The position numbers and the translations under genes are program-made. 64,000 bases of DNA, taken from sequence record OR896820.1; one strand, 5' to 3'. This document shows, piece by piece, positions 1 through 64,000 of the stretch (positions are counted from its first letter, which is position 1; the number at the start of each line of letters is the position of its first letter). A model generated the notes under the pieces. That model saw nothing but the letters and a program-made list of their open reading frames with translations. It did no database searches and had not been told where the DNA came from. The DNA is from Escherchia phage Stokescottia.

Positions 1-111
1 TAATAGGGTATTTACTAGTCATTGTCTCTATGTGATAAGTGGTTTGCTTACTACAATAATCCCAAAGTTCATCATCGGGCTTGAAATAGGCTTTATTAGA
101 TATAACAACCT

Positions 112-609
112 TCATAATTTTATTCTAAGTCTAGGAATTTCAGGCTCCTCTTGATGGACTTGGTAAATAACAGGGCTATTATTTACCAGAATATAGCTTA
201 TATAAGCTGGAACATAGGATAATACAAATGGATATGGAACTTTAGCTACATAGCATTGGTATTTTCCGTTATAAATTCTAGCTGAATGCAAAACTTTAGA
301 GGTGACAACATCATAGAACGTAGTTTTCTTCCAGTTAATAAGATTTCCATCAGAATCTATAAATTGGCTACGTTTTGACCCAACTAATTGAGACAACATT
401 GATATTCTACCTCTAATAGGATAGAGCTTATATGGTAATTCTTTCCGTTTCTCAAATAGGATAAGCCTACGTTGAGAAAACGTGCCAGGCAACTTCCTGT
501 TATCTAGCACATATTTATTATATCTTGTTGTAATTACGGAATAATCACCTTCTTGCTCAATTGATACAAACGCCCGTAAAGCATATACGGGCAATTTGAA
601 ATCAAGCAC
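112..609 (-). CDS. hypothetical protein
   Basis: 165-aa ORF co-oriented with and overlapping the 3' end of the polymerase gene by 8 nt. Confidence 0.45.
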   Translation of the reverse strand: MLDFKLPVYALRAFVSIEQEGDYSVITTRYNKYVLDNRKLPGTFSQRRLILFEKRKELPYKLYPIRGRISMLSQLVGSKRSQFIDSDGNLINWKKTTFYDVVTSKVLHSARIYNGKYQCYVAKVPYPFVLSYVPAYISYILVNNSPVIYQVHQEEPEIPRLRIKL

Positions 610-3169
610 CGAGAATCCTTCTCACGTTATCCAAATCTTTACATACAGCAATAAACTTATCATCCTTGTATTTGCTATGATCTGGATGCTCTTTATCCAT
701 TGCAGCTAGTTTCTTATACTCGAACTCTGCATCAAGTAATACACCCTTGACATAACGAGTATACTCATCATCATCAATACAAGCGATTGATGGGTGCTGT
801 TTCTTCATCTTACCACAAGAGTAGTCACGAGAACCTCCAGCTTCAGAATCTGAATCAATACCAATCGGACAGCCAGGAATACTGATACCACGGTCTTTCT
901 GAATATTACGAATCAGGATTTCATTGTATTGGTCGATCAAATCCTCACGAACAATAGCAACTACGGAGTCGTGAACCAGCATAACAATCTTCATCTCTTG
1001 TTCTAGGCCAAGAGAAATGATCTCATTATCCGCATCTACAGCCCCTAAAAGGAGACTATCAGAAGAAGCAGACTGAATGATTGCGTTAAATCCAGAACGG
1101 ATTTCTTCACCCTGAACACCACGGTCTTCGGAGTGAATATTATGCAGACGACGTTTACGACCAAAGTGACTATAGATAAATCCATGATTCTTGATCTGAT
1201 CGTGGCACTTATCAATCCAACGCTTAAGCTGCGGGAACTGACCGAAGTAAGTTTCAATGTACTCTTTAGCATCCGCAACAGTACATTCAACAAACGGTTC
1301 GCCTGTCTTAGCAGCCTGTTCCAGAAGAGCTTCGTTAACAGAATGAGCTACTTTAGCTGGGCCAGAACCATACAAAATACCGAAGGTGATTGCCTTAGCA
1401 GCCTGACGCAGAGCTGGGAATAACTTTTTAACATCACGAGGTTCGCATTGTAGCTTAAATACCATATGTGCGATGTTAGAGTGGAAGTCAGGGTATTTAT
1501 CAGGTTCATTTCTCATGTTGATAAATACCTGTTGCATATTTCTATCACCAGATAGAACAGCAGCATAATAAACTTCCGCAGTTGTTAAGTCCCATGCGAT
1601 TACACGATACCCGGGAGGAGCTACTACACAACCCTTGATAATAGATTCATCACGAGGTAGCTGTTGCAGGTTCAGTTTACCAGAAGAACTCAAACGACCA
1701 GAAGTAGTCATGTGTTCATGGAAGCCAGTACGAATGCAACCATCAGCATCAATGCTCAGAAGAATCTTCTCAATGTAAGTAGAGATCAGCTTGGTCAGCT
1801 TACGAATCTCTAGTAGGGTCTTAGCAATTGGATGCTGCGTAGCCAATTCGTTCAAGGCTTCTGCATCTGTAGAGTCTGCTCCAGTATCCGTCAATTTACC
1901 TGTTGGAGTTAAGCCAACATAATCAAATAGAAGAACACGTAGCTGCTTAACAGAGTTAGGATTAAATGCTTCATTCTGATCTTTCTCTAGCTGAACTACT
2001 TCTGGATAAGTATACAGCTTCTCACGAGCTTTATTCAGATTATGAGTTAACTGATACTGAGCTTCTTTCAAGCGATCAATAGAAATTGGTACACCACGAT
2101 CCTCAACACGCTGGAGAAATACACAACCAGGCATTAGAACATCATAATACAGACTGCAAAGTTTTTCATTCTTCTCAATTTTTGGTAAGAAGAAATTGTG
2201 CAAACGTAGGGTGGCATCGGTATCTTTTGCAGCGTAAGGCCACATAATATCAAACGGAATTAAATCATAGGTGAAATCTTCTTTCTTGATTTTATGTGCT
2301 TTGCAGTAATCATCCTTGAACTTATCTAGTTCAAAGTCATAGTCACCCATATCGGTATACTTCATTGCTAGAGATTTCAAGCCATGAGTACCACGACGTT
2401 CATCTAGAACATAATGCTGCAACATAGTATCATGGAGCCTACGTTCTTTATGTGCTTTATCAAAAGTAAGTCCCAGATGGTACTTATAAAAGTGCATATC
2501 AAACTTCAAGTTGTGAAAAACAATAGTGTGGTTTTCACTATCCAGGATTTTCTGGAGATAATATACTGCAACCTCTGTGAGACAATCAGAATCGATATAT
2601 ACACCCTGATACTCTTGGTGAGACATAGAAACACCAAGCAGATAACCATCTCGACAGTATAGTGCTGAGGTTTCGGAGTCAAATGCGACAGGTCCGATAA
2701 CCATATTATACACCATCTTGATATATTCTTCCGCCTCATCAGGGTCAGTAATAGGACGGTAATCACCAGCTTTTGCAATCTTCTCACGACCATTGATAAT
2801 ATCGTGGATATTCTCTACTGTTGCATCAAAAACTGGTTTCATTTCAGGTTTAAAGTGTAACTGGGCTGGGCTGATACTCGCAATCCAGTTAGCATATCCA
2901 TTATACTCTACACGTTTACCAGTATAGTCACCAATGCCTTTCTTACCTGCGAAGTACAGGAAAGGTTCAGCACCTACTAGTATAACAAAATCATAATCAT
3001 TCGGATCAAATGGGTTTTCTGGTGTTCCAATAGTAATATGCTTTTTAAGCAAACGACCAGATAACTTCTCGTTACACATATGGAATACATCAACTTCCTC
3101 GCCGTATAGCTGGAAATGTTTATCATAACGAGTGTTATTTAGAGCTTTATCAACTACTGCGATCTTCAA
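602..3169 (-). CDS. DNA polymerase, family A, with 3'-5' exonuclease domain
   Basis: 855 aa; exo motif VAFDSETSALY, motif B RQAAKAITFGILYGSG, motif C MLVHDSVV; N-terminus resembles T5 polymerase as I recall it. Confidence 0.92.
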   Translation of the reverse strand: MKIAVVDKALNNTRYDKHFQLYGEEVDVFHMCNEKLSGRLLKKHITIGTPENPFDPNDYDFVILVGAEPFLYFAGKKGIGDYTGKRVEYNGYANWIASISPAQLHFKPEMKPVFDATVENIHDIINGREKIAKAGDYRPITDPDEAEEYIKMVYNMVIGPVAFDSETSALYCRDGYLLGVSMSHQEYQGVYIDSDCLTEVAVYYLQKILDSENHTIVFHNLKFDMHFYKYHLGLTFDKAHKERRLHDTMLQHYVLDERRGTHGLKSLAMKYTDMGDYDFELDKFKDDYCKAHKIKKEDFTYDLIPFDIMWPYAAKDTDATLRLHNFFLPKIEKNEKLCSLYYDVLMPGCVFLQRVEDRGVPISIDRLKEAQYQLTHNLNKAREKLYTYPEVVQLEKDQNEAFNPNSVKQLRVLLFDYVGLTPTGKLTDTGADSTDAEALNELATQHPIAKTLLEIRKLTKLISTYIEKILLSIDADGCIRTGFHEHMTTSGRLSSSGKLNLQQLPRDESIIKGCVVAPPGYRVIAWDLTTAEVYYAAVLSGDRNMQQVFINMRNEPDKYPDFHSNIAHMVFKLQCEPRDVKKLFPALRQAAKAITFGILYGSGPAKVAHSVNEALLEQAAKTGEPFVECTVADAKEYIETYFGQFPQLKRWIDKCHDQIKNHGFIYSHFGRKRRLHNIHSEDRGVQGEEIRSGFNAIIQSASSDSLLLGAVDADNEIISLGLEQEMKIVMLVHDSVVAIVREDLIDQYNEILIRNIQKDRGISIPGCPIGIDSDSEAGGSRDYSCGKMKKQHPSIACIDDDEYTRYVKGVLLDAEFEYKKLAAMDKEHPDHSKYKDDKFIAVCKDLDNVRRILGA

Positions 3170-3231
3170 ATTTAATCTCCTCTTGGTAAGTAAGTATAAC
3201 TTCAGTGTTTCTTCTCTAACTTACCAATATA

Positions 3232-4122
3232 TTATACCAAATCTTTAAGCGATTCAGCAACTAAAATTTCAATACGTTTTGCTAACATATCAATTTCTTC
3301 TTTATTTAAGTCACCAGGGTCTTTACCTTCAGGCAGAAGAAAGTTAGCAACTACAGGTGTTAAACGCGTTTTTGTACGAATTAGCTTGGCCAACGCTTGT
3401 GCAGCTTTGTTACCAGAAGCATCATTATCTAGTAAGATAACAACAACTTTTACACCAGCAATAATATAAGGACTGAACTTATCTGCAATGTTATCCGAAG
3501 TAAACTGATGTGTACCAAAGCAGCAAGAAGCATAGTCTATACCATTATCCTCTAGGTTCAGCATATCAAAGATACCTTCAACTAGAATAAGAACTGGAGT
3601 ATTATATCGTACAGGGAAAATCGGTGGTGAAACTTGCTTTGGTTTTACTAAGTATTTAGGAGGGGCAGAACTGTTTATAGAACGACCCAAAAATAGGATA
3701 TTGCGTCCAACAGCATCTGTGATTGGGAATACAATTCTGCCTTCCCAGTCTGCTTGGTGTTGGAAAGCAAAATATTTCTTCAAGGTCTTAGAACTTATAC
3801 CTCGGAAATCACCTTCGAAAAGGTAAGCAGATTCAGGAATTGCAAGATTCGTAGATCCATTCCTAATCTCTGAAATCTTTTTACGTACCTGCGATAGTCT
3901 TGGGGACTGTCGGTACTGAGTCTCATTAAAATAATGGTAAATGCTCGGTATACCTTTACCGAAGCCACAACTCAAGCAGTGCATAATACCTGTTTCAGGA
4001 TCAATACGCAAACTTGGGTGTTTATCGTCATGATCTGGATTGAGACAACAGATGAGGATGTCCCCACCTGTGTCTTTATATTCAATGCCTTTCAGATCAA
4101 GTAGTTCTGTTATTCTACTCAT
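3232..4122 (-). CDS. DNA primase (zinc-binding N-terminus plus Toprim domain)
   Basis: 296 aa; N-terminal CxxH...CxxC zinc motif (CCLNPDHDD...HCLSCGFGKG); Toprim-like LVEGIFDMLNLED...LLDNDASG. Confidence 0.75.
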   Translation of the reverse strand: MSRITELLDLKGIEYKDTGGDILICCLNPDHDDKHPSLRIDPETGIMHCLSCGFGKGIPSIYHYFNETQYRQSPRLSQVRKKISEIRNGSTNLAIPESAYLFEGDFRGISSKTLKKYFAFQHQADWEGRIVFPITDAVGRNILFLGRSINSSAPPKYLVKPKQVSPPIFPVRYNTPVLILVEGIFDMLNLEDNGIDYASCCFGTHQFTSDNIADKFSPYIIAGVKVVVILLDNDASGNKAAQALAKLIRTKTRLTPVVANFLLPEGKDPGDLNKEEIDMLAKRIEILVAESLKDLV

Positions 4123-5642
4123 ATATCGCTGGCCTGTTCACCTGTTGAATTTTCAGCTTTGTCTTTCTTAGCACGTTTAGGTTGAGCCGGCTTATCCTTC
4201 TCAATAGGGATAATGAACTCAGCTTCCATTTGAGATATATCTTCCATTGCTAGGTTGGTAGTGTTATCCATCCGCAGGGTTTCCCAGTTCATTTTAGGCA
4301 TAAACTTCACGCTATCAGAAGAACGAGTCTTAACGAAGTCAAACATAATAGCACCTTGACCATTATCAGCTTTTGCAGCATTAAGATTAGCAGCCATGTC
4401 AGCGGAATCAAGAATCCCCTTTGACATACGTGTTCTACCATCTTGATCAATCTGGTAAGGAGCTACACCAGCCACATTATGTTTCTGGCAGATAGATTTG
4501 AAAGACGAGCTGACAACCATCTGTTCTTTCCAGTCATACATATCAATGGTTTTAGAGTCTGGAAGTCTGGTCTGGTTAATATAGTCCAGTAAAGCTACTG
4601 TAACTTTATCTCCGTATCTAGCAACTAATTTATTTAATTCTACGTCAACTGTTGTAATAGACAGCTCAGGGTCATAAACAATAATCATAGGAGTATGTAG
4701 CTCATACCCTTCTATTAGCTTACTCTCCATATCGTAGAAATCACTCATCTTAGCCATTGTGTACTGTTTAACGAAGCTATCGAAAAGCTCTTCACCACCA
4801 TTAAACATTCTAGCTCTAGTTCTGGCTAATCTCAATAGAGCTGCACCTTCTAGAGTATTATTACGCATTGCTAATGCTGATACACCAGCTAACATGGCTA
4901 GATTACGTCTAAATACTTCATGTTCTTTCATCTCAATTGAGAAGTATGGAGCAATATCCCCATTCAAATATTGCTGAACCTGTATGTTTGAACAGATAAT
5001 GGATTTACCAGTACCACGCCAACCACCAAGCAGTAACGTTTCTGTGCGAGCTAAACCAATTTGAGCGTCGAACTCATTACAAATACCAAGAGCGATTAAG
5101 TTCAGTTTGGTATCTTCTTCTCTCTGGAAAATACGCATGTTATCTGCGTTGAATACTTTTCCAGTATTCGTTACTTTCTCTTCTAATTTTAAGTGAAGGG
5201 AGGCAACTCGGTTGAGAATTTCTCCCTGATCCAGCATTGTTAAATCTTGAAGCACGTCTGTTTCTAGAAGCTTCAGGAATAAATCCTGTGTATATTCAGC
5301 CTCTAGGACTTCAAGTGCCTGTTCCATGCTCACTTCTGGAATTTGAGTGTTAGCTAAGACGACTAGAGCTTGAGAAAGGCGGGCGTTCCTATTAGCCTCA
5401 AGCATCAGTGCGTCAATGGACGGCATTGTGTTATATTTTTTATAATAATTCTGGACGGCTTGGTAAATTGAGGAGAAAGCGTCATTAAAATGATCTTTAT
5501 GCAGTTTTGAGAATGTTTCCAATGCTATTTGCTTCTGTTCAGAAGCTAGAAGCATCTTCAACACTACAGCTTGCACGTTAAACAAGGTCATTCTCCTTTG
5601 CACGCTTTCGTGCCTTCTAAATGCAAAAAGGGGAAGGAGCAT
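4119..5642 (-). CDS. replicative DNA helicase, DnaB-like
   Basis: 507 aa; Walker A GGWRGTGKS; 4-nt overlap with primase; start uncertain because a terminator-like hairpin overlaps the first codons. Confidence 0.7.
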   Translation of the reverse strand: MLLPLFAFRRHESVQRRMTLFNVQAVVLKMLLASEQKQIALETFSKLHKDHFNDAFSSIYQAVQNYYKKYNTMPSIDALMLEANRNARLSQALVVLANTQIPEVSMEQALEVLEAEYTQDLFLKLLETDVLQDLTMLDQGEILNRVASLHLKLEEKVTNTGKVFNADNMRIFQREEDTKLNLIALGICNEFDAQIGLARTETLLLGGWRGTGKSIICSNIQVQQYLNGDIAPYFSIEMKEHEVFRRNLAMLAGVSALAMRNNTLEGAALLRLARTRARMFNGGEELFDSFVKQYTMAKMSDFYDMESKLIEGYELHTPMIIVYDPELSITTVDVELNKLVARYGDKVTVALLDYINQTRLPDSKTIDMYDWKEQMVVSSSFKSICQKHNVAGVAPYQIDQDGRTRMSKGILDSADMAANLNAAKADNGQGAIMFDFVKTRSSDSVKFMPKMNWETLRMDNTTNLAMEDISQMEAEFIIPIEKDKPAQPKRAKKDKAENSTGEQASDI

Positions 5643-5657
5643 AGCCCCCTCCCCTTA
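5624..5657 (-). terminator. rho-independent terminator-like hairpin
   Basis: GC-rich inverted repeat GGGGAAGG...CCCTCCCC followed by a U-run on the minus strand, just 3' of 5674..6441. Confidence 0.5.
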
Positions 5658-5673
5658 GGTTTAATTTACCAGA

Positions 5674-6441
5674 TTATTCAGCAGCCGCAGCTTTTGCATC
5701 CAGTTTAGCACGCTTAGCGGCACCATCATAGTCCTTAGCAACCAGACCACGACGAGACAGCATAGATTTAACACCACGCTCAGACTTACCAGTTTTCTCA
5801 GCGATCTCAGCAACAGTCATGTTAACCAGATCTAGACCTTCTAACAGATCTTCACGAGTTTTAGCACTTGAAGTTTCCTGTACCGGCATAGCAGCAATAC
5901 GACCTTCACGAAGCAGGCTCAGAGCTTTACCACGGATCTGCTTAATATTGCGACCGAAGTGAGCAGCGATAGCTTCAATAGTAGCACCAGCAACAACCTG
6001 ATTAACAAAATCAGTTTCTTCATCCGGAGTGAAGGAACGAACAGCAGCAGCTTTTTCAGTTGGTTTAACAGAAGCGGTCATTTCCAGACTCAGAATCTTA
6101 CCTTGTACCTGCTTAGCACCGAACTGACCACCAGCTACAGCAGCAGCGATTTCAGCATAGGTATACTGACCAGCATGAGCATTCAGGAAATCAACCAGTT
6201 CAGCTTCCTGCTCAGGAGTCCACGGGGATTTCTGTACTTCGTTAGCTTTCTGTACTTCAAAACCTTCTTTACGCAGTTTAGAGCCAACAGAGCGAGCGGT
6301 AACGTCTTTGCCAGTTTCAGCGGCCAGTTCAGCAGCGATAGCAGCTACTTGTTCTTGAGAGATTACAGCAACACCCAGAGCAGTGGCTTTTGCTTTCAGA
6401 GACTCGGTTACACCTTCTACGTTCCAGTTCAGTTTAGACAT
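5674..6441 (-). CDS. putative DNA-binding protein with four tandem ~40-aa HTH-like repeats
   Basis: 255 aa, Ala-rich; recurring pattern ...EIAxxxGxxxxxVxxKxxSL... Confidence 0.45.
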   Translation of the reverse strand: MSKLNWNVEGVTESLKAKATALGVAVISQEQVAAIAAELAAETGKDVTARSVGSKLRKEGFEVQKANEVQKSPWTPEQEAELVDFLNAHAGQYTYAEIAAAVAGGQFGAKQVQGKILSLEMTASVKPTEKAAAVRSFTPDEETDFVNQVVAGATIEAIAAHFGRNIKQIRGKALSLLREGRIAAMPVQETSSAKTREDLLEGLDLVNMTVAEIAEKTGKSERGVKSMLSRRGLVAKDYDGAAKRAKLDAKAAAAE

Positions 6442-7204
6442 TATTATTTTTCTCCAATAGTTCTTTAATCGACAGGATTTCTATCCCATTCGTTTCGGCT
6501 TTCTTATAAGATGAGGAAGAACGTTTTGATTCATCCTCACAGATTAGGTATTTGACGTCTTTGGTAACGGATTTCTTAACCGTATATCCTAGACCTTCTA
6601 AATAGTTTGTTGCATCCGTTCGATTTGCAAAATCTTGCAAAGATCCGGTAATACATACCACGATTCCATTTGGCTGGGCAACTAAATCATCAGTAACGAC
6701 AGTTTTAGCTTTAGCACCAGTTGAGAATTTCCACGGTAGTTCGATAACATCCTTGCCTTGTGGGGAATTTAGCCAGGCTTTGTAGTTTTCTCCAGCCTTG
6801 CCGTCAGCCTTCACATCGTGGAAGCTAGTGCAATTTTGGGATAATTTCTTTGCTGCAACCTCTCCGATTAGAGGGATTCCTAAAGAACCGAGAACTGAAC
6901 CAAAGTCAATGTCTCCGCGAACTTTAGTATTTAATTCGCTAATTAACTTAGCTGCAACCTTGCTACCCACGGCTCTAACTAAATCTTCTTCGGTTAGGTA
7001 AAATAGTTCTGAAATCTTCGTCAGCTCCAGCTTCTCAATAGTTTTTGGGCCAAAGCCCTTTAACTTCATTTTTGTACAGAAGTTCTCAATTAACTTACTT
7101 GATTGCGCTGGACAGTTGGACTTATTCCTACAGAATAATTGTCCGTTGACAAGATCTAGCTTAGAACCACAAGAGGGACATTGTGTTGGAATTTCGATTT
7201 TCAT
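6434..7204 (-). CDS. ligB: NAD-dependent DNA ligase, C-terminal part (Zn finger, HhH, BRCT)
   Basis: CPSCGSKLDLVNGQLFCRN..C zinc finger and BRCT-like tail; ATG at 7204 preceded by ATAAATTGATAAGGAAG box. Confidence 0.75.
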   Translation of the reverse strand: MKIEIPTQCPSCGSKLDLVNGQLFCRNKSNCPAQSSKLIENFCTKMKLKGFGPKTIEKLELTKISELFYLTEEDLVRAVGSKVAAKLISELNTKVRGDIDFGSVLGSLGIPLIGEVAAKKLSQNCTSFHDVKADGKAGENYKAWLNSPQGKDVIELPWKFSTGAKAKTVVTDDLVAQPNGIVVCITGSLQDFANRTDATNYLEGLGYTVKKSVTKDVKYLICEDESKRSSSSYKKAETNGIEILSIKELLEKNNNV

Positions 7205-7234
7205 CAAATTTCTTCCTTATCAATTTATATAAAT

Positions 7235-7263
7235 ATTATAGCAAGTATTTAAGCATTTAGCAA
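7235..7263 (-). promoter_or_regulatory. early-type promoter between the two ligase halves
   Basis: On minus strand TTGCTA, 17-nt spacer, TATAAT, then ATTTATATAAATTGATAAGG box. Confidence 0.6.
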
Positions 7264-7406
7264 CTACAATTTTAACTAACTTTGCTTACCCTCGCCATAA
7301 CTTTCTATCCCTCAACTGAATGATAATAGTATATACCTAAGCGGCGAAAATGTCAATAACCACTTTATAATTCCGATATGGTAGATGGGTAGCAAAGGGT
7401 TATGTA

Positions 7407-8378
7407 TTAATCGTATACTCGCTCTACTATGCACGGGATTACACCACCAGCACGAATTACTCGAATCTGGCAACCGATCTCTAGATCAAGAGAGTTAATA
7501 TAATCAACGTTATTAAGAGTCGCTTTAACAATTGTAGCATCATCAATAATTACCGGTTCGAAATAACCAACTGGAGTTACTTTACCAGAAGCCCCTACCT
7601 GCCACTCAACTTTAGTAAGAGTTGTAATCTCGCCTTCTTCATCCTCTTTAATAGCGAATGCTCCACGAGGGAATTTATTAGTCCAGCCTTCTCGGAAGAA
7701 TTTGTTGTTGTCATTAATACGAACAACTTTACCGTCCGTCGGAATCCATTTAAAGAATGAACGCACATTAACAACTGTTAAGAAGTCTTCATTCTCTAGC
7801 CAAAGCATATCTTTTAAATATGCTTCTGTAATACCTACAGATTCAGCAGAACACTGGATACCATATGCAACGAAGATTAAACCACCTTCCCCGATACGTT
7901 GTACGAAATCATCGCTATCTTTGAGGTTAATAGCACCAGAGGCAAAGTTACGTTTATTCTCTACTTCTTTTGTAATTAGAACTTCACCAGTGATTTGAGT
8001 AGGTACTTTTTGGGAAATCTTTTTAGGGATGTTCAGCAATCTTACGTTGCTTGTGACATCATTCCCTAGAATACCGTTACCACGAGTTAGTGCTTGAACA
8101 AATTCTCCATTAATATATAACAGAGAAATCGCACAACCATCTAATTTATCAGTTTCTACCTGACCTAATGGGTTAAACGGAGGTTTATCTCCACGATTAT
8201 AATAAACTTTCTGTAAAGAATACATACGATACAGATGTGGAATATCACCCTTAGGCCCGATCTCTTCTTCTAACGGGAAGCGTTTTACCAGGCAATCATA
8301 CTCCTCATCAGAGATTAAAGACATGCCTTGATAATATGCTTCTTGACAGCGTTTAATAAATTCTTTTACATTAGTCAT
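7407..8378 (-). CDS. ligA: NAD-dependent DNA ligase, N-terminal adenylation/OB part
   Basis: 323 aa; active-site KxDG motif in TDKLDGCAISLLY; separate ORF from the Zn/BRCT half. Confidence 0.8.
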   Translation of the reverse strand: MTNVKEFIKRCQEAYYQGMSLISDEEYDCLVKRFPLEEEIGPKGDIPHLYRMYSLQKVYYNRGDKPPFNPLGQVETDKLDGCAISLLYINGEFVQALTRGNGILGNDVTSNVRLLNIPKKISQKVPTQITGEVLITKEVENKRNFASGAINLKDSDDFVQRIGEGGLIFVAYGIQCSAESVGITEAYLKDMLWLENEDFLTVVNVRSFFKWIPTDGKVVRINDNNKFFREGWTNKFPRGAFAIKEDEEGEITTLTKVEWQVGASGKVTPVGYFEPVIIDDATIVKATLNNVDYINSLDLEIGCQIRVIRAGGVIPCIVERVYD

Positions 8379-8651
8379 TTATTCTGCCTCATAGTACGTG
8401 GGCTGTCTAGTGGACCCGTGCCATGTATAGTTTTTGCAAAGATGCAAATATGTAGTTTTTACTAGCCTATCTGACAACGGAGAGTATATTTCAGCTGTTA
8501 ATACTTCTTTTTCGTAATGAAGTGAAATCAGCTTATACCCACTTCTAGTTTTAGTATACTTTTCTCCATTAATCTTCTCCTCCCACATAAGTATAAGAGG
8601 CTGTCCGATGTATGGGAAAGGTTTAAGTGTACTTATATTTATCTTTTTCAC
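8379..8651 (-). CDS. hypothetical protein
   Basis: 90-aa ORF, apparent GTG start with GAGAGG SD, abuts ligase start. Confidence 0.4.
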   Translation of the reverse strand: MKKINISTLKPFPYIGQPLILMWEEKINGEKYTKTRSGYKLISLHYEKEVLTAEIYSPLSDRLVKTTYLHLCKNYTWHGSTRQPTYYEAE

Positions 8652-8681
8652 TTTGCAACCCTCTCATTAATTTATATAAAT

Positions 8682-8711
8682 ATTATATAACAAAACTGAG
8701 TTGAAAGCAAA
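8682..8711 (-). promoter_or_regulatory. early-type promoter
   Basis: Minus strand TTTGCT, 18-nt spacer, TATAAT, then ATAAATTAATGAGAGGG box. Confidence 0.55.
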
Positions 8712-8723
8712 TACATTTATAAA

Positions 8724-8757
8724 TAAAAAAGCCAAGAACTAGGCATTCTTGGCTTTG
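8724..8757 (-). terminator. rho-independent terminator
   Basis: Hairpin GCCAAGAA/TTCTTGGC flanked by A6 on plus strand (U-run on minus). Confidence 0.6.
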
Positions 8758-9047
8758 AGTTCTTCAGCTCGTTTCTGTACTTCATGTAAAACCTCAGATT
8801 CGCTAAGAATCTGTGTAAATGCATAGAAAAGCTGTGATGTTGTTTCTAGGGTGTAAGGAAAAGAGAAGCCAGATTTCGTTGGAAACCATTCATCATTAAT
8901 ATCAAGAAGCCAGTAACGAATACCCATGTATAGATTCCCACGAAATTCAGATACTGTTAATCTTACTTGTTCTCCCTCCTTCTCCCAAAGTATGATGGAC
9001 TGGTCATCAACGTGTCCTTCATAGTTTTGATTTACCTGTTCGCTCAT
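8739..9047 (-). CDS. hypothetical protein
   Basis: 102-aa ORF. Confidence 0.4.
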   Translation of the reverse strand: MSEQVNQNYEGHVDDQSIILWEKEGEQVRLTVSEFRGNLYMGIRYWLLDINDEWFPTKSGFSFPYTLETTSQLFYAFTQILSESEVLHEVQKRAEELKAKNA

Positions 9048-9065
9048 TTACATATCCCAAATACA

Positions 9066-9090
9066 CAAAAAGCCCCATATAGGGGCTAAT
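9066..9090 (-). terminator. terminator-like hairpin
   Basis: AAAAAGCCCC ATATA GGGGC hairpin with adjacent A/U-run. Confidence 0.45.
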
Positions 9091-9097
9091 TGGTTTC

Positions 9098-9394
9098 TTA
9101 TCGGCCTACTGGAGAAGCACGATCTAACTCTGATTGGAGGCTAGTCACACGACGGACTTTCTCGACAGGAATAAAACGGAAGCTATCATTAGTACGAGAG
9201 AAGACAAGGATTTCATCATCTTTCGCTTTACGAATACGTTCACGTTTAATACGCTCAGCCAGATATTTATCTTGGGCTGGATCAAATTCCATCGTACCCT
9301 GAAGGTACGTGGTTCCTTTCTGACGAAGTTTCTCGTAATGAAGATAAAACTCACCAAATTTTTCACATTGTGCGATAATTTCAGCTTTGGTCAT
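9098..9394 (-). CDS. hypothetical protein
   Basis: 98-aa ORF. Confidence 0.4.
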   Translation of the reverse strand: MTKAEIIAQCEKFGEFYLHYEKLRQKGTTYLQGTMEFDPAQDKYLAERIKRERIRKAKDDEILVFSRTNDSFRFIPVEKVRRVTSLQSELDRASPVGR

Positions 9395-9430
9395 AACTGT
9401 ATTCCTTTTGTTGGTGGATTTATCTAAAAA

Positions 9431-9841
9431 TTACTTAGTGATAGCTCGGATTGCTTCTGCCAGATGAGCGGCTGCTTTACCGGTCAGTTTGTCGATAATT
9501 GCATCATCCAGAAAATCTGGTGCTAAGCCAGCATCAGAAAATGCTGAACGAAGATCGGCATGAGCTTGGGCTTTGGAAGTACGAGAACCACCAGAAGCTT
9601 TTTCTCCAGTAGATGCGCTAGATTTAGAAGCAGAGCCAGCAGCTTTCTTGATATACAAACCTGCTTTAGTCAGCTTCATACGAAAACCGTTCGGAGTTAC
9701 ACCATTTTCCTGGGCAATTTCGCTAACAATTTCCATGCTAACACCCGGACGTTCATCCTCTGGGAATTGCTCCATACGAGCAACGTATTCGGAAGACATT
9801 TTTTCGAACAGTTCATCAGTCCACTGAGTTGGAGTAGTCAT
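9431..9841 (-). CDS. hypothetical protein
   Basis: 136-aa ORF, Ala/Ser-rich C-terminus. Confidence 0.4.
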   Translation of the reverse strand: MTTPTQWTDELFEKMSSEYVARMEQFPEDERPGVSMEIVSEIAQENGVTPNGFRMKLTKAGLYIKKAAGSASKSSASTGEKASGGSRTSKAQAHADLRSAFSDAGLAPDFLDDAIIDKLTGKAAAHLAEAIRAITK

Positions 9842-9944
9842 ATTTTATATTTCCTTAATTAAGAATTAAACAGAATAGTTCTTTCAAACTATGAGAATAT
9901 TATATCAAGAATAATAGGATTAAGCAACTGAAATTTTTCTGTAG

Positions 9945-10220
9945 TTACTCCACCAGGCCAACAGCGAGCATATCATCAATGCTGGCAATCTCCCAATCGT
10001 CGGCAATAGCTTCGCATACTGTTAACGTAACAACCTCACTATAGGGATAATTACCAGCTACCCAGGTATGTTGGGTAACTACATCCAGATCAGTATCCAA
10101 AGTTAATAATACTAAACCGTTATTATCGTTATTCCAACTTTTACGATATACGGTTTTTGTTTCACCATCTTTGAGCAAATCTGTTAGCTTACTCACGGCG
10201 TTTTCCTTTTTCTTTATCAA
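9945..10220 (-). CDS. hypothetical protein
   Basis: 91-aa ORF. Confidence 0.35.
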   Translation of the reverse strand: MIKKKENAVSKLTDLLKDGETKTVYRKSWNNDNNGLVLLTLDTDLDVVTQHTWVAGNYPYSEVVTLTVCEAIADDWEIASIDDMLAVGLVE

Positions 10221-10893
10221 GTTTCAGGGCAGCCTTAACAGCTTCGTTAATCAACGTAATAATTTCTTCACGAGTCCACTTGTATCCTAGAGATTTTACG
10301 TCTACCCCTAGTTTTTCCAGATGTTTAACAGAAGCCAGCTCGTAATTCATATAATGGACGTTCTGTTGTTTGCCTTCTGATAGAAGCCATACACGGTAGC
10401 AACCAACAGGATTATCCATTGCTTTTTTGATTTCACCGATACACTGGTATCCAGGGACCCAAACAAGCTCACCAACTGCAAATTCTTCTGCTACAGCATC
10501 ATCAGGAATAATTGGAGGATTCAATGGATCTACAATATCGTTCAAACGAAGTAGAGCACCATATCGTTCCAGAACGGATTTAACCATTGCTACAGAGCGG
10601 TAATTACGATCGGCAATTTCTTCGAAAGAATCACCAGATAAATACTGTTCAATAACGTTGGCTAACTCGATGCCTTCAATTAGTGTGCCACGTTTCTTTT
10701 TCTTCATTTCGGCAACTTGAATTTGGCGATCTTGCCACTCTTCAATCATCCTTTCCATAGTTGGATTGGATGATACGCCGAGCATTTCACATGCTGCTTT
10801 CTTAGTACCACCGTTCTCCAGATGCTCTATAACCTTTTTAAAGACTTCATCCGGGATTTCATGGATATGTTTCTTTCTACGAGAACCAGCCAT
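10189..10893 (-). CDS. hypothetical protein with N-terminal HTH-like motif
   Basis: 234 aa; GTKKAACEMLGVSSNPTMERMIEEW resembles a helix-turn-helix. Confidence 0.4.
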   Translation of the reverse strand: MAGSRRKKHIHEIPDEVFKKVIEHLENGGTKKAACEMLGVSSNPTMERMIEEWQDRQIQVAEMKKKKRGTLIEGIELANVIEQYLSGDSFEEIADRNYRSVAMVKSVLERYGALLRLNDIVDPLNPPIIPDDAVAEEFAVGELVWVPGYQCIGEIKKAMDNPVGCYRVWLLSEGKQQNVHYMNYELASVKHLEKLGVDVKSLGYKWTREEIITLINEAVKAALKLDKEKGKRRE

Positions 10894-10961
10894 ATTTAAA
10901 CTCCTCTCTCAAATTTATGAATCTATTATACAGAAATTTTTTGAACTATGCAAATAAATTT

Positions 10962-11204
10962 TTACGATTCCTTGAGCAAAGAAGCAAGTTCAGCATAGAC
11001 TTTATCTAACTCAAAGCCGATGCGAAGAGACACGTTTGTTTTCCGTTGTTTAAGTAACCACTCGGATATGTTAGGGATGCCAGCTAATCTATGCGGTACC
11101 ACCCTACATAGCTTTTCCGAAGTGTCGTAAACAGGAACTTTACGTTCTTTTACTGGGAACTTCCTTGTTTCCCATTTTTTATTCTTCACTGTCATTTCTA
11201 GCAC
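10962..11204 (-). CDS. hypothetical protein
   Basis: 80-aa ORF. Confidence 0.3.
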   Translation of the reverse strand: MLEMTVKNKKWETRKFPVKERKVPVYDTSEKLCRVVPHRLAGIPNISEWLLKQRKTNVSLRIGFELDKVYAELASLLKES

Positions 11205-14046
11205 CTAGCTCTGCCATTGCTTCATCATGCATATGTTTCTCCTCATCAGTCATAAACTTATACGGGATTGGCATACACTCGATTTTACAATAGGTTCTGT
11301 ACCAGTCTACAATATTTTCAGTGTTCATATCCTTACCAATACCCATCATACCAAGATACATTCTGGCGTATTTTGGGTTAGCACTCTGGCCTGTTTTAAG
11401 GAAGAAATCTTTCTTCTTACCTTTCAGAGCTTCTATGAATGGTTTGATAGTGACATTTGAACACTTCTTAATATCTTCCCAGAACATCTCGTGCATTTTA
11501 TGGAAGAATGCCGCTCGATCATTCGGTTTATCCTTGATATACTGTTCAACATGCTCAACTGTTACATCTTTAATAGACTCAAGATGATAATAGCGAACAA
11601 GAAGTAGTTTAGCTTCATACGCATCTGCATGGCGTGGAGCACAATAATCAGGAGTTGAATACAAAATAGCTTTGATTCGCTCTTCCGTATACTCTTTTCC
11701 TGCACCTTCGATAGTTCCCCAGCTTTCACTGAAAATATCAATAGTTGCACCCTGATCAAGCAAGTAATAACGTAAAGTACTAGTATAATTCCTAGACTCC
11801 AGCTCCCTGCGACGTGCGTATAATTGCTGTGCTAACTCCAGCCAACCTTCATCAATGTTATATTGCTCAGAACCTGCGGAGAACCCACTCGTAGATTTAT
11901 CAATAAAATAATAAATGTTCTGAGCGCCACGGTCGCGCCTGATTGCTTGGAAACGCATGTTTGGCGCTTGGTTTGAGGTTCTAGTAATAACGAATACGTT
12001 ATCAAAGTAGTTAAAGTCAACACCACTTGTTACGGATGGACTACATAATAAGCAATCAATTTGTTGATCAATTAGCTCATTAGTTGTGTAATCCAGAATA
12101 CGTCTAATATCCACATCAGACGTAGAGTTTGAGTGGATTTCCTTAACTAACGCACCCGTATTACGACGCAGAGCCATACCCTTCTCATTCAGTTCATCCG
12201 GCCCACAGTCAGATACTAGGATAGATTTCTCCCCCATCTCTAGAGAAGTCTGAAGTGCAACCCAAATACTGGATTCATCCGGGAACTCATAAGCATGAGC
12301 TTTTGATAGCATTTTACGGTGATGATTATAAAATGCAACCGGTTTATCAAACTCAATCAAAGAACCATATGCTTCAATGGTTTCTGCACTAATATCCCCA
12401 TCAGATAATATAATGATTTTTGCAGTTGCAAGAATATCCCGAAGAACCTGAATACATTCACGACGTTGTTTAACAACCGGGGCGAATAATAGGTCATTCA
12501 TTACAGCATCACATTCATCGATAAAGATTGCATCAATTTGACCAATAAAACTCTTGAACTTATGCAAAGAATGTATAGTTGTGGACATACGGTCAATAGC
12601 GCCACGCTTAAAATTAAGCATATCTACAGACTTATCATATTGTCCTGCACTAAATTTCTTAGCATTTGAAGATACCAGTGCTCGAGTATTGGTAATTGCT
12701 AAGAAATTACCTTTAATAACTCCTGAATCTAACCAACGCACAACCGCTGTAGTTTTACCTGTACCTAGACTTGCTTTTACAAAAGTCATATAACCTTCTG
12801 GTGGTACAGTATTTAATTTCAAGAAGTTATCAGTTTCTAGAGAATTAGTTTCTAGCTTTTTAAGTGGAATACCTTTTAAAACATCAGGTATATCACGTTT
12901 AGAATTATTAACAAACGCTTTCAGAGCCTGTTTACGACCGTTATTAAAGTAATCTTGAATATTACGACTATTATCTTTAGTTGCAATATATTCTGATAAG
13001 GCTGGGCGGATTTCTTTTTCTAGCCATGCAAAATCAACACCATCCTCTAAAGCTCTGTGATAGAGTTTAGGAATAATACGTAGATACACTCCATCCTCAG
13101 CTTCTTCTAGTTCGCTGATAGTTTCCTCTACTTTATCAGAGGCAGCTTTTTTACCTTTAATTTGGTCGAGTAAAGAGTAAAACTCCTCCTTAAACTCACC
13201 TCTAGTTGTTTCATAGTCAACCAGATTATTAGGTAAATTTACTTTAGAACCCTTAACAAATACCAGACGTGAAGCACCCTCCGCTTTAAACGGATCTACT
13301 ATACCATCGGTAAATAACGGATCTGCAAAATAATGGAGCTGTACGGAAGAGTAATAAGCTAAGTCGGCAATATCAAAGCCATACTTTTGTCTACTACTTT
13401 CGTTGATAGATGTAAATAAGAATTTGATTTGACCCTGAGTTACTTTAACATTAGATTCTAGTATTAAGTGCATTCGGATACCTGGTTTTAGCCCAGCCGA
13501 AGACGATGCATGAGCGATAAACCCTGCATCAAGAGGAAACATATCCTCACTAATACTATTTAACATTCTAATAATATGTCTAGCCATGCCAACAAGATCA
13601 AACTTGTTACAACCACCTGTATCTACAATACCATCCACATCCATTGCAATTATATGGCTTGGGTTAGATACATTAAAGTTGCCCTTCTTACGCCGCACAT
13701 TATTTTTAGGTGCAAGACATCGACCTCGTACCGCAACGATATGAGGGTCAGACGTTAAACGTCTCATAAGAGGAAGCATTTCTACTAGAGTTTGCGGATC
13801 AACTTCATCAATTACATCAAACTTGAAGGGCATTGAAGCTGGTTTACCTTCAGGATGCTTTGAGGAGAATCTTTTAGCAAAAAGATAGTCTTCTGCTTTA
13901 ACTTCTCGCCAATTGCCTGTGGCTAAATCGCGATGAAATCCTGCATGACCTTGTAGGATTGAGAACACAACAATACTCCTGTGTTGGAAATGAAATAAGT
14001 TTTCTTTAGGACTATTCAGAAAGAATAGAACAACTGTTACTGTCAA
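11179..14046 (-). CDS. P-loop NTPase, helicase-like replication protein
   Basis: Walker A SLGTGKTTAV, Walker B IFIDECD, arginine-finger-like QAIRRDRG; ORF opens on TTG at 14046, first ATG is at 13833, so the true start is uncertain. Confidence 0.55.
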   Translation of the reverse strand: MTVTVVLFFLNSPKENLFHFQHRSIVVFSILQGHAGFHRDLATGNWREVKAEDYLFAKRFSSKHPEGKPASMPFKFDVIDEVDPQTLVEMLPLMRRLTSDPHIVAVRGRCLAPKNNVRRKKGNFNVSNPSHIIAMDVDGIVDTGGCNKFDLVGMARHIIRMLNSISEDMFPLDAGFIAHASSSAGLKPGIRMHLILESNVKVTQGQIKFLFTSINESSRQKYGFDIADLAYYSSVQLHYFADPLFTDGIVDPFKAEGASRLVFVKGSKVNLPNNLVDYETTRGEFKEEFYSLLDQIKGKKAASDKVEETISELEEAEDGVYLRIIPKLYHRALEDGVDFAWLEKEIRPALSEYIATKDNSRNIQDYFNNGRKQALKAFVNNSKRDIPDVLKGIPLKKLETNSLETDNFLKLNTVPPEGYMTFVKASLGTGKTTAVVRWLDSGVIKGNFLAITNTRALVSSNAKKFSAGQYDKSVDMLNFKRGAIDRMSTTIHSLHKFKSFIGQIDAIFIDECDAVMNDLLFAPVVKQRRECIQVLRDILATAKIIILSDGDISAETIEAYGSLIEFDKPVAFYNHHRKMLSKAHAYEFPDESSIWVALQTSLEMGEKSILVSDCGPDELNEKGMALRRNTGALVKEIHSNSTSDVDIRRILDYTTNELIDQQIDCLLCSPSVTSGVDFNYFDNVFVITRTSNQAPNMRFQAIRRDRGAQNIYYFIDKSTSGFSAGSEQYNIDEGWLELAQQLYARRRELESRNYTSTLRYYLLDQGATIDIFSESWGTIEGAGKEYTEERIKAILYSTPDYCAPRHADAYEAKLLLVRYYHLESIKDVTVEHVEQYIKDKPNDRAAFFHKMHEMFWEDIKKCSNVTIKPFIEALKGKKKDFFLKTGQSANPKYARMYLGMMGIGKDMNTENIVDWYRTYCKIECMPIPYKFMTDEEKHMHDEAMAELGARNDSEE

Positions 14047-14503
14047 TTTCTCAACAAATTAATTGCAAATACTGAAGTGGGGTGGCAACTTCCACTTTCA
14101 CGCTGCGCTGCTGCTTTGCTATACCGCACAAATCCTTGAGGATGGCCGCTAAGCCAGATTTGCTCACCTAATGCTTCATATACTAGCTCATACTAGATGC
14201 AATATAACTTACAGAATCACGTCTCGGAGTTTTTCACTCCTCCCGTCTCACTTCACAACCACCTCTATCTAGGTTGCTTCGAGGCCTTACCAGGGTTCCT
14301 ACGGGACGCAGATCGCTAAGTATTCTATTAACTATTTGTTTAAAAACCAACACGTAACAGTTAAAACAACCCTTAATGGGGCAGCCTAACTGTTCCGTAT
14401 CGCGGATTGTAAACAAGAAAAATTAGCAAAATCAATTTTTACTAATGTCTCTCATTTATGGGAATATTATACTATAAAATAATACTCCCTTGCAAATGAA
14501 ATT

Positions 14504-14956
14504 TTACTGAATTGATTCCCTACCATATAATTGGCCCCTAAACATCTTGGCCATAGAACATGCAACTTCATAGTTATCATATGTTCCTTTAACTACTCGT
14601 TTACGATTAATAGTAAATACTACTTGCCAGTTCTTACTACCAGAAGGGTAAACATGCATTCCTTTCTTATATTTGGTATTTCTTAGATTACCAGTTACTG
14701 TCTGATCCCTAAGATTTTCAATACGATCATCGCCTTTTATAGTGTTCTCATGATCTACCAAATCAGGTAAGTATCCATGATGCATTAAGAAGATAGCTCT
14801 GTGTCGGAGCATAGTTCTACTCCCTAGAGAAATACGGTAATAACCATTCCCCGTTGAAACACAACATTCCTTGCCTGCATTTCTTCCTGTAGTTCTAAAT
14901 AATTTTCCATCTTCATATCGGAAATTATCTAAAAGTTCTTGTTGTGTGAGCGACAT
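14504..14956 (-). CDS. HNH homing endonuclease
   Basis: HNH motif HHGYLPD..VDHENTIKGDDRIENLR; ATG at 14956 has GGAGG SD. Confidence 0.75.
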   Translation of the reverse strand: MSLTQQELLDNFRYEDGKLFRTTGRNAGKECCVSTGNGYYRISLGSRTMLRHRAIFLMHHGYLPDLVDHENTIKGDDRIENLRDQTVTGNLRNTKYKKGMHVYPSGSKNWQVVFTINRKRVVKGTYDNYEVACSMAKMFRGQLYGRESIQ

Positions 14957-15098
14957 CTTTACCTCCAATACATATATTATTACATAATCCATCCAATTTG
15001 TCAATGACAATTTATTCATACTGTCAATTAACTGGAAAGATTAGGTAATAATCCGAGCACTAATAGCCCGGATTATAGAGTTCAGCTAATAAAAATCA

Positions 15099-15488
15099 TT
15101 AGTCACTTAACCCCGGAACATAGATCCCAACACGGTTTAATTGTTCTTTAGCTTCTTTGAGTATATCTGGAGTGTACTCCCAAATATCATCTTCCACCTG
15201 TAAAAGATGGGGCGAACAACCGTCATCAGGCACACGACATATGGCCAAACCACGTGGATGGAACAAAGAGAAATTTAGGGCAACAATTAAACCCATAGCA
15301 GACAATTCATTCCAATCCAATTCCCATTCCCCGGCGTATCCAGACAGGAAAATGCCAATGCATGGATCATCTATTTGCTGCTCCGGAAAAGTGAAGGAGG
15401 CTTGTCTTACCCCCAACCAACGTTGTAGCAGCTTCTCCGCACGTTTCACCAAACTAGGGTCAATCTGACGCCAATATACTTGTTCCAT
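15099..15488 (-). CDS. hypothetical protein, tandem paralog A
   Basis: 129 aa; shares CIGxxL...W.ELDEMGL..ALN..LF.P...Y.PGL pattern with the adjacent ORF. Confidence 0.45.
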   Translation of the reverse strand: MEQVYWRQIDPSLVKRAEKLLQRWLGVRQASFTFPEQQIDDPCIGIFLSGYAGEWELDWNELSAMGLIVALNFSLFHPRGLAICRVPDDGCSPHLLQVEDDIWEYTPDILKEAKEQLNRVGIYVPGLSD

Positions 15489-15497
15489 CCTGCCTCC

Positions 15498-15926
15498 TTA
15501 AGCAGTTAAACCTGGGATCATATACCCGAAACGTCGAAGTTTCTGAATCCCATCATTTACTTCTTCCGGTGAGTAAGACCAACCATAACGTTCATTAACC
15601 TGAAAACCAGGAGATTCACTAGTTTTATAGTTAACAACGAGGCGATGCTTAGCAGGCATAAACAGCTTATAGTTTAACGCAAAAACTAAGCCCATTTCAT
15701 CTAACTCTTTCCAGCCGACAATCTCTTCAAGACCCTCCTCTACCTGAACAATTAAACCAATACAGGGGGCCTCATCAATATCATCTTTAAAAGCAAAGGA
15801 GATTTCGTTATTCTCACACCATATTTTCAAAGAGTTAATAGCCTTATTATACAGGCTAGCTGGGAGAGTACGCCAAAAGTTAACCAAAATTGGGTTAGCT
15901 TCTTTAGAGAATACATTATTAAACAT
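15498..15926 (-). CDS. hypothetical protein, tandem paralog B
   Basis: 142 aa; paralog of 15099..15488. Confidence 0.45.
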   Translation of the reverse strand: MFNNVFSKEANPILVNFWRTLPASLYNKAINSLKIWCENNEISFAFKDDIDEAPCIGLIVQVEEGLEEIVGWKELDEMGLVFALNYKLFMPAKHRLVVNYKTSESPGFQVNERYGWSYSPEEVNDGIQKLRRFGYMIPGLTA

Positions 15927-15928
15927 AT

Positions 15929-16441
15929 TTACACCTTAAATTGTTGTAGGGCTTTACACATTTCAAGATCTGGACTAAATTCTAACATATAGCTAACAGC
16001 TTTTAAATCTTGAAGATTTATTCCAGTCCTACCGTTGACTATAACCGTTGGATACTGATACATCATAGCACCCGCATCGTCAAGCACACACCAATGTTTG
16101 AGCCTATGCTTTTCAACGAAGCGAAGAACAGAATTACCCCTAGATAATCCACCCCCGGTAAAATCCGTTGTACCAAGAAAACGATCGATAAGGCCTAATC
16201 CGGTCATAATCTGAACATTCTCCATCTCATTTCTGACAGAGAACCAAGATGATACTCCAACAATCATTATCGGGGAAGGACGAATAAAGTCCTGAAAAGC
16301 CTTGAGAAGCGGTTTGAAAACCCAGTCACTCCCAAAGAAAATCTTTTCATCATCAGGTGCATGATGGTGGGAGATGCTCGAATTGAGCACCCCATCAATG
16401 TCTAGAAAAATAATTGGAGTATTACTTATTTCCTGATACAT
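15929..16441 (-). CDS. HAD-superfamily phosphatase-like protein
   Basis: 170 aa; HAD motif I IIFLDIDGVLN near N-terminus. Confidence 0.55.
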   Translation of the reverse strand: MYQEISNTPIIFLDIDGVLNSSISHHHAPDDEKIFFGSDWVFKPLLKAFQDFIRPSPIMIVGVSSWFSVRNEMENVQIMTGLGLIDRFLGTTDFTGGGLSRGNSVLRFVEKHRLKHWCVLDDAGAMMYQYPTVIVNGRTGINLQDLKAVSYMLEFSPDLEMCKALQQFKV

Positions 16442-17237
16442 AAGGTCTATCCCCTAAATGAGCTTCTACACGAGCAATAAAATCAGGATCACTGAAAGCA
16501 TCTACCGCACCTTTACTCCAGTAAGGGATACCGCGTTCTTCCAGCTGGTACATCTCACTACGAGTCATACCTTGATAGCCCGGTTCCACCGCTAGGGCAC
16601 TATCATAGTAGTTAACAACCATTAGCTTGGCAGCAGTCAAATTAAGAACAGGAAATAATTCCCAGTAGAAATTAATTACTTGGTTAGAGCAACCAACCAC
16701 AATGATCATATCTTGACTGGTAATACCATCAAAAATATTGTACATCTCCGCATATGCTGGAGCATGCTCTCCAAAGAAGATTACATTAGGTTTAACCCAT
16801 TTATAATCATCTGGATCAATAGAATTGTATCCTACATCAATAATCCGTTTATTGCTACTATTGTAGCTATCAGCTACAACAACCTCTTTTAAATATCCGT
16901 GAATGTGCAGAATGTCACTATGTGAAACGCCAGCACGCTCAATAAGGTCATCAACGTTGGTAGTCAAGTTTACTACTTGACCTGGATATTGTTTATACCA
17001 TTCACCAATACGCAAATGCGCAAGATTGGGTTCAACAGTTTTTAGCTCTTCACGACGCTTGTTGTAAAACATATGGGTTTTATGATAAAAATTACCACGA
17101 AAGGCATGAATATTACATACTTCTTCTAGATCATAATCATCCCACAGTGCTTTACCACTAGCAGTATCAGTACGAAAAGCTCGTACACCACTTTCAACAC
17201 TCAAACCTGCACCGCTAATAATAATTAATCTACGCAT
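16422..17237 (-). CDS. Sir2-family NAD-dependent protein
   Basis: 271 aa; N-terminal Sir2 signature GAGLSVESGVRAFR. Confidence 0.6.
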   Translation of the reverse strand: MRRLIIISGAGLSVESGVRAFRTDTASGKALWDDYDLEEVCNIHAFRGNFYHKTHMFYNKRREELKTVEPNLAHLRIGEWYKQYPGQVVNLTTNVDDLIERAGVSHSDILHIHGYLKEVVVADSYNSSNKRIIDVGYNSIDPDDYKWVKPNVIFFGEHAPAYAEMYNIFDGITSQDMIIVVGCSNQVINFYWELFPVLNLTAAKLMVVNYYDSALAVEPGYQGMTRSEMYQLEERGIPYWSKGAVDAFSDPDFIARVEAHLGDRPYVSGNK

Positions 17238-17451
17238 TTTTCACCTGTTCTCTGAAGTTTTGCCCAATACTGTCTAATAGCTCAGCTAATTCTTTATTGC
17301 CTTTCTCCATTAAGGTATTAGCAATAACTTCTAGCATAGTAGCGCAGGATTCAACACCATCCTTATAGCCAGTTTCCCAGTGCTGCATTAATGCGTTTTC
17401 CAAAGCGGCGTTTAAACCCTTATCTGGTAGCATCGGCTTCGAGAATGCCAT
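17230..17451 (-). CDS. hypothetical protein
   Basis: 73-aa ORF. Confidence 0.35.
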   Translation of the reverse strand: MAFSKPMLPDKGLNAALENALMQHWETGYKDGVESCATMLEVIANTLMEKGNKELAELLDSIGQNFREQVKNA

Positions 17452-17623
17452 AAAGTTTCTCCTCTAGTTCCATAACACGATTTTCATAAGAGGCACGCAA
17501 CTTTTCAATTGCCAGCGCACGCACTGTAACCTCATTAGAATTAATAGCTAATTGGGCCAGGTCTTCTGTTTCCATACGTCCGTTGTAAATTAAGCGATAT
17601 TTAAGATGTTTTACGTTTTTCAT
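17420..17623 (-). CDS. hypothetical protein
   Basis: 67-aa ORF. Confidence 0.3.
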   Translation of the reverse strand: MKNVKHLKYRLIYNGRMETEDLAQLAINSNEVTVRALAIEKLRASYENRVMELEEKLYGILEADATR

Positions 17624-17832
17624 TCTTGTTCCTCAAACATTTCAATTTCTGCATTAGCAATAGAAAGGGCGGGCTCAGATAAGCACAATCCCATCCTAGG
17701 ATCGATCTTCCCTTCGCCAATCCAAGTACTTACTAAACATAATTTAGTTATATCCTCACGGAGAATCGAACCATATGCCCCAGAATCCATAATAAAATAG
17801 ATACGTTCTTTATCTACCTTGTGAACTCTCAT
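17620..17832 (-). CDS. hypothetical protein
   Basis: 70-aa ORF. Confidence 0.35.
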   Translation of the reverse strand: MRVHKVDKERIYFIMDSGAYGSILREDITKLCLVSTWIGEGKIDPRMGLCLSEPALSIANAEIEMFEEQE

Positions 17833-17896
17833 AGCTTTCTCCTCTCAAATTTATAAATCAATTATACATAAATTTTTGGCTGAAAGCAAATAAAAT

Positions 17897-17932
17897 AAAA
17901 GCCAGGTCGACTAGCAACCCGGCTGATTAGCT
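17897..17932 (-). terminator. rho-independent terminator after nrdD
   Basis: Minus-strand hairpin AGCCGGG...CCTGGCT followed by UUUUAUUUUAUUU. Confidence 0.55.
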
Positions 17933-19806
17933 TACTTAGCTCGAATATCCTGATGCTTCACTCTGCCCATCACCTCGTGCTGTTTGCCAGGGTTAAATGG
18001 ACGAGCACCTGGATTTCCAAGATACCCACAAACTCGACGAGTTACTTCAAGAGTTTCGGGGTCATGATTACCACAGATAGGGCACTTAAATCCATCTTCG
18101 GATGCTATTGTTTCACCTAAGAATCCACATTTACCACAAGAATCCACTGGAGTATTAATACCAAAGTAATGAACCTTACTAGCCGCATAATTAATAACCC
18201 ATTCCAGTGCATCTGGGAATCGTTTCATATCCGGTAGTTCTACATAGGAAATGCACCCACCAGAAGCAATCGGAGTAAAGTTAGACTCATAATCAAATTT
18301 CACGTTAGGAGCAACTTTACGTTCCACATCAAGGTGGTGAGAGTTAGTGTAGTATCCTTTGGACAGAATATCTTCATGCTCCGGGAAATATTCACGGTCT
18401 AGACGACAAAAACGGTCACATAGGGATTCTGATGGTGTAGCATACAGGCTATAGCCTAACTTAGTTTCTTCCTTCTTCTGATCGACTCTATCCCGCATGT
18501 ACTGCAATACACGCTGAACAAACTTGATGCAGGTCTCGGACATTGTGTCCACATCTTTGCCAAACATGAACTGTAGCATTTCATGGCAACCAATATACCC
18601 TAGAGATACAGAAGCACGGTTATAGAAATGATCGAATACATATTCATCAGGCTCCAAGCGTAACCCAAAGGCTCCTGACATATAGAGGATGGGTGCAGCT
18701 TTAGCTTGGATGTATTTTAAGCGATCAACTCTCCACTCCAATGCTTTTAACGCTGTATCCACACGTAGCTCAAGCAAATCAAAGAATAGATCAATATTTC
18801 CTTCAGCTTCGATAGCAATTCTAGGCAAGTTTACAGAAACAACACCTAAGTTATTACGACCGGCAGTTTCACCGTCTTCTGTAGCAGCTAGGAATGAACG
18901 GCAGCCCATAGAAACTTTATAGTCTCCAGTAACTTCCACAACCTTATCATAGCTGATATAATCTGGATACATACGTTCAGACGTACATTTCATAGCTAAC
19001 TTCTTGATGTCATAATTAACATCTCCTGGTTTCATGTTAACACCATCACGAAGTACAAATACCAGTTTCGGGAAGATAGCTGTACGTTTATTGATACCTA
19101 AACCATCCATGCGTACTTTCAGTATTGCTTTCTGTACTAGACGTGCTTCCCAAGAAGTTCCTAGACCAAAACCAAAGGCAATAAAGGGACTCTGACCATT
19201 AGAGTTAAACATGGTATTGATTTCATATTCTAAACCCTGACAAGCGTCATAGACTTCTTTTTCAGTCATCTCCGTAGCCATTACGGATGCTTTGGCTTCA
19301 TCCTTAGTCCAACGTTTTGCAAACGCATGATTTTTGTCATAGGATTTACGAACATAAGGAGCTAATACTTCATCAAGGCGATCTACAGAGGTACCACCAT
19401 ACTGATGGGAGCTAACTTGAGTGATAATCTGAGCAGTAATAGCCGCCGCAGTAGTGATAGAGTTTGGAGTGCTAATTTCAGCATTACCAACCTTCATACC
19501 ATTCTTCAACATATCTTCCAGGGCTACCAGACAACAGTTAGTCATGCCTAATGCAGCATAATCAGCATCATGGAAATGAATATCCCCAATCATATGAGCA
19601 TTTCGAATCTGAATTGGCATTTCTTCTAGAATTAGATACTTACTCAATTCACCTGCAAGCATATCCCTTTGTGTAGGGAAACGTTCTGAGGGTTTATTGG
19701 CATTATTAAATAACAGTTCTTCATCTGCTGACCCTTCGATAATCTCTTTGCAGTTTCTAATTAATGCCTGCATTTCTTTATATTTTAGTTCTTCATTACG
19801 ATTCAT
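17932..19806 (-). CDS. nrdD: anaerobic ribonucleoside-triphosphate reductase
   Basis: 624 aa; C-terminal glycyl-radical motif RRVCGYLGNPGARPFNPGKQ; Cys-rich zinc site CGKCGF...CPICG. Confidence 0.9.
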   Translation of the reverse strand: MNRNEELKYKEMQALIRNCKEIIEGSADEELLFNNANKPSERFPTQRDMLAGELSKYLILEEMPIQIRNAHMIGDIHFHDADYAALGMTNCCLVALEDMLKNGMKVGNAEISTPNSITTAAAITAQIITQVSSHQYGGTSVDRLDEVLAPYVRKSYDKNHAFAKRWTKDEAKASVMATEMTEKEVYDACQGLEYEINTMFNSNGQSPFIAFGFGLGTSWEARLVQKAILKVRMDGLGINKRTAIFPKLVFVLRDGVNMKPGDVNYDIKKLAMKCTSERMYPDYISYDKVVEVTGDYKVSMGCRSFLAATEDGETAGRNNLGVVSVNLPRIAIEAEGNIDLFFDLLELRVDTALKALEWRVDRLKYIQAKAAPILYMSGAFGLRLEPDEYVFDHFYNRASVSLGYIGCHEMLQFMFGKDVDTMSETCIKFVQRVLQYMRDRVDQKKEETKLGYSLYATPSESLCDRFCRLDREYFPEHEDILSKGYYTNSHHLDVERKVAPNVKFDYESNFTPIASGGCISYVELPDMKRFPDALEWVINYAASKVHYFGINTPVDSCGKCGFLGETIASEDGFKCPICGNHDPETLEVTRRVCGYLGNPGARPFNPGKQHEVMGRVKHQDIRAK

Positions 19807-19835
19807 TATACCCTCCTTCTCTAACTAAGACTACT

Positions 19836-19864
19836 ATTATAACTCATTCGAGGGCGGATGTCAA
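19836..19864 (-). promoter_or_regulatory. consensus sigma70 promoter for nrdD
   Basis: Minus strand TTGACA, 17-nt spacer, TATAAT, then GAAGGAGGG SD and ATG. Confidence 0.65.
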
Positions 19865-19915
19865 CAATATTTTACTATAAAGTTCTGTAACATGATCTGA
19901 GTCAAAAAATTTTAT

Positions 19916-19944
19916 TTGCCAACCTCTATTAAAAATTGTATAAT
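19916..19944 (+). promoter_or_regulatory. early-type promoter (divergent region)
   Basis: TTGCCA, 17-nt spacer, TGTATAAT extended -10. Confidence 0.5.
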
Positions 19945-20056
19945 CACGCACTCGTGTATGCGATATAAAATGATTATCTAGTATCACACATCTCCCGTTA
20001 AAAGCAAGCAAATTTTTTATTTAAATGCAATATCATAGGCTTATTTAAAATTGTAG

Positions 20057-20085
20057 TTGCTTTTTACTGTATATATTGGTATAAT
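20057..20085 (+). promoter_or_regulatory. early-type promoter upstream of phoH
   Basis: TTGCTT, 17-nt spacer, TGgTATAAT; A/T-rich upstream. Confidence 0.6.
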
Positions 20086-20158
20086 ATATTTGTAAGTTGA
20101 TAAACAAGATCTTTTTGTTGATCCTCTGTTAGCGAAGTACACTATAGGAGTGTTATTT

Positions 20159-20911
20159 ATGGGAAAAGCACGTCAAAAAAGAGAGAACCGCAATGGTTCA
20201 AGAAAGCGTGGCAACAAATATGAGAACAACGTAATTCAGGCTGATTTTTCTAATGATTACGCTAATCCAGTTGCTAAATCCCTAGTAGGTAAAAACCGCG
20301 AGCAAAAATCATATATCAATATGATCAAGAACAACACAGTGACTGTGGGTATCGGTGAGCCAGGTACTGGTAAAACCTTTATTCCGTCCGTTCTTGCAGC
20401 TCAGGAACTCGTAGACATTCACTCAGATATTGAGCAGGTGATTCTCGTACGTCCTAATGAACCTCTAGGTAAGTCTCTTGGTATGCTTCCTGGTGATCTA
20501 GCAGAAAAGCTAGAGCCTTGGTTAGAGCCAATAGCTGATGGTATGAAATGGGCCATCGGTGATCATGCCTATAAGGGATATGTCGAACGTCAGAAAATTA
20601 AATTTTTGGCTATCGAACATGCTCGTGGCAGAACTTTCAACAACTCCTATGTAATTGTCGATGAAGCTCAGAATATTTCCGTTGAGGCAATGATTTGTCT
20701 CCTAACTCGTGTAGGACAAGACTGCCGTTTAATTATCTGCGGAGATATAGCTCAGAAAGACATTAAAGGTGACTCAGGTCTAGCACTCCTTATGGAAGTC
20801 TATGAGAAATACGAAAATGCCCCATTCTCAATGATCGAATTGATTGATAACGTTCGTTCTGTTGAGTCTAAAGCATTCTATGATATTTTTAAAGACATGG
20901 GGAAGGTGTAA
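20159..20911 (+). CDS. phoH: PhoH-like ATPase
   Basis: Walker A GEPGTGKTF, Walker B VIVDEAQN; AGGAG SD 8 nt before ATG. Confidence 0.85.
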   Translation: MGKARQKRENRNGSRKRGNKYENNVIQADFSNDYANPVAKSLVGKNREQKSYINMIKNNTVTVGIGEPGTGKTFIPSVLAAQELVDIHSDIEQVILVRPNEPLGKSLGMLPGDLAEKLEPWLEPIADGMKWAIGDHAYKGYVERQKIKFLAIEHARGRTFNNSYVIVDEAQNISVEAMICLLTRVGQDCRLIICGDIAQKDIKGDSGLALLMEVYEKYENAPFSMIELIDNVRSVESKAFYDIFKDMGKV

Positions 20912-20912
20912 T

Positions 20913-21155
20913 ATGGGAAACGTCGTTCATCTGAGCCGTAAAACTAAAATACATCGTACTTCACTGAGTGCTGCTAATATGATTACACGTAAGGAAGGGG
21001 AAGAAAGTCCTAAGACAGCCCTAGCGTGGAAAATTGTAACCTCAAATCCAAATAAACCATTCAATTATAACGAGCTGAGCACCTCCATAGATATTCTATT
21101 AAAAGAAGTTGCTAGAGCTAAAGTAATTGAACAAGCTAAAAAGCTAGACTGGTAA
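20913..21155 (+). CDS. hypothetical protein
   Basis: 80-aa ORF starting 2 nt after phoH stop. Confidence 0.4.
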   Translation: MGNVVHLSRKTKIHRTSLSAANMITRKEGEESPKTALAWKIVTSNPNKPFNYNELSTSIDILLKEVARAKVIEQAKKLDW

Positions 21156-21275
21156 TATACAGGCCTGGGTATGAAAATACTCGGGCCTTTTCTATCAGAA
21201 AATTTTATTTGCCTAATGACCGATAATAAAGTAGAATATTCCTTAAATCCTGATAACTATAAAAAGGAAAGCCAA

Positions 21276-23606
21276 ATGAGCCATCGCATTGAAAAAGTAA
21301 TTAAACGTGACGGTACTGTAGAAGACTTTGCTCCTGAAAAACTCAATGGTTGGGCGGAGTATGGTTGCAAAACAGTTGATGTAAGTTGGTCAGCCATTAC
21401 TATGGCTGCTCAAAAAACTCTGCCTAAAGGGGTTGTAGATTCCGACACTCTGATGGATGCATTAATTAAAGCTGCTGAAAGTCTTATTAAAGATAATCCA
21501 GCATATGATGTGCCAGCAAAGGAGTTACGTCTTGCGCAAATGCGTAAACGCCTTTATGATTCTTTCGAACCACCTTCTCTACGCTTCTTCCATGACCATA
21601 TGGTTAGCGTAGGTGCATGGGAAGACATGAGTGCATGGATTACCGATGAACAATTTGAAGCTCTGAATCAGGTTATCGACCATGATCGTGATCGTCTTTT
21701 TACTAGTGGTGGGCTGAAGCAGTTCTTTGATAAATATTCCCGTCGTAACATAGCCACTGGTGAAATTTATGAAACTCCGCAGTTTGCCTACATGGGTATG
21801 GCAATGGCGATGCTATCTCAACCTAACTGGACAATTCTAGATGCAATCGACCTCTACAACGCAATGTCACTCCACAAAATCAACGTTCCTACGCCGCCAT
21901 TGGTTGGTCTGCGCTCTAGTGACCGTGGATTTGCTAGTTGCTGCCTCGTGGATTCCACTGACACGTTGGATTCAATTGACACCGCCGAGCACATCGTCTT
22001 CAAAATGGTCGCAGCCAGAGCGGGAATCGGGTATCATCTTGAAAGCCGATCAATTGCTGATCCGGTGCGAAATGGGGCATTCCCGCATTCCGGAAAACTG
22101 CCATATTATCGACACATTGACCGCTCAGTAAAGGCCAATACTCAGCAAACTCGTGGTGGTTCTGCCACAGTGTCTTATCCATACTTCGACCCTGAAATCA
22201 TTCAATTGATGCAGGTTAAGCAACAACGTGCTACAGATGAGAATAAAATCGATAAGATGGATTATTCCCTGAGCTTTAACAATCTTTTGTTAAAACGTTA
22301 TCTTAAAAACGAAGATATTACGCTAATGTCATACTTCTATGCTCCAGAAGTTCATGAAGCGTTTTATAGTGATGACGAGGCTAAATTTGAAGAAATCTAC
22401 GTGGCAGCGGAGAAACGTGTGGCATCTCTTACAAAAATCGACCATGAAGGAAAAACAGTTCCTGCAGCTCCTAAAGTCTCCGCAAAAGAAATCCTAGATA
22501 CTTGGCTACGTATTCGAATGGAAACAGGACGTATGTACGCTCATCACATCGGGGAATCTAACCGTCACGGTAACTTCCTTGATCCGATCCGTATGACAAA
22601 CCTTTGTGTTGAAATTACTCAGCCTACACGCCCGTTCCATCATATCACGGAACTGTATAAAACAAAAGAACAACTCGATCAAATGAAGCCGGAGGATATT
22701 GGTGAAGTATCTCTGTGTAACTTAGGTGGTGTTGTACTTGGACGCATGGAATCTCTGGCCGAGTGGGAAAAAACCTGCTACATCCTCCTGAAATTCGTTG
22801 ATACAATTATTGAAATTCAGGATTATCCGTTCCCAACTATGGAATATACTGCTAAGAAACGTCGTAATGTTGGTATTGGCCTGATGAACGCAGCAGGTGC
22901 AATGGCAGCAGAAGGTCTGGCTTATGAAGGTATTGAAGCCCGTAACTGGATTCACCGTGAGGCTGAAAAACTGTCTTACTTCCTGCATAAAGCCTCTGTA
23001 CGCCTAGCTAAAGAACAGGGTGCATGTGAGTGGTTTGATCGTACTAAACCATCTAAAGGAATTCTGGTAATCGACACGTACAAGAAAACTGTTGATGAAC
23101 TGGTATCCGTAGGTCTAGAAATGGATTGGGAGTCTCTGCGTGCAGATATTCTGAAATATGGTATGCGTAACTCTGTTCTGACTGCTCAGATGCCGGGAGA
23201 AAGTTCTTCTGTTCTGTTAGGTGTTACTAACTCTATTGAACCGCCTCGTAAGATTGTATCTATCAAAGGTAGTGCAGTAAATAAAGTAATTGCAATTGCT
23301 CCAGGTGCAACCGATTGGGAAACGTTAATGAGCTATAAACTGGCTTATGATGTAGATCGTATCGAGTGGATCAAGTGGGTAGCAACTATGCAGAAATTCT
23401 TCAGTCAGTCTATCAGTACGAATATGTACTATGACTACACCAAGTTTGAGAATGAAATCATTCCTGGCCCAGTAGTAGTTCGTGATTTCATGACTGCTGT
23501 TAAGTATGGGTGGAAAACTTGGTATTATGCTAACTTCAATACCGCAAATGGTGGAGGTGCTGGAGAAGAAGCAGCCGGTTGTGCATCCGGTGGTTGTACT
23601 ATTTAA
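21276..23606 (+). CDS. nrdA: ribonucleotide reductase class Ia large subunit
   Basis: ATP-cone N-terminus VIKRDGTVEDF; catalytic region with CNLG and PGESSS motifs. Confidence 0.9.
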   Translation: MSHRIEKVIKRDGTVEDFAPEKLNGWAEYGCKTVDVSWSAITMAAQKTLPKGVVDSDTLMDALIKAAESLIKDNPAYDVPAKELRLAQMRKRLYDSFEPPSLRFFHDHMVSVGAWEDMSAWITDEQFEALNQVIDHDRDRLFTSGGLKQFFDKYSRRNIATGEIYETPQFAYMGMAMAMLSQPNWTILDAIDLYNAMSLHKINVPTPPLVGLRSSDRGFASCCLVDSTDTLDSIDTAEHIVFKMVAARAGIGYHLESRSIADPVRNGAFPHSGKLPYYRHIDRSVKANTQQTRGGSATVSYPYFDPEIIQLMQVKQQRATDENKIDKMDYSLSFNNLLLKRYLKNEDITLMSYFYAPEVHEAFYSDDEAKFEEIYVAAEKRVASLTKIDHEGKTVPAAPKVSAKEILDTWLRIRMETGRMYAHHIGESNRHGNFLDPIRMTNLCVEITQPTRPFHHITELYKTKEQLDQMKPEDIGEVSLCNLGGVVLGRMESLAEWEKTCYILLKFVDTIIEIQDYPFPTMEYTAKKRRNVGIGLMNAAGAMAAEGLAYEGIEARNWIHREAEKLSYFLHKASVRLAKEQGACEWFDRTKPSKGILVIDTYKKTVDELVSVGLEMDWESLRADILKYGMRNSVLTAQMPGESSSVLLGVTNSIEPPRKIVSIKGSAVNKVIAIAPGATDWETLMSYKLAYDVDRIEWIKWVATMQKFFSQSISTNMYYDYTKFENEIIPGPVVVRDFMTAVKYGWKTWYYANFNTANGGGAGEEAAGCASGGCTI

Positions 23607-23614
23607 TAAAAACA

Positions 23615-23641
23615 AGGAGATCTTCGGGTCTCCTTTTTCTT
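23615..23641 (+). terminator. terminator-like hairpin after nrdA
   Basis: GGAGATC TTCG GGTCTCC followed by TTTTTCTTT. Confidence 0.55.
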
Positions 23642-23652
23642 TGAAATTTTAC

Positions 23653-23681
23653 TTGCTAATCGCTACCAGATTTGCTATAAT
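23653..23681 (+). promoter_or_regulatory. early-type promoter upstream of nrdB
   Basis: TTGCTA, 17-nt spacer, TATAAT. Confidence 0.55.
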
Positions 23682-23712
23682 ATTCCTGAAATAGTGAGAA
23701 AGAGGAAAATCA

Positions 23713-24858
23713 ATGACTACTTTACTAAACCTGAATTGGGATCATACTAACGCTGACCTTTTCCTGGGAGATTCTCTCGGTATCGCAGATTATGTACGTG
23801 TAGCACATCCAGAACTAGAACGTCTGGCACTTCTGCAACGCTCTCAATTTTGGACTGAAACTGAAATCAGTCTGGAAGCAGATAAGAAACAATGGCCTAA
23901 TCTCCCGCGTGAAATTCAGGAAATTACACTCCTGAACTTAGCATGGCAGACTCAAACTGATTCCTTTATCAGTCGTGCTCCTGAAGCAGCTATTATGCCG
24001 CTTGTAAGTCGTCCAGAATTGGAAGGTATGCTCAAGCAGTGGAGCTACTTCGAAGATCTGCATAGTCGTGCTTATAGTAATATTATTCGTAATGTACTGA
24101 CTGATCCAGCAGAATTTATTGATTCTGTAACCAAAAACCAGGAAGCATTCGCACGAATCGCTGATTCTGTTGAGCTATTTGATGAGCTATATCAGTTAGG
24201 TCAGTATTTCATCGCAGTACGTGATCATCGTGGTGACAATACATATCCAGAAACTGAGTTCCCTGAAGTTAAACGTGAAACTCAGGCTAAACTATTAGAC
24301 GCTTACTTTGCGATCTATGGTCTGGAAGCAATGCAGTTCTACGCATCCTTTGCATGTACCTTTGCATTAGCAGAGAACGATATTCTGCAAGGTATTGCTA
24401 AAAATCTGCAATTAATCGCTAAAGATGAAGCTCTGCACACTCAGATGTCCAAAGCAATCATCCAGATTATGTTCCAGCAGTTTGACAAAGATCTGGTGGA
24501 TGAAGCAGTGGCTAAAGCACCAGCACAGCTCCTGAAAACTCTGAAAACTGAAATTGAATGGGGTCATTTCATCTTCAAAGGTCGTAGTCTGATTGGCTTG
24601 AATGCAGAACTTCTAGAAGAATATCTGTACTTTGTGGGGCGTAATGCATTTATGCACATCGGTGTAGAATGGCCTAGTCATTTACCAGTAATCACCAAAA
24701 ACCCTATTCCGTGGATCATGAACTGGTTGGATACCACTTCTTTACAGCCTGCTCCACAAGAAATCCAGATTGGTGCAGCATATCGTGTAGGTCAGGTAAC
24801 TGAGACCTCTACTGATACTCTGAAAGATCTGGGTAATGAATTTGGAGATTTCTTATGA
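23713..24858 (+). CDS. nrdB: ribonucleotide reductase class Ia small subunit
   Basis: 381 aa; diiron ligand regions (EAxH-type) such as KDEALHTQ. Confidence 0.85.
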   Translation: MTTLLNLNWDHTNADLFLGDSLGIADYVRVAHPELERLALLQRSQFWTETEISLEADKKQWPNLPREIQEITLLNLAWQTQTDSFISRAPEAAIMPLVSRPELEGMLKQWSYFEDLHSRAYSNIIRNVLTDPAEFIDSVTKNQEAFARIADSVELFDELYQLGQYFIAVRDHRGDNTYPETEFPEVKRETQAKLLDAYFAIYGLEAMQFYASFACTFALAENDILQGIAKNLQLIAKDEALHTQMSKAIIQIMFQQFDKDLVDEAVAKAPAQLLKTLKTEIEWGHFIFKGRSLIGLNAELLEEYLYFVGRNAFMHIGVEWPSHLPVITKNPIPWIMNWLDTTSLQPAPQEIQIGAAYRVGQVTETSTDTLKDLGNEFGDFL

Positions 24859-25388
24859 TTACAGCAATGTATGCAGTTGGGCCGAATGGGGAGTTCGGCC
24901 TCCGCGGTAAACTTCCATGGGGTTCCTTCAAAGAAGAACTAGATGCTTTCTATTCTCAATTGGACGTGTTGAATCCAGATAACATCATCATTGGTGCTGG
25001 TACTTATTTAGCTCTCCCATACGCCGTTAGGGAACGTATGATTGGAGCTTCCGACCTATTTATTCGTGCTGATCGTCCACTGCCAGACGATATTACACAT
25101 GATATTTACACCCCAATTTCTAAGATCGGGGATACATTGCCTACGTTCTTAAAAGATCAACAGACAGTGGTTTTAGGTGGTGCAACATTACTGTACGAAA
25201 TGTATATTCATGGTCATATTGAAAGTGCTTTCGTATCCACAATCTTTAGTAATCAAAAACTAGAGGCAGATGTACATCTGGATAATACGATTCTAGATTA
25301 CAACTATGAATCTACTCGTTTAGTTTACGCAACCGGCGCAAACAGTGATAACAGCCTGCGATTTGTACAGGAATTGGTTACTTATTAA
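24855..25388 (+). CDS. frd: dihydrofolate reductase
   Basis: 177 aa; N-terminal [16 protein letters not shown]; start overlaps nrdB stop. Confidence 0.7.
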
Positions 25389-26242
25389 TGGATCAGTATA
25401 TCGAAGTTGGAAAACGTATTCTATCAGAGGGTCAGTGGGTAACGAATCCTAGAACAGGGGTTCGTTGCCTCACTATTATTGATGCAGACTTTACTTTTAA
25501 CGTAGGTGCAGGTGAATTTCCACTTATTACTACTCGTAAGGCGTTTGCAAAACAAGCAATAATGGAAATGATTGGGTATCTACGTGGGTATGATTCAGCA
25601 GCACAATTCCGCGCTATTGGTGTTAACACATGGAATGCTAATGCAAATGAAAACTTAGCTTGGCTAGACAATCCATACCGTAAAGGTGAGGATGATATGG
25701 GACGAGTCTATGGTGTTCAAGGACGTCAGTGGACTAATTCCGATGGTCTTATGTTTGACCAACTAGCCAAGATTTATCATAATCTGAAAAATGGCATTGA
25801 TGATCGTGGGGAAATTCTAACATTCTGGAATCCGGGAGAGTTCTCAAAGGGTTGCTTACGTCCATGTATGCACACTCATCAGTTCTCTATTTTGGGAGAT
25901 ACATTATATCTGAACTCTTTCCAGAGATCTAATGACTTCCTGTTAGGCCAAGTATTTAACATGGTTCAGTGCTATACGCTTCTAGCATTAATGGCACAGA
26001 TTACAGGCCTTAAACCAGGAATTGCACGCCAGAAGATTATCAATCTTCATATCTATGAGGATCAGTATAACGTTCTTATGGAGCATAAGCAATTCGATCG
26101 TGAACCTTTTGCACCTCCTACTCTAGAAATCAATCCAAATATCCGAACTCTGGAGGATGTATTGACCTGGGTAAATAAGGATGATTTTACTGTTCGTGGT
26201 TACAAACACCATCCTGCTATTGCATACCCCTTTACGGTATAA
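25388..26242 (+). CDS. thyA: thymidylate synthase
   Basis: 284 aa; active-site region [21 protein letters not shown]. Confidence 0.9.
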
Positions 26243-26245
26243 TAT

Positions 26246-26599
26246 ATGTTTACAATATTATTATTTGTTATATTCTTCCTGAAACATTTTATGGCTGATT
26301 ATCCCCTCCAAACTCCATACATGTTAAGGAAGACTCACAAAATAGGATGGAAACTTCCATTACTAACCCATTCTCTAGTACATGCTGGACTAACCTTTAT
26401 AATTCTTACTATGTTCACATCACTAGGAATGGCTATAACTTTAGCTATAATGGAATTAATCCTACACTTTATCATAGATTACTGGAAAGCACAACGCTGT
26501 AAATACGATATAAGTGATTCCAAGTTTTGGATAGCTTTAGGATTTGATCAGTTACTCCATTACTTAACCTATGCTCTCATAATCTTGATTATAATTTAA
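26246..26599 (+). CDS. hypothetical membrane protein
   Basis: 117 aa with hydrophobic N- and C-terminal segments. Confidence 0.4.
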   Translation: MFTILLFVIFFLKHFMADYPLQTPYMLRKTHKIGWKLPLLTHSLVHAGLTFIILTMFTSLGMAITLAIMELILHFIIDYWKAQRCKYDISDSKFWIALGFDQLLHYLTYALIILIII

Positions 26600-26605
26600 C
26601 TCAAA

Positions 26606-26630
26606 TAGCCCTTCGGGGCTATTATATTTA
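26606..26630 (+). terminator. terminator-like hairpin
   Basis: AGCCC TTCG GGGCT followed by a T-rich run. Confidence 0.5.
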
Positions 26631-26638
26631 AATTTCAT

Positions 26639-26667
26639 TTGCTTATTTAGTGAAATTTAAATATAAT
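26639..26667 (+). promoter_or_regulatory. early-type promoter
   Basis: TTGCTT, 17-nt spacer, TATAAT, then TTTATAAATTGGAGG box. Confidence 0.55.
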
Positions 26668-26692
26668 ATATTTTATAAATTGGAGGTATATA

Positions 26693-26974
26693 ATGATTTC
26701 AGCCAAAGAAGCTCAAGAACTCGCAGGATTAACAGAAGTACCCGCATTTCTAAAGTTTATAGAAGAAAAGATTGTAGAAGCTGCTAAGTCTGGAAATACA
26801 GAAGTAATTATTCGAGATAATCCTTACGCTAGGTGGCTATATAATCCTAGAGAAATGCCAGGAGCAGCTAAATCAGTACTAAAAACCTTATCGGATAAGG
26901 GGTATCATCTCTCACAATACTACCGAGAAGCCGCCTTTGTAGACATGGGTCTTAAAATTAGTTGGGAGGTATAA
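26693..26974 (+). CDS. hypothetical protein
   Basis: 93-aa ORF after promoter and SD. Confidence 0.45.
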   Translation: MISAKEAQELAGLTEVPAFLKFIEEKIVEAAKSGNTEVIIRDNPYARWLYNPREMPGAAKSVLKTLSDKGYHLSQYYREAAFVDMGLKISWEV

Positions 26975-27450
26975 TGTCGGTTTTCCACATTTACACAGAT
27001 GGTGCTTGTAAGTCTAACCCAGGTCCAGGTGCTTGGGGTTTTATTGTCTATGATGATAACGACGATCGTTTAGGTTCTAAATCTGGTTATAATCCTAAAA
27101 CTACAAATAATGAGATGGAACTCACAGCTATTGTAGAAGCTCTACGTTGGTCCGTTAAAAAAGATAATAGACCAATTGCTATCTATACTGACTCTGCTTA
27201 TTGCAAAAACGGCATGGAAAGTTGGATGTTTTCTTGGCAAAGGAAAGGCTGGAAGAAAGCAGATGGTGAAGTTCCTCTTAATCTAGAACTTTGGCAGGAA
27301 GCATTTAAATTAACACAGCAGTATATCAACTTTCATAATACTAATCCTACCTTTATTAAGGTTAAAGGACATTCTGGTATTAGTGGTAATGAAGCTGTAG
27401 ATGCATTGTGTAATACTGTTATTACTGAGCAAGAACTTGCCGAGATGTGA
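26974..27450 (+). CDS. rnh: ribonuclease H
   Basis: RNase H1 signature HIYTDGACKSNPGPGAWG; ATG at 26974 after GGGAGG. Confidence 0.85.
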   Translation: MSVFHIYTDGACKSNPGPGAWGFIVYDDNDDRLGSKSGYNPKTTNNEMELTAIVEALRWSVKKDNRPIAIYTDSAYCKNGMESWMFSWQRKGWKKADGEVPLNLELWQEAFKLTQQYINFHNTNPTFIKVKGHSGISGNEAVDALCNTVITEQELAEM

Positions 27451-27470
27451 TAAATAAATTAAAAATTTTC

Positions 27471-27499
27471 TTGCTTAAAGCCCTCTAATTTAGTATAAT
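27471..27499 (+). promoter_or_regulatory. early-type promoter
   Basis: TTGCTT, 17-nt spacer, TATAAT. Confidence 0.55.
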
Positions 27500-27526
27500 A
27501 TTCATATTGAAAGTGAGGAGGGCTTT

Positions 27527-27811
27527 ATGCGGATTTATAACTCAAATTCATTAGGATTTAAACCATTGAGAAAACGTGCACAATCACCTCGTCAAATAAG
27601 AAAGGCTAATATTGGTGAGCCAGAGACACGACTTCCACCTCCTCCAGAACAACGTTTAGTTTATCTGGACGAAGAATTAGCGGAATGCGAAAGAAAAGCT
27701 CAAGAAGAGATTGAGCGTAAGAAAATGTGTACTGCTCCAGCCTACTCCAAAGGGGCTTATCAGTATATCTATACAGCCGAGGAGGCTAAAGATGCGGGGC
27801 GTAAAAAATGA
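27527..27811 (+). CDS. hypothetical protein
   Basis: 94-aa ORF. Confidence 0.4.
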   Translation: MRIYNSNSLGFKPLRKRAQSPRQIRKANIGEPETRLPPPPEQRLVYLDEELAECERKAQEEIERKKMCTAPAYSKGAYQYIYTAEEAKDAGRKK

Positions 27812-28257
27812 AGATTACTGAATTTAAAGGTACTTATAGTTTCTTATCAAACTTTTATTTATCACCAATTACTTTCGAATATCTAAATGAAATATGGCAT
27901 GCTGATACTGTAGAACATGCTTTTCAGGCTATGAAATCCGACCAAAAAGATGATGTAGCTCATGTACTGCGCTCCCTAAATGCAGGAGTTGCCAAACGTA
28001 GAGGACGTAAATTAACTCTACGCTCTGACTGGGATAAGGTAAAAGATGATGTAATGCTAGAGCTTTTACGGTTAAAGTTTGCAATCCCTGATTTGAGAGA
28101 CAAACTGTTAGCAACAAAAAATGCAACTTTGATCGAAGGAAATACCTGGGGAGATACATATTGGGGTGTTTGCCGAGGCATTGGGGATAATACTCTAGGT
28201 GTTCTTTTGATGCAGGTAAGGTCTGAAATTAAAAGAAGCTTACAGTTAATAAATTAA
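27808..28257 (+). CDS. NADAR-domain protein (YbiA-like)
   Basis: 149 aa; FLSNFY...EHAFQAMK...W...DTYWG pattern typical of YbiA/NADAR. Confidence 0.75.
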   Translation: MKITEFKGTYSFLSNFYLSPITFEYLNEIWHADTVEHAFQAMKSDQKDDVAHVLRSLNAGVAKRRGRKLTLRSDWDKVKDDVMLELLRLKFAIPDLRDKLLATKNATLIEGNTWGDTYWGVCRGIGDNTLGVLLMQVRSEIKRSLQLIN

Positions 28258-28265
28258 AAATTCAT

Positions 28266-28294
28266 TTGCTAAACGCTTCAAATTCTCGTATAAT
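28266..28294 (+). promoter_or_regulatory. early-type promoter
   Basis: TTGCTA, 17-nt spacer, TATAAT, then CATAAATTGATAAAC box. Confidence 0.6.
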
Positions 28295-28332
28295 ATACTT
28301 CATAAATTGATAAACAAAAAGGAAAACAAATA

Positions 28333-28848
28333 ATGGCTAAGCAGAAAAACGCAAAAACTCAAGCAGCTCCGGCAGTTAAAACTTTCCCGCAGACCGAGGC
28401 TAATCGCAAAGATCGCCTGGAACGTCACCTGCGTAAGCATCCTACCGATACCCAGGCTGCGCAAGCACTGAATAATCCGGCTCCGATTCGTCAGAAGCCT
28501 AAAGCTAAAAATGCCACCCGTAAATCCTACAAAATGGTTATGTATGTAGAAAATTACGGCCACAAATCTGTCCCAGTTTCCCTGAGCTTTAACGCTGGGG
28601 CTGAATTGTTCTCTCGTAATGGTATGTCTATGAAAGACTATGAGAAGGCAGTTAACCAGAAGCGTAAACCAACAGCAGATGTATTGCGTGATACTCGTGG
28701 ACAGTTTGGTTCTGTTAAGCCAAATATCTTTGGCGTAGAGTATAGTAAAGATAATGTTCGTGCTCTGTGTTACGGTGTAGGCATTAAGTTCACGGGTGAT
28801 TCTGCTCGTAAATCTGCTAAACCAGCTCGTAAGCGTAAAGCGAAGTAA
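28333..28848 (+). CDS. hypothetical basic protein
   Basis: 171 aa, Lys/Arg-rich at both termini. Confidence 0.45.
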   Translation: MAKQKNAKTQAAPAVKTFPQTEANRKDRLERHLRKHPTDTQAAQALNNPAPIRQKPKAKNATRKSYKMVMYVENYGHKSVPVSLSFNAGAELFSRNGMSMKDYEKAVNQKRKPTADVLRDTRGQFGSVKPNIFGVEYSKDNVRALCYGVGIKFTGDSARKSAKPARKRKAK

Positions 28849-28912
28849 TAGATAAATAGGGGCGAAAGCCCCTACAATCGATTAATTCTCTAACTAATCA
28901 AGGATATTTTTT

Positions 28913-29128
28913 ATGTTCTCTAAGAAACCACGTTCTGTTACTGAAATTGTTGCTTCCTTTACCACTATCACTGATGAACTTCAAGCTCGTATTGAGGCTG
29001 ATCAAAAAATCGCAGCTGATATTCAGAAACAGCAGGAAGAACTCGCTTTAAAGTTGGCTGAAACTAACAAGAGTGAAAAATCTGCCCAAACTATTATGGA
29101 AAATATCCTTAAACTGCTGGGCAAGTGA
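28913..29128 (+). CDS. hypothetical protein
   Basis: 71-aa ORF flanked by GNRA-loop hairpins. Confidence 0.4.
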   Translation: MFSKKPRSVTEIVASFTTITDELQARIEADQKIAADIQKQQEELALKLAETNKSEKSAQTIMENILKLLGK

Positions 29129-29169
29129 TTTAAATCAGGGGGCAAAAGCCCCTCTTATTTGGAGAAACT

Positions 29170-29391
29170 ATGCGTAATTTTGTAGCAAAGAATGATTTTA
29201 ACCGTGCTAGCACCCATAAGTCAGCTAGGGATTATACACGACTTTCTAGTCATGAGGTAATGGATTTAGCAGTGGATGAGTTAGACTTAGATGACCCCTA
29301 TATGGAAGAGAACTGGGATGTCAGTGAGGATATGCTTCCTGGTTTTAAAGACCCCAAGAAGTGGGAGTCTATTAAAGAGACAGCTCTTTAA
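29170..29391 (+). CDS. hypothetical protein
   Basis: 73-aa ORF. Confidence 0.4.
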   Translation: MRNFVAKNDFNRASTHKSARDYTRLSSHEVMDLAVDELDLDDPYMEENWDVSEDMLPGFKDPKKWESIKETAL

Positions 29392-29419
29392 TAGTTTTCT
29401 ACACAATAAAGGATAAGTT

Positions 29420-30121
29420 ATGAAAGTAAAACCATTTGGTATGCTAGATATTGAATCTCTAGGAACTCCAGGAGATTGTGGTACTACTCATATCGCAATG
29501 CCTTCTTTCGCTTTTGTGGCTATGCATGGAATTGATAAAGACCCTGATCTAGTATTTGTTACTTTGGATGTGCAAGATCAACTTAATTCTGGTGCCAAAG
29601 TCACAGCATCTACTCTAGCATTCTGGATGGATCAAGCTAAAAATAGTCCGTCTGCTATCCACATTATGGAAGCTATGAAGGAACGTAATCCAAAACTGAT
29701 TGCCTTCCAAAATGGTAAACATCATTGCACTAATAAATTAGGCTCAAACTATGCTGCCTTCTCTATGGCTCAAAATATTATGGAGTTGGCTCTAGGCGAA
29801 AATGCTTTGTATTATGGCAATGGCCCAGAGTTTGATATGACTATCTACTCTGCAAATACGTTCCATGCTGGAACCAATGAAGAGGTAGTTCCGTGGAAAT
29901 TCTGGAATTTGGGCAATGTTCGATCTCTTCGTAATCTCTGGATGCAAGCTGGATACAGTTATAAAGCTCTAGAGACCGAAGGTATTAGCTGGGCAATAGC
30001 TAAAATGGAGAAGATGGACACTATTCGTTATGGGATCTATCCAGTTAAGCACGACCCAGCATTCGATGCCTTAGTTGAGAGCTATTGTGTTGCAGCTATG
30101 ATCGAAAAAATGAAAATTTGA
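29420..30121 (+). CDS. putative DnaQ-like 3'-5' exonuclease (DEDDh)
   Basis: 233 aa; Exo I-like MLDIESLG and Exo III-like HDPAFDALV. Confidence 0.5.
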   Translation: MKVKPFGMLDIESLGTPGDCGTTHIAMPSFAFVAMHGIDKDPDLVFVTLDVQDQLNSGAKVTASTLAFWMDQAKNSPSAIHIMEAMKERNPKLIAFQNGKHHCTNKLGSNYAAFSMAQNIMELALGENALYYGNGPEFDMTIYSANTFHAGTNEEVVPWKFWNLGNVRSLRNLWMQAGYSYKALETEGISWAIAKMEKMDTIRYGIYPVKHDPAFDALVESYCVAAMIEKMKI

Positions 30122-30122
30122 T

Positions 30123-30151
30123 TTGCTTCCGGCTCCAAAATTCTGTATAAT
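30123..30151 (+). promoter_or_regulatory. early-type promoter
   Basis: TTGCTT, 17-nt spacer, TGTATAAT, then CATAAATTTGAGAAAAC box. Confidence 0.6.
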
Positions 30152-30191
30152 ATATTCATAAATTTGAGAAAACAATAAAAGGAAAACAAAT

Positions 30192-30374
30192 ATGCCAGTA
30201 TCTAAAAATGTTCGTAAAAATGGTAAGAAAGCTACTCGTGATCTGGGTATCCGTCGTATGGCTGAACGTCAATCAGGTATCCAGAAAATCTTTAATCTAC
30301 TAAATCGTGCTAATCCTAAAATTGATAACAGTAACGATACTGTTCTGCGCACTCTGCTGGCAATTGGTCTGTAA
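30192..30374 (+). CDS. hypothetical protein
   Basis: 60-aa basic ORF. Confidence 0.35.
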   Translation: MPVSKNVRKNGKKATRDLGIRRMAERQSGIQKIFNLLNRANPKIDNSNDTVLRTLLAIGL

Positions 30375-30427
30375 TAGACCAAATTTAAACAAATTCAAAT
30401 CTCAAACTTCGTATAAGGAAGCAAATA

Positions 30428-31066
30428 ATGACTACTCGTATTTCTAAAACTCGCGCTCTGGCAACTATCAAATCTCTGGAAGCTAAAATCCGTAAAGCTA
30501 CTGAACAGCAGCTTCTGATTGCTGTTGGTGAAGGTAAGGATAAAAACCAGGTTGTAGTTGGCGCTGCAATCGAAGTAGCTGATCTGTCTACCCGTATTAA
30601 GACTGATTTCCAATCTCTGCTGGATATGATGTCTCAGCGTGATCGTATCAAATCTGCTCTGATTAAGAGCAATGCAGAAACAATCGTTGAGATCGGTTCT
30701 CGTAAAATGACTGTTGCGGAAGCAATTGAAGCTAAGCGCTCTATGGAGCTTAAAGCTCAACTGCTGGCTAACATGCGTAAGCAGTTCCATGCCGCTACGG
30801 TTAAATTTAATACGCAGAAAGCACAATTTGATGCTAAATATGAGCGTTTACAGGATAGTATGGCTACTCGCGATAAGAAAACTTCCGAAGATGAAGTTAA
30901 AATGCAGCTCAACCTGCTGGAACTCAAGAATACTCCATTCTTGATTGACCCGCTGGAACTGGAAAAGCTGATTAAGCAGCATGACGAGGAATATCAGGAC
31001 TTTGCAACAAATGTTGACTTTGTTCTGTCCGAGTCTAACGCCTCTACCTTCATTGAAGTAGAGTAA
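30428..31066 (+). CDS. hypothetical protein
   Basis: 212-aa ORF, charged and probably helical. Confidence 0.45.
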   Translation: MTTRISKTRALATIKSLEAKIRKATEQQLLIAVGEGKDKNQVVVGAAIEVADLSTRIKTDFQSLLDMMSQRDRIKSALIKSNAETIVEIGSRKMTVAEAIEAKRSMELKAQLLANMRKQFHAATVKFNTQKAQFDAKYERLQDSMATRDKKTSEDEVKMQLNLLELKNTPFLIDPLELEKLIKQHDEEYQDFATNVDFVLSESNASTFIEVE

Positions 31067-31448
31067 TAATTTAAAAGCTAGTAAATCGGTAGACGAAAGC
31101 CCAAGCATCTTACCTCGCAGCAGCGGTTGAAATACGAGGTTAAATAAGACCGCTGACCATACTATAAAGTATAATCTATTGGAGATTATGTTTATTACAC
31201 CAGCCTTTTAAGCTGACACGTAAGAACAAAGCGTCGTTGATATTACCGACACAACTTCAAAGATCAACATTTAAGTATGAAAGCTGAAAAGTTTAAAGAA
31301 CTCAAACTTCTAAACTTCTAAAGCTAAAAGATGCAAAGTATTCGTTGATGATTCAAACCCTAGATCAAAGGTACATGGCTCATAAGATATGGCCTGTGGC
31401 GCCTCTAGGCTGTTTATCGGTTTACTAGTTTCACAATTTAAAAATGTA

Positions 31449-31478
31449 TTTGCTAATTTACTAAGTTATCTGTATAAT
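31449..31478 (+). promoter_or_regulatory. early-type promoter
   Basis: TTGCTA, 18-nt spacer, TGTATAAT. Confidence 0.55.
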
Positions 31479-31508
31479 ATATTTTTAAATTGATGAAACG
31501 AGGCTATT

Positions 31509-31826
31509 ATGACTTTTCATATTTTGATTGATGATGTGCGTAATCTTCACGGAATGGACATTATCATTCGAACCCCAGAAGCCGCTGTAGAGTTTCTGAA
31601 TAAAACTGATACCACAGGCCATTTCGTTTATATGGATAATGACTTGGCTGTAGATGGTATGGAGGGTTATCAAATTCTTCGTTTACTCTTAGAATTTGGG
31701 CAGAGACCAAAGAAAGTGGTACTAGTAACCTCGAACCCAGTAGCTAAGCAAAATATGCGTAATGATTTGCTTGACTTAGGGTATAAAGAAAATCCCAATC
31801 GTGTTGAATATGATTGGCAGGAGTAA
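31509..31826 (+). CDS. hypothetical protein
   Basis: 105-aa ORF. Confidence 0.4.
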   Translation: MTFHILIDDVRNLHGMDIIIRTPEAAVEFLNKTDTTGHFVYMDNDLAVDGMEGYQILRLLLEFGQRPKKVVLVTSNPVAKQNMRNDLLDLGYKENPNRVEYDWQE

Positions 31827-31831
31827 AAAGA

Positions 31832-32281
31832 ATGAAGGCAGCTTTGCTTTTAGTAGCTGCCCTTACCTTCAGCTTTAGTAGTCAGGCATCGCACGATGCA
31901 AGAGAAATAGATTGCATTGCTAAAAATATCTATTTCGAAAGTCGTGGTGAGGGCATAAAGGGAATGACGGCGATTGCACATGTTACTAAAAACCGTGTAA
32001 ACTCCGGTAAATTCCCAGATTCCTACTGTAAAGTAGTATATCAGTCTAACCAGTTCTCTTGGGTATCTAAGAGACCAAAAGTTGATAAAACTGATGAGGC
32101 TTGGCAAACCGCTAAGAATTTAGCTAGAGTGATATACTACGTTGATTTACCACAAGATCCTACACATGGAGCACTATACTTCCACAGTGGTAAAGATAAA
32201 CCTTACTGGACAAAGAAGTTTAAGAAAACAACTAAGATTAAGGGACATACGTTTTATAAACCTGTTGTCACTAAAACTTAA
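31832..32281 (+). CDS. SleB-like cell wall hydrolase with signal peptide
   Basis: N-terminal signal MKAALLLVAALTFSFSSQA; hydrolase-like NIYFESRGE...HVTKNRV...QFSWV. Confidence 0.6.
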   Translation: MKAALLLVAALTFSFSSQASHDAREIDCIAKNIYFESRGEGIKGMTAIAHVTKNRVNSGKFPDSYCKVVYQSNQFSWVSKRPKVDKTDEAWQTAKNLARVIYYVDLPQDPTHGALYFHSGKDKPYWTKKFKKTTKIKGHTFYKPVVTKT

Positions 32282-32289
32282 AAATTTAC

Positions 32290-32318
32290 TTGCTTAAATA
32301 CTTAAATTTCCGTATAAT
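32290..32318 (+). promoter_or_regulatory. early-type promoter
   Basis: TTGCTT, 17-nt spacer, TATAAT, then CATAAATTAATGAGAGG box. Confidence 0.6.
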
Positions 32319-32349
32319 ACTTCCATAAATTAATGAGAGGAAGCGAAAT

Positions 32350-32520
32350 ATGAAATCAGTTGTAATTATTGGTGTTAACACTCGCGGTATTCGTACTACG
32401 AAAACTGTTAAAACTTCTAACGTTGCTGAAATCACTACGAACCCTAAAAAGTTTGATTTCGCCAAAGTCTCAGCAGTTATGACAGAACAATCTTTTAACC
32501 AAGCGTTAGGAATGAAATAA
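32350..32520 (+). CDS. hypothetical small protein
   Basis: 56-aa ORF (below the 60-aa track cut-off) placed right after promoter and SD. Confidence 0.35.
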   Translation: MKSVVIIGVNTRGIRTTKTVKTSNVAEITTNPKKFDFAKVSAVMTEQSFNQALGMK

Positions 32521-32963
32521 TGGAAGAGAATATTTTAGATGTTTTGCGTAGAGCTTTGCAGGATTCTAAGTTTAATGGTTCTGATAAAGAAGTCGCCAAA
32601 AGCTATCAGACCATAATTGGGGATCTTCAGCGTATTGATAAAGATTTCATCACTTCTGAACAATTTGTGTCTTATCTCAAAGCTCAACTAAAAAGCATTA
32701 ACCAGATGAAAGCTAAACTTCATGGTCAAGATCTCGATAGTTATAGCCTACAGTCTGCTCAGTATGAATACATTCTAAATAAGTGGTTGCAGGAGTATCT
32801 GCCCCCTCAGTTATCTGATACTGAGATTCGTAAATACTTTGCAGAATTAGTTAAGCTAAACCCTGGAATTACAAAGGGTATGCTGATGAAAGCGATTAAG
32901 GAAGAATTTCCTGGGCGTTATGATGGTGGTACTGCTGCTCAGATTGCTGGCGAATTTAATTAA
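32520..32963 (+). CDS. GatB/YqeY-domain-like protein
   Basis: 147 aa; C-terminal ...KGMLMKAIKEEFPGRYDGGTAAQIAGEF resembles YqeY. Confidence 0.4.
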   Translation: MEENILDVLRRALQDSKFNGSDKEVAKSYQTIIGDLQRIDKDFITSEQFVSYLKAQLKSINQMKAKLHGQDLDSYSLQSAQYEYILNKWLQEYLPPQLSDTEIRKYFAELVKLNPGITKGMLMKAIKEEFPGRYDGGTAAQIAGEFN

Positions 32964-32971
32964 AAATTCAT

Positions 32972-33000
32972 TTGCTAAATGCTTATAAATTCTGTATAAT
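32972..33000 (+). promoter_or_regulatory. early-type promoter reading into a non-coding region
   Basis: TTGCTA, 17-nt spacer, TGTATAAT; no ORF follows for ~900 nt. Confidence 0.6.
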
Positions 33001-33224
33001 ATATTCATAAATTAGGGAACAGCGAGCCGATTACGCTGAGTGCAGAATCCCAACCGGAGCGCATTGAATAGAGTCGGTGGGTTAGTTGTAAAACTAGTAC
33101 ACAGGGGGCGGCAATTCCGGTTAGTGGCTAGAACGTGTAAAATGAGGCGTCTGAAACCTCTCCCCTAAACTCTTCTCTAATTTATAAATAGTGGGGTGTG
33201 GAAATCACTTATGTAGTAACACTG

Positions 33225-33295
33225 CCGTCCTAGTATAATTGGTATTATCAAGCCGTAACTGGTGGAAGATGTAGGTTCGAATCCTACGGTCGGTA
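33225..33295 (+). ncRNA. degenerate tRNA-like element
   Basis: Canonical T-arm GTAGG TTCGAAT CCTAC but no canonical acceptor or anticodon stems. Confidence 0.25.
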
Positions 33296-33797
33296 AGAAC
33301 TGGATAACTGGTGCTTTTAACGTAAAAGCTTCCGAGGTTAGTTGCGCACTGCCTAAACCACGCGGTAGTTGGTTCCAGACTAACCAACCAGTCTGCTGAA
33401 TAGTTTTATTACGATTTAACTATGTCCAGGCTAAAGAAGAACTTTAGAAGGTATTCTAGGATAGTGAAGTTCTTTCTCCATATCGGAGTAGTTTTTCAAG
33501 CTATCCACAAAGTGGGAAATGCTGACATGAGAGATGTCACTAATGGTGCACAATAGCACAGGTAATTCGCGATAATTCCTGTTGAGTAGCAGCAAAAGGC
33601 GGGAAGTCATGACCCCAAGCCTAACCGAGTCCTCAATATACCGCAGGACATAACCACTAAGTCACCCTGACTTAAACTGGAAAATAATAGACGTTACCGT
33701 ATTTTGTCTTGAAATACTTAATGAGTGGGACTTATGACTCTCCCGGTATCGTCTGTATTTTTAAGAGTTTTTACGAGAGTTCTTAAAAATACTTAAA

Positions 33798-33872
33798 CGG
33801 GGTGTAGTCTAAGGGAGAGGCAGGAGTCTTCTAAATTCCTTTATGCAGGTTCGAATCCTGTCACCTCGGCCA
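33798..33872 (+). tRNA. tRNA-Arg(TCT)
   Basis: Hand-folded cloverleaf: acceptor CGGGGTG/CACCTCG, anticodon loop CTTCTAA, T-loop TTCGAAT, encoded CCA. Confidence 0.65.
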
Positions 33873-33906
33873 ATTTTATTAACTGTAACTAAAACAAAGG
33901 AAATAT

Positions 33907-34854
33907 ATGTTTGCTACTAAAAACACTAAAGAACTGACTTATGAGCAAAAATTAATGCGTAATATCAAACGTTGGGGTATTGGGGCTGCAGTTGGTTTGG
34001 TAGGTTTAGTTCTGGCTCTTAACTCTTACACTGTTGTTCAAGACGGTACTGTTAAAACCCAGACTTTCCTGGGTAAAGTTGACCCTAGCCCAGTATTACC
34101 CGGCTTTCATATTGTAAATCCTTTTGCTTCTTTCGATACTTTTAGTACTAAAGATATTGCTCTAAAATTAGATAAACTTCAGGTTCCTAGTCAGGATAAG
34201 TTTAAATCCACTGTTGACCTGACTGTTATGTTGCAGTTTGATGGTTCTAAGGCACCGATTAACCGTATTAATGCAGGTACTCAGGATCAAGCATTAGACA
34301 AATATGTAACTGAAAAATTACTGTCTACTATTCGTGAGTTTGGTAAGTCTGTACCTAAAGCACAAGATTTATTTGATGCTAAAATTCAGGCTCAATTGCA
34401 AACTGCAATTCAACAGGAAGTTGAAGAGTATGCACGCCCATATGGTTACACAGTTAAGCAGGTGTTTCTTCAGGATATTACTTTGCCACCGGTAATCATG
34501 GAACAGGTACAGAATACCAAAGTTCGTGAAGAGCAAGTTAATGCTGCGAAAGCTGAGCTTGCTCGTGTTGAACAGGAAGCACAGCAAAAAGTTAAACAAG
34601 CAGAAGCAGATCGTGAAGCTCGCAATAACCAAGCTATTGCTAATGAACGTGACGCAGATGCTAAACTGTACGCAGCTAAGAAAGAAGCTGAAGCTAACGC
34701 CGCACTGCAACGTACCATTACTCCTGAGATGATTCGTTGGAAACAACTGGAAGTTGAGATGATTCGTGCTCAGAAATATCAAGGTGGTGTACCTCAGACT
34801 GTAGTTGGCACTGGCTATGATGGTCAAATGATCATGGATATGCGTAACAAGTAA
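33907..34854 (+). CDS. SPFH/band-7-like membrane protein
   Basis: 315 aa; N-terminal TM helix, then domain followed by Ala/Glu-rich coiled coil. Confidence 0.5.
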   Translation: MFATKNTKELTYEQKLMRNIKRWGIGAAVGLVGLVLALNSYTVVQDGTVKTQTFLGKVDPSPVLPGFHIVNPFASFDTFSTKDIALKLDKLQVPSQDKFKSTVDLTVMLQFDGSKAPINRINAGTQDQALDKYVTEKLLSTIREFGKSVPKAQDLFDAKIQAQLQTAIQQEVEEYARPYGYTVKQVFLQDITLPPVIMEQVQNTKVREEQVNAAKAELARVEQEAQQKVKQAEADREARNNQAIANERDADAKLYAAKKEAEANAALQRTITPEMIRWKQLEVEMIRAQKYQGGVPQTVVGTGYDGQMIMDMRNK

Positions 34855-34878
34855 TAGTTACACGTAATCTTCGAACTA

Positions 34879-34915
34879 AGCCCGCGTTTTCTCCGAGAGC
34901 GCGGGCTTTTCTGTA
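34879..34915 (+). terminator. rho-independent terminator
   Basis: AAGCCCGCG...CGCGGGCTT hairpin followed by TTTCTGTATTT. Confidence 0.6.
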
Positions 34916-34920
34916 TTTAA

Positions 34921-34968
34921 GGAAAAAGAAAAAGCCCCTTACCTTTCGGCAGGGGCTTTTGTTTTTTG
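34921..34968. terminator. bidirectional terminator between convergent genes
   Basis: AGCCCCTT...AGGGGCT hairpin flanked by an A-run upstream and a T-run downstream. Confidence 0.6.
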
Positions 34969-35174
34969 GTTTAGAACCACACTCTCGGTGTACAGCAACC
35001 ACCTATATGGGAGGCCAACCTTGACTGAAAATCTACTCTAGGGGGCAGGATAAGAGTAGGCTTAAAGGCAAACGGATTGAACGCCGGTATTTGCGTAAAC
35101 ATTGCTGGAGAGCAACAACGTGCTACAGGCATTGGGCAGCACGAAACAGATTTTCTGCAACACATAATTCCTCC

Positions 35175-35591
35175 TTAGGAGTTATTACCACCATTTTGAG
35201 CTTTTGCAACTTGGCTTTGGCAGAAGCTATTAAACTTACCCATAAGTGATACAAGCTGCTTCCCGTCCTCTGTCTTTGCGAAGTCTTCGAAAAGGGCTAG
35301 TACTGCCTGTCCTTCCGCAGAAACCTGCGGTTGTTGGGTTTGTTGCTGAACTTGCTGCTGCGGCATCTGTTGCTGCATTTGTTGAGGCATTTGCGACTGC
35401 CCGCTCATTTGCTGCATCATTTGCATAGGACTCACACTTCCAGGGTTTTGCTGGAGTTGTTGCTGCATCTGTTGCGCTTCTGCTAAACGCTGTTGCAACT
35501 GTTGTAAGTAGGGGTTATCCAGACCCGGCATGGGCTGCTGGGAGCCCATACTTTGATTAAGTCCGTTATTTACAAAACCATATTTACTCAT
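35175..35591 (-). CDS. glutamine-rich hypothetical protein
   Basis: 138 aa; long Q/M-rich low-complexity core. Confidence 0.45.
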   Translation of the reverse strand: MSKYGFVNNGLNQSMGSQQPMPGLDNPYLQQLQQRLAEAQQMQQQLQQNPGSVSPMQMMQQMSGQSQMPQQMQQQMPQQQVQQQTQQPQVSAEGQAVLALFEDFAKTEDGKQLVSLMGKFNSFCQSQVAKAQNGGNNS

Positions 35592-35612
35592 AATGGGCTC
35601 CTCCCCTTAATA

Positions 35613-36605
35613 TTAAGCCGGCAGTTTAGCCTGCAGACCAGCCAGAGTCTGAGTGATAGCACCAAGACTTAAAGCGATTTGATTAATTACCTGACCGTTA
35701 GCACCGCTACCCGCAGCGATTGCTTCACGTAGGCGACATGCATCTAACTCATCCTGGATACGCGCAGTAGTTACACCAGCGATCGCAGTCTGAAGCTCAC
35801 AGCAGCACTCAGCAAGCTGGCGTTCGATAGAGTTCTGGTTAGCACACATCTGAGCCTGAACAGCGGCAAACTGGTTATTAGTTTGTAAAGTCTGCTGGAA
35901 AGCGATCTGTGCAGAATCAAACTTATCTTGTGCACGAGCTATCTGGTTAGCTGCGAAAGATTGATCAATCTGGCGAGAAAGATCGAACTGACCCTGAATA
36001 ACGTTGCGAGTTTCCTGGCAGATCTGATTAGACAGATTAGCACCTGTACCATAGATCGTAGTTAGTACAGACTGAGTATCACGGCTCTGGTTTTGGGATG
36101 TCTGGCTAAAACCATTGTTAACTGCGCTTAAAACAGCTCCAGTACCCTGGTTAGCTTCTGTACGAGTAGTGTTAATAGCTGCTAGAATACTAGCGGTATC
36201 TTGGTTCTGAAGTACTGCATCAACTGCGGTACCTTCACCAACTATACCACGTCCACCGAATCCACCGAAACCACCGAATCCGCCTGTTAATAGAGCACCG
36301 ATTAGGATAGCTCCGAATAGTCCCATACCTTCACCACCGAAAGCGCCTGCGTTTGCTGGGTAACCACCCATTAGGCCAGGGAAGCCACTAGTGAATACGT
36401 TTACTGGTTCTTGCATTTTACGTTTTCCATATTTATGACAATACTCATCATCGTCATCTTCTTCATCATCTTCATCGTGTTCACGATGTTTCTCTTCGTA
36501 GGCTCTGACCTTCTCCCACTTTTTCTTATCTGATTCCTCGTGACGGTGCAGTTCTGCTGCAACGCTAGCGACGGTCTCAGGACTCTTAGCTACTTCTTCT
36601 GTCAT
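35613..36605 (-). CDS. glycine-rich hypothetical protein with acidic N-terminal tract
   Basis: DEDDEEDDDDEY tract, GGFGGFGGFGG repeat, Q/N/T-rich tail; ATG at 36605 has AGGAGG SD. Confidence 0.5.
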   Translation of the reverse strand: MTEEVAKSPETVASVAAELHRHEESDKKKWEKVRAYEEKHREHDEDDEEDDDDEYCHKYGKRKMQEPVNVFTSGFPGLMGGYPANAGAFGGEGMGLFGAILIGALLTGGFGGFGGFGGRGIVGEGTAVDAVLQNQDTASILAAINTTRTEANQGTGAVLSAVNNGFSQTSQNQSRDTQSVLTTIYGTGANLSNQICQETRNVIQGQFDLSRQIDQSFAANQIARAQDKFDSAQIAFQQTLQTNNQFAAVQAQMCANQNSIERQLAECCCELQTAIAGVTTARIQDELDACRLREAIAAGSGANGQVINQIALSLGAITQTLAGLQAKLPA

Positions 36606-36812
36606 TTTTTGACACCTCCTAGTATATAGAAAATGTGTGTCTCTTTGATCACTCATCCATAACATATACTTTACACTACCCCAGCGAAAATGTCAAGGGG
36701 TCTTTAAAAATTGCCCCTGGATTTTTAGTGGGGTCACAAATTTTGGTCCTCACCACTTATCTGCTACCCTTAAGTGCCCTATGATTTTCCTCTAAAAAGT
36801 TAAAAAATTTGA

Positions 36813-36841
36813 TTGCTTGAATGCTAAATTCTCTGTATAAT
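36813..36841 (+). promoter_or_regulatory. early-type promoter
   Basis: TTGCTT, 17-nt spacer, TGTATAAT, then CTATAAATTTGAGAGAGG box. Confidence 0.6.
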
Positions 36842-36871
36842 ATATCTATAAATTTGAGAGAGGAACCAAAT

Positions 36872-37390
36872 ATGAATGTTGATGAGCTAACACAGCACCT
36901 CTTATCTAGAGGATTTGATACAGATAAATATCATTGCTGGTTAAGTCCGGAAGGGTGGCTAACAGTCCCGTTGTATGATTTCTCTGGAATGTTGAGGGGC
37001 TATCAAACTTATAATCCTTCTGCTCCAAAAGGTCATGGTAAGTGCCCCTTTGAAGCTAAATACTTTACTTATTCTACTACACAGTGTGTATGGGGACTAG
37101 AAACTCTCAATGGGGATGAAAAAGTAGTATTGATTGCTGAATCTGTATTTAAGGCAGTTGCATTACATAATGCTGGTTATCCAGCCCTAGCAATGTTAGG
37201 TTCTTCTCCAGGAAAAGCGTTATTAAAGCAACTGAAATTACTACCCTTTAAATTGGTAGCTGTCGGGGATAATGATCCTGCGGGTGAAAAATTTGCTAGA
37301 AAATTAAACGGCTTTGTTTCTCCCGTAGATGTGGATGAGATGTCTACCGAAAACTTGAAAAATTTTCTTGCTATGAAGCTAAATTTCTAA
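36872..37390 (+). CDS. Toprim-domain protein
   Basis: 173 aa; Glu in LIAESVF and DxD in VGDNDPAG suggest a Toprim fold. Confidence 0.45.
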   Translation: MNVDELTQHLLSRGFDTDKYHCWLSPEGWLTVPLYDFSGMLRGYQTYNPSAPKGHGKCPFEAKYFTYSTTQCVWGLETLNGDEKVVLIAESVFKAVALHNAGYPALAMLGSSPGKALLKQLKLLPFKLVAVGDNDPAGEKFARKLNGFVSPVDVDEMSTENLKNFLAMKLNF

Positions 37391-37396
37391 TATAAT
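37367..37396 (+). promoter_or_regulatory. early-type promoter driving the tRNA island
   Basis: TTGCTA, 18-nt spacer, TATAAT; overlaps the 3' end of the Toprim ORF; tRNA-Ser begins ~16 nt after the -10. Confidence 0.55.
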
Positions 37397-37411
37397 ATAT
37401 CTTATAAATTC

Positions 37412-37500
37412 GGAAGAATAGCATAACGGTATTGCAGCAGATTGCTAATCTGTCGGTTTGAAATATAGCCTTGTGGGTTCGATTCCCACTTCTTCCGCCA
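37412..37500 (+). tRNA. tRNA-Ser(GCT)
   Basis: Acceptor GGAAGAA/TTCTTCC, anticodon loop TTGCTAA, long variable arm, encoded CCA. Confidence 0.7.
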
Positions 37501-37505
37501 AATTT

Positions 37506-37583
37506 GGTTCTCAAGCTCATATGGTATGAGCACCCGGCTCATAACCGGAAGGTACGTAGGTTCGAATCCTCGGGGAGCCACCA
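37506..37583 (+). tRNA. tRNA with CAT anticodon (Met or Ile2)
   Basis: Acceptor GGTTCTC/GGGAGCC, D-stem GCTC/GAGC, anticodon loop CTCATAA; T-stem imperfect. Confidence 0.55.
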
Positions 37584-37601
37584 ATTAAATAGAGGTCACA
37601 A

Positions 37602-37790
37602 ATGGATCTATATATAGTTTATGTTGTGTTTATTCAAGATAGAGAATACCCGGATGAATATAAAAAAGGATATAGGTTAGCCAGAGCTACATCTGAAGCC
37701 CAAGCTATGGATAAAGTGGCGGATTATATGATTACGGTAGAAAACGTACACTATATCGACTACCTTGAAGCCTCAAAAGTAATTGACTAA
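37602..37790 (+). CDS. hypothetical protein
   Basis: 62-aa ORF inside the tRNA island. Confidence 0.35.
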   Translation: MDLYIVYVVFIQDREYPDEYKKGYRLARATSEAQAMDKVADYMITVENVHYIDYLEASKVID

Positions 37791-37799
37791 GGAGACTAT

Positions 37800-37985
37800 A
37801 TGTCTAAGTTTCAAGAACTCAAGCAAGAGCTAGAAGAATGTGCCTGCCCTGAGTGTAGGGGAATTGGTGAAAGTTCTGATGCAGAAGCAGGAGATACTTT
37901 TTGCAATATCTGGGTTTGCCCAAATTGCAAGGGTACAGGTATTAATCCTAACTGCGGTATTTCCCTAGATATTGAACGAGGATAA
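37800..37985 (+). CDS. hypothetical zinc-ribbon-like protein
   Basis: 61 aa with CxxC...CxxC (CACPECRG...CPNCKG). Confidence 0.4.
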   Translation: MSKFQELKQELEECACPECRGIGESSDAEAGDTFCNIWVCPNCKGTGINPNCGISLDIERG

Positions 37986-38086
37986 TACCTGTGAAACTAA
38001 AAGATTATTATATTGGTTGGTTTGTAGGACTAGTAGTAGGATTTTCACTAGGCTATAATATGTATCAACTAATAAACTGATTACAC

Positions 38087-38163
38087 GGGGGTGTAATCGA
38101 ATTGGCATAGGTACTGGACTTAAAATTCAGGTTTTGTGGGTTCGAATCCCACCACCACTACCA
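38087..38163 (+). tRNA. tRNA-Leu(TAA), atypical short variable loop
   Basis: Anticodon loop CTTAAAA, T-arm GTGGG TTCGAAT CCCAC, encoded CCA; one acceptor mismatch; 5-nt variable loop. Confidence 0.5.
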
Positions 38164-38338
38164 AATTAAGGAAATAAGATGTATAGACATCCACCTCCGC
38201 CAACACGTCGTTCTAGAGAAGTTATTCTCATGGAATTGACTAAAAACTTCAAGGCAACCCTTGAAGATAGAGATCTAGGCACGGATGAAGACATTGATTT
38301 TATTTGTAGACTATTAAAGATGAAACTGGAGAAACAAC

Positions 38339-38545
38339 ATGGCTAATCCTGAAATTACCGCACAACGTTTCATGCTTAAAGGTATGATTGCTGAGGCGGG
38401 TATAACTCAAGAGGTTGCAGATTTTCATAAGCAATTTCTTGATATTATAACTCTAGCTAAAGAGACTGGAGAAAAAGAGCACGGAGCAGCAATTATGGCT
38501 ATATCTCTTATTAGTCTAGACTTGGCTGAAGAATCTGGAGTTTAG
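38339..38545 (+). CDS. hypothetical protein
   Basis: 68-aa ORF. Confidence 0.35.
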   Translation: MANPEITAQRFMLKGMIAEAGITQEVADFHKQFLDIITLAKETGEKEHGAAIMAISLISLDLAEESGV

Positions 38546-38575
38546 CTCCTCCAAACAGAATTTTTAAAAATGTAC

Positions 38576-38605
38576 TTGCCTTTTGCTTTAAATTTCTGGT
38601 ATAAT
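38576..38605 (+). promoter_or_regulatory. early-type promoter
   Basis: TTGCCT, 18-nt spacer, TGgTATAAT, then TATAAATTGATGAAGGAG box. Confidence 0.55.
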
Positions 38606-38635
38606 AATTATATAAATTGATGAAGGAGTTAACTA

Positions 38636-38911
38636 ATGCAAAATCGTGTTATAGCTGCTGGTATTGAAAGTGCAATCTGTAAATCCTGGGAAGGCTGGGA
38701 AGGTGAGATTGAATGGCTTTATTTCTACGATGTAGAACTTCTGCCGGAAATTAAAGCTAAATGTATTGAAGCTGGCATGGCTCCAGATGCAAAAGCTGAT
38801 ATTGATATTTCAATGTCTGAACTTAAAGGTCGTGTAATCACTGTTAGTGATGAGGGCGAAGAAGTTTTTGAACTTCCGTTCTCCTTAACTGTCACTCCTA
38901 AGTTCGACTAA
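38636..38911 (+). CDS. hypothetical protein
   Basis: 91-aa ORF. Confidence 0.4.
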   Translation: MQNRVIAAGIESAICKSWEGWEGEIEWLYFYDVELLPEIKAKCIEAGMAPDAKADIDISMSELKGRVITVSDEGEEVFELPFSLTVTPKFD

Positions 38912-38947
38912 CTAATACAGCATTGGGCAAGTTCTTTAAAATTTGAC

Positions 38948-38976
38948 TTGCCCAATACTATAAAACTTGATATAAT
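38948..38976 (+). promoter_or_regulatory. early-type promoter overlapping a hairpin
   Basis: TTGCCC, 17-nt spacer, TGaTATAAT; -35 lies in the inverted repeat TTGGGCAAG...CTTGCCCAA. Confidence 0.45.
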
Positions 38977-39042
38977 ATTTATCTAATTTGGAAACATATT
39001 TAAAAGTGTTTAAATGAGAATTTTTTGAATACTTCTAAATAT

Positions 39043-39130
39043 GGGGAAATATTCTGTAAGTGGTAGCAGAGCTGACTGTAAATCAGTTGTCATTGCGACT
39101 CGGGTGGTTCGACTCCATCTTTCCCCACCA
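39043..39130 (+). tRNA. tRNA-Tyr(GTA)
   Basis: Acceptor GGGGAAA/TTTCCCC, anticodon loop CTGTAAA, long variable arm, encoded CCA. Confidence 0.7.
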
Positions 39131-39137
39131 ATTTAAT

Positions 39138-39212
39138 GCACCTATCGTCTAGCGGTTAGGACACCACTCTTTCACAGTGGGAACACGAGTTCGATCCTCG
39201 TTGGGTGTGCCA
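39138..39212 (+). tRNA. tRNA-Glu(TTC)
   Basis: Acceptor GCACCTA/TGGGTGT, anticodon loop CTTTCAC, T-arm ACGAG TTCGATC CTCGT, CCA. Confidence 0.7.
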
Positions 39213-39221
39213 ATTAATAAT

Positions 39222-39292
39222 TGGGGTACGCATAGGTTGCAAATGGGCCTCCAAAACCCATGAAAAGGTTTCGAATACCTTTACCCCTGCCA
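39222..39292 (+). tRNA. tRNA-Trp(CCA)-like
   Basis: Anticodon loop CTCCAAA, T-arm AAGGT TTCGAAT ACCTT, CCA; mismatches at 1-72 and in the D-stem. Confidence 0.45.
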
Positions 39293-39298
39293 AAATTT

Positions 39299-39373
39299 GC
39301 ACCTTTAGCTGAGATGGATTAGCGCTTGCCTGAAGAGCTTGAGAGGTTCGTTCGATACGAACAGGGTGCACCA
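39299..39373 (+). tRNA. tRNA-Phe(GAA)-like
   Basis: Acceptor GCACCTT/AGGGTGC, D-stem GCTG/TAGC, loop CTGAAGA; anticodon stem has two mismatches. Confidence 0.5.
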
Positions 39374-39390
39374 AATTGAAGGAGCTGCTG

Positions 39391-39663
39391 ATGCATCCTG
39401 AAAACTTCTTTATTTACTGCGCGGATAAGTCGCTGAAACGTAGAATTAACAAAGTCTATCATTATCGTGCTAGTCAACAGCCTTATGTATATGCTTTTGA
39501 CGGTGATCACATTCCCCTAGAACAATTATCTTGTGATTACATGATATTGAAGAACTTTGACGAGACGAAGATCTCAAGCGTTCATAATCGACAGAATCCA
39601 TTAACGTGGAAATATAAGAAGAAAAAGAAAGGCATCAAATTCTTAAAAAATGTAGTTGCTTAG
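39391..39663 (+). CDS. hypothetical protein
   Basis: 90-aa ORF starting at the first ATG after tRNA-Phe. Confidence 0.4.
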   Translation: MHPENFFIYCADKSLKRRINKVYHYRASQQPYVYAFDGDHIPLEQLSCDYMILKNFDETKISSVHNRQNPLTWKYKKKKKGIKFLKNVVA

Positions 39664-39684
39664 TTTCCAAAAGTTCTGTATAAT
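39656..39684 (+). promoter_or_regulatory. early-type promoter
   Basis: TTGCTT, 17-nt spacer, TGTATAAT, then CATAAATTGAACTGGAG box. Confidence 0.6.
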
Positions 39685-39713
39685 AATTACATAAATTGAA
39701 CTGGAGAAGCAAC

Positions 39714-39938
39714 ATGACAGAACAAGAATTGAATGAACGTAAGCTGGTAATGCTTCGCTTACTAAATATTTTCTCTGGTATGGACGGTGGAATTGACTTT
39801 GTTCTTCTACGTTCTTTCGTAGAAGAAGCCGAAGGCGAATCTATCACTAAAATCCTTAAACACATGGGATTACTTTTAGATGCTGCTAATGTGGCTACTG
39901 AATATAAACTAGAAGATCTACCGGAGCGTGTTAAATGA
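39714..39938 (+). CDS. hypothetical protein
   Basis: 74-aa ORF. Confidence 0.4.
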   Translation: MTEQELNERKLVMLRLLNIFSGMDGGIDFVLLRSFVEEAEGESITKILKHMGLLLDAANVATEYKLEDLPERVK

Positions 39939-40126
39939 AACGATTAGTTAGATTTAAGTGTTGTGGTTCTGAACATACTTTCACACATCTTCGTGAATTT
40001 AAAATGTGTGATTGTGGTAAATCAGGCTATGACTCAGGAGATGGGTTCTACACCCGTACTCTAGGGAACTTCAATGATCTAGAATTTGAAGATCTCGAAA
40101 AACAAGATAAATCGACCGTTGGCTGA
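39935..40126 (+). CDS. hypothetical zinc-ribbon-like protein
   Basis: 63 aa with CC...CDC Cys pairs. Confidence 0.35.
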   Translation: MKRLVRFKCCGSEHTFTHLREFKMCDCGKSGYDSGDGFYTRTLGNFNDLEFEDLEKQDKSTVG

Positions 40127-40188
40127 ATGGCTTAGGCGAAGGATTGCAAATCCTTTTTATGTGAGTTCAAATCTCATGCGGTCGTCCA
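40113..40188 (+). tRNA. tRNA-Cys(GCA)
   Basis: Acceptor CGACCGT/GCGGTCG, anticodon loop TTGCAAA, T-arm GTGAG TTCAAAT CTCAT, CCA; overlaps the end of the preceding ORF. Confidence 0.65.
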
Positions 40189-40340
40189 ATTTGCTGAAAG
40201 AATTGTTAAATCAATTCAGGCACGCGTAGGAACACTGTCTCCGTAATTGAAAGATGGGGCACGGTTTGGAGAGGTATGCCGCTACACGCTACGGTGCTAA
40301 CTCCGTCTAGGTGAAAATCCTAGTCAGCAATGTAAATTTA

Positions 40341-40423
40341 GGGTCGTTAGCCAAGCGGTTTGGCGGCGGATTGTTAATCCGTGTCGAAAGACAACGTAGG
40401 TTCGAATCCTACACGGCCCGCCA
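40341..40423 (+). tRNA. tRNA-Asn(GTT) with extended variable hairpin
   Basis: Acceptor GGGTCGT/ACGGCCC, D-stem GCCA/TGGC, loop TTGTTAA, 13-nt variable region GTCGAAAGACAAC, CCA. Confidence 0.6.
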
Positions 40424-40525
40424 AATTCTGTGTAGAGTTAAGTAAACCGGTAGCCAATCAGCTATCATTGCTGACATCGAATTCAGCCACAGATACCATT
40501 TTCATTAATAACTGAGGAAACAAGC

Positions 40526-40711
40526 ATGTCCAAGAATGTAATTGCACAGTTAGAAGTTCATCGTGATAGCACTATCAACAATATTGAAGTTGAGAAGAAA
40601 TACATCGAAGAACTTAAACATGATATACTAGTAAGTCTTAATCGTCTTAATGTACGAAAAGAGTTTCTTAAAGAACTTAATGCAGCTATTGAAAAACTCA
40701 AAGCTGAGTAA
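40526..40711 (+). CDS. hypothetical protein
   Basis: 61-aa ORF, probably coiled coil. Confidence 0.35.
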   Translation: MSKNVIAQLEVHRDSTINNIEVEKKYIEELKHDILVSLNRLNVRKEFLKELNAAIEKLKAE

Positions 40712-40720
40712 ATGAATTAT

Positions 40721-40797
40721 GCGACCGGGGCTGGCTTGGTAATGGTACTCCCCTGTCACGGGAGGGAATGTGGGTTCAAATCCCATCGGTCGCGCCA
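40721..40797 (+). tRNA. tRNA-Asp(GTC)
   Basis: Acceptor GCGACCG/CGGTCGC perfect, anticodon loop CTGTCAC, T-loop TTCAAAT, CCA. Confidence 0.7.
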
Positions 40798-40823
40798 AAC
40801 TAAACTAGCACGAGAAAAATGCT

Positions 40824-41171
40824 ATGATTAATGCTAAAGAAGAATTGTTACTTGCCCTAAAGAATACTAATTCTGAAGTTAAGTGTATTAAGATAGAATT
40901 CGGTTATTATGGGGACAAAGAAGTTTGGGTATTACCCGTAGGTTATACAGAAAAAGATATTGAAGATTTTCTAAATAATCTAGACTTTAAATATGATTCT
41001 GGTTTCGGTGGACAATTGCTTTATGGTAACGTATGGTTTACTGATGGAACTTGGTTAGAACGTGGTGAATATGATGGTTCTGAATGGTGGGAGTATAAGA
41101 CTACACCAGCAATCCCTGAGGAATGCCGAACAATTAATGGTGAGGTAGATAATACTTTACGGTTAAACTAA
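40824..41171 (+). CDS. hypothetical protein
   Basis: 115-aa ORF. Confidence 0.4.
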   Translation: MINAKEELLLALKNTNSEVKCIKIEFGYYGDKEVWVLPVGYTEKDIEDFLNNLDFKYDSGFGGQLLYGNVWFTDGTWLERGEYDGSEWWEYKTTPAIPEECRTINGEVDNTLRLN

Positions 41172-41563
41172 TAAAATTTCAGTGCAGAACACGGAGCTAG
41201 CAATTCGGAAGTGCTGACTCATGATAAGCTGCCTATGTACTTGCGAAGCGGTCGTGTCCAAGACTCGGACTCTTGCACTGAAAACAATCAAACATTCTAG
41301 CGTGGTTGATGGGGAAACCAGCTTGGCGAGGGCAGAAGCTCGTTCGATTCGAGTGAAAGAATGGTTCTCGTAAGTCCGCACAAGTGATAACAGGTTCGAG
41401 TCCTGTCTAGAATGACACTATAAAGTTTACTTATTATGTAGGTTCCGGTAGATCGGCGGGTCTATTCTGGCATTTAAGAGAGGTCTCGCAAACTTCTTTG
41501 TCAGCCGTGGGGTTGGTAGCCTCCAGGCGGCCTACACAATAAGTAAATTTATTAAAAATTCAT

Positions 41564-41592
41564 TTGCTATTCTGCTTAATTCTCTGTATAAT
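41564..41592 (+). promoter_or_regulatory. early-type promoter
   Basis: TTGCTA, 17-nt spacer, TGTATAAT. Confidence 0.6.
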
Positions 41593-41624
41593 ATATTTTA
41601 TAAAGTGAAGAGAAGGAAAGCAAA

Positions 41625-41783
41625 ATGAAACACAAGATAGCTCAAGTTTTTATGGCATTATGGTGTATGCCAATAGCTGTAACAGCTTTTAATCTAGATA
41701 CTTTTACTATAGAAGAAAAATATATCGGATTAGTTAGCGGCTTTAGTATACTTGGCTTATCTTTGTTGTGGTTGAAGAAATAA
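41625..41783 (+). CDS. hypothetical small membrane peptide
   Basis: 52-aa hydrophobic ORF right after promoter and SD; below track cut-off. Confidence 0.3.
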   Translation: MKHKIAQVFMALWCMPIAVTAFNLDTFTIEEKYIGLVSGFSILGLSLLWLKK

Positions 41784-41787
41784 TATT

Positions 41788-41865
41788 CTCCGTGTAGCTC
41801 AGTTTGGCCAGAGCGTTTCGTTTGGGGCGATAGGGTCGGGGGTTCAAATCCTCCCACGGAGACCA
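41788..41865 (+). tRNA. tRNA-Pro(TGG)
   Basis: Acceptor CTCCGTG/CACGGAG, D-stem GCTC/GAGC, loop TTTGGGG, CCA. Confidence 0.65.
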
Positions 41866-41871
41866 AACAAT

Positions 41872-41949
41872 TGCGGGTTAGATCTCTGGTAGAGATCGCT
41901 AGTCTCATAAGCTAGAAAGAGGTAGGTTCGATTCCTGCACCCGCTTCCA
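41872..41949 (+). tRNA. tRNA with CAT anticodon (Met or Ile2)
   Basis: Anticodon arm CTAGT CTCATAA GCTAG, T-arm GTAGG TTCGATT CCTGC, CCA; 1-72 mismatch. Confidence 0.55.
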
Positions 41950-42138
41950 TTTTAATAGGGGATTTCGAAATGAAAGTATTTCGATTAGTAGTAAGTGACA
42001 AACGTTTAGGTAAGAATACCTCAAAATCATTACTTGCTCATTATGGTAAAAATTGGGATGAAGTAATGGTAGAGTTTAATACTAATCACCCTTACTTGAA
42101 AGTTCACTCTATTAAAGAAGTATACAATGGTTACTAAT

Positions 42139-42217
42139 AGATCGCTAGCTCAATAGGTTTAGTAGCATCCGACTTTTAATCGGAAGGTTCTGGGTTCGAG
42201 TCCCAGGCGATCTACCA
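42139..42217 (+). tRNA. tRNA-Lys(TTT)
   Basis: Acceptor AGATCGC/GCGATCT, anticodon arm TCCGA CTTTTAA TCGGA, CCA. Confidence 0.7.
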
Positions 42218-42236
42218 ATTTCAAGAAAAAACGCAG

Positions 42237-42265
42237 TTGCTTGATGCTTAATTTCTTGTTATAAT
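42237..42265 (+). promoter_or_regulatory. early-type promoter with long RNA leader
   Basis: TTGCTT, 17-nt spacer, TGTTATAAT, then TATAAATTGATGAGGAG box; no ORF before tRNA-Ala. Confidence 0.6.
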
Positions 42266-42503
42266 ATTTATATAAATTGATGAGGAGAAATCCTCATCAT
42301 AGTTCACTAAGGTATTAGCTCGACCTAGGACTGGCTGCCAAAAAGCACGATCCCCATGATTCGGGAGAAGTTCTAGATTGGTCCACTAGATTCAGCGGCA
42401 ACTGAATAGTGTATTGGGTTTGCGAGATGACGCAGTTCCTTCCGCTCGAAGCGAAGGTGCTGTAGTTACGCCGAGCTAATAGCCTTAGTAAACTAAAGAA
42501 TTT

Positions 42504-42582
42504 GGGGAATGGGTCTGCATGGAGTGGACACCTCGCTTGCACCGAGGACATCAGAACGGTTCGATTCCGTTATTCTCCACCA
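42504..42582 (+). tRNA. tRNA-Ala(TGC)
   Basis: Acceptor GGGGAAT/ATTCTCC with G3-U70, anticodon arm CCTCG CTTGCAC CGAGG, CCA. Confidence 0.7.
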
Positions 42583-42587
42583 AATAC

Positions 42588-42664
42588 GCGTGATTGATGG
42601 AATTGGCATACATACCGTCCTTAGAAGTCGGGTTTTGAGGGTTCGAATCCCTTGTCACGCACCA
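42588..42664 (+). tRNA. tRNA-Leu(TAG), atypical short variable loop
   Basis: Acceptor GCGTGAT/GTCACGC, loop CTTAGAA, T-arm GAGGG TTCGAAT CCCTT, CCA; 5-nt variable loop. Confidence 0.5.
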
Positions 42665-42776
42665 AATTTGATGGTCAGAGTAAATTAAACCTACTATCTC
42701 GGTTGAGCTGTTTTAATGGGTTCGAATCCCAGCGAGGCGTAACTGCCTGGTGTGATAGAGGCATCATCTTATTATT

Positions 42777-42867
42777 GGAAGAGCAAATCGAATTGGCGAC
42801 GAAAACCGCTTGGAAAGTGGCTGACTGGTAAAACGGCTTGAGAGTTCAAATCTCTCCTCTTCCGCCA
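42777..42867 (+). tRNA. tRNA-Ser(GGA)
   Basis: Acceptor GGAAGAG/CTCTTCC, loop TTGGAAA, long variable arm, T-arm GAGAG TTCAAAT CTCTC, CCA. Confidence 0.65.
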
Positions 42868-42886
42868 AACACTTGAGGTAATAATA

Positions 42887-43234
42887 ATGCTAGCAAAAGA
42901 TAAAGCTCTAGAGTTTTTAGCATCTTTAGATGAAGATAAGATTATAGATGCTGCTGAAAAAGCTGGAATGCCAGATTTAACATATCTGGAACGTGCTATT
43001 ATTGCTCGTGATAAACTACAGAAAGAGTTTGCTATTGCTCAGGAGGAGTTTTATACTCGCTATAACGCTCTTACTAAGCAAATTGAAAATGAGTGTTCTC
43101 ATACTTGGGGAGTAACAGAAAACCTAGGTAATGATCACGATGGCTGGTCTAAAGTAAAAATTACCTACTACCATCGTAGGACTTGTAAAATTTGTGGAAA
43201 AGTAGAAAACTTCACTAGTACGAGTGACTATTAG
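42887..43234 (+). CDS. hypothetical protein
   Basis: 115-aa ORF with C-terminal CxxC pair. Confidence 0.4.
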   Translation: MLAKDKALEFLASLDEDKIIDAAEKAGMPDLTYLERAIIARDKLQKEFAIAQEEFYTRYNALTKQIENECSHTWGVTENLGNDHDGWSKVKITYYHRRTCKICGKVENFTSTSDY

Positions 43235-43247
43235 TATAATAAATACT

Positions 43248-43337
43248 AGAAGATAGGACGTAGTGGTACGTAACTGGTCTTGAAAACTAGCCCGCTGTAG
43301 TGATACGGTGATGGTTCGACTCCATTATCTTCTGCCA
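43248..43337 (+). tRNA. tRNA-Ser(TGA)
   Basis: Acceptor AGAAGAT/ATCTTCT, anticodon arm CTGGT CTTGAAA ACTAG, long variable arm, CCA. Confidence 0.65.
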
Positions 43338-43889
43338 ATTAACTATAAGGAAATCTTATGAGCAAAACAGTTACTGTAACAATGAAGGATGGTAAAAAAT
43401 TTAAAGCATGTCTTCATGAAACAGATAAGGGATGGATGGCTTATTTGCCACACCTAGATTCCACCAGGTACGGAATGACCCAACGTGAAGCTATTGTTGA
43501 TGCTTTAAATGAGGCTTCTGCTGGTTTATAAAAATTCTTGAAGTATGCCGGAATTGGTAGACGGGGCTGCCTAAAAGGTTTATAGAGAACATCCACTCTC
43601 TACAACATACCTCATAAAGCGGCTGAGATAAATGGTCTATCTCGTGAAGGTTCAAGTCCTTCTGCTTCTTGATACATCTATGGCTCAAAGTGTAACGGTG
43701 CTATTTGATGCTCTTAGTAAGACTTCCCCGACATGCGTTCGGGAGTAAGCTGCTAAGGCTAGAGTAGAAGAGTTTCTGAGAGCCGCCACAATTGAAAATT
43801 CGTACTCGTCTTGAGCTGCGTGCAATAGGAGATAACTTGATTAGTATTCTAGAACATGCTAATTGAGGAAGGTTTCGCTAACCCTGCGA

Positions 43890-43966
43890 GTTTTCAATTG
43901 TGGCTATATCATAATTGGTTAATGATCCTGATTGTGAATCAGGCCTATGTGGATTCGAGTTCCACT
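43890..43966 (+). tRNA. tRNA-His(GTG)
   Basis: Acceptor GTGGCTA/TAGCCAC, D-stem TCAT/ATGA, anticodon arm CCTGA TTGTGAA TCAGG, CCA. Confidence 0.7.
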
Positions 43967-44001
43967 AGCCACCCCAAATTAACTTAAATAGGAAATAATA
44001 T

Positions 44002-44202
44002 ATGGCTGATTTCTGCAAACAATGCTCCATTGATATGTGGGGCAGAGATACTGGTGATCTTTCTGGTTTGATTACAGAAGCCGAAGTTAAAGAAGGCTAC
44101 GGTGCTGTTGTAATCTGTGAAGGTTGTGGTGTTATTCGTGTAGATCATGAAGGCAAACGTCTAGAAGAACCAGAACCAATAGCCACGGTTCCTGTAGAGT
44201 AA
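44002..44202 (+). CDS. hypothetical zinc-ribbon-like protein
   Basis: 66 aa with CKQC...CEGCG. Confidence 0.4.
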   Translation: MADFCKQCSIDMWGRDTGDLSGLITEAEVKEGYGAVVICEGCGVIRVDHEGKRLEEPEPIATVPVE

Positions 44203-44210
44203 AGAATTAT

Positions 44211-44286
44211 TGGAGTGTAGATCAATTGGCAGATCGTCGGCCTCTGACTTCGAAGGTTCCTGGTTCGATCCCAGGCACTCCAGCCA
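44211..44286 (+). tRNA. tRNA-Gln(CTG)
   Basis: Acceptor TGGAGTG/CACTCCA, loop CTCTGAC, T-arm CCTGG TTCGATC CCAGG, CCA. Confidence 0.65.
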
Positions 44287-44292
44287 AATAAT

Positions 44293-44368
44293 TGGAGAGT
44301 AGTGTAACGGTTAGCACAACGGCCTTTGACTCCGTTAATGGTAGGTTCGATTCCTCCTTCTCCAGCCA
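44293..44368 (+). tRNA. tRNA-Gln(TTG)
   Basis: Acceptor TGGAGAG/TTCTCCA, loop CTTTGAC, CCA; paralog of the preceding tRNA. Confidence 0.65.
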
Positions 44369-44376
44369 AACAATAA

Positions 44377-44452
44377 GCGGTTAAGCACACGGGTTGTGTC
44401 GCAGGCCTTCCAAGCCTCGCTGAGTAGGGTTCGATTCCCTCTAGCCGCTCCA
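44377..44452 (+). tRNA. tRNA-Gly(TCC)
   Basis: Acceptor GCGGTTA/TAGCCGC, anticodon loop CTTCCAA, T-loop TTCGATT, CCA. Confidence 0.6.
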
Positions 44453-44468
44453 ACTTTAAGGAAACGTT

Positions 44469-44690
44469 ATGCACGTTTTTGAGTTTCGTAATAAAAGTAC
44501 CGATAAACGAGTTATTGTTATTGGAGAAACATACCGAGCATATGAACAAACTGACGGCTCTGTTATCCTGAATGATGAGAAAGGGGGTTTTAGCTTTTAT
44601 CCCAAAGAAACTTACGAAGAATTTCGTACAAAGTTTCTTCTACCAGACTGGCTAGAAGTAGCGCAGCAACGAGAACCCGAAGATGGCTGA
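44469..44690 (+). CDS. hypothetical protein
   Basis: 73-aa ORF. Confidence 0.4.
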   Translation: MHVFEFRNKSTDKRVIVIGETYRAYEQTDGSVILNDEKGGFSFYPKETYEEFRTKFLLPDWLEVAQQREPEDG

Positions 44691-44855
44691 TAACCTAAAA
44701 GTCAAGATCGATAAACAAAAGAAACGTGTAGAAGTAGAGATTGGTGAAGAACGTGTAGCCTTCACCTTTGAATTTCTACAACAAATGGCAATGACAGTCA
44801 TGACTGATAAGTCTCCTGTTATTGAAAAAGAAATCCCGTTGAAATAACGGGTTCT

Positions 44856-44942
44856 GCTGGGTTGGCAGAATGGTTGAATGCACCTGATTTGTAATCAGGA
44901 GGAGTAATCCCATTGCAGGTTCGAATCCTGTGCCCAGCACCA
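44856..44942 (+). tRNA. type-II tRNA (long variable arm) with apparent TGT anticodon
   Basis: Acceptor GCTGGGT/GCCCAGC, 3-bp D-stem with 11-nt D-loop, anticodon arm CCTGA TTTGTAA TCAGG, 15-nt variable arm, CCA. Confidence 0.5.
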
Positions 44943-44956
44943 ATTTAAGGACTAGT

Positions 44957-45124
44957 ATGTTTAAACTGTTAGTAGTTATCTGGTATAGTCAATCAAATAG
45001 AGCGAATACCTCCCACGTTATAGACTTTAATACTAAAAATGAAGCTGAAAAAGCATATGCTAATTTAATAGAACGTAATAAAGAATCTCGTAGTATAGTT
45101 TATGAAGTGACTAAACTTTATTAA
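44957..45124 (+). CDS. hypothetical protein
   Basis: 55-aa ORF from the first ATG after the tRNA. Confidence 0.3.
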   Translation: MFKLLVVIWYSQSNRANTSHVIDFNTKNEAEKAYANLIERNKESRSIVYEVTKLY

Positions 45125-45131
45125 AAATTCA

Positions 45132-45160
45132 TTTGCTTTCTCTCTTATTTCTTGTTATAA
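45132..45160 (+). promoter_or_regulatory. early-type promoter
   Basis: TTGCTT, 17-nt spacer, TGTTATAAT, then TATAAATTAATGAGAGGG box. Confidence 0.6.
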
Positions 45161-45191
45161 TACTTGTATAAATTAATGAGAGGGAAACCAA

Positions 45192-45485
45192 ATGAAACGT
45201 TATCTTTCTGTTATGTTCCAAACTGGTGGTCAACGCTATACCTATGAATTTCCATCTTCTTGGAAAATCAAAGAAGGTGATCAAGTAGTTGTACTAACAC
45301 CGCGTGATGGGTACAAGGTAGTAACGGTTAAGCAAGTCTTTCCAAAAGATTATACACCATCTAAGTCTATTAATTATAAGATGATTCATGGTGTAGTTCG
45401 TCAAGTACCCCGAGTGGACATCGAGGTCAAAGTAGATAAAGATGGTAAACTTAAATATACCTCTTGCTTAGAAGAGTTGCTATAA
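45192..45485 (+). CDS. hypothetical protein
   Basis: 97-aa ORF. Confidence 0.45.
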   Translation: MKRYLSVMFQTGGQRYTYEFPSSWKIKEGDQVVVLTPRDGYKVVTVKQVFPKDYTPSKSINYKMIHGVVRQVPRVDIEVKVDKDGKLKYTSCLEELL

Positions 45486-45691
45486 TGAGGATTACTTTTA
45501 CAGAAAAGATCATGAGTAATGGTGTTATGATCATTACTGCATGGGATGGTAATCAGTGGTGTAGTGTTTCAGGTATTAAGCCTGAAGAACAAACACTAGA
45601 AAATATCTCAAAGATTAAGCGAAGAATGGCAGAACGTGCACGACTTCCAGGTGCACCTAGAAATGGCAAACGTTCTGCAATTAAATGTTAA
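45485..45691 (+). CDS. hypothetical protein
   Basis: 68-aa ORF; TAATG stop/start overlap with the previous gene. Confidence 0.4.
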   Translation: MRITFTEKIMSNGVMIITAWDGNQWCSVSGIKPEEQTLENISKIKRRMAERARLPGAPRNGKRSAIKC

Positions 45692-45692
45692 T

Positions 45693-45769
45693 GCTTCGGT
45701 AGCTTAGCGATCTAAAGCACTCGGCTGATAACCGAGAGATCGGGGGTTTAAATCCCTCCCGGAGTACCA
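45693..45769 (+). tRNA. tRNA-Ile(GAT)
   Basis: Acceptor GCTTCGG/CCGGAGT, anticodon arm CTCGG CTGATAA CCGAG, T-loop TTTAAAT, CCA. Confidence 0.65.
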
Positions 45770-45865
45770 AATTTAGGAATTAAGACTATGCGTCCAGGAA
45801 AGTTTAAAAAAGCTAATTGGTCTAAAGAGTATAAAGAATACTTACTTAGTCTAGTAAAACATAAC

Positions 45866-45941
45866 AGTTAGTTGGCAGAGTGGTTATGCACCTCCTTCAT
45901 ACGGAGCGACTACAGTGGTTCAAATCCACTACTAACTACCA
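45866..45941 (+). tRNA. tRNA with CAT anticodon (third copy)
   Basis: Acceptor AGTTAGT/ACTAACT, anticodon loop TTCATAC, T-arm AGTGG TTCAAAT CCACT, CCA. Confidence 0.55.
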
Positions 45942-45978
45942 TTAAAATAGCTAGAGATAGCTAAATTTAGGAGCAGCT

Positions 45979-46173
45979 ATGTTAACAATTAAAATAATGT
46001 CAGCCAAGAATGGGGAACAGATTCACACAGGCAAAAGTGTAAGCTTTAATCCTAGAAATAAAAGATTGGCTATAGTTAGAGTAGACCAAGCCATCTTTTT
46101 AAAAGAAGATGAAGTAGCATATGTCATGAACCAAACTGGTAAGACAGTTTCCGTATACTATGGAAAAGTATAA
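45979..46173 (+). CDS. hypothetical protein
   Basis: 64-aa ORF. Confidence 0.4.
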   Translation: MLTIKIMSAKNGEQIHTGKSVSFNPRNKRLAIVRVDQAIFLKEDEVAYVMNQTGKTVSVYYGKV

Positions 46174-46215
46174 AGAATAAAGAGCTGAGCCAAATTCTAA
46201 CATCGGGGAGATCTA

Positions 46216-46584
46216 ATGAAAGCATATCAAAATCTTAAATCTGGCGTAATTAACCTTGTTCATGAAAATCAGATTATTCAGCTATACTCCGACAACGGTG
46301 AACTTAAACAGAAAGTTCTAGTTGAAGATCTAGAAGGTATCACACCACAATTCGATCCTGAAGCCTTCCGTGAAGTTAAGGTGGAAGTCGCACCTCAAAT
46401 CGAAGGTGGTCAGCACCTAAATGTCAATGTGTTAAGTCGTGATCAGCTTTTGGATGCACAGAAACACCCTGAAAAATACCCTCAATTAACTATCCGTGTA
46501 TCTGGCTACGCTGTTCGATTTAACGCGCTGACTCGTGAACAACAGAACGACGTTATTAGTCGTACATTTACTCAGGCGATGTAA
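46216..46584 (+). CDS. grcA: autonomous glycyl-radical cofactor, GrcA/YfiD-like
   Basis: C-terminal half [11 protein letters not shown]...[37 protein letters not shown] matches E. coli GrcA as I recall it, including RVSGY. Confidence 0.8.
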
Positions 46585-46665
46585 TGGGGTTTGGATACGA
46601 TTTCTCCCAGCTACGCAAGGTAGTCGAGCAAACTCCATTTATCTCCCAAGTTTTAGGAGAAATGT

Positions 46666-46980
46666 GTGGATCGAGCATTGAGACGCCATCACCGGCAACG
46701 TGTGAAGAACAACCGCAAGAAGTATTGGACAGTCTTCCCACATGAAGAAAGCCCTAAGCGGTTAGGTATTATCACTACTACTCCTTGCATCTGTTCTTGT
46801 TGGATGTGTGGGAACCCTCGCAAATATTATAAGAATAGTAAAGCAGGCATGAAAATCTCGGAGATTAGGAAAATGGAAGCAATGATTATGGGCATCTCAA
46901 ATGATGAATTTGATGGCTTTGTAGGATTCGGAGAAGGAATCAGCTCAGGCTGTTTCGAAGATGAACGCCCCGATCTGTAA
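46666..46980 (+). CDS. hypothetical basic Cys-rich protein
   Basis: 104 aa, apparent GTG start after AGGAGA; CICSCWMCG motif. Confidence 0.35.
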   Translation: MDRALRRHHRQRVKNNRKKYWTVFPHEESPKRLGIITTTPCICSCWMCGNPRKYYKNSKAGMKISEIRKMEAMIMGISNDEFDGFVGFGEGISSGCFEDERPDL

Positions 46981-46989
46981 TTAATAACA

Positions 46990-47026
46990 AACCCCAGCTA
47001 TTGAATAAGTAGTCTGGGGTTTTTCT
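46990..47026 (+). terminator. rho-independent terminator
   Basis: AACCCCAG...CTGGGGTT hairpin followed by TTTTCTGTAT. Confidence 0.6.
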
Positions 47027-47101
47027 GTATACAGGAAAATAGTTTATGTATAATAAAATTCATCCACATTAGGTTAATTTAAAAGACTTAATGGAGGTAA
47101 T

Positions 47102-47449
47102 ATGAGCCGTACTTATCGTAGACAATCTGGTGATCAGTGGTGGAAATCTAAAGAACAATTCTCTCAAGAATATTCTTTCCTCAAAGAAAATGGCTACTGG
47201 ATTCGCGTTATTTATGCCAAATCCTGGGACGACATCAAAAAAGAAATGAAGGAAGCAACCATTCGTAATGAGAAAAAGGATGGTTATAACTGGAATTCTA
47301 TTAGTAAGAATGTTAAGTGGCATTCTAATAAAATGGTTCGTCAAGGGAATCGTCAAGAACTCCACCGCGTGATGAAAGATCCAGAAAATTATGACTATAA
47401 TCGCGATCATGACATGCGTAAGCGTGGATTATGGTGGTGCTATGACTAA
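47102..47449 (+). CDS. hypothetical protein
   Basis: 115-aa ORF. Confidence 0.45.
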   Translation: MSRTYRRQSGDQWWKSKEQFSQEYSFLKENGYWIRVIYAKSWDDIKKEMKEATIRNEKKDGYNWNSISKNVKWHSNKMVRQGNRQELHRVMKDPENYDYNRDHDMRKRGLWWCYD

Positions 47450-47466
47450 ATTCTGAAATAATTCAT

Positions 47467-47495
47467 TTGCTAAACCTCTCTTTTCTTGCTATAAT
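47467..47495 (+). promoter_or_regulatory. early-type promoter
   Basis: TTGCTA, 17-nt spacer, TATAAT, then TATAAATTGATGAGAGAGG box. Confidence 0.6.
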
Positions 47496-47525
47496 ATGTT
47501 TATAAATTGATGAGAGAGGTTTGAA

Positions 47526-47807
47526 ATGAAAACTCGTCTAGACTGTGCTGTTCATGTTCTTGAACATGATGTTGCGGGAACCTGTATGTCTTACCACGAA
47601 GCAGGTCGTTTAATTAAAGAACGTGTGGCAGATGTGTGCGGATTGAAGATTACTGCTGAGGAAGCTGATGATCTTTTAGGCCAAGCACTGGAGAAAACCG
47701 AAATGTTTCTCTGCGATTCTTGTTCTTGGTGGTGTGAAGCTCACGAACGTTCTTTCAACGATTATGATGTATGTCGTGATTGTAGTGGGGAGGATGAAGA
47801 TGAGTAA
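47526..47807 (+). CDS. hypothetical Cys-rich acidic protein
   Basis: 93 aa with CDSCSWWC and CRDCSGEDEDE. Confidence 0.4.
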   Translation: MKTRLDCAVHVLEHDVAGTCMSYHEAGRLIKERVADVCGLKITAEEADDLLGQALEKTEMFLCDSCSWWCEAHERSFNDYDVCRDCSGEDEDE

Positions 47808-48099
47808 GCTTATTATTGCACTGATGATCTCCGCAGTTAGTTTCGGTTCTCTGGCATCTACCAAAGTTTCTATGAAAAATGGTAATGTTAAAGTCCAACA
47901 GAACGGCATTATTACCGAGTATGGTAAAGTTCGTGATGTTAAGGAACGTAATGGTAAAGTAGAAATATATACTAATAAAAACTTCTCTACTCCAGCCGTT
48001 ACTATTAGCAAACGCGGTGAAATAACCACTCAACGTACTAATAGTTCTGATTCTTTTACTTGTCGTTATGATTGCGACTTTGAAGGTGAAGATGAATAA
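47800..48099 (+). CDS. hypothetical secreted protein
   Basis: N-terminal signal-like MSKLIIALMISAVSFGSLAS; ATG at 47800 after GGAGG. Confidence 0.4.
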   Translation: MSKLIIALMISAVSFGSLASTKVSMKNGNVKVQQNGIITEYGKVRDVKERNGKVEIYTNKNFSTPAVTISKRGEITTQRTNSSDSFTCRYDCDFEGEDE

Positions 48100-48511
48100 T
48101 TTAGACCCTAGAATTAAATTTGCAATTACAGAAATCCAAGATCAAATTGATGAGGACTTCACTGTTTGGTCAAGGTCTGGTAATGGAGAATATTGCCAGC
48201 TTTATAGCATGAAAATGGGTATCTCAATTGAGCTTAATATCAACTCTGAAGGTAGAGTAGAAGCCCAACCCATGTTCAGTGTTCCAGGCTTCTCTGGATT
48301 TGTTGCAGGTATAAAATTGTGTCTACCAAATAACCATCTTCATCGAGTTATTTGTCAGCTAGTGACTATTAAGCATTTCTTGCCAGAAGGTAACATTAAT
48401 GACTACTACCATGAAGTTGTAGCAGCTCATATGATGAAAGAACGCAAACGTCGGAGAGAAGAACGTGAAAAGACTAAACATCAACAGCACAGTGCAGATT
48501 CCAGCAACTAA
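48092..48511 (+). CDS. hypothetical protein
   Basis: 139-aa ORF. Confidence 0.4.
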   Translation: MNNLDPRIKFAITEIQDQIDEDFTVWSRSGNGEYCQLYSMKMGISIELNINSEGRVEAQPMFSVPGFSGFVAGIKLCLPNNHLHRVICQLVTIKHFLPEGNINDYYHEVVAAHMMKERKRRREEREKTKHQQHSADSSN

Positions 48512-48761
48512 GGATGTTTTAACATTCCTACGTAGTGAGAATACCCAATTTTGGCATGACTATATTCAGGAAAATAAAAATAATCCAGGTATAGTTGCTT
48601 TTGCCAAGAAACGTATCGAAGAATATAAAGATCCAGAGATTAAAGATGGGATGATCACAATGCAATTGTGGGTAGCCATGAATACGTTTGGACCCACTAT
48701 GAGTCTAGGAGTTACTCCACTGTTTACTAATATTCTAATTAATGAAAAGGATCTGAAATGA
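48465..48761 (+). CDS. hypothetical protein
   Basis: 98-aa ORF. Confidence 0.35.
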   Translation: MKRLNINSTVQIPATKDVLTFLRSENTQFWHDYIQENKNNPGIVAFAKKRIEEYKDPEIKDGMITMQLWVAMNTFGPTMSLGVTPLFTNILINEKDLK

Positions 48762-49042
48762 TTGTTTCTCCGTTTGCTCTTTGGTTCGTCATTGGGTCTG
48801 TGGTTGCTATTTACAGCTTGGTTGATGATCTGTATATTTCTAAGAATAAAGATGTAATATTATACGTTATACGTAAAACTCGACCGTTAGATCTGCCACC
48901 TCTTGATGATAAAACATTACTCAGATGTGCTAGATCTGTGATATTTATTGTGGATATTCTTCTAGGCCCAACATCTGTGTTTTTCTTTTATAGAAAAACT
49001 CGTAATATGAAAAAATTTAAAGCTGAAATGCAGAATACTTAA
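48758..49042 (+). CDS. hypothetical membrane protein
   Basis: 94 aa with N-terminal hydrophobic helix. Confidence 0.4.
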   Translation: MIVSPFALWFVIGSVVAIYSLVDDLYISKNKDVILYVIRKTRPLDLPPLDDKTLLRCARSVIFIVDILLGPTSVFFFYRKTRNMKKFKAEMQNT

Positions 49043-49152
49043 AGAACTCGCGTAGGACCGAGTTGCGTCACCTGCAACTGTTACGGATAAGGGAGTCGTG
49101 CCCCTTAGTGCGGTAAGTGGTGAGGTGGCTGCTAGCCCTAACTGGAGATAAT

Positions 49153-49497
49153 ATGACTATATTACTAATTCTTGTTACAACTTGGTTTTTAATCGGTGCT
49201 GGATATGCGATAGCTATTATTAGACATTTGGACGAATATTCTGCTGAATGGTTTATTAAGTATCTACGTATTGATGATCAAGAACAGAAGTTTAAAGATG
49301 AAAAGCAGAAAAAAGCAGTAAATAATATGACAGCCAAAGAATGCTTGTTCTACATGCGTATTGTAGGGTTCTTTGGACTATTAGTTGCTGGCCCAATTGG
49401 TTCTACCATTGCTCCGTATAAAGAAACAGTTGCTGACATCAAATTGTGGAGAAATGCAGGGGTACTGCGTAAAGCTAGAGAAACTAATATTACATAA
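49153..49497 (+). CDS. hypothetical membrane protein
   Basis: 114 aa; hydrophobic segments TILLILVTTWFLIGAGYAIAII and IVGFFGLLVAGPIG. Confidence 0.4.
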   Translation: MTILLILVTTWFLIGAGYAIAIIRHLDEYSAEWFIKYLRIDDQEQKFKDEKQKKAVNNMTAKECLFYMRIVGFFGLLVAGPIGSTIAPYKETVADIKLWRNAGVLRKARETNIT

Positions 49498-49540
49498 GAT
49501 TGATACTAAATCAACTTACTAGCAAAAGCAAATAATGACA

Positions 49541-49578
49541 AAGCCCAGCTTGCACTTTTGCGACTGGGCTATTTTTAT
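49541..49578 (+). terminator. terminator-like hairpin
   Basis: GCCCAG...CTGGGC stem followed by TATTTTTAT. Confidence 0.45.
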
Positions 49579-49591
49579 AATAAAATTTTAG

Positions 49592-49620
49592 TTGCTTAGA
49601 TGCCCAAACTTTTGTATAAT
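49592..49620 (+). promoter_or_regulatory. early-type promoter
   Basis: TTGCTT, 17-nt spacer, TGTATAAT. Confidence 0.6.
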
Positions 49621-49651
49621 ATGTTTATAGATTGAGGCAAGAGGATTAAAT

Positions 49652-50350
49652 ATGAGGATTATTTCTAAGTTCGCCGATGTGTATGATTTGCAGAACAGTT
49701 TGTTCGACCCAGATCGTGTGTGGGAACGTAAAACTGAGGAGTTACTGGTTAAAGTAACCGATGATGCAGAAAAGAACATTGTGCATACTCGCCAGGTATT
49801 TCGTGATGGTTCGCTATCTTTCCGTGGTGATTTCGAATACTTCGTAAACCCCCTATTTGTTGCAGGTGAAGTTTACTGGTTACACGAGCTGTACTGCTGG
49901 CATCCAGCATTTAGCTTCAAAACGTTTAATCTCGACACTATGTTTGATAAAATGGAAGAGATGGGATTACATGCTCGCTCTTACTTAATGGATAAGAGTC
50001 GTGGAGATGTTCGTGAAACAATGCGTGATCTACTAGCTGAAGCAAAACCTAAAGCAGAACGTATCTTATCCGAACTGCGTGTACCGATTGCATATGTGAA
50101 AGGTATTAAAAAGAACGATAACGATGATGTTCGTAACTTCGTAATTCAGACTAACATTCGTTTCCATCAGTCCGGTATTCCGTGGCAGGAAATTGAAAGC
50201 AACTTATACCGTTTACACCAAGTTCTCGAACAGTATATCTTCGGTGTACTAGGAACTGGTGAGCCTGATATGATTAAAGTATCAGATAAAGACAGGTTAG
50301 CAGCGCATGGATTTGATACAAAAACTTCTTTCAGGAATATGGCGCGGTAA
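49652..50350 (+). CDS. hypothetical protein
   Basis: 232-aa ORF. Confidence 0.5.
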   Translation: MRIISKFADVYDLQNSLFDPDRVWERKTEELLVKVTDDAEKNIVHTRQVFRDGSLSFRGDFEYFVNPLFVAGEVYWLHELYCWHPAFSFKTFNLDTMFDKMEEMGLHARSYLMDKSRGDVRETMRDLLAEAKPKAERILSELRVPIAYVKGIKKNDNDDVRNFVIQTNIRFHQSGIPWQEIESNLYRLHQVLEQYIFGVLGTGEPDMIKVSDKDRLAAHGFDTKTSFRNMAR

Positions 50351-50756
50351 GTGGTATATCCTGGGAGCAGGTCTAGCGATAGGCATCGGGTTCGGTGCTT
50401 ATCACCTAATAAATAAAGTGGAGACTTTGGCAGGAGATCTTGCGGTAGCTACTAAAAAGATCTCTTCTCTAGAGACTTCCCTTAACAAGGTGAAAGCTGA
50501 GAGTGAACTTCGTGAGACTCGTATGAATCAGTATTTCACAATGAATAATGTTTCCCAAGCAGATCTAGATAAGAAAATTAGTCAGCTTGATAAAGCACTT
50601 AGTCGTCAAGACATTATAGCTGCAAAGCCTAGATTGGTAACATTAATTGCTAAAAAGCAGAGTAAGGAGTTCGAGGAAAGATTAGCATGTTTAACTGGAA
50701 ACTTGGAATACTGCTCGCAGCCGCAATCACAATCACAGGCTGTGCACAAGAAATAA
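50307..50756 (+). CDS. hypothetical membrane-anchored coiled-coil protein
   Basis: 149 aa; N-terminal TM followed by heptad-like region; start uncertain. Confidence 0.4.
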   Translation: MDLIQKLLSGIWRGKWYILGAGLAIGIGFGAYHLINKVETLAGDLAVATKKISSLETSLNKVKAESELRETRMNQYFTMNNVSQADLDKKISQLDKALSRQDIIAAKPRLVTLIAKKQSKEFEERLACLTGNLEYCSQPQSQSQAVHKK

Positions 50757-51040
50757 AGACAGAATCTACACATGAGCTACCAACAGCTCATGTAGACTGG
50801 CCCAAAGGACTTCAACCTTGTAGCTTTGACTTTAAGTTTGAAAAGAAATTAGCTACAAATGGAGAAGATGGCGTAGTAGTTGTTGTACCATATAAAGACT
50901 GGAATATGTTGGCAAAATGCCGTGAGGCAGAATATTCCTATATTTCACGACTGACTGGTATGGTTTGCTTCTATCGCCAAGATTTACAAGAAAAACGTTG
51001 CTTAGTTTACTATCCACCAATTAACAATAGGAAAGATTAA
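50687..51040 (+). CDS. putative lipoprotein
   Basis: Signal peptide with lipobox MFNWKLGILLAAAITITGC. Confidence 0.45.
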   Translation: MFNWKLGILLAAAITITGCAQEIKTESTHELPTAHVDWPKGLQPCSFDFKFEKKLATNGEDGVVVVVPYKDWNMLAKCREAEYSYISRLTGMVCFYRQDLQEKRCLVYYPPINNRKD

Positions 51041-51792
51041 TGTCAGTATTAGTCGGTTTACATGGTGAAGCTGGTTCGGGAAAAGATACTGTTGCAAAAT
51101 TAATTATCGATTGGTGTAATGACACGTATCCAACGTGTTTACCCCGTCGTTACAGTTTTGCTAAGCCCGTTTATGAACTTGCATCCGTAATCCTCGGTGT
51201 AACTCCAGAGTTTCTAGGAGAGCGCAGGGGAAAAGAGGTTGACCAATGGTTTACAGTCACACAATCTCAATTGGAGCGAGCCAGAGATGTGTGGTTTAAG
51301 TACGGTATCGATAAGTTTGAAGACTTCTCGTACGTTTGGCCTATTTTTGAGGAAAAATATCTTAATCCTCAACAACTTATCTCAGAGAATAAAGAAGACG
51401 GACTTTATAGTTTATTTATTTCTCCGAGAAAAATGTTACAGCTCGTAGGGACAGAGCTAGGAAGGCAGCTGGTGCATGAACGCATTTGGCTCATAATTCT
51501 GGAGCAATCCATCGCTAAAGACGACCCAGATGTCGCCGTAATAACAGATGTTAGATTCCCCAATGAAGGAGAGCTACTCAGAGAAACAAACCATTTAGAT
51601 ATGGATTCTTTGATAGTAAATGTAGTACCCGCTGAGCAGAAGTTCACTATTAAATCAGATCATCCATCTGAAAGTGGTATTCCTGCAAAATATATTACTC
51701 ACGAATTAGTTAATAAATTCGATGGTATCAATAACCTTAAACTAGAAGTTTATAACTTCTGTGACTTAGAGCTAGAACCACTAGTTGGATAA
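51040..51792 (+). CDS. dnk: deoxynucleoside monophosphate kinase
   Basis: 250 aa; P-loop LHGEAGSGKDT at N-terminus. Confidence 0.65.
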   Translation: MSVLVGLHGEAGSGKDTVAKLIIDWCNDTYPTCLPRRYSFAKPVYELASVILGVTPEFLGERRGKEVDQWFTVTQSQLERARDVWFKYGIDKFEDFSYVWPIFEEKYLNPQQLISENKEDGLYSLFISPRKMLQLVGTELGRQLVHERIWLIILEQSIAKDDPDVAVITDVRFPNEGELLRETNHLDMDSLIVNVVPAEQKFTIKSDHPSESGIPAKYITHELVNKFDGINNLKLEVYNFCDLELEPLVG

Positions 51793-51804
51793 TCAAGGAT
51801 CGCT

Positions 51805-52404
51805 ATGACTAATAAAAAAGAAGAAAAGACTAACCTGTTTCACTCCATTCGCCAATCTAACGAGTATACCTTTTTCTTTGATGAAGAATTAGGGCCGCCG
51901 GATGAATACCGTGATTTATCAATGGTACTTATGCAGGCAAATGAGGACGACGAAATTAATTTGATGATTAATGGCCCGGGTGGTTATGTTGATACTGCTG
52001 CACAGTTATCTAACTTAATTGCTAATTGCCGTGGAACAGTTATAGGACATCTGATTGGTCCTAGTGCTTCTGCTTACTGCACAATTTTCCTATCCTGTCA
52101 TGGATGGGTAGTACATCCACATGCTACGCTAATGGGACACACGTTCTCTGGCGGGTTCTGTGAGAAAGGTCAAGAAATCAAGAAAGCCTATGAATCTTAC
52201 AACAAGTTCGTAGAAGATATGATGCTAGATGTCTACTATCCATTCTTCTCAATAGATGAAATCGACGAGATGGTAAAAGACAACAAAAATATCTATCTAG
52301 ATAGCAAAGAAATCCATAAGCGTATTGAAATCTTGGCAAAATATCGATCTGAGCAATATAATAAAGCCCAGTTACCTCAATTCGAGGAGCACAACGAAGA
52401 GTAA
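51805..52404 (+). CDS. ClpP-like serine peptidase
   Basis: 199 aa; MINGPGGYV...GPSASAYCTIFL...HPHATLMGHTFSGG matches the ClpP core pattern. Confidence 0.6.
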   Translation: MTNKKEEKTNLFHSIRQSNEYTFFFDEELGPPDEYRDLSMVLMQANEDDEINLMINGPGGYVDTAAQLSNLIANCRGTVIGHLIGPSASAYCTIFLSCHGWVVHPHATLMGHTFSGGFCEKGQEIKKAYESYNKFVEDMMLDVYYPFFSIDEIDEMVKDNKNIYLDSKEIHKRIEILAKYRSEQYNKAQLPQFEEHNEE

Positions 52405-52412
52405 GTAGTTTT

Positions 52413-52448
52413 AAGCCAGGGTTTAACGACCCTGGCTTTTCTTTTATC
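52413..52448 (+). terminator. rho-independent terminator
   Basis: AGCCAGGGT...ACCCTGGCT hairpin followed by TTTTCTTTTAT. Confidence 0.65.
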
Positions 52449-52560
52449 TAAAATTCTTCTTGACAACGACAAAATTTTATGCTCCAGAAGTGATCTTTAA
52501 AAACACATTGTAATTTTCCTCCAAAATTAGTATAATGGTACTGGTTAGAGGAGGTTACAA

Positions 52561-53217
52561 TTGGAAAAGTTCTTACAATTATTAACGGTACTGCTCCAAG
52601 AAGCGAAAGATCCAGCATCGCTTCTTAAACGTCTGCTAACTATCTTAGTTGCTGTCATTATTTTCTTATTTGTTAGTAATACTAGCGAGGTGATGTCATT
52701 CTTAAAGACTTTCTCCACGTCTGCGGTTCTACAGGATGTTCAAACTCAAAGGATAGATAACTTTCCTAATGTAGCTAGAGAGAAGAGCATGGTACTCTTT
52801 TCTCAAACGGGTGCGGATGCTGTTTTTGTCGTCAAGTATAAACCCGATGCCATTAATGATTATTCTAACATTATTGCATGGGAAAGCAATGCGCAATTAG
52901 ATAGGGCTGACTTGGCCGATAAAGCGGTAAATAAAACGTCTGAGCTATATAGACGTCACTTGGAAGGCTTTAACTACGCATCGGATTTAAGTGTAAAAGT
53001 AAATAAATACATGGGGTTAAATATACCTGCGTTTAAGAACGTTACTTTTAATTACATATACACTTGTCCGTATTTCAATCTAAACAATATCTATGCTGGA
53101 TATATTGGTATTGCTTGGAAAGATAATCCTGTAGATGCAGCCGATTCTGAGAAATTTAACGAGTATTTAACAAAGCTCTGTTCCCCACAACAGAGATCTT
53201 TAGGTAGATCAATATGA
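52561..53217 (+). CDS. putative holin or lysis membrane protein
   Basis: 218 aa, TTG start after GAGGAGG, N-terminal TM helix, stop overlaps endolysin start. Confidence 0.45.
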   Translation: MEKFLQLLTVLLQEAKDPASLLKRLLTILVAVIIFLFVSNTSEVMSFLKTFSTSAVLQDVQTQRIDNFPNVAREKSMVLFSQTGADAVFVVKYKPDAINDYSNIIAWESNAQLDRADLADKAVNKTSELYRRHLEGFNYASDLSVKVNKYMGLNIPAFKNVTFNYIYTCPYFNLNNIYAGYIGIAWKDNPVDAADSEKFNEYLTKLCSPQQRSLGRSI

Positions 53218-53627
53218 GTTTTAAATTTGGTAAAAATAGCGAAAAACAATTAGCTACCGTTAAGCCAGAGCTACAAAAAGTAGCTCGTAGAGCTTTAGAA
53301 TTATCTCCGTATGATTTCACGATCGTACAGGGTATTCGTACAGTAGCACAAAGTGCCCAGAATATTGCTAATGGTACTTCATTTTTAAAAGATCCTAGTA
53401 AAAGCAAGCATATTACTGGGGATGCCCTTGATTTTGCTCCATACATTAATGGCAAAATTGATTGGAATGATTTAGAAGCATTTTGGGCAGTTAAAAAGGC
53501 TTTTGAACAAGCTGGTAAAGAACTGGGCATTAAACTTCGCTTTGGTGCTGATTGGAATGCTTCGGGAGATTATCACGATGAAATAAAACGTGGTACCTAT
53601 GATGGCGGTCATGTCGAACTAGTTTAA
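53214..53627 (+). CDS. lys: endolysin, M15-type L-alanyl-D-glutamate peptidase
   Basis: 137 aa; C-terminal DWNASGDYHDEIKRGTYDGGHVEL metallopeptidase-like. Confidence 0.75.
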   Translation: MSFKFGKNSEKQLATVKPELQKVARRALELSPYDFTIVQGIRTVAQSAQNIANGTSFLKDPSKSKHITGDALDFAPYINGKIDWNDLEAFWAVKKAFEQAGKELGIKLRFGADWNASGDYHDEIKRGTYDGGHVELV

Positions 53628-53637
53628 TTAATAACTG

Positions 53638-53662
53638 AGGCGGGAATATTCCCGCCTTTTTA
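53638..53662 (+). terminator. rho-independent terminator
   Basis: GAGGCGGG AATATT CCCGCC followed by TTTTT. Confidence 0.65.
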
Positions 53663-53704
53663 GGCAAAGGGGGCTTTAATAATTTTTGAAGATAGGAGAA
53701 AGCC

Positions 53705-54094
53705 ATGTTTGCAGAACTATTCACTATGATGCTGCTAGGTATCTGGAAAATAAGTCTAGTAGTATTCGTTTTAATGATAGTCTTTACTATCCTTGCATTA
53801 ACTACCCGAAATAGCTTATTAATAAAGGTTATTCACGGACTAGAGTATATAATTATGGGTTCATTCGGCGTTTGTAAATGCAATTGCCATAGAGATACGA
53901 AATATTGTTGGTTATGGATGGAACTAGAGAATCCTATATCCATAGCTTTGGCTGTTTCATTCGGTATGATTCTTATGGCCCTTACTCTAGCATTAATACC
54001 TTTGATGTTAGCTGGGGGAGTTACAGCGTATTTCACCCCTTTTCTCCCCGATACTTATGTACTCAATTTACCCAATAACTATGTATCTAGTTAG
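53705..54094 (+). CDS. hypothetical multi-pass membrane protein
   Basis: 129 aa with 3-4 hydrophobic helices. Confidence 0.45.
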   Translation: MFAELFTMMLLGIWKISLVVFVLMIVFTILALTTRNSLLIKVIHGLEYIIMGSFGVCKCNCHRDTKYCWLWMELENPISIALAVSFGMILMALTLALIPLMLAGGVTAYFTPFLPDTYVLNLPNNYVSS

Positions 54095-54134
54095 GAAAAG
54101 ATTTATACATGTAGTAGATTAAGATAAAAAAGTA

Positions 54135-54164
54135 GTTGACTTTTAGTCCTAGTTATTATATAAT
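54135..54164 (+). promoter_or_regulatory. early-type promoter
   Basis: TTGACT, 18-nt spacer, TATAAT, then CATAAATTAGTTAAGAGAGG box. Confidence 0.55.
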
Positions 54165-54197
54165 ATATACATAAATTAGTTAAGAGAGGTATATATT

Positions 54198-54629
54198 ATG
54201 TCTGATCGTTTCTATACTCAAATGGCGGAACATTTTCGTATACCACATTACGAGCTAAACATTGCACTCCGTGATCATGACTCTCCTGAGTACAAAAAGC
54301 TCGAAAAGAAAGCGGAAAAATCTATTGATACAAAGGTAGGTGCATCTATGTCTAAGGGCAAAAAGTTAACTCGTCTTGATCTTAATAAAATTTTAACTGA
54401 ACTTTTGGGTACTGATATTGAAGGTGCTAAATTACCACTTCTTGTACTAGAGACTATGATTAAAAAGGTCAAAAATAAAGAGTATAAAAAGGTAGAAGTC
54501 CCAGAAGGCAGATTAAAAGCTCCTTATCAGGAAGCATTAACCGAGTGTTTGGGTGTAAATCTTGATCTAAGCACTGCAACCGTAAAAACTATGAGAAACT
54601 TCTTAGAGGCCATTAATAACTATGAGTAA
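54198..54629 (+). CDS. hypothetical protein
   Basis: 143-aa ORF. Confidence 0.45.
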   Translation: MSDRFYTQMAEHFRIPHYELNIALRDHDSPEYKKLEKKAEKSIDTKVGASMSKGKKLTRLDLNKILTELLGTDIEGAKLPLLVLETMIKKVKNKEYKKVEVPEGRLKAPYQEALTECLGVNLDLSTATVKTMRNFLEAINNYE

Positions 54630-54912
54630 ATTAGTATATCTATTGAAAGGTTCCACTTGCAATCCTTGCAAAATGTTTGAGCCAGTATTTGATAAAGTAG
54701 TCAATGACTATAATTTGGAAATCCATAAAGAGACTGATAATACAGAATTAATGCAGAAATTTGGTGTGCGCCAAGTTCCTGTAGTAGTTCTGGCGGATCG
54801 CTTACCTAATGGTCGAGTAGAAGCTAATCATATTCTGATTGGACGTCAGCTTCGTAAAGAAACTATGCACGAAGCTATTAAAAATTTCCTGGATGATAAT
54901 CCAGAGGACTAA
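54622..54912 (+). CDS. thioredoxin/glutaredoxin-like protein
   Basis: 96 aa; redox motif CNPC near N-terminus. Confidence 0.55.
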   Translation: MSKLVYLLKGSTCNPCKMFEPVFDKVVNDYNLEIHKETDNTELMQKFGVRQVPVVVLADRLPNGRVEANHILIGRQLRKETMHEAIKNFLDDNPED

Positions 54913-54918
54913 TAAACA

Positions 54919-54951
54919 AAGCCTGATCTTAGCTGATCAGGCTTTTATTTT
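54919..54951 (+). terminator. rho-independent terminator
   Basis: AAGCCTGATC...GATCAGGCTT hairpin followed by TTATTTT. Confidence 0.65.
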
Positions 54952-54953
54952 AC

Positions 54954-54982
54954 TTGCTTTTTGCTAAAAATTTTGGTATAAT
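54954..54982 (+). promoter_or_regulatory. early-type promoter
   Basis: TTGCTT, 17-nt spacer, TGgTATAAT, then TATAAATTGATGAGAG box. Confidence 0.6.
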
Positions 54983-55091
54983 ACTTATATAAATTGATGA
55001 GAGACATTAATATGATTATGTCACATATCTTTGTATGGATTTTAGTCATATTAATGGCTTTCTTTGTCCTTCAAGAAATAGGAGTATTACG

Positions 55092-55469
55092 ATGAACTAT
55101 GCATATCTTATTATTAATAATAATGTAGTTTGTGGTACTCGCGCCGTTGAGATGGGTATTACAGAAGAAAAGTATAAGTCACTTCCAGAAAAGGAACAAC
55201 AATATTATGTTGAAGAAGCTGCTTGGGAATATGCTGATGTTTATCCCGAACAACGTGAAGATCGCATTACTATTGTTGTTTCTTTGGGGTTGGTTGGCTG
55301 TGATACCGAAGTTGATACAGACCTAGAGACTTTAGAAGAATGGGGAGAATTAGACATTTTAGCTAAAAACTCTTTAATCCGTGAGGCTTTTTGGGAAGCA
55401 GTTGACTGCCATGTTGTCTTTGAGCCTAACGATGAGGAAGCTGAGAAGCATACTAATCACTGGAGATAA
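55092..55469 (+). CDS. hypothetical protein
   Basis: 125-aa acidic ORF. Confidence 0.4.
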   Translation: MNYAYLIINNNVVCGTRAVEMGITEEKYKSLPEKEQQYYVEEAAWEYADVYPEQREDRITIVVSLGLVGCDTEVDTDLETLEEWGELDILAKNSLIREAFWEAVDCHVVFEPNDEEAEKHTNHWR

Positions 55470-55473
55470 TTAA

Positions 55474-55719
55474 ATGTTAGCAGAACAAGCAAAACGTTTA
55501 ACCAGAATAAATAGAGCTGCACTTCTTAAGAGCAGAAAGAAATCATATAAGTATGTTAAAAAGAGAATAGTTTCTTCTGTGGAGATTGGGGGTTCTTTTG
55601 TACAGTTTAATCGTGATGAAATTAGTTATGAAGCTATAAAAGCCCTCTATAAAGAGGGTTATACTCTCCAACTATCTAATGATTATGGCACAACTATTTT
55701 AACTGTTATTTGGGAATAA
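55474..55719 (+). CDS. hypothetical protein
   Basis: 81-aa ORF. Confidence 0.4.
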   Translation: MLAEQAKRLTRINRAALLKSRKKSYKYVKKRIVSSVEIGGSFVQFNRDEISYEAIKALYKEGYTLQLSNDYGTTILTVIWE

Positions 55720-55721
55720 TT

Positions 55722-56585
55722 ATGAAAAAAGAATTTAATGTACATAAAACTCTAGTAGTGCCTGATGACGCCAACTTATTTTTCGTTGGTGATATTCATG
55801 GATGCAATGATTTGCTAGAAGATGCGTTGAAATTAGCGGGGTATAATGGCAAAAAAGATTGCTTAGTATGTGTTGGTGACTTAATTGACCGAGGCACACA
55901 AAACCTACAAGTTTTAGCCAAATTCCTGTATAATCCACATTTTATCAGTGTCCGTGGTAATCATGACCAATTTATGATTGCAGGAGATTGGGCTAATTGG
56001 ATGTATAACGGTGGTATGTGGGCTATGGATGAGCTGGATGCAGACACCATTAAAAATATTGCCGAAGATATGGCTGAAAAAATGCCAGTATTCCTAACTG
56101 TTAGACATCGTGGTAAGAAGTATGGTGTTGTTCACGGTGGCGTACCTTTTACGTACAAAGAATGTGGTAATGAAGTAGAAACCCCCATATGGGATAATCT
56201 TATTGCACAAGTAGAAGCAGCTAAGGAAGACCCACATGACCATCCTGGATACCATATTGAACCATATTTATGGGATCGAGATGTAATCCAAGAAATAGGC
56301 TTCTACTTGTCCAAAAATGGTGAAGAACACCCGTATTTCCAGCGTTACGCAGGATTTAAAGAAAAATACACGGTAGAAGTACCAGAAGTTAAAGGTGTAG
56401 ATTTCGTGTTTCACGGACATACTGGAGTTCCTTACCCACTTCTTTATAAAAACCGTGTTTATCTGGATACTGGCGGTGTTTTCAACGGGCAGTTGACGGT
56501 TGCGCAAGTTAATGATGAAACGGGTAAAATCACCACATTTACTACACTCCGGGAAGATAGCTGTGGTGTACAGAGGGTTCTTTAA
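55722..56585 (+). CDS. Ser/Thr protein phosphatase (PPP family)
   Basis: GDIHGC, GDLIDRG and RGNHD signature motifs. Confidence 0.85.
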   Translation: MKKEFNVHKTLVVPDDANLFFVGDIHGCNDLLEDALKLAGYNGKKDCLVCVGDLIDRGTQNLQVLAKFLYNPHFISVRGNHDQFMIAGDWANWMYNGGMWAMDELDADTIKNIAEDMAEKMPVFLTVRHRGKKYGVVHGGVPFTYKECGNEVETPIWDNLIAQVEAAKEDPHDHPGYHIEPYLWDRDVIQEIGFYLSKNGEEHPYFQRYAGFKEKYTVEVPEVKGVDFVFHGHTGVPYPLLYKNRVYLDTGGVFNGQLTVAQVNDETGKITTFTTLREDSCGVQRVL

Positions 56586-57106
56586 TGAAAGTTCGCTTTT
56601 GGAGTGATCTCCACTTGGGGCATGCAAATATTACTAAATTCAGACCAATCTTCTCTACTATGGAAGAGCATGACGAATTTATTATGGATACTATTACATC
56701 CGTGAAAGATAAGCGTACAGTATTCTATATTTTAGGAGACGCATTTGTATCTAGAAATGGTTTGGAGAAGTTCGAAAAACTCTTTGGCAATGTTAGAACT
56801 ACGTTAGTTTTGGGAAACCACGACTTAGAACGAGAAGGATTATCTTTCAAAGACTTAATAGGGATTGTAGATAATGTACAATCACTAGTTAAGTATAAAA
56901 ACTTCTGGCTTTCCCATGCTCCAATACACCATGGGGAGCTGAGAGGTAAGAAGAACTTACATGGGCATACTCACTTTGAGCTAATGGGGGATCCTCGTTA
57001 TATTAACGTTTGTGTCGAGTATGCAAAATCACCAGTACGTCTGGAAGACATCATGAGTGGTAAGTATATCTCACATGATAAAACTAGCTGGATGTTAAAT
57101 GTCTGA
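56585..57106 (+). CDS. metallophosphoesterase
   Basis: 173 aa; GDAF..., LGNHD and HGHTH motifs. Confidence 0.6.
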   Translation: MKVRFWSDLHLGHANITKFRPIFSTMEEHDEFIMDTITSVKDKRTVFYILGDAFVSRNGLEKFEKLFGNVRTTLVLGNHDLEREGLSFKDLIGIVDNVQSLVKYKNFWLSHAPIHHGELRGKKNLHGHTHFELMGDPRYINVCVEYAKSPVRLEDIMSGKYISHDKTSWMLNV

Positions 57107-57214
57107 GTATATAGCTGAGGCTATTATTAAACGAATCATACAAGCGATAGCAATACTTACAATCATTTGTATTGCTATTGGCACAGGATTAGGCATTTTA
57201 ATTAAAAGTTTTAT

Positions 57215-57243
57215 TTGCTAAAATGCTTAAGTTTCTGTATAAT
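57215..57243 (+). promoter_or_regulatory. early-type promoter
   Basis: TTGCTA, 17-nt spacer, TGTATAAT, then TATAAATTGATGAGAAGG box. Confidence 0.6.
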
Positions 57244-57273
57244 TACTTTATAAATTGATGAGAAGGAATCAAA

Positions 57274-57705
57274 ATGAACAAAGTTGATAAAGCTCTAGTT
57301 TTCGCAGCAGCAGATAAGTTTGAACAAGTTAAGGCAACTTTCCGAACCTTGTTCCAGTCTTACGTTCAAGATAAGTCTAATCCTATCTCTGAACGTTTGA
57401 TGGTCTGGGAGTGTCATGCTTGCAATGCCCTATTAATTGCGGATTATCGTAGTGATATAGATAAAGATCTGTGCGAAATTCTTATCGCTGAGGAGGCAGA
57501 ACGTTATCAGTTAATCTCTTTCCAAGATTTGGCGGAGCATATCATTCCTGATGATCTTTGGGATAAATACTATGGTGATCCTGAAGATGAAGGAATGACT
57601 CCAGAAGCCTGTATTGAGCTAATCTGCAAAAATCATCCTGAAATTGCAGAGAAATTTGAAAAAGTTTTTGCTTCTGAGTTCTCCGGAGTTGTTAACGATT
57701 GGTAA
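57274..57705 (+). CDS. hypothetical protein
   Basis: 143-aa ORF. Confidence 0.45.
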   Translation: MNKVDKALVFAAADKFEQVKATFRTLFQSYVQDKSNPISERLMVWECHACNALLIADYRSDIDKDLCEILIAEEAERYQLISFQDLAEHIIPDDLWDKYYGDPEDEGMTPEACIELICKNHPEIAEKFEKVFASEFSGVVNDW

Positions 57706-57723
57706 GTAATTAAAAAAATTCAG

Positions 57724-57752
57724 TTGCTTTAAGCCTTAAAATTCTGTATAAT
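57724..57752 (+). promoter_or_regulatory. early-type promoter
   Basis: TTGCTT, 17-nt spacer, TGTATAAT, then CATAAATTAATGAGAGAGG box. Confidence 0.6.
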
Positions 57753-57784
57753 AAGTTCATAAATTAATGAGAGAGGAAATTCTA

Positions 57785-58036
57785 ATGGAAAACATGACTA
57801 AAAACGAAATGGCTAACGTTCTGGCAATTCTCCTCGACATGCAGGGTTTTGAGGGTCAGCTCATGAAGATGTCTATTCCGGCGATGAAAAAGATGTATGA
57901 TTCTCTGAATAAGAATGCTATGGCGTTCAACCTTGCAAAACAGGAAGCACGTTTTGCTAAAGAGCATCAAGCGACTGCCGAACGTCGTGCAGCATCTTTT
58001 GAGCGTGAAGTTAAGCAACTGAAAGGTAAGAAATAA
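57785..58036 (+). CDS. hypothetical protein
   Basis: 83-aa ORF. Confidence 0.4.
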   Translation: MENMTKNEMANVLAILLDMQGFEGQLMKMSIPAMKKMYDSLNKNAMAFNLAKQEARFAKEHQATAERRAASFEREVKQLKGKK

Positions 58037-58199
58037 TGGAAAGGGTATCAATTTCAATACTGTCATTCCTTATAGGAATACTAATATATAATATAGTTGC
58101 TCTTAATGTACACTTAACTGAGGTAGACAAATCTCTCCATGAGTTAAATGTAGAAATGTGTAAATTAGTCCCGGATAACGAAAAATGTAGGGGTATTTA

Positions 58200-58481
58200 A
58201 TGTTAATTGAAATTCTTATTGGATTGTTAGTGCTTATGACACTAGCAGCGATTGGCGGGGTTATTGGTATTGTAAGCATGCGAAAAAATATAGAGAGTAT
58301 GCTTACTACTAATAGTGGACTTCACTGCCGCTTAATAGAACAAGAACAAGATATTGAGCTAGCACAAAGACGTTCAGATATTCTAAAAGAAAAACTAAAC
58401 AATATTGAAGCAATAGCTGGGAATACAAAATTACCTAATAAAGTAATGCGTGCACAGATAATTACGGAGATTAAAAAATGA
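58200..58481 (+). CDS. hypothetical membrane protein
   Basis: 93 aa, N-terminal TM helix. Confidence 0.4.
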   Translation: MLIEILIGLLVLMTLAAIGGVIGIVSMRKNIESMLTTNSGLHCRLIEQEQDIELAQRRSDILKEKLNNIEAIAGNTKLPNKVMRAQIITEIKK

Positions 58482-58723
58482 TGATGTTTATTCTAGCGTT
58501 TTATCTAATTGTGGTTGGTGTACTGGTTACTAAGTATCACACATGGGCACCAAAGAATGTTGTTAAGGTAGCTTTATTTGTTATTCCAGTTCCACTTATT
58601 ATCTTTTCTATGCTACTGGTGATGTTAGTTGGTAAAGTAACAAAAACCGATATTAAACGTATTGCTGATGAATTGCAACAGTCTTGTGATATGGTAGAGG
58701 ATATTCTTAAAGATGAAGCTTAA
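58478..58723 (+). CDS. hypothetical membrane protein
   Basis: 81 aa, two hydrophobic helices. Confidence 0.4.
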   Translation: MMMFILAFYLIVVGVLVTKYHTWAPKNVVKVALFVIPVPLIIFSMLLVMLVGKVTKTDIKRIADELQQSCDMVEDILKDEA

Positions 58724-59039
58724 TTTTAATGAATTAAATACCTTACATGAGATATTACAGTTTGTGAATAATAATATTAGTATTCCAGATGATACATTAG
58801 AAGTTCTCATGTTAATCGAGAAAAAGGTAGGGATTGAAATTGAGGATTCCTGGAAACCACTTTCTGTATTAACACCTCTTAATATGAAAGTGATAGTTAA
58901 AAATATCGATACTGGTGAAGAATGTAAGATGATTCGTAAAGAACTAGCGGATAGTTATTCACCAAAGTCTGTAGTAATGTATCATAATGACACACCTAAG
59001 ATCCTACAGACAGCTAATTACGTATGGCGTCTCCCATGA
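58713..59039 (+). CDS. hypothetical protein
   Basis: 108-aa ORF. Confidence 0.4.
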   Translation: MKLNFNELNTLHEILQFVNNNISIPDDTLEVLMLIEKKVGIEIEDSWKPLSVLTPLNMKVIVKNIDTGEECKMIRKELADSYSPKSVVMYHNDTPKILQTANYVWRLP

Positions 59040-59138
59040 TTGATTTAGTACCAATTACTGCGGGGCTAGTAGCACTATTAGTGCTTGCAGTTTTTATTAT
59101 TGTGGAGCAGGCCAAAGTAATAAGGAGACTTAAAAACA

Positions 59139-59339
59139 ATGATAAAACGTCTTGTTTATCAGGCACCAAAGATTGTAACTGAGTATTTTGTATTACTGCC
59201 TCAGATTGTATTTCTAACAGCATTATTTAATATACTTTTTCGACATCTAGGAATAACGGAAAATATCTTCTACACTTCTGGACTACTTCCTTTTATGTAC
59301 GAAGGCATCATCGTGGCAATTAACGGAGTTCGTAAATGA
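59139..59339 (+). CDS. hypothetical membrane protein
   Basis: 66-aa hydrophobic ORF. Confidence 0.35.
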   Translation: MIKRLVYQAPKIVTEYFVLLPQIVFLTALFNILFRHLGITENIFYTSGLLPFMYEGIIVAINGVRK

Positions 59340-59797
59340 CAGCACTACAACAACTACAGAATTACTGGTTTGATAACCAATTTAACGATCTCTTCATCCA
59401 GTTGTTTGTCGAAACGAACGGACGCTTCAACTACCGATTCTTTAATAAGTTTCACGAAACAAAATTCTCGCATACAGAAATTAACGCAGCGATCCAAGAC
59501 CTAACTGGTTCTAAAGTAGTTCAATATCGTGAAGTAGACTTTACACCAGATTGTTTTGGGTTTGAATTGTTTAAGAAAGCATATAAATTTGGTAAGTTTG
59601 AGGATGCTCGTCAATGGGTTCATGATTTCTGGTACAACACTGATATTGTTCCTAGTCGTGTACTGATTCTTAACTGGATTGCTAAACAACATCCACCTAA
59701 AGCTCAATCGTCCTTCTTACCAACTGACACAGGAAACCTCTACCATGACAGAAAAGAAAAATCCATTGCTGGAGCAGATGAAGGAATGGGAGAGTAA
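59336..59797 (+). CDS. hypothetical protein
   Basis: 153-aa ORF. Confidence 0.45.
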   Translation: MTALQQLQNYWFDNQFNDLFIQLFVETNGRFNYRFFNKFHETKFSHTEINAAIQDLTGSKVVQYREVDFTPDCFGFELFKKAYKFGKFEDARQWVHDFWYNTDIVPSRVLILNWIAKQHPPKAQSSFLPTDTGNLYHDRKEKSIAGADEGMGE

Positions 59798-60116
59798 TAT
59801 TGAATCTGGTCTAGTAGACGGAGAAGATATTGTTAACTCCATGTTAGAAGTAACAATAGATAATATTGATCCCATCTTAGCTAGTGAAACCTCAGATCTT
59901 ATAGGACTTTCTATTGCGTTCGATTCTTTGGCTAAATTAGCTTTAGATGATGAAGAGATAACCAAAGAAGATCTCGCCTCAGCTATGAATATGGCTATTA
60001 ACGCTTACATTGGCAAACGTACCGATGAACTCGACAAACAAATCAAAAAGCGTGATACAACGTTAAATCTTATGGAAACGGCCACTATGTTAAGAAGTGG
60101 TAAACAACTTCATTAA
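59745..60116 (+). CDS. hypothetical protein
   Basis: 123-aa ORF from ATG 59745; overlaps the previous ORF in another frame. Confidence 0.35.
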   Translation: MTEKKNPLLEQMKEWESNIESGLVDGEDIVNSMLEVTIDNIDPILASETSDLIGLSIAFDSLAKLALDDEEITKEDLASAMNMAINAYIGKRTDELDKQIKKRDTTLNLMETATMLRSGKQLH

Positions 60117-60123
60117 TTCTAGA

Positions 60124-60156
60124 GGCCAGGGCTTAATTGTTCTGGCCTTTTGTGTT
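60124..60156 (+). terminator. rho-independent terminator
   Basis: GGCCAG...CTGGCC hairpin followed by TTTTGTGTTT. Confidence 0.6.
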
Positions 60157-60170
60157 TCAAGGAATATAAT

Positions 60171-60368
60171 ATGAAAGCACTAGATAATTACTTAAAGGCT
60201 AAATATAGTCCTACAGAAGATCAATCTGCTGTAACTTGTGAAATAAGTCGAAATAATACAGTACGATTGGCTCAAAAAGGCGGAGGAACATCTGCCAGTA
60301 TTATTTGGCTATCAGAAGAACAAGCAAAAGACTTGTACCATAAACTAGACAAGTTATTTAACAAGTAG
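60171..60368 (+). CDS. hypothetical protein
   Basis: 65-aa ORF. Confidence 0.4.
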   Translation: MKALDNYLKAKYSPTEDQSAVTCEISRNNTVRLAQKGGGTSASIIWLSEEQAKDLYHKLDKLFNK

Positions 60369-60369
60369 T

Positions 60370-60816
60370 ATGAGAGAAAAAGTAAATGAATTACTAATCG
60401 AGGAAGCTAATAACTTCCCAATAAATAGGTTTGTCAAATCGGATGGATCTATTAATAGAACTAAGATTAAGCAGCTACATCCCGACTTTCAGCAAGAAGC
60501 ACTAAATCTTATATTTATCAAGAAAGCTGTTGCAGTTCATGGAGCTTTCTTTGGGTATGAGCGTGTAAATTATAAAACAATGCAACAGCAAGTCGAGATC
60601 TATTGTCCAGATCATGAAGGGTATTATTGGCAAACTGCTAGATCTCATTTAGAAGGGCATGGTTGTCGACTGTGTGCACACAAGGTTGTGCAGCGTGTCA
60701 CGGATTATGGAACTTATACCGTACCAGCATGTTATCATAAATTTGTAATTGACGATAATCATATAGTTTGGTATAATAAGTTTTCAAAGTTAAGAATGGA
60801 GATAAATAGTGAGTAG
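60370..60816 (+). CDS. hypothetical protein
   Basis: 148-aa ORF. Confidence 0.45.
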   Translation: MREKVNELLIEEANNFPINRFVKSDGSINRTKIKQLHPDFQQEALNLIFIKKAVAVHGAFFGYERVNYKTMQQQVEIYCPDHEGYYWQTARSHLEGHGCRLCAHKVVQRVTDYGTYTVPACYHKFVIDDNHIVWYNKFSKLRMEINSE

Positions 60817-61099
60817 CTATATTATATGGTCAAACCCATTAGCAGCACTTAGTAACAAACTATTTAAAACAACGTGGGGCTATAATGAAATAGACTTAGG
60901 CAGTCGCCCCGTACCAAATACATGCTCACTAGTCCCAGATCTGTATAAAGTAATAATAAATGATGTAGAGTATTTAGTTGACGAATTTGACAGAAGGTAT
61001 ATACTAGAGTGCATTTACGATAACAACACATCAATGAATGAACTGATAGATCATGCCCAAATGTGTGATAAAAGCTGGATGTTAATATGGAAATCATAG
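60809..61099 (+). CDS. hypothetical protein
   Basis: 96-aa ORF. Confidence 0.4.
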   Translation: MSSYIIWSNPLAALSNKLFKTTWGYNEIDLGSRPVPNTCSLVPDLYKVIINDVEYLVDEFDRRYILECIYDNNTSMNELIDHAQMCDKSWMLIWKS

Positions 61100-61320
61100 C
61101 AATTATTTTAGTAGTTATGTTATTCATCGTAGTACTTGTATCTTTTGCTATTATGCGTAGAGCTAGAGAACTAGCAGAAGATCTAATAAAATTACGTGGT
61201 GAGGTAGCGGGTCTCAAACTACAACGTGAAGCTCTCAAGCTATTCGTAGCTCAAGGTAGTGTAGAGCATACAGCGGAAGACTTCATCGTATATCTTAAAC
61301 GTTACATGGGAGTTAAATAA
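61087..61320 (+). CDS. hypothetical membrane protein
   Basis: 77 aa, N-terminal TM. Confidence 0.4.
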   Translation: MEIIAIILVVMLFIVVLVSFAIMRRARELAEDLIKLRGEVAGLKLQREALKLFVAQGSVEHTAEDFIVYLKRYMGVK

Positions 61321-61505
61321 TGGAAACACTTTTTCTTTTAATGCTCGTAGGTTCTCTGTTACTAATACTAGCACTTCTACTAATCTGCAACATTCTTAAT
61401 AATAAGAATCTAGAGCTAAAGTGGGAGAATCAAATCCTTAACCGTGAACTTAAACAATATAACATTGCAGCCCATAAACTGTTAGACAAACTGGAGAATA
61501 TATAA
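61320..61505 (+). CDS. hypothetical membrane protein
   Basis: 61 aa, N-terminal TM. Confidence 0.35.
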   Translation: METLFLLMLVGSLLLILALLLICNILNNKNLELKWENQILNRELKQYNIAAHKLLDKLENI

Positions 61506-62119
61506 TGTTTACACAACAACCTATTCAAGTAGTACCGGATCATGAACTGAATACGTGGGATTATAGCTTTAAAGATTTAACCGCTACTGTACAATTTAAG
61601 TCTATGAAGCTAACATTTGCACACAATGACCTTAGAGCATGTAAAGATCTTGAGGATAAGCTCGAAGATGCTCGTAAGATTTTTGGCAAGGCTCGCATCC
61701 CAGCTGATAATCTAATTAACGCATTAATCGATGCAGGGTACAAACTTGTGAAGACTGAGGTGAACCGCCCTAGTACTCCAGTGACTATTAGAGATCCGTG
61801 GCAGTCCGGGACAATCTCAATGCTGAATAACTCCGATAAAAGATTAATGTCGGATATGCACAATGTTCCTTGTGGGGGTGTGGTAAGTAGTACGCAGTCA
61901 TATAAGTTTGTGGAAGATTACGGCCCTTCTGTACAGTTGAAACATACTCAAGAAGCTTTTGAATCTGATATGCGAAGCGTAGCACCTGCGGATGCTGGAG
62001 TTTCTAGGAGTTCTGTTTGTACTATTCATTTTAATAATCCTAATAAACATGGAAGTTTAGAAGATGCTATTATGGAGGCGTTGGGAGCTGCTATTAATGA
62101 AGATAAGAGGGGTAATTAA
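61505..62119 (+). CDS. hypothetical protein
   Basis: 204-aa ORF. Confidence 0.5.
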   Translation: MFTQQPIQVVPDHELNTWDYSFKDLTATVQFKSMKLTFAHNDLRACKDLEDKLEDARKIFGKARIPADNLINALIDAGYKLVKTEVNRPSTPVTIRDPWQSGTISMLNNSDKRLMSDMHNVPCGGVVSSTQSYKFVEDYGPSVQLKHTQEAFESDMRSVAPADAGVSRSSVCTIHFNNPNKHGSLEDAIMEALGAAINEDKRGN

Positions 62120-63009
62120 TGGGATTTTATAGTAATAGAAAACCAAAAGGTGTAACTGGTAAATTCGCAGTTGAAGAAAGACCTTTTCCACCAGTCGATG
62201 TAGAGAAACTACGTAAACTTCTAGAAATGCTAGAAGGTTGCCATGAACGTTGTTATTCTGAACTCTCTTTAAATGAAAAACGTGTTGTTGAGATGTTCTG
62301 TATTCGTTCAGCTAGAACAGCTAAAGGTACTTCTCCAAAAGATGAAGTAAAAGAATACAGAGTTCTAGTGATGCATGCTTGGGCACAACGTTTTGCAGTT
62401 CATTCGCTTCAGGAATGGTTTAATCTTCCTGCATATAAAGATTTCCATGTTTACGAAGATGAAGTTATGAATTATAATGAGTTATATGGTTTGTCCTTCA
62501 AAAAGACAGGCTCACCGATGCATGATGCACTCAATTCATTCCCTGATCATTACCTTCCAGTTCGTGAATACAGAGATCGTGAAGGAAATAAACCCTGCTT
62601 CACTATTTGGAATAAGTCTAAGACGATATCTGATCTAGATAATTATTGGTTCCGCACAAAAGAAGGATTCCTAGGAACAGAACCTTTACCTAAGGATCTC
62701 AAACCTATCCTTCCTCCTGCGAAACCTAAGCATGAAGTAACGATTGCTATTAATAGAATAATTCTAGGAGCAGATGATCTTACTAAACAAATCGCCGCAG
62801 TTATCGCAGTTCTGTTTGATGGTACAAATTCTTCTACACGTTATGAGAAGCTAACGGATAACAAATTGCAGATACCTAACGAGTTGTATGAGAGTTCGTG
62901 CAAGATCTATGATAACTTTAGTAAAGTAGATTACCCCGTGAGATCCATCAAAGAACTCATGGAGTATGCGGAGATGGGGATGAAAGGAAATCTCATGTTC
63001 GATGAATAA
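62119..63009 (+). CDS. hypothetical protein
   Basis: 296-aa ORF. Confidence 0.5.
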   Translation: MGFYSNRKPKGVTGKFAVEERPFPPVDVEKLRKLLEMLEGCHERCYSELSLNEKRVVEMFCIRSARTAKGTSPKDEVKEYRVLVMHAWAQRFAVHSLQEWFNLPAYKDFHVYEDEVMNYNELYGLSFKKTGSPMHDALNSFPDHYLPVREYRDREGNKPCFTIWNKSKTISDLDNYWFRTKEGFLGTEPLPKDLKPILPPAKPKHEVTIAINRIILGADDLTKQIAAVIAVLFDGTNSSTRYEKLTDNKLQIPNELYESSCKIYDNFSKVDYPVRSIKELMEYAEMGMKGNLMFDE

Positions 63010-63016
63010 ACTCTAC

Positions 63017-63045
63017 TTGACGTTATGATTTCTGCATGTTATAAT
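63017..63045 (+). promoter_or_regulatory. consensus-like sigma70 promoter facing the non-coding end region
   Basis: TTGACG, 17-nt spacer, TGtTATAAT; no credible ORF downstream. Confidence 0.55.
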
Positions 63046-63380
63046 AACTCTATGAAATAACATAGAATAAAGAGATCCACCCGGATACGGATGGTGGATG
63101 GGAAACTTCTATTTCCCCCGTAGCTTGTCGGAGGGCTAGGGAAATCTTAAGAAGTTTTGTACCATCTCACGCAATTCGTATCCCAGGGGTGGAGCATCTC
63201 TTCCAATCTTTGGGGATCTTATACTTAAATTAAAGGTAAAACTTTTGACCACATAATTTACATTTAAGATGATACACCGGTTGCCGCCATTCTTCCTAGG
63301 ATGGCACAACACTTTCTAGTAGACTCCTAAGTTTCTAGGAATAGTTGAACACTAACTCTAGAGTTTACACTAAACTTTAA

Positions 63381-64000
63381 ATCGGATTTGCACATGTTCT
63401 AGGGCAGTTTTTCACCTACTATAAATACCCTAGGCCGGTTTTCCTATACAGGGCGGTTATTTCTAGGAGACATTTTTTGAAAACACATTTCCAGAAATTA
63501 CTGTCGGATTTGCACATTGTGTTTCTAGAAATTTATGGTCGGATTTGCACAATTGCCTAAGTTTTCATGGACACATAATCTCCTGAAAATGGCAGCATTA
63601 TTTCGGGCCGAAGGCCCATGATTGCCTGAGTTTTTAGAGCCACAGAAATTTTCACTTGTCAAGCTATTTTGCCCCATTTTGCTAATAAAATTTTACTTTA
63701 TCTCGCCCCAAGCCCAATTAACCCAAATTATCTCAACTCTTCCCCAAAAACGCAGCAAATCAGGTGCCCCGCACCAAATATGCTGCCCCTCTAGCTTCTC
63801 CCTCTATTTTCTCTCGCTCTCTCATCTTCTCCCCAAACTCACACAATCACACGCCCTCTCATCGAAGTCACAAAAATCTTGTCGGATTCGCACATCTTAA
63901 TCCTAGAAAAACCATGTCGGATTTGCACATACCCCACAGGATTCGAACGCAGTTCGAGATTGCTGGAGTTTTTGGGAAAATTCATTGTCGGATTTGCACA
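63381..64000. repeat. array of a 14-bp GTCGGATTTGCACA motif
   Basis: Copies at 63381, 63503, 63538, 63881, 63916 and 63987; two pairs spaced exactly 35 bp; array runs to the window edge. Confidence 0.8.
63660..63870. repeat. C/T-rich low-complexity tract
   Basis: About 210 nt almost devoid of G on the plus strand, between repeat clusters. Confidence 0.6.

What the first reader, a model, noticed from the sequence alone, without database searches (positions are those of the whole stretch)
32972..33797. Promoter-driven ~800 nt non-coding transcript upstream of tRNA-Arg with a degenerate tRNA-like element
A full early-type promoter (32972-33000) is followed by ~800 nt with no ORF of 60 aa or more in the transcribed direction before tRNA-Arg at 33798. 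At 33225-33295 a perfect T-arm (GTAGG TTCGAAT CCTAC) is embedded in a sequence I could not fold into a canonical cloverleaf. The region may encode structured RNA, processed tRNA-like fragments or a non-canonical tRNA.
Basis: partly seen in the sequence, partly recalled or inferred. Interest (0 to 1): 0.65.

Follow-up and report, generated by a model that had tools for sequence, protein, structure and literature searches.

The report
Large structured phage RNA, tRNA-like branch
The interval is the T5-phage "RNAX" gene, annotated in GenBank as a stable RNA of unknown function; comparison with relatives shows it is a large, intricately folded non-coding RNA carrying a built-in tRNA look-alike, which resembles the unexplained giant phage RNAs GOLLD and ROOL but sits in a lab-friendly E. 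coli phage.

Summary
A zero-mismatch T5 early promoter (32972-33012) drives about 790 nt (33007-33797) with no conserved ORF. The interval ends at tRNA-Arg (33798-33872) and contains a tRNA-like element (33224-33295; Rfam tRNA 35.5 bits, ARAGORN negative).

It is the homolog of "rnaX / RNAX, stable RNA with unknown functions" annotated in T5 (AY543070) and BF23 (AJ604530). So the transcript itself is already on record.

What I could not find described anywhere is its structure. RNAX is a multi-domain folded RNA conserved across four Demerecviridae lineages sampled. Three modules tested formally give 109 base pairs at 93-95% pairing, against 33-55% in shifted controls, and 50 pairs carry compensatory changes. 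A covariance model built only from other genera finds the window's 3' module at 91.7 bits.

The tRNA-like element is not a free tRNA. It caps a 12-bp covarying helix formed by its own flanks. Its anticodon arm is a 3-bp stem with a 6-nt loop, and other lineages carry unrelated hairpins in the same slot.

No Rfam family matches. The architecture parallels GOLLD: phage-borne, at the head of a tRNA island, dispensable 5' domain, embedded tRNA, conserved 3' domain. Function is unknown; a trans-acting GOLLD/ROOL-like scaffold is my best guess.

The parts
32972..33012 (+). T5 early promoter, the homolog of 'P16-17'. The -35 hexamer TTGCTA is at 32972-32977 and the -10 hexamer TATAAT at 32995-33000, followed by the conserved CATAAAT start region. 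The start site is probably A33007.
   Evidence: 10 of 12 consensus positions. (0 mismatches to the recurrent early-promoter pattern; 22 sites in the window against 0.32 expected). Annotated as promoter P16-17 in T5 and BF23. The start at 33007 is inferred by analogy with T5 promoter PN25 from my own knowledge; GenBank places the RNA start at about 33014.
33007..33797 (+). RNAX, the whole non-coding structured transcript from the start site to the base before tRNA-Arg.
   Evidence: 97.4% identical to the BF23 rnaX feature and 92.8% to T5 rnaX over the shared part. No conserved ORF. No Pfam hit for the three small ORFs.
33007..33185 (+). Domain 1, the 5' domain. It is closed by helix 33007-33019 / 33173-33185 and contains hairpin 33020-33024 / 33034-33038 and hairpin GAGG 33144-33147 / CCUC 33157-33160. 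It is modular and dispensable.
   Evidence: closing helix 95% paired; hairpin variants GAGG/CCUC, GCGG/CCGC, GUGG/CCAC; the interior is missing in T5 and replaced by an annotated ORF in MET_P1-88, an HNH endonuclease gene in JLBYU43.
33191..33361 (+). Domain 2, the central four-way junction. It is closed by helix P-L (GUGG 33191-33194 / CCAC 33358-33361). The joining strands GGUGUGGAA (33195-33203) and UAAA (33354-33357) are conserved.
   Evidence: P-L variants GUGG/CCAC, AUGG/CCAU, ACGG/CCGU and AUGGG/CCCAU; invariant columns.
33204..33312 (+). Helix P-J (33204-33217 paired with 33299-33312, 12 bp with conserved C.C and G.G mismatches). It carries the tRNA-like element on invariant linkers AACACU (33218-33223) and AAGA (33295-33298).
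   Evidence: helix 1: 99.6% of cells paired, and 7 of 12 pairs have changes on both sides.
33224..33295 (+). tRNA-like element.
- Acceptor stem 33224-33230 / 33288-33294, with G.U at 1-72 and U.U at 5-68.
- D-arm 33233-33248.
- Degenerate 'anticodon' hairpin 33252-33254 / 33261-33263 with a 6-nt loop.
- T-arm 33271-33275 / 33283-33287 with loop UUCGAAU.
- No CCA is encoded.
   Evidence: Rfam tRNA 35.5 bits; anticodon region unaligned. (ARAGORN negative). (covariation in the acceptor, D and T stems). (apparent anticodon varies between relatives). (the slot holds other hairpins in GSW6, Proteus phage 2, L050 and L058).
33313..33352 (+). Two junction hairpins. K is 33313-33319 / 33323-33329. K2 spans about 33335-33352 and is of the GGCAGU/ACUGCC type.
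   Evidence: K: helix 8 (100% paired, 3 of 5 pairs compensatory). K2: read by eye (variants GGCAGU/ACUGCC, GACAG/CUGUC, GACAGU/ACUGUC); not formally counted.
33362..33509 (+). Domain 3, the variable middle region. It holds hairpin 33368-33374 / 33382-33388 with conserved loop CCAGACU. It also holds a helix (about 33437-33478) capped by the hairpin UAGAA-GGUA-UUCUA.
   Evidence: read by eye: GUUGGUU/AACCAAC against GUUGAUU/AAUCAAC; UAGAA/UUCUA against UAGGC/GCCUA against UAGUC/GACUA. The sub-elements are present or absent by lineage. Not formally counted.
33512..33657 (+). Domain 4. It is closed by the invariant helix GUGG 33512-33515 / CCAC 33654-33657. It contains hairpin 33523-33527 / 33535-33539, the long helix 33544-33562 / 33578-33594 and hairpin 33629-33633 / 33645-33649.
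   Evidence: 34 pairs, 94.9% paired against 33-55% when slid, and 19 pairs with changes on both sides (0-5 when slid).
33597..33622 (+). Hairpin presenting the invariant 8-nt loop AGUCAUGA (33605-33612), whose core UCAUGA is self-complementary.
   Evidence: the same loop sits on a covarying stem in every lineage, including Proteus phage. helix 5: 4 of 6 pairs compensatory.
33659..33795 (+). Domain 5, the 3' module.
- Hairpin AGUCA-CCC-UGACU at 33660-33672.
- A three-way junction made of P1 (33689-33699 / 33744-33754), P3 (33699-33704 / 33712-33717) and P4 (33727-33730 / 33739-33742), with the conserved strand CUUAAU.
- A terminal 17-bp hairpin at 33755-33771 / 33776-33792, capped by a UACG tetraloop.
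   Evidence: Covariance model R1 was built without any Tequintavirus sequence and scores the window at 91.7 bits, E about 4e-22; 94.5% paired against 33-53% when slid, with 11 compensatory pairs. The terminal hairpin is more than 90% identical even in Pectobacterium phage DU_PP_V.
33798..33872 (+). tRNA-Arg(UCU), the first gene of the tRNA island. It begins immediately 3' of RNAX, 5 nt after the terminal hairpin (33755-33792). RNase P cleavage at its 5' end would create the annotated RNAX 3' end.
   Evidence: The GenBank RNAX feature ends one base before tRNA-Arg. RNase P processing is inferred, not shown.

Best explanation
The interval encodes RNAX, a non-coding RNA of about 790 nt that folds into at least five helix-closed domains.

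**Shown here**
- It is transcribed territory behind a consensus T5 early promoter, on the same strand as the tRNA island.
- It has no conserved reading frame.
- Its secondary structure is maintained by compensatory substitutions across Tequintavirus, Epseptimavirus, Sugarlandvirus and Hongcheonvirus phages. A rearranged version is present in Proteus-type relatives.
- The tRNA-like element is a tRNA-derived branch mounted on a helix made from its own flanks. It sits in a peripheral slot that other lineages fill with different hairpins.

**Inferred**
- The RNA is made early in infection.
- Its 3' end is set by RNase P cutting at tRNA-Arg in Tequintavirus. Where ORFs intervene, the conserved terminal UACG hairpin would set or protect it.
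- The RNA acts in trans as a stable folded scaffold, in the manner of GOLLD and ROOL RNAs. It would work on the tRNA and translation side of host takeover by displaying an L-shaped tRNA mimic to tRNA-binding enzymes or to host tRNA-targeting nucleases.
- It may self-associate or form a long-range contact through the invariant self-complementary loop AGUCAUGA.
For: **Identity**
- The interval is 97.4% identical to the BF23 rnaX feature and 92.8% to T5 rnaX ('stable RNA with unknown functions'), with the same promoter P16-17 and the same downstream tRNA-Arg.

**Promoter**
-.

**Non-coding**
- The three + strand ORFs (42, 45 and 44 aa) are broken by stops or frameshifts in most other lineages, and in T5 itself for two of them.
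- None has a Pfam hit.

**Structure**

| Module | Pairs | Paired | Paired when slid | Pairs changed on both sides (slid) |
|---|---|---|---|---|
| Junction and tRNA-like element | 38 | 93.2% | 33-41% | 20 (0-5) |
| Domain 4 | 34 | 94.9% | 33-55% | 19 (0-5) |
| 3' module | 37 | 94.5% | 33-53% | 11 (1-5) |

- In all three modules, 0 of 500 shuffles reached the observed percentage paired or covariation score.
- The window was recovered at 91.7 bits by a model trained only on other genera.
- The central domain is closed by a helix with compensatory variants.
- Many of the commonest pairs are G.U or U.G. These would be A.C on the other strand, so the structure is specific to the + strand.

**tRNA-like branch**
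-.

**Distribution**
- A junction motif finds only genome-sized (104-123 kb) T5-like contigs in IMG/VR.
- It finds T5-like contigs plus chance hits in metagenomes.
- It finds only chance or coding hits in 185,579 bacterial and archaeal genomes.

**Analogy**
- GOLLD and ROOL are phage or prophage RNAs near tRNA islands.
- GOLLD has a conserved 3' region, a less conserved 5' region, and sometimes tRNAs in its linker (PMC12286853; PMC5737381).
Against: - I found no expression or end-mapping data. 'Stable RNA' rests on a GenBank note whose experimental basis I could not read.
- The whole-transcript folding energy is unremarkable on both strands (z = -1.31 and -1.23).
- No Rfam family matches, including GOLLD and ROOL, at E up to 10. 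The functional analogy therefore rests on context and architecture only.
- Large parts are dispensable. T5 lacks the 5' domain interior, several lineages lack the tRNA-like element, and Proteus-type phages lack the terminal hairpin and have a different domain order. Any function tied to those parts cannot be universal.
- Domains 1 and 3 were judged mostly by eye or from a projected alignment, not with the formal controls.
Confidence: 0.6

Rival explanations
1. RNAX is a cis-acting leader. The structured RNA would exist only to control transcription, processing or stability of tRNA-Arg and the downstream SPFH gene, and would have no function of its own after processing.
For: It is immediately upstream of tRNA-Arg in Tequintavirus, with 5 nt between the terminal hairpin and the tRNA. 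It is always the first element of the tRNA island. Weinberg et al. note that GOLLD and ROOL proximity to tRNAs could simply reflect co-transcription (PMC5737381).
Against: In GSW6, 26175I and bobsandoy a 510-nt ORF lies between RNAX and tRNA-Arg. MET_P1-88 has two ORFs there and Sugarlandvirus phages have two. The RNAX structure is nonetheless conserved. A 650-1300 nt five-domain fold is far larger than any known tRNA leader. GenBank calls it a stable RNA.
Confidence: 0.12
2. The tRNA-like element is the functional product. RNase P and 3' nucleases would excise a small non-canonical tRNA or tRNA-like RNA, for example a decoy or a suppressor, and the rest would be precursor.
For: It passes Rfam's tRNA gathering score. 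The elbow-forming D-loop GG and the T-loop UUCGA are conserved. Other records call it tRNA-OTHER, tRNA-Sec(tca), tRNA-Ser or tRNA-Leu. One soil-metagenome relative (L086) appears, by eye, to have a regular 5-bp anticodon stem and a 7-nt loop with GUG, although the contig is cut inside the T-arm.
Against: - The anticodon arm is a 3-bp stem with a 6-nt loop in the window, and the apparent anticodon is not conserved (ACT, TCA, CGA, TAG or none).
- There is no CCA, position 1-72 is G.U or G.A, and position 5-68 is mostly U.U.
- The flanks form a covarying 12-bp helix plus 2 further pairs continuing the acceptor stem. That argues for a permanently attached branch.
- The element is replaced by unrelated hairpins in at least four lineages, while the surrounding junction stays invariant.
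Confidence: 0.1
3. RNAX is a highly diverged member of the GOLLD or ROOL family, related by homology rather than by analogy.
For: It shares the phage origin, the position at a tRNA island, the size, the variable 5' and conserved 3' organisation and the embedded tRNA.
Against: Rfam 15 covariance models give no GOLLD or ROOL hit. This holds at E up to 10 on the 1-kb interval, on the 3' half alone and on the Proteus homolog, and at E up to 0.5 in ten relatives.
Confidence: 0.06
4. The interval is decaying, neutral sequence: a graveyard of old tRNA genes and recombination scars left by homing endonucleases. Sequence conservation would reflect only recent common ancestry.
For: There is a mosaic of blocks with lineage-specific insertions and deletions. 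HNH genes lie at both edges in some relatives. One tRNA-derived element is present.
Against: Fifty of 109 tested pairs show compensatory double changes while pairing stays at 93-95%. Several single-stranded motifs are invariant across subfamilies that share only about 70% identity or less elsewhere. Only one tRNA-like hit exists in the interval.
Confidence: 0.03
5. The interval encodes one or more small proteins, as many GenBank records annotate.
For: + strand ORFs of 42-45 aa exist. Automated annotations place 'hypothetical protein' CDSs here.
Against: Each window ORF is interrupted or frameshifted in most other lineages, and two of the three are lost or broken in T5 itself. Stop codons are evenly spread over the three frames at 20, 22 and 21. 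There are no Pfam hits. Annotated CDSs differ from record to record.
Confidence: 0.02

Closest known systems
rnaX / RNAX of phage T5 (GenBank AY543070, 40848-41566) and BF23 (AJ604530), annotated 'stable RNA with unknown functions'
   Same: It is the same locus. It has the same promoter (P16-17), the same downstream tRNA-Arg and the same strand, and is 92.8-97.4% identical.
   Different: The GenBank feature is only an interval with a note. It describes no structure, no domains and no tRNA-like element, and I found no paper on it. The window's copy is the BF23-like long form, with a 5' domain that T5 lacks.
[quoted passage not shown] 2009; cryo-EM in Kretsch et al. 2025, PMC12286853)
   Same: Both are phage-encoded, lie at tRNA islands and are about 800 nt or more. 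[quoted passage not shown]
   Different: The Rfam GOLLD model detects nothing. The hosts are Enterobacterales phages of one family. The embedded element here is a degenerate tRNA held in a helix. Oligomerisation is untested.
ROOL RNA (Rumen-Originating, Ornate, Large; Weinberg et al. 2017, PMC5737381)
   Same: It is a large multi-junction phage or prophage RNA near tRNAs, with few absolutely conserved nucleotides and unknown function.
   Different: The Rfam model gives no match. RNAX is more modular, with whole domains gained or lost, and contains a tRNA-like branch.
Small stable RNAs of phage tRNA clusters: T4 species 1 and 2 RNAs (my own knowledge) and T5 RNA1, RNA2 and RNA3, the 'tRNA-like stable RNAs'
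   Same: They are co-transcribed with phage tRNAs, contain tRNA-like features presumably used by RNase P, and have unknown function.
   Different: Those are 70-170 nt single-domain RNAs, whereas RNAX is 650-1300 nt with five domains. Homologs of the T5 small RNAs lie elsewhere in the window.
tRNA-like modules inside larger non-coding RNAs: bacterial Y RNA YrlA, and MALAT1 mascRNA (my own knowledge)
   Same: Each has an L-shaped tRNA mimic with conserved D-loop and T-loop attached to another RNA body.
   Different: No Rfam hit to Y RNA families was reported. In RNAX the connection is through the acceptor end, and the host RNA is far larger.

Membership tests
T5/BF23 RNAX (GenBank misc_RNA rnaX) | Occupies the interval between early promoter P16-17 and tRNA-Arg(UCU), on the same strand, with high sequence identity | tested here: met
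   97.4% identity to BF23 over 797 nt and 92.8% to T5 over the shared 79%. The same flanking promoter, tRNA-Arg and SPFH gene are present.
T5/BF23 RNAX (GenBank misc_RNA rnaX) | Accumulates as a stable RNA in infected cells | not testable with these tools
   Only the GenBank note exists. No RNA-seq or Northern data were found.
tRNA (Rfam RF00005) | Scores above the family gathering threshold | tested here: met
   35.5 bits against a threshold of 29 at 33224-33295. Homologs score 29.3-38.3 bits.
tRNA (Rfam RF00005) | 5-bp anticodon stem with a 7-nt loop and a conserved anticodon | tested here: not met
   The 18-nt anticodon region is unaligned by the model. Only a 3-bp stem with a 6-nt loop is present. 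ARAGORN is negative in the window and assigns ACT, TCA, CGA, TAG or '???' in relatives.
tRNA (Rfam RF00005) | Free, processable ends with an unpaired leader and trailer and a 3' CCA, encoded or added | tested here: not met
   No CCA follows the discriminator. The flanks form 2 further pairs plus a 12-bp covarying helix. Actual processing is not testable here.
GOLLD RNA | Match to the family covariance model (conserved 3' domain) | tested here: not met
   No hit at E up to 10 or at E up to 0.5 in ten relatives.
GOLLD RNA | Phage or prophage location next to tRNA genes; about 800 nt; variable 5' and conserved 3' regions; tRNA sometimes in the linker | tested here: met
   for RNAX. The GOLLD properties are as stated in PMC12286853.
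GOLLD RNA | Homo-oligomeric nanocage assembly | not testable with these tools
   The only lead is an invariant self-complementary loop.
ROOL RNA | Match to the family covariance model | tested here: not met
   No hit.
tmRNA | tRNA-like domain formed by the 5' and 3' ends, plus a tag-peptide ORF and pseudoknots | tested here: not met
   ARAGORN finds no tmRNA. No hit to tmRNA is listed in the Rfam results. The tRNA-like element is contiguous and internal.
Group I/II intron, RNase P RNA, 6S RNA, T-box, Y RNA | Match to the respective Rfam models | tested here: not met
   Nothing is listed at E up to 10 other than two tRNA hits and weak hits to unrelated families, all below their gathering scores.

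The most novel reading that the evidence does not exclude
RNAX may be a third, independent class of GOLLD/ROOL-type giant phage RNA, found in the classical, genetically tractable coliphage T5.

- It would assemble into a higher-order RNA particle through its invariant self-complementary loop (AGUCAUGA on a covarying stem).
- It would display an exchangeable tRNA-shaped module. That module would capture tRNA-binding host factors, either tRNA-targeting defence nucleases or tRNA maturation and translation factors.
- The weak YqeY-like protein encoded directly upstream could be a partner.
Probability: 0.15. Interest if true: 0.85.

Novelty: new member of a known kind. Interest (0 to 1): 0.62.

Why it matters
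GOLLD and ROOL are among the largest structured bacterial and phage RNAs. Despite 2025 cryo-EM structures, their function remains unknown, partly because they occur in hosts and prophages that are awkward to work with.

RNAX has the same genomic logic: a phage RNA at the head of a tRNA island, about 0.8 kb long, with a variable 5' domain, an embedded tRNA and a conserved 3' domain. It sits in T5 and BF23, lytic E. coli and Salmonella phages with good genetics, known promoters and many characterised host defences that target tRNAs.

If the analogy holds, deletion, compensatory mutation, pull-down and cryo-EM experiments on RNAX could make the question of what giant phage RNAs do directly testable.

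There is also a practical point for annotation. Hundreds of T5-like genome records place spurious 'hypothetical protein' or 'tRNA-Sec/tRNA-OTHER' features on this RNA, and Rfam has no model for it.

Tried and rejected
- **Whole-transcript folding energy.** The z-scores are -1.31 on the + strand and -1.23 on the - strand. This is uninformative for an RNA of this size, so I did not use it.
- **Rfam.** Searches at the gathering threshold and at permissive thresholds on the window, on the 3' half, on ten relatives and on the Proteus homolog gave only tRNA hits plus hits to unrelated families, all below their gathering scores.
- **Small ORFs.** Rejected on frame conservation and the lack of Pfam hits.
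- **RNAalifold on the plain MAFFT alignment of the 3' module.** It found only the terminal hairpin and an unverifiable pairing of two invariant motifs (AGUCAUGAC with GUCA..UGACU), because MAFFT mis-registers helix P1 between genera. I replaced it with a covariance model built from well-aligned relatives.
- **A helix from the projected alignment (33195-33199 with 33346-33350).** Rejected. The 3' partner instead forms the local K2 hairpin, and it is replaced by an insert in EscoHU1, Klebsiella and DU_PP_V types.
- **Bacterial homologs.** All ten hits in the genome collection are GC-rich, coding-like chance matches without the other motifs. About 9 hits are expected by chance for this pattern.
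- **Literature.** Searches for RNAX, T5 stable RNAs, T5 transcriptomics, or T5-like phages together with GOLLD found nothing relevant.
- **Repeated motifs.** The terminal-hairpin loop and the AGUCAUGACC motif are single-copy in the window.
Full report
**What the window is.** The window comes from a T5-like phage (Tequintavirus). The 1-kb region around the finding is 99.5% identical to Escherichia phage BUCT632, and matches are found in 443 phage records.

**Checking the observation.**
- The promoter TTGCTA-17-TATAAT is at 32972-33000.
- The extended early-promoter pattern TTGCT-N18-TATAAT-N5-CATAAAT matches 32972-33012 without mismatch. At up to 3 mismatches it occurs 22 times in the window against 0.32 expected.
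- Between the promoter and tRNA-Arg(TCT) at 33798-33872, the longest ORFs on the transcribed strand are 42, 45 and 44 aa.
- The T-arm GTAGG-TTCGAAT-CCTAC lies at 33271-33287.
- Rfam's tRNA model scores 33224-33295 at 35.5 bits (gathering score 29) but cannot align the 18-nt anticodon region. ARAGORN does not call it.

**It is already annotated.** The curated records for T5 (AY543070) and BF23 (AJ604530) annotate exactly this interval as misc_RNA rnaX, "RNAX, stable RNA with unknown functions". In both records it lies between promoter "P16-17" and tRNA-Arg.
- The window copy is 97.4% identical to BF23 over its full length, and 92.8% identical to T5 over the shared part.
- The T5 record lists seven further stable RNAs in the tRNA region. 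All of them have homologs elsewhere in the window.
- Automated annotations of other T5-like genomes label the tRNA-like element tRNA-OTHER, tRNA-Sec, tRNA-Pro or a pseudo-tRNA. Others lay small hypothetical CDSs over the interval.
- I found no paper that discusses RNAX.

**It is not coding.** Each of the three window ORFs is interrupted by stops or frameshifts in most other lineages.
- The 42-aa ORF region is absent from T5.
- The 44-aa ORF is frameshifted in T5.
- The 45-aa ORF is intact only within Tequintavirus.
- Stop codons are spread evenly across the three frames, at 20, 22 and 21.
- None of the ORFs has a Pfam match.

**It is a large structured RNA.** I collected the homologous interval from several genera:
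- Tequintavirus, Epseptimavirus, Sugarlandvirus (Klebsiella), Yersinia phage phiR2-01, Hongcheonvirus (Pectobacterium DU_PP_V) and Novosibvirus (Proteus);
- IMG/VR and metagenome contigs.

The alignment is a mosaic of strongly conserved blocks separated by lineage-specific inserts, and compensatory changes in helices are visible by eye.

Three modules were tested with the formal controls.

| Module (window coordinates) | Sequences | Pairs | Cells paired | Paired when partners slid | Pairs changed on both sides (slid) |
|---|---|---|---|---|---|
| Junction and tRNA-like element, 33185-33332 | 20 | 38 | 93.2% | 33-41% | 20 (0-5) |
| Domain 4, 33510-33661 | 15 | 34 | 94.9% | 33-55% | 19 (0-5) |
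| 3' module, 33659-33795 | 30 | 37 | 94.5% | 33-53% | 11 (1-5) |

- For the junction module, 0 of 500 shuffles reached the observed values for four of the five measures.
- For domain 4, RNAalifold derived the structure independently.
- For the 3' module, I built a covariance model from 15 sequences that excluded all Tequintavirus phages. It recovers the window at 91.7 bits (E about 4e-22) and DU_PP_V at 50.3 bits.

In total, 50 of 109 tested pairs carry compensatory double substitutions. Many of the commonest pairs are G.U, which fits only the + strand, the strand of the promoter and the tRNAs. The central domain is closed by a helix whose variants are GUGG/CCAC, AUGG/CCAU, ACGG/CCGU and AUGGG/CCCAU.

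Whole-transcript folding energy is not distinctive, as is usual for long RNAs.

**Anatomy.**
- **Domain 1 (33007-33185)** is closed by pairing of the first 13 nt with 33173-33185.
- **Domain 2 (33191-33361)** is a four-way junction. It has nearly invariant joining strands, helix P-J, and two hairpins.
- **Domain 3 (33362-33509)** is variable.
- **Domain 4 (33512-33657)** is closed by an invariant GUGG/CCAC helix. It contains a hairpin whose 8-nt loop AGUCAUGA is invariant in every lineage while its stem covaries.
- **Domain 5 (33659-33795)** holds the hairpin AGUCA-CCC-UGACU, a three-way junction with the conserved strand CUUAAU, and a 17-bp terminal hairpin with a UACG tetraloop. The terminal hairpin is more than 90% identical even in the Pectobacterium phage.

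**The RNA is modular.**
- T5 retains only the closing hairpin of domain 1.
- MET_P1-88 and JLBYU43 carry an ORF in place of domain 1, annotated as an HNH endonuclease gene in JLBYU43.
- Klebsiella phages carry extra inserts.
- Proteus-type phages have a different domain order and lack the terminal hairpin.

**The tRNA-like element.** Its acceptor, D and T stems covary, and the elbow nucleotides (D-loop GG, T-loop UUCGA) are conserved. Several features argue against a decoding tRNA.
- The anticodon arm is a 3-bp stem with a 6-nt loop.
- Position 1-72 is G.U or G.A, and position 5-68 is mostly U.U.
- No CCA is encoded.
- ARAGORN's forced anticodons differ among relatives (ACT, TCA, CGA, TAG, none).

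Its flanks continue the acceptor stem by two pairs. They then form helix P-J (33204-33217 / 33299-33312), which is 99.6% paired with 7 of 12 pairs compensatory. The linkers AACACU and AAGA are invariant.

In GSW6-type, Proteus phage 2, L050 and L058 genomes the same slot holds unrelated hairpins. One metagenomic variant lacks the D-arm. Klebsiella phages extend the anticodon arm. One soil-metagenome contig appears, by eye, to carry a near-canonical tRNA, although the contig is cut inside the T-arm.

The element is thus a tRNA-derived, exchangeable peripheral branch of RNAX.

**Distribution.** A 29-nt degenerate junction motif was searched in three collections.
- In IMG/VR it finds only 104-123 kb T5-like contigs.
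- In metagenomes it finds T5-like contigs plus chance hits.
- In one genome each of 185,579 bacterial and archaeal species it finds only chance or coding hits.

On this evidence the family is specific to Demerecviridae.

**Comparison with known families.** No Rfam 15 family other than tRNA matches. This holds for the interval at E up to 10, its 3' half, the Proteus homolog, and ten relatives at E up to 0.5. RNAX is therefore not a detectable member of GOLLD, ROOL, tmRNA, RNase P, group I/II introns, T-box, 6S or Y RNA.

In how it is built and where it sits, however, it parallels GOLLD closely. The shared features are:
- phage-encoded and located at a tRNA island;
- about 0.8 kb long;
- a tRNA in the linker (PMC12286853; PMC5737381).

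**Mechanism: shown versus inferred.**
- Shown here:
  - a consensus early promoter;
  - a non-coding, + strand-specific, covariation-supported multi-domain fold;
  - an attached tRNA mimic;
  - family-wide conservation.
- Inferred:
  - early transcription;
  - 3' end formation by RNase P at tRNA-Arg, or protection of the 3' end by the terminal hairpin where ORFs intervene;
  - a trans-acting scaffold role related to tRNA and translation.

The invariant loop AGUCAUGA is either a self-complementary kissing element or the partner of the downstream UGACU.
- RNAalifold proposes the UGACU pairing.
- DU_PP_V extends that complementarity to 7 nt.
- The Proteus homolog has no UGACU at all.

The question is unresolved.

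The upstream gene (32520-32963) is a weak YqeY-like protein (25.4 bits against a cut-off of 27). I treat this as a possible but untested link to tRNA binding.

**Verdict.** The finding is real and correctly read. The transcript is already on record as RNAX, with function unknown. The addition here is evidence that RNAX is an ornate, modular, family-wide structured RNA with an embedded tRNA-derived branch. It is absent from Rfam and from the literature I could search, and it is best seen as a new family of the GOLLD/ROOL kind in a model coliphage.

Noticed in passing
window 40426-40498, 41293-41417, 41436-41538, 42313-42484, 43537-43681, 43682-43788, 43793-43898: These are homologs (86-99% identical) of the seven other 'stable RNAs' annotated in T5: RNA3, RNA2, RNAIV, RNA2H, RNA1, RNAI and RNAIII. 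Some are called tRNA-like, and all have unknown function.
   Followed up: partly
window 37506-37580: An Rfam tRNA hit (40.3 bits) that ARAGORN does not call. It lies directly after tRNA-Ser(GCT), which matches the position of T5 tRNA-Ile2(CAU).
   Followed up: no
L003 (T5) about 1990-2085; corresponds to window 33660-33682: T5 itself carries an insert of about 65 nt in the RNAX 3' domain, flanked by a direct repeat of AGUCACCUUGAC(U/A)UAAACUGGAA. T5 also lacks the interior of the 5' domain.
   Followed up: partly
L049 517-999; L005 717-1199; L004 1992-2501; L006 2168-2677; L011 2031-2540: Extra ORFs sit at both edges of RNAX in relatives. A 483-nt ORF replaces the 5' domain; it is annotated as an HNH endonuclease only in JLBYU43. 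A 510-nt hypothetical-protein ORF lies between the terminal hairpin and tRNA-Arg. The very conserved terminal hairpin may also mark a recombination boundary.
   Followed up: no
window 32520-32963: The gene immediately upstream of RNAX gives a sub-threshold Pfam YqeY match (25.4 bits, cut-off 27). It is annotated in various records as YqeY-like, 'tRNA amidotransferase' or 'recombination exonuclease'. From my own knowledge, the YqeY fold is the tRNA-binding tail of GatB.
   Followed up: partly
L048 (SB13) 1112-2026; L010 (Sugarland) 1579-2618; L045 (DevonBitter) 1635-2669: GenBank records place up to six small 'hypothetical protein' CDSs, and in one case a tRNA-Pro, over the RNAX homolog. None corresponds to a conserved frame.
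   Followed up: partly
L044 3969-4724 (Proteus phage 2); L050, L055, L058: Proteus and Providencia-type relatives keep the RNAX motifs in a different order. The AGUCAUGA hairpin lies upstream of the central junction, there is no terminal UACG hairpin, and a separate mini tRNA-like hairpin (acceptor plus T-arm) lies near L044 4225-4290.
   Followed up: partly
window 33191-33361 and 33512-33657: Domains 2 and 4 are both closed by GUGG...(A/U)AACCAC and begin with AGUGGG(G/A). This may reflect an internal duplication.
   Followed up: no

What the first reader, a model, noticed from the sequence alone, without database searches (positions are those of the whole stretch)
34855..36665. Convergent minus-strand pair encoding Gln-rich and Gly-rich low-complexity proteins
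Inside the plus-strand block, two minus-strand genes encode an acidic-tract plus GGFGGFGG-repeat protein and a poly-Q/M protein. They are separated from the SPFH-like gene by a bidirectional terminator. Low-complexity proteins of this kind are unusual in phage early regions and could be membrane-associated, phase-separating or scaffold-like.
Basis: seen in the sequence. Interest (0 to 1): 0.45.

Follow-up and report, generated by a model that had tools for sequence, protein, structure and literature searches.

The report
Mobile three-gene phage membrane cassette
The two "low-complexity" genes are real, conserved phage T5 genes (T5.077 and T5.078) that, with an overlooked third gene for a cysteine-pair-rich 64-residue protein, form a self-contained, non-essential operon found in several unrelated phage families, and its function is still unknown.

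Summary
The window is a T5-like phage. The minus strand carries a promoter, three tightly packed genes and a bidirectional terminator. This unit equals T5 P12-T5.077-T5.078-T5.079.

- **Gene A (330 aa):** a charged His/acid N-extension, an uncharged Gly-rich segment (GMGLFGAILIGALLTGGFGGFGGFGG), then about 200 aa of Gln/Asn/Ala-rich helix with an invariant CCC.
- **Gene B (138 aa):** a conserved helix, a length-variable Gln/Met/Pro linker and a well-conserved helical hairpin.
- **Gene C (64 aa):** It starts MCC and carries four Cys pairs.

A and B are under purifying selection (dN/dS 0.10-0.20). The A-B-C order recurs in T5-like, N4-like, lambdoid and Pseudomonas KPP23-like phages.

Gene A belongs to a large phage-only family of about 600 clusters, including crAss-like phages, where it is labelled "spike protein/glycoprotein". 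Pfam, NCBIfam and PADLOC gave no match. PDB gave only weak hits to class I fusion-protein coiled coils.

The cassette is dispensable in T5 (CRISPRi-ART "Not Fit"; viable T5Mos deletion). It is not the phage's spanin.

My best guess, at low confidence, is an inner-membrane-anchored coiled-coil complex that acts on the envelope during phage competition. Interest is moderate.

The parts
36668..36696 (-). Sigma-70-type promoter-like site (TTGACA, 17 nt spacer, TAAAGT) upstream of gene A. It corresponds to promoter P12 annotated in the T5 record.
35613..36605 (-). Gene A, 330 aa plus stop. It is the homologue of T5.077 and belongs to phrog_8119. It has a charged N-extension, a Gly-rich hydrophobic anchor and a long Gln/Asn/Ala-rich helical domain.
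   Evidence: dN/dS 0.145-0.176
36354..36605 (-). Gene A residues 1-84. This is the charged N-extension (net charge -10, His/Lys/acid-rich), with a confidently modelled helix at residues 9-44 and the conserved EPVNVFTxGFPG motif next to the anchor. It occurs only in family members that come with genes B and C.
36252..36329 (-). Gene A residues 93-118, GMGLFGAILIGALLTGGFGGFGGFGG. This is the predicted single membrane anchor of glycine-zipper type.
   Evidence: Gly positions are invariant across the family
35799..35807 (-). Gene A residues 267-269, the invariant Cys-Cys-Cys inside the motif IAECCCE.
35175..35591 (-). Gene B, 138 aa plus stop. It is the homologue of T5.078 and belongs to phrog_7894.
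   Evidence: dN/dS 0.10-0.20
35319..35447 (-). Gene B residues 49-91, the Gln/Met/Pro-rich linker. Its length varies between homologues and it is predicted to be disordered.
35190..35318 (-). Gene B residues 92-134, the near-invariant helical hairpin (EGQAVLALFEDFAKTEDGKQLVSLMGKFNSFCQSQVAKA).
   Evidence: pLDDT 82-92
34971..35165 (-). Gene C, 64 aa plus stop. It is the homologue of T5.079 (AAS77125). It starts MCC, has four Cys-Cys pairs, an NPF motif and an aromatic C-terminus.
34923..34961 (.). Hairpin with U-runs on both strands. It is the bidirectional intrinsic terminator that ends the A-B-C operon.
34878..34917 (+). Intrinsic terminator of the convergent SPFH gene (33907..34854). It contains AGCGC at 34898, which matches the consensus the T5 record gives for its DNA nick sites.

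Best explanation
**What it is (shown)**

This is a self-contained accessory operon with its own promoter, three translationally packed genes and its own terminator. It equals T5 P12-T5.077-T5.078-T5.079. It behaves as a mobile cassette, because the same A-B-C gene order sits in non-homologous genome positions in at least five unrelated phage groups.

**How it most likely works (inferred)**

- Gene A is a bitopic inner-membrane protein. Its charged N-extension stays in the cytoplasm, because about 14 Lys/Arg and 23 Asp/Glu could hardly cross the membrane without a signal peptide.
- The Gly-rich segment forms a self-associating glycine-zipper anchor.
- The roughly 200-residue Gln/Asn/Ala-rich helical domain projects into the periplasm as an oligomeric coiled coil. 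The conserved Cys cluster (C254, CCC267-269) would staple it by disulfide bonds there.
- Genes B and C have no export signal. They occur only with family members that carry the N-extension. I therefore place them as cytoplasmic partners that dock on that extension. B would do this through its conserved helical hairpin, with the Gln/Pro linker acting as a flexible tether. C would do this through its Cys pairs, possibly with a bound metal.

**Likely function (a guess, about 30%)**

I think it is an early-expressed, dispensable envelope module that helps the phage in competition. It could exclude superinfecting phages or otherwise shield or alter the infected cell's envelope. I do not think it is a core replication, assembly or lysis function.
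For: **Operon anatomy.** See, and the T5 record annotation of promoter P12 and the bidirectional terminator.

**Real genes.** dN/dS is 0.10-0.20 for A and B.

**Gene C.**
- It lies directly downstream of B in 37 of 38 T5-type loci by an automatic scan. Manual reading found it, C-terminally extended, in the one locus the scan missed, GSW6.
- It always starts MCC or MSCNCGC and has further Cys pairs.

**Cassette recurrence.**
- Pseudomonas phages RSP and KPP23.
- Two other contigs of about 110 kb.
- An N4-like contig carrying a virion RNA polymerase gene.
- A lambdoid contig, where it sits between the antiterminator Q gene and the holin-lysozyme-Rz genes in the opposite orientation.
- A further contig, L048.

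**Partners track the N-extension.**
- No crAss-type or L005-type locus has a C-like ORF (0 of 101).
- Almost none has a B-like ORF (1 of 85 and 6 of 48).
- These family members lack the N-extension.
- A divergent member that has an N-extension (P0275) is followed by an NPYL/Gln-rich B-like ORF.

**Membrane anchor and helices.**

**Family size and coherence.**
- 608 representatives at E<=1e-3.
- hhalign probabilities are 98.7% and 96.3% between subtypes.

**Phage-only distribution.**

**Dispensable in T5.**
- T5.077, T5.078 and T5.079 all score 'Not Fit' in CRISPRi-ART (PMC11879866, supplementary files 8 and 16).
- The viable T5Mos deletion 30661-38625 ends inside T5.077 (PMC11464382; coordinates).

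**Accessory neighbourhood.** The genes around it are accessory or counter-defence genes: tRNAs, an SPFH gene, and T5.076, which is annotated as anti-retron.
Against: - No experiment addresses the function.
- Topology is not settled. Lys/Arg counts in the 20 residues either side of the anchor lean slightly the other way (0.1-0.4 on the N side against 0.9-1.0 on the C side). The short N-tails of the crAss-type proteins are acidic, which would also fit an N-out, C-in orientation.
- The best-conserved part of A is its C-terminal 90 residues, not the N-extension. The Cys-rich tails fused to many crAss-type proteins resemble gene C. Both facts would be easier to explain if B and C met A's C-terminal domain, which would then have to be cytoplasmic.
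- In crAss-like phages the A homologue sits in the late structural and lysis operon. That does not suit an early exclusion role.
- No known superinfection-exclusion protein resembles it.
- The AF2 models are poor overall (pLDDT 52.6 and 61.4).
Confidence: 0.35

Rival explanations
1. It is a complex on the cytoplasmic face of the membrane. Gene A would be inserted N-out, C-in, or as a re-entrant hairpin. Its long helical domain, gene B and gene C would all be cytoplasmic, and the Cys clusters would bind a metal or an Fe-S centre. The complex would then act on a host cytoplasmic or membrane-proximal target, for example as a counter-defence or host-takeover factor.
For: - B and C lack signal peptides (sequences).
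- The strongest conservation in A lies in the C-terminal domain.
- Many crAss-type proteins end in Cys-rich tails (CGC, CGCGC) fused to that same domain. These tails resemble gene C.
- Lys/Arg counts are slightly higher after the anchor than before it.
- The neighbouring gene T5.076 is annotated as an anti-retron gene.
Against: - The T5-type N-extension is 70-105 residues long and carries many Lys/Arg, so it is unlikely to cross the membrane without a signal peptide.
- There is no PADLOC or other hit linking it to defence.
- The presence of the N-extension tracks the presence of B and C. That argues that the extension is their docking site.
Confidence: 0.2
2. It is an auxiliary lysis or membrane-fusion factor. 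It would be a spanin-like, class-I-fusogen-like protein that bridges or fuses the inner and outer membranes, or that tunes lysis timing.
For: - The architecture fits: an anchor, a long helical domain with Cys, and a small Pro/Cys-rich partner.
- The only PDB profile hits are to coronavirus S2 HR1 and influenza HA2 (E 7e-4 to 0.08).
- crAss homologues are annotated 'spike protein/glycoprotein'.
- In cr116_1 the homologue lies about 1.2 kb after the holin and L,D-carboxypeptidase genes. In a lambdoid contig it is adjacent to holin-lysozyme-Rz.
- Dispensability in the laboratory is also typical of spanins (own knowledge).
Against: [quoted passage not shown]
- The lambdoid contig has its own Rz.
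- Gene C has no lipoprotein signal.
- The T5 operon has an early sigma-70-type promoter.
- In TAG-recoded crAss loci the A gene is depleted in TAG codons (8% against about 23%). The 'spanin' family reported for such phages is TAG-enriched.
- The PDB hits are weak and largely reflect coiled-coil composition.
Confidence: 0.15
3. It is a virion or ejection protein that is packaged and inserted into the next host's envelope.
For: - crAss-type and L005-type homologues lie among tail and head genes.
- Some records annotate them as 'outer capsid protein/viral fiber'.
- None of the three proteins has a signal peptide.
Against: - In T5-like, N4-like and lambdoid phages the cassette is an autonomous unit outside the structural modules. 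In T5 it has an early promoter.
- It is dispensable.
- The profile search found no solved virion protein as a relative.
Confidence: 0.05
4. One reading: these are low-complexity proteins that act by phase separation or as a scaffold.
For: - Gene B has a 43-residue Gln/Met/Pro tract predicted to be disordered.
- A's helical domain is 23% Gln plus Asn.
Against: - The tract varies in length and composition and is nearly absent in some homologues (101-111 aa versions), while the flanking domains are invariant. That is the behaviour of a linker.
- A's Gln/Asn-rich region is predicted to be helical and is conserved in register.
Confidence: 0.05
5. The ORFs are spurious products of compositionally biased DNA.
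For: Gene C shows no clear purifying selection within T5-like phages (dN/dS 0.55-1.45, based on only 12-18 substitutions).
Against: - dN/dS is 0.10-0.20 for A and B.
- There are hundreds of homologues.
- Gene order is conserved across genomes that share almost no detectable DNA similarity.
- The gene C ORF is retained with the same MCC/CC/NPF features in eight lineages.
Confidence: 0.01

Closest known systems
Two-component spanins (lambda Rz/Rz1 type)
   Same: Both have a bitopic inner-membrane protein with a long helical domain containing Cys, plus a small Pro- and Cys-rich partner encoded just downstream. Both are dispensable in ordinary laboratory culture. In some phages the cassette lies close to lysis genes.
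   Different: - There is no sequence relationship.
- Gene C has no signal peptide or lipobox.
- There is a third component, gene B.
- The T5 operon has an early promoter.
- The same genomes already carry canonical spanins.
Class I viral fusion proteins (influenza HA2, coronavirus S2 HR1, retroviral TM)
   Same: Both have a Gly-rich hydrophobic segment followed by a long Gln/Asn/Ala/Ser-rich heptad helix. In T5 the segment begins GLFGAI, which are also the first six residues of the HA2 fusion peptide (own knowledge). Both have a Cys cluster within the helical region, comparable to the retroviral CX6CC motif (own knowledge). These proteins are the only PDB profile hits. The resemblance is also the apparent source of the 'spike protein/glycoprotein' label in crAss genomes.
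   Different: - The E-values are only 7e-4 to 0.08 and are driven by coiled-coil composition.
- There is no receptor-binding subunit and no cleavage site.
- It is not shown to be in virions.
- The hydrophobic segment is internal or N-proximal and probably serves as the anchor itself.
Phage superinfection-exclusion and lytic-conversion membrane proteins (T4 Imm and Sp, T5 Llp, HK97 gp15, P22 SieA)
   Same: Both are early or constitutive, non-essential, envelope-located accessory genes with their own promoter. Both sit in variable regions of phage genomes. This comparison rests on my own knowledge of those systems.
   Different: Those proteins are single small proteins with no long coiled coil. 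There is no homology to them, and exclusion has not been tested here.
Metallothionein-like or Cys-rich small proteins (comparison for gene C only)
   Same: Gene C has vicinal Cys pairs, high Pro content and small size. The lambdoid version begins MSCNCGCGG.
   Different: The minimal versions have only four Cys. There is no family match in any library. Metal binding is untested.
Pro/Gln-rich tethers of divisome proteins such as ZipA and FtsK (comparison for gene B's linker only)
   Same: Both have a flexible, length-variable Gln/Pro-rich spacer between conserved interaction modules (and own knowledge).
   Different: There is no homology, and gene B has no membrane anchor of its own.

Membership tests
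Two-component spanin (i-spanin plus o-spanin) | The i-spanin has an N-terminal transmembrane domain followed by a periplasmic, largely helical coiled-coil domain. | tested here: inconclusive
   Gene A has one hydrophobic segment and about 200 residues of predicted helix. The segment is preceded by 92 charged residues, and the topology is unproven.
Two-component spanin (i-spanin plus o-spanin) | The o-spanin is an outer-membrane lipoprotein with a signal peptide and a lipobox Cys. | tested here: not met
   Gene C starts MCCRKSVSCC with no hydrophobic signal core. Its best 19-residue hydropathy window averages only 0.85. The same holds for the eight divergent versions.
Two-component spanin (i-spanin plus o-spanin) | It is the phage's outer-membrane disruption function, normally the only one, and is encoded in the lysis cassette. 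| tested here: not met
   T5-like phages are reported to have holin, endolysin and Rz-like spanins elsewhere. The lambdoid contig carries PF03245 Rz next to its holin and lysozyme genes. In T5 the cassette is an early unit in the tRNA region.
Class I viral fusion protein | It shows significant sequence or fold similarity to a fusion subunit beyond coiled-coil composition. | tested here: inconclusive
   The profile search against PDB gave a best E-value of 6.6e-4 (S2 HR1 construct) and about 0.01-0.05 for HA2. The AF2 model is too poor for a fold search.
Class I viral fusion protein | It is a virion surface protein with a trimer-of-hairpins post-fusion core. | not testable with these tools
   No multimer prediction or virion proteome was available. 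T5 has no envelope (own knowledge).
Known anti-phage defence or counter-defence protein families (PADLOC) | It matches a curated model. | tested here: not met
   There were no hits for A, B, C or three distant A homologues at E<=0.1.
Any curated protein family (Pfam-A, NCBIfam) | It scores above the curated cut-off. | tested here: not met
   In Pfam the best hit is Rifin at 15.5 bits against a cut-off of 32, and nothing was found for B. I did not scan C against Pfam. NCBIfam found nothing for A, B or C. Only the PHROGs families of unknown function matched: 8119, 7894 and 16490.
Autonomous accessory ('moron'-type) transcription unit | It has its own promoter and terminator, sits in non-homologous positions in unrelated phages, and is dispensable. 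| tested here: met
   The promoter and terminator are shown. The differing genomic contexts are shown. Dispensability is shown. The raised G+C content (47-48% against 39%) is mostly due to amino-acid composition. GC3 is 0.35, 0.48 and 0.44 for A, B and C, against 0.28-0.36 for other genes.

The most novel reading that the evidence does not exclude
The cassette may be a previously unrecognised and widespread class of phage membrane machine. It would be built on a class-I-fusogen-like protein with a fusion-peptide-like Gly-rich segment, a long heptad helix and a Cys cluster. A Cys-pair protein and a Gln-tethered adaptor would serve as dedicated partners. The machine would remodel or fuse host membranes independently of the spanins. 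That would make it a bacterial-virus counterpart of eukaryotic viral fusion glycoproteins, shared by T5-like, N4-like, lambdoid and crAss-like phages.
Probability: 0.1. Interest if true: 0.8.

Novelty: new variant of a known kind. Interest (0 to 1): 0.42.

Why it matters
- **Reach of the family.** The gene A family has about 600 clusters at 50% identity. It runs through some of the most-studied and most abundant phages (T5-like, N4-like, lambdoid and crAss-like) and has no assigned function.
- **Annotation fixes.** Recognising a fixed three-gene module gives a defined, dispensable and easily deleted unit to test in T5. It also flags two annotation problems: a third gene that most gene callers miss, and the misleading 'cAMP-dependent protein kinase catalytic subunit' label on gene B.
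- **If it is an exclusion or envelope-shielding system,** it would add a new protein architecture to phage-phage competition.
- **If the fusogen resemblance is real,** the significance would be considerably greater.
- **Otherwise,** it remains one more conserved accessory operon of unknown function.

Tried and rejected
1. **Spanin identity.** Rejected as a membership claim. Gene C has no lipoprotein signal, and T5-like and lambdoid carriers have their own spanins.
2. **The A-like crAss gene as the TAG-enriched 'spanin' family of Borges et al..** Rejected. In 36 TAG-recoded loci the A gene uses TAG for 8% of Gln codons, against about 23% in its neighbours.
3. **A metal-handling theme** (His-rich N-extension in A, Met-rich B, Cys-rich C). 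The His and Met richness is not conserved outside T5-like phages, so it is not a core feature.
4. **Functional link to the neighbouring SPFH gene.** The adjacency is seen only in the T5-like phages, not in the other lineages.
5. **Fold search.** The gene B model found nothing in PDB. The gene A model was too poor to search.
6. **Pfam, NCBIfam and PADLOC.** No hits. I did not scan gene C against Pfam.
7. **Literature.** Searches for T5.077-T5.080 found no paper text. Only a supplementary table mentions them.
8. **Collection scans for more T5-type cassettes.** The IMG/VR and metagenome scans returned only T5-like phages. The scans of bacterial genomes found essentially nothing.
9. **Horizontal acquisition from the G+C rise.** This is weak evidence, because the rise comes mostly from Ala/Gly/Gln codon content.
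10. **Hydrophobic 3.5-residue periodicity of A's helical domain.** Not significant against shuffles (p about 0.13). The 'coiled coil' description therefore rests on predicted long helices and on the PDB hits, not on a heptad test.
Full report
**Where we are**

The 2.1 kb around the finding is 97% identical to many Tequintavirus genomes, that is T5-like phages of Escherichia and Salmonella. The window also carries the T5-type cluster of 21 tRNA genes.

In the reference T5 record the equivalent stretch is annotated in this order:
- promoter P12;
- T5.077;
- T5.078;
- an unnamed 64-codon CDS (AAS77125; T5.079 in later tables);
- an 'efficient bidirectional rho-independent transcription terminator';
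- a DNA nick site;
- the convergent gene T5.080.

All three proteins are labelled hypothetical. A full-text search for T5.077 to T5.080 found no paper.

**Checking the observation**

The two minus-strand ORFs are present.

Gene A starts at ATG 36605, not at 36665:
- AGGAGG lies 9 nt upstream of 36605.
- All homologues begin MTEEV or MTDEV.
- The promoter-like site TTGACA-17-TAAAGT at 36696..36668 would start transcription downstream of the 36665 ATG.

Gene A composition:
- Residues 1-84 are a charged extension with net charge -10 and the run DEDDEEDDDDE.
- Residues 85-125 are 44% Gly.
- The stretch GMGLFGAILIGALLTGGFGGFGGFGG has 26 residues with no charged or amide side chain. Its best 19-residue hydropathy window averages 1.72.
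- Residues 126-330 are 16% Ala, 15% Gln and 8% Asn.

Gene B is 28% Gln and 9% Met, concentrated in residues 49-91.

Two hairpins separate the operon from the SPFH gene (Band_7, E 2.5e-17):
- One terminates the SPFH gene.
- The other has U-runs on both strands.

The description is therefore correct. It omits a third gene, C, at 34971..35165(-). Its AAGGAGG site overlaps the stop codon of B. It encodes MCCRKSVSCCPMPVARCCSPAMFTQIPAFNPFAFKPTLILPPRVDFQSRLASHIGGCCTPRVWF.

**Are these genes real?**

I compared the window with T5, Seabear, SpoonbillGilly and EscoHU1.
- dN/dS is 0.145-0.176 for A and 0.10-0.20 for B. Both are under purifying selection.
- Gene C gives 0.55-1.45, but from only 12-18 substitutions.

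The case for gene C rests on comparative anatomy instead.
- tblastn finds it in 221 phage records, against 222 for A.
- An ORF with the same hallmarks follows B in every independent lineage I could read. The hallmarks are a start of MCC (or MSCNCGC), a second Cys pair 17-30 residues later, an NP(F/V) motif, and an aromatic, basic or Cys-rich end.
- Gene callers mostly miss it. The 5.8-billion-protein collection holds a single cluster for it.

**Anatomy of the proteins**

Gene A, AF2 model:
- The model used a 15-sequence alignment and is poor overall (pLDDT 52.6).
- It gives a confident N-terminal helix at residues 9-44 (pLDDT 80-92).
- It gives nearly continuous helix from residue 127 to 326, including one helix of 126 residues.

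Gene A, conserved features across T5-type homologues:
- the motif EPVNVFTxGFPG next to the anchor;
- the Gly positions of the anchor;
- C254 and the CCC at 267-269, within IAECCCE;
- the last 90 residues, including TARIQDELD and NGQVINQIAVSLGAITQTLAALQAK.

A test for 3.5-residue hydrophobic periodicity was not significant (p about 0.13). 'Coiled coil' is therefore an inference from the long predicted helices.

Gene B:
- It has a conserved N-terminal motif and helix (NPYLQQLQQRLxEAQ).
- It has a linker whose length and composition vary greatly. Homologues range from 101 to 146 aa, and nearly all of the difference is in the linker.
- It has a near-invariant C-terminal helical hairpin modelled with pLDDT 82-92.

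The poly-Gln/Met tract is thus a tether and not the functional core. A Foldseek search with the B model found nothing in PDB.

**The cassette is mobile**

The same A-B-C order occurs in these settings:

| Setting | Context |
|---|---|
| Pseudomonas phages RSP and KPP23 (63 kb) | Next to, and divergent from, the terminase and head genes |
| Two contigs of about 110 kb | About 42% identity in A |
| An N4-like contig | Between the virion RNA polymerase gene and replication genes |
| A lambdoid contig | Between antiterminator Q and the holin-lysozyme-Rz genes, in the opposite orientation |
| A 17 kb contig | Carries RdgC |

Across these lineages the DNA shares almost nothing. Only a 220-nt patch reaches about 67% identity between RSP and the Epseptimavirus phages.

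Scans of 185,579 species-representative bacterial genomes gave these results:
- No T5-type relative was found.
- One relative of another subtype was found, on a 2 kb MAG contig.

**The wider family of gene A**

- A profile search of 1.84 billion representative proteins found 608 relatives at E<=1e-3 and 132 at E<=1e-10, nearly all 240-340 aa.
- Profile-profile comparison confirms homology between subtypes. T5-type against a myophage-associated subtype gives 98.7% probability (E 2.6e-16). T5-type against the crAss-associated subtype gives 96.3% (E 1.8e-9).
- The other two subtypes lack the charged N-extension. Their N-tails are 60 residues or fewer, averaging about 30.
- They also lack partners. 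None of 101 loci has a C-like ORF. A B-like ORF appears in 1 of 85 loci of one subtype and 6 of 48 of the other.
- A divergent member that does have an N-extension (P0275) is followed by an NPYL/Gln-rich ORF.
- The N-extension and the partners therefore travel together. This is my main argument that B and C dock on the extension.
- In crAss-like genomes the homologue is annotated 'spike protein/glycoprotein' or 'outer capsid protein/viral fiber'.
- There it lies in the late operon. In cr116_1 it is about 1.2 kb after the holin and L,D-carboxypeptidase genes and before the capsid genes.
- A Pfam scan of the four genes on either side in 18 diverse loci of these two subtypes (10 crAss-type, 8 myophage-associated) found DUF7841 11 times. 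It also found capsid, ring and hub proteins, and two amidases.

**Comparison with known things**

- Pfam, NCBIfam and PADLOC gave nothing for the proteins scanned. I did not scan gene C against Pfam.
- PHROGs gave only families of unknown function: 8119, 7894, 16490 and 9288.
- A family profile searched against all PDB sequences returned only weak hits (E 6.6e-4 to 0.08). Every one of the 60 hits shown was to a class I fusion protein, either coronavirus S2 HR1 or influenza HA2. This probably explains the crAss annotation. The T5 protein even contains GLFGAI, the first six residues of the HA2 fusion peptide (own knowledge). I treat this as a resemblance in design (a Gly-rich hydrophobic segment followed by a Gln/Asn/Ala-rich long helix), not as homology.
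- The obvious phage analogue is the spanin. Membership fails for four reasons:
  - Gene C has no lipoprotein signal.
  - T5-like phages are reported to have their own holin, endolysin and spanins (PMC4342426, PMC11664485).
  - The lambdoid carrier has its own Rz.
  - A lead that the crAss homologue might be the TAG-enriched 'spanin' of Borges et al. was refuted. The A gene is TAG-depleted, at 8% against about 23%.

**Is it needed?**

- In the CRISPRi-ART screen of T5, T5.077, T5.078 and T5.079 are listed as 'unknown function' and all three score 'Not Fit' (PMC11879866, supplementary files 8 and 16).
- The viable variant T5Mos carries a deletion of 30661-38625 (PMC11464382). In AY543070 coordinates this removes promoter P12 and the first 560 nt of T5.077. 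The inference assumes that both sources use the same numbering.
- The cassette is therefore dispensable on laboratory E. coli.
- Its neighbour T5.076 is the Toprim gene at 36821..37390 in the window. The same table annotates it as subverting retron defence. This fits an accessory, conflict-related neighbourhood.

**Most likely mechanism, and what is uncertain**

Shown:
- It is an autonomous three-gene operon.
- It is conserved, mobile, found only in phages and non-essential.
- Gene A has one strongly hydrophobic Gly-rich segment and a long helical domain with a conserved Cys cluster.
- Gene B is two conserved modules joined by a variable tether.
- Gene C is a small protein with Cys pairs.

Inferred:
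- Gene A is anchored in the inner membrane with its N-extension in the cytoplasm and its helical domain in the periplasm, where it oligomerises and is stapled by disulfides.
- B and C bind the N-extension from the cytoplasm.
- The function is an envelope-level accessory one that helps in competition with other phages. I put this specific reading at about 30%.

The main weakness is topology.
- Lys/Arg counts around the anchor lean slightly toward the opposite orientation.
- The conservation pattern and the Cys-rich tails of crAss-type proteins would be simpler to explain if the helical domain, B and C shared the cytoplasm. That is the second hypothesis (about 20%).
- A lysis-modulating or fusogenic role keeps about 15%, a virion or ejection role about 5%, and phase separation about 5%.

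**Verdict**

The finding is real and somewhat richer than described, but it is not strange. It is a conserved accessory operon of unknown function that has sat in the T5 annotation for two decades.

What this analysis adds:
- the third gene;
- the fixed three-gene module;
- its spread across unrelated phage families;
- its link to a large family that includes the crAss 'spike glycoprotein' genes;
- the exclusion of the spanin explanation.

Interest is moderate (0.42).

Noticed in passing
window 34971-35165 (-): This is a third gene of the operon. It encodes a 64-aa protein that starts MCC and has four Cys-Cys pairs. Most deposited T5-like genomes leave it unannotated ('none' under the match in most rows). 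The 5.8-billion-protein collection holds only one cluster for it.
   Followed up: yes
window 34898 (+), inside the SPFH-gene terminator hairpin 34878-34908: AGCGC matches the consensus (Pu-GCGC) that the T5 record gives for its 'major DNA single-chain interruption'. The record annotates that nick at the equivalent position, between the terminator and T5.080. A T5 genome nick site may therefore lie within a terminator stem.
   Followed up: partly
window about 33000-33797 (+), upstream of tRNA-Arg at 33798-33872: This stretch corresponds to 'rnaX', which the T5 record annotates as a 719-nt stable RNA of unknown function adjoining tRNA-Arg. Only short ORFs of 60 aa or fewer are listed here, and G+C rises locally to 41-45%.
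   Followed up: no
window 36821-37390 (+): This Toprim-domain gene is divergent from the cassette (Toprim_2, E 2.6e-5; phrog_849 'DNA primase'). It equals T5.076. The CRISPRi-ART supplement annotates it as 'anti-defense; subverts retron-mediated defense' and scores it 'Semi-Fit'.
   Followed up: partly
crAss-type loci L011-L013 and L049-L125 (36 TAG-recoded loci): In phages that read TAG as Gln, the gene A homologue uses TAG for only 8% of its Gln codons (77 of 1008). Neighbouring late genes use it for 19-32%. The gene may need to be translated before or independently of stop-codon suppression. The ORF calling behind this figure was crude.
   Followed up: partly
window 35175-35591 (-) and homologues such as PQ462667 and MK728824: Several GenBank records label gene B 'cAMP-dependent protein kinase catalytic subunit'. 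Nothing supports this. There is no kinase domain in Pfam. The label probably spread from a low-complexity Gln-rich match.
   Followed up: yes
window 34971-36605 compared with L003 (T5), L018 (Seabear) and L015 (SpoonbillGilly): Synonymous divergence is very uneven along the operon. Against T5 and Seabear, dS is 0.47-0.61 in A but only 0.12 in B and 0.05-0.10 in C. Against SpoonbillGilly, dS in B is 0.93. This suggests recombination breakpoints inside the cassette.
   Followed up: no
L016 (EscoHU1) 4238-4768 and L017 (GSW6) about 3990-4310: In EscoHU1 an HNH endonuclease gene is inserted between the cassette terminator region and the SPFH gene. In GSW6 gene C has lost its usual stop codon and reads on for more than 40 extra codons.
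   Followed up: partly
L015-L018 (Epseptimavirus and related), upstream of gene A: In these relatives the gene divergent from the cassette is a nicotinamide-nucleotide adenylyltransferase, followed in EscoHU1, GSW6 and Seabear by a nicotinamide mononucleotide transporter. In the window and in T5 it is the Toprim gene. The flank of the cassette is therefore itself a variable accessory region.
   Followed up: no

What the first reader, a model, noticed from the sequence alone, without database searches (positions are those of the whole stretch)
36872..37500. Toprim-domain ORF fused to the entry promoter of the tRNA island
The promoter at 37367-37396 lies inside the last codons of a Toprim-like ORF and tRNA-Ser begins only ~16 nt after its -10 element. 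Toprim domains occur in primases, topoisomerases and RNA-processing nucleases, and this position invites the hypothesis of a tRNA-processing or tRNA-repair nuclease. That is speculative.
Basis: inference. Interest (0 to 1): 0.45.

Follow-up and report, generated by a model that had tools for sequence, protein, structure and literature searches.

The report
T5 anti-retron gene rad (T5.076)
The ORF is the phage T5 gene T5.076, already reported as the retron inhibitor Rad/ORF75: a small primase-like protein wedged between two known T5 early promoters at the start of the tRNA-rich region, and nothing indicates that it processes tRNA.

Summary
A 172-aa ORF (36872-37390) carries a Toprim domain. A near-consensus sigma-70 promoter (-35 at 37368-73, -10 at 37391-96) overlaps its last codons, and tRNA-Ser(GCU) starts 16 nt after the -10.

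All of this is already annotated in T5-like phages: the ORF is T5.076 ("ORF trn 2.1, putative DNA primase-related protein") and the promoters are P15a and P15b. The window ORF is 188/189 identical to the 189-aa "DNA primase" CDS of phage SP15, which I equate with the published ORF75/Rad, the determinant that lets T5-like phages evade retrons Eco2 and Eco7. How it does so is unresolved.

The tRNA-nuclease idea fails its own test:
- The viable deletion strain T5st0 lacks the gene.
- Phage Bas26 carries an NAD-salvage cassette in the same slot, still followed by a promoter and tRNA-Ser.
- Guernseyvirinae homologues (one checked over 37 kb) sit in regions with no annotated tRNA genes.

The gene lies in the tRNA region because that region is an accessory counter-defence island. 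Verdict: real, correctly observed, already known. The open question is mechanism.

The parts
36813..36841 (+). Promoter P15a, the ORF's own T5 early promoter: -35 TTGCTT 36813-18, 17-nt spacer, -10 TATAAT 36836-41
   Evidence: Read from the sequence. Annotated as promoter P15a at the homologous place in T5 and phage 5. Almost identical upstream of a different gene in GreteKellenberger. Missed by the consensus scan because the -35 matches only 3 of 6.
36856..36864 (+). Ribosome-binding site GAGAGAGGA, 7 nt before the ATG at 36872
   Evidence: Sequence. A ribosome-binding site is annotated at this place for ORF trn 2.1 in AJ604531.
36872..37390 (+). rad / T5.076 / ORF trn 2.1 (equated here with SP15 ORF75): 172-aa primase-like protein without a zinc-binding domain, stop codon included
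   Evidence: 100% identical to SSP1 and phage 5, 97% to T5. 188/189 identical to the 189-aa SP15 CDS. Published loss-of-function residues R13, P33, I88, D135 and E156 fit this numbering.
36872..37120 (+). Residues 1-83: N-terminal subdomain of the DnaG-type catalytic core (HLxxRG helix, TxPL strand, GYQxY, K/R63-Y64)
37121..37351 (+). Residues 84-160: Toprim domain with E90, D133-x-D135 and D153/D155/E156
   Evidence: Pfam Toprim_2. Profile alignment to E. coli and Aquifex DnaG motifs EGxxD and DGDxAG. E90, D133, D135 and D153 are at least 90% conserved in 90 homologues.
37368..37396 (+). Promoter P15b, the entry promoter for tRNA-Ser3/tRNA-Ile2: -35 TTGCTA inside codons 166-167, -10 TATAAT 1 nt after the stop codon
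   Evidence: 10 of 12 matches. Annotated as P15b in T5 and phage 5. Conserved across T5-like phages and present in GreteKellenberger behind a different ORF.
37412..37500 (+). tRNA-Ser(GCU), T5 tRNA-Ser3
   Evidence: ARAGORN; Rfam 60.5 bits.
37506..37583 (+). tRNA with anticodon CAU (T5 tRNA-Ile2), second gene of the P15b unit
   Evidence: Rfam 40.3 bits at 37506-37580. Missed by ARAGORN. Annotated as tRNA-Ile2 in T5 and phage 5.

Best explanation
The ORF is rad (T5.076; I equate it with SP15 ORF75). It is an early, dispensable counter-defence gene of T5-like phages. Its product is a 172-aa minimal DnaG-type primase catalytic core: the N-terminal subdomain plus Toprim, without the zinc-binding and helicase-binding domains.

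Shown elsewhere by experiment: expressed alone, it restores plating of T5n and SP15m on cells carrying retron Eco2 (Ec67) or Eco7 (Ec78). In the preprint only, it also counters Ec83, Ec48 and Se72.

Inferred mechanism: because these retrons have different effectors, Rad must hit what they share, which is the msr-msd ncRNA, the msDNA or the reverse transcriptase. The conserved Toprim metal site (E90, D133, D135, D153/E156) most likely performs phosphoryl-transfer chemistry on the retron nucleic acid. The preprint reports loss of ncRNA and msDNA, so no functional msDNA-RT-effector complex would form.

Gene organisation (sequence plus annotation): P15a transcribes rad. There is no terminator before the tRNAs, so this transcript reads into tRNA-Ser/tRNA-Ile2. 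P15b, whose -35 is encoded in the unconserved C-terminal tail of Rad, adds more tRNA transcription and would leave a leader of about 8-9 nt for RNase P to remove (the leader length is inferred). The position beside tRNAs reflects a shared counter-defence island rather than a biochemical link to tRNA.
For: Identity: 188/189 to the 189-aa SP15 CDS, the only primase/Toprim ORF in the stretch of the SP15 tRNA-rich region inspected. The paper describes Rad as 189 aa with primase/helicase and TOPRIM domains, and its mutated residues R13, P33, I88, D135 and E156 all match the window protein. Two homologues named in the paper match directly: vB_Sen_I1 is 97.7% identical and the Proteus phage Privateer protein is a top structural match.

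Dispensability and island: the ~8.5-kb T5st0 deletion removes the gene, and AY692264 is the strain called T5n.

Fold and motifs.

Promoters and absence of a terminator.

Accessory status: the same genome has a full DnaG-like primase, pri, at 3232-4122, next to a DnaB-like helicase.
Against: The ORF75 = this gene equation rests on length, domain description, position and residue numbering; I did not see the authors' ORF table. The 'degrades ncRNA' claim appears only in the preprint and was dropped from the Nature Communications version, which says the mechanism cannot yet be determined. No nuclease activity is known for a DnaG-type catalytic core, and the fold and the K/R63-Y64 motif suggest nucleotide polymerisation instead. 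Single catalytic-site mutants only partly lost activity. ORF75 did not help T5 against the FORC 82 type I-A retron. Distant relatives sit in replication modules or are fused to CCA-adding enzymes, so the family may not have a single function.
Confidence: 0.8

Rival explanations
1. One reading: a Toprim nuclease that processes or repairs the phage's tRNAs (5'/3' maturation or repair of cleaved tRNA).
For: The gene sits 21 nt upstream of tRNA-Ser. Homologues lie inside tRNA clusters in Proteus phage 2 (tRNA-Lys 10 nt after the stop) and in Salmonella phage Arash. In Vibrio phage F101 the homologue overlaps the end of a CCA-adding enzyme gene. Metagenomic proteins fuse the module to a complete CCA-adding enzyme (P0269). 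RNA ligase genes lie within 2-7 kb in two large-phage contigs. 24 of 75 IMG/VR loci have tRNAs within 10 kb.
Against: T5st0/T5n lacks the gene and is viable with its remaining tRNAs. Plasmid-borne phage tRNA-Tyr works without Rad. GreteKellenberger has other genes in the slot. Guernseyvirinae homologues sit in regions with no annotated tRNA genes. In the IMG/VR loci the nearest tRNA is usually more than 2 kb away and 51 of 75 have none. The fold is a primase core, not RNase M5. No control for the background density of tRNA genes was possible.
Confidence: 0.05
2. An accessory primase or RNA polymerase. The protein would synthesise short RNAs on single-stranded DNA, either in phage replication or repair (possibly borrowing a zinc-binding domain in trans) or on retron msDNA, with the anti-retron effect following from that polymerase activity.
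For: It has the complete DnaG catalytic-core fold and conserved motifs, including K/R63-Y64 aligned to the primase KY motif. Only primases are hit in the PDB by profile search. In Guernseyvirinae the gene's start overlaps the end of an SNF2 helicase gene in the PolA/VRR-NUC module. Databases call it 'DNA primase'.
Against: It lacks the zinc-binding domain, which from established T7 gp4 and DnaG biochemistry (my knowledge) is needed for template-directed priming, and it lacks any helicase-binding domain. The genome already has pri. The gene is dispensable. The preprint reports loss of ncRNA rather than new RNA.
Confidence: 0.12
3. A non-catalytic binder or decoy. The primase-like cleft would sequester msDNA, ncRNA or the retron reverse transcriptase without performing chemistry.
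For: Single mutations of catalytic-type residues (D135H, E156H) reduced activity only slightly. Motif IV position 94 is D in 45 and K in 34 of 90 family members, and K in T5.
Against: E90, D133, D135 and D153 are at least 90% conserved across a family of 441 or more clusters, which argues for a working metal site. Double mutants abolish activity. ncRNA and msDNA levels fall.
Confidence: 0.1

Closest known systems
Rad / ORF75 of Escherichia phage SP15; T5.076 of phage T5 (Azam et al. 2023 preprint; Nat Commun 2024)
   Same: 99% identical protein in the same position, immediately upstream of tRNA-Ser in the ~8-kb tRNA-rich region deleted in T5n/T5st0. The residues mutated in the paper are present.
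   Different: Nothing of substance. The 189-aa database start (window 36821) lies inside promoter P15a. The 172-aa form is the one supported by the ribosome-binding site, by homologues and by the paper's own residue numbering.
DnaG-type primase catalytic core (bacterial DnaG, T7 gp4 primase fragment, T4 gp61, Twinkle)
   Different: No zinc-ribbon domain, no C-terminal helical subdomain and no helicase-binding domain. Only 15-25% identity. Dispensable, and it coexists with the phage's real primase. The reported function is anti-retron rather than priming.
MG010-type truncated DnaG paralogues (NCBIfam TIGR00646)
   Same: A stand-alone DnaG-like protein without a zinc finger; weak hit E=3e-4 over residues 22-148.
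   Different: The score (20 bits) is far below the family cut-off (260 bits), so this is not a member. It is a cellular protein of unknown function.
RNase M5 and other Toprim nucleases (OLD, GajA, AriB of PARIS)
   Different: In RNase M5 the Toprim is N-terminal and is followed by a different C-terminal domain. There is no ATPase partner. In PADLOC only a DnaG-like module of a defence reverse transcriptase matches, and no OLD, Gabija or PARIS model does.

Membership tests
Toprim domain | Conserved glutamate plus DxD motif on a Rossmann-like four-strand core | tested here: met
   Pfam Toprim_2 above the curated cut-off. E90 and D133-N-D135 are conserved. The Toprim fold is matched in RNase M5, topoisomerases and DnaG.
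DnaG-type primase | Catalytic core: N-terminal alpha/beta subdomain packed against the Toprim domain | tested here: met
DnaG-type primase | N-terminal CHC2/Cys4 zinc-binding domain for template recognition | tested here: not met
   The protein starts at the first helix of the catalytic core. There is no Cys/His cluster and no zf-CHC2 hit. PHROG 849 matches only profile positions 146-337 of 435.
DnaG-type primase | C-terminal helicase-interaction domain or fused helicase | tested here: not met
   The protein ends about 12 residues after motif VI.
DnaG-type primase | Template-directed oligoribonucleotide synthesis | not testable with these tools
   Needs a biochemical assay.
Rad (retron anti-defence) / SP15 ORF75 | Sequence identity to the characterised protein and presence of the functionally tested residues | tested here: met
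   188/189 identity. R13, P33, I88, D135 and E156 are present.
Rad (retron anti-defence) / SP15 ORF75 | Location in the tRNA-rich / anti-defence region deleted in T5n and SP15m | tested here: met
   The T5st0 (AY692264 = T5n) deletion spans T5p067-T5p078, and there is no tblastn hit across the deletion joint.
Rad (retron anti-defence) / SP15 ORF75 | Neutralises retron defence when expressed | not testable with these tools
   Taken from the literature only.
RNase M5-type Toprim ribonuclease | N-terminal Toprim followed by a C-terminal substrate/uL18-binding domain | tested here: not met
   The Toprim is the C-terminal half here. Only 87-105 residues align.
OLD/Gabija/PARIS-type Toprim nuclease | ABC-ATPase domain or partner, or a DUF4435-type Toprim | tested here: not met
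   The only PADLOC hit is the DnaG-like part of a defence reverse transcriptase. No ATPase gene is adjacent.
T5 early sigma-70 promoter (P15a/P15b) | -35 TTGCTx, 17-nt spacer, -10 TATAAT, A/T-rich upstream region, conserved ATATnT(n)ATAAATT start region | tested here: met
   annotated in curated records. Promoter activity itself was not tested here.

The most novel reading that the evidence does not exclude
The Rad family (441 or more clusters at 50% identity) would be a general RNA-directed enzyme built on a primase core. It would act on structured RNA ends and not only on retron ncRNA. In some phages it would work together with, or fused to, CCA-adding enzymes (P0269; Vibrio phage F101), HAD phosphatases and RNA ligases to rebuild or remodel tRNA-like 3' ends damaged by host defence nucleases. 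On this reading the repeated placement in tRNA clusters (T5-like phages, Novosibvirus, Arash) would be functional rather than incidental.
Probability: 0.1. Interest if true: 0.65.

Novelty: already known. Interest (0 to 1): 0.25.

Why it matters
The gene, both promoters and the anti-retron phenotype are already on record, so the finding itself adds nothing new. Two things are worth keeping.

First, Rad's mechanism is officially unresolved. The structure comparison shows that it is a complete DnaG-type primase catalytic core stripped of its DNA-recognition and helicase-docking domains, and not merely 'a Toprim/RNase domain'. That narrows the mechanistic hypotheses to nuclease, polymerase on msDNA, or binder, and it names the residues to mutate.

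Second, most databases still label the gene 'DNA primase', and the SP15 record starts it 17 codons too early, inside its own promoter. Both are annotation errors that can be corrected.

Tried and rejected
- Single-sequence phmmer against the PDB gave only noise (xylanases). The 90-sequence profile was needed to reach DnaG.
A 12-sequence sub-alignment worked.
- A neighbour census of 75 IMG/VR loci found a metallopeptidase-like protein, GIY-YIG, a GNAT-like protein, Metallophos and AAA_33 kinases. No coherent replication or tRNA theme emerged. This samples only the clade closest to that sub-alignment.
- tRNA proximity in those loci (24 of 75 within 10 kb; 12 of 28 full-length loci) could not be evaluated, because no whole-contig control was available. 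I do not count it as evidence either way.
- I looked for a separate primase-type zinc-ribbon ORF nearby, as described for jumbo phages. The 61-aa ORF at 37800-37985 is a CxxCxGxG-type finger with only sub-threshold Pfam hits, so I do not treat it as a partner.
- The idea that T5.076 is the T5 nicking enzyme was rejected. The argument rests only on my recollection that T5st0 DNA still carries the nicks, and was not tested.
- Literature searches for 'T5.076' and for T5-like/tRNA region/primase found nothing useful. The link came from searching 'anti-retron'.
- I did not check whether GreteKellenberger encodes a homologue elsewhere in its genome.

Full report
**What the window is.** The 3 kb around the finding is 97-98% identical to T5-like phages (Tequintavirus: Salmonella phage HMD-P5, Shigella phage SSP1 and others). 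The window is oriented opposite to the T5 reference and carries the T5 tRNA region: 21 tRNAs by ARAGORN, plus two further tRNA hits from Rfam that ARAGORN missed.

**Checking the observation.**
- The mechanical ORF list gives 36821-37390 (189 aa). The ATG at 36872 is preceded at 7 nt by GAGAGAGGA. All distant homologues begin there.
- The 36821 ATG lies between the -35 (36813-18) and -10 (36836-41) of the upstream promoter, so a transcript from that promoter would not include it.
- The real product is therefore 172 aa (36872-37390).
- It hits Pfam Toprim_2 above the curated threshold (E=2.2e-5, residues 88-149) and PHROG 849 'DNA primase' (E=2.5e-62, profile positions 146-337 of 435).
The -35 is coded by Leu166-Ala167, the stop codon (37388-90) lies in the spacer, and the -10 begins 1 nt after the stop.
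- tRNA-Ser(GCU) begins at 37412.
- The consensus scan alone is not above chance (4 found, 5.7 expected). However, curated T5 (NC_005859) and phage 5 (AJ604531) records annotate exactly this site as promoter P15b and the upstream one as P15a, and the sequence is near-identical across T5, SSP1 and phage 5.
The ORF is T5.076, 'ORF trn 2.1; putative DNA primase-related protein'.

**What the protein is.**
- A profile of 90 homologues hits only DnaG primases in the PDB (E. coli E=2e-6; Aquifex; S. aureus).
- The AlphaFold2 model is very confident (pLDDT 96.2, pTM 0.91).
- Foldseek agrees: the top 36 PDB hits are all primase catalytic domains, with query-normalised TM 0.73 to E. coli DnaG and 0.69 to T7.
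- hhalign places residues 27-169 on residues 127-284 of the phage's own replicative primase at 96% probability. K63-Y64 falls on its PKY motif, ESVFK on EGIFD, and DNDPAG on DNDASG.
- Across the family the following are at least 86% conserved or invariant: H9, L10, R13, G43, Y47, P49, K/R63, Y64, G75, E90, F93, D133, D135, G138 and D153. Motif IV position 94 is D in 45 and K in 34 of 90 sequences; T5 has K.
- The protein is therefore a complete but minimal DnaG-type catalytic core. It has no zinc-binding domain, no C-terminal helical subdomain and no helicase-binding region.
- The same genome has a conventional DnaG-like primase (window 3232-4122, minus strand; T5 pri, T5.121) next to a DnaB-like helicase. 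T5.076 is therefore an accessory paralogue and not the replicative primase.

**Dispensability and the cargo slot.**
- T5st0 (AY692264) is a viable deletion strain. Its annotated recombination joint links T5p066 to T5p079, about 8.5 kb is missing, and tblastn finds no trace of the ORF across the joint.
- In Epseptimavirus GreteKellenberger (Bas26), P15a is almost unchanged but drives an NMN adenylyltransferase, a PnuC transporter and a 98-aa ORF. tRNA-Ser then follows, preceded by its own TTGCTT/17 nt/TATAAT promoter.
- The ORF is therefore exchangeable cargo between two conserved promoters, and the 'fusion' of P15b to its 3' end is a by-product of compaction. The last residues of the protein are unconserved and of lower model confidence.
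- No terminator-like site lies between the ORF and the tRNAs. P15a transcripts should therefore read into tRNA-Ser, and RNase P cleavage would define the mRNA 3' end. This last step is inferred.

**Family and contexts.**
- An exhaustive HMMER search finds 441 representative clusters (E<=1e-3), mostly stand-alone proteins of 165-190 aa.
- Guernseyvirinae (47-49% identity): the gene's start overlaps the end of an SNF2 helicase gene in a PolA/VRR-NUC module. In the Kagunavirus JSSK01 a separate primase-helicase is annotated. No tRNA genes are annotated in the regions inspected (37 of 44 kb of JSSK01; 10.5 kb of Jerseyvirus SI1).
- Proteus phage 2 (Novosibvirus, 38% identity) and Salmonella phage Arash (41% identity): the gene lies inside tRNA clusters.
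- Vibrio phage F101: the gene overlaps the end of a CCA-adding enzyme gene.
- Erwinia jumbo phages: the gene is split into two overlapping ORFs.
- Metagenomic proteins fuse the module to a full CCA-adding enzyme, a HAD hydrolase, Arr-like ADP-ribosyltransferases, ParB_N, a DUF3268 zinc finger or Mom.
- Of 75 IMG/VR loci, 24 have a tRNA within 10 kb, but the nearest is usually more than 2 kb away. Recurrent neighbours show no single theme.
- These contexts leave a weak tRNA or RNA-end association in some lineages. They show no obligatory link.

**The decisive literature link.**
- Azam et al. (bioRxiv 10.1101/2023.03.15.532788) found that an ~8-kb region lost in T5n and SP15m contains SP15 ORF75. 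They named it Rad (retron anti-defence): '189 amino acids ... primase/helicase and TOPRIM/RNase domain'.
- Expressed alone, it rescues the deletion phages from retrons Ec67, Ec78 and Ec83, and rescues lambda vir from Ec48 and Se72. It lowers msDNA and msr-msd RNA but not the reverse transcriptase or effector mRNA.
- It is weakened by R13E, P33T, I88T, D135H or E156H and abolished by double mutants.
- The SP15 genome (NC_048627) has a 189-aa 'DNA primase' CDS immediately upstream of tRNA-Ser. It is 188/189 identical to the window ORF.
- All five mutated residues match the 172-aa numbering. In the 189-aa SP15 form residue 13 is K, so the authors' numbering is that of the 172-aa protein.
- T5n is AY692264, the T5st0 record analysed above.
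- I did not see the authors' ORF table, so the equation of ORF75 with this CDS is a strongly supported inference.
- The peer-reviewed version (Nat Commun 2024) keeps ORF75 as the determinant of Eco2 and Eco7 evasion but states that its mechanism cannot yet be determined.
- The five mutations map onto DnaG-type elements: the HLxxRG helix (R13), the TxPL strand (P33), the strand leading to E90 (I88), the DxD motif (D135) and acidic motif VI (E156).

**Mechanism.**
- Shown here: identity, fold, conserved metal site, dispensability and promoter arrangement.
- Shown by others: the anti-retron phenotype.
- Inferred: Rad works against retrons with unrelated effectors (RT-Toprim, PtuAB and others), so it must target the shared RT/ncRNA/msDNA core. 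The conserved Toprim acidic cluster argues for catalysis.
- I favour metal-dependent attack on the msr-msd RNA or the RNA-DNA intermediate, as the preprint suggests. I rate that step at only about 0.4, because it was withdrawn from the published paper and a DnaG core has no known nuclease activity.
- The main alternatives are primase-like RNA synthesis on msDNA or ssDNA, and non-catalytic sequestration.

**Verdict.** The specific tRNA-processing or tRNA-repair hypothesis is not supported and fails its own refutation test. The feature is already known. The remaining interest lies in Rad's unresolved mechanism and in the family's unexplained fusions and contexts.

Noticed in passing
window 37506-37583 (+): A tRNA with anticodon CAU (T5 tRNA-Ile2) is found by Rfam (40.3 bits) but missed by ARAGORN. 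It lies 6 nt after tRNA-Ser and belongs to the same P15b unit.
   Followed up: partly
window 33224-33295 (+): A tRNA-like Rfam hit (35.5 bits) is not called by ARAGORN. It falls where T5 annotates the 719-nt stable 'RNAX' of unknown function, upstream of tRNA-Arg.
   Followed up: no
window 36821-36871 (+); SP15 NC_048627 35930-36499: The 189-aa database start of Rad lies inside the spacer of promoter P15a and has no ribosome-binding site. The 172-aa form fits the RBS, the homologues and the published mutant numbering, so this is probably an annotation error.
   Followed up: yes
L096 (Escherichia phage GreteKellenberger) 5666-7803: The slot between P15a and the tRNA-Ser promoter holds an NMN adenylyltransferase, a PnuC transporter and a 98-aa ORF instead of rad. 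It looks like a swappable cargo slot for candidate counter-defence genes. I did not check whether rad occurs elsewhere in that genome.
   Followed up: partly
L094 (Erwinia phage Alexandra) 4989-5252 and 5239-5502: In Erwinia, Dickeya and Serratia jumbo phages the sampled Rad homologues (7 listed rows; 57 Erwinia records matched in all) align as two pieces. In Alexandra these are two overlapping ORFs in different frames. This could be a conserved frameshift, recoding or a pseudogene.
   Followed up: no
P0269, P0098, P0095, P0022, P0096, P0063, P0092, P0103; L006 3703-5537: Metagenomic proteins fuse the Rad module to a complete CCA-adding enzyme, a HAD hydrolase, Arr-like ADP-ribosyltransferases, ParB_N, a DUF3268 zinc finger or Mom. 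In Vibrio phage F101 the homologue overlaps the 3' end of a CCA-adding enzyme gene.
   Followed up: partly
window 37800-37985 (+): A 61-aa ORF with two CxxCxGxG motifs (DnaJ-type zinc finger) is labelled 'antitermination protein Q-like' in RefSeq. Pfam gives only sub-threshold hits (Zn_ribbon_TFIIB, Anti-TRAP).
   Followed up: partly
window 38339-38545 and 38636-38911 (+): By gene order relative to SP15, these small ORFs (68 and 91 aa) probably correspond to SP15 ORF72 and ORF71. The preprint says these are jointly needed to neutralise retron Ec83, although its text and figure legend disagree on the ORF numbers.
   Followed up: no
L005 3577-5513; L007 15519-17455: In Guernseyvirinae the Rad homologue's start codon overlaps the stop of an SNF2-family helicase gene within the PolA/VRR-NUC replication module. 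This context is quite different from the T5 one.
   Followed up: partly
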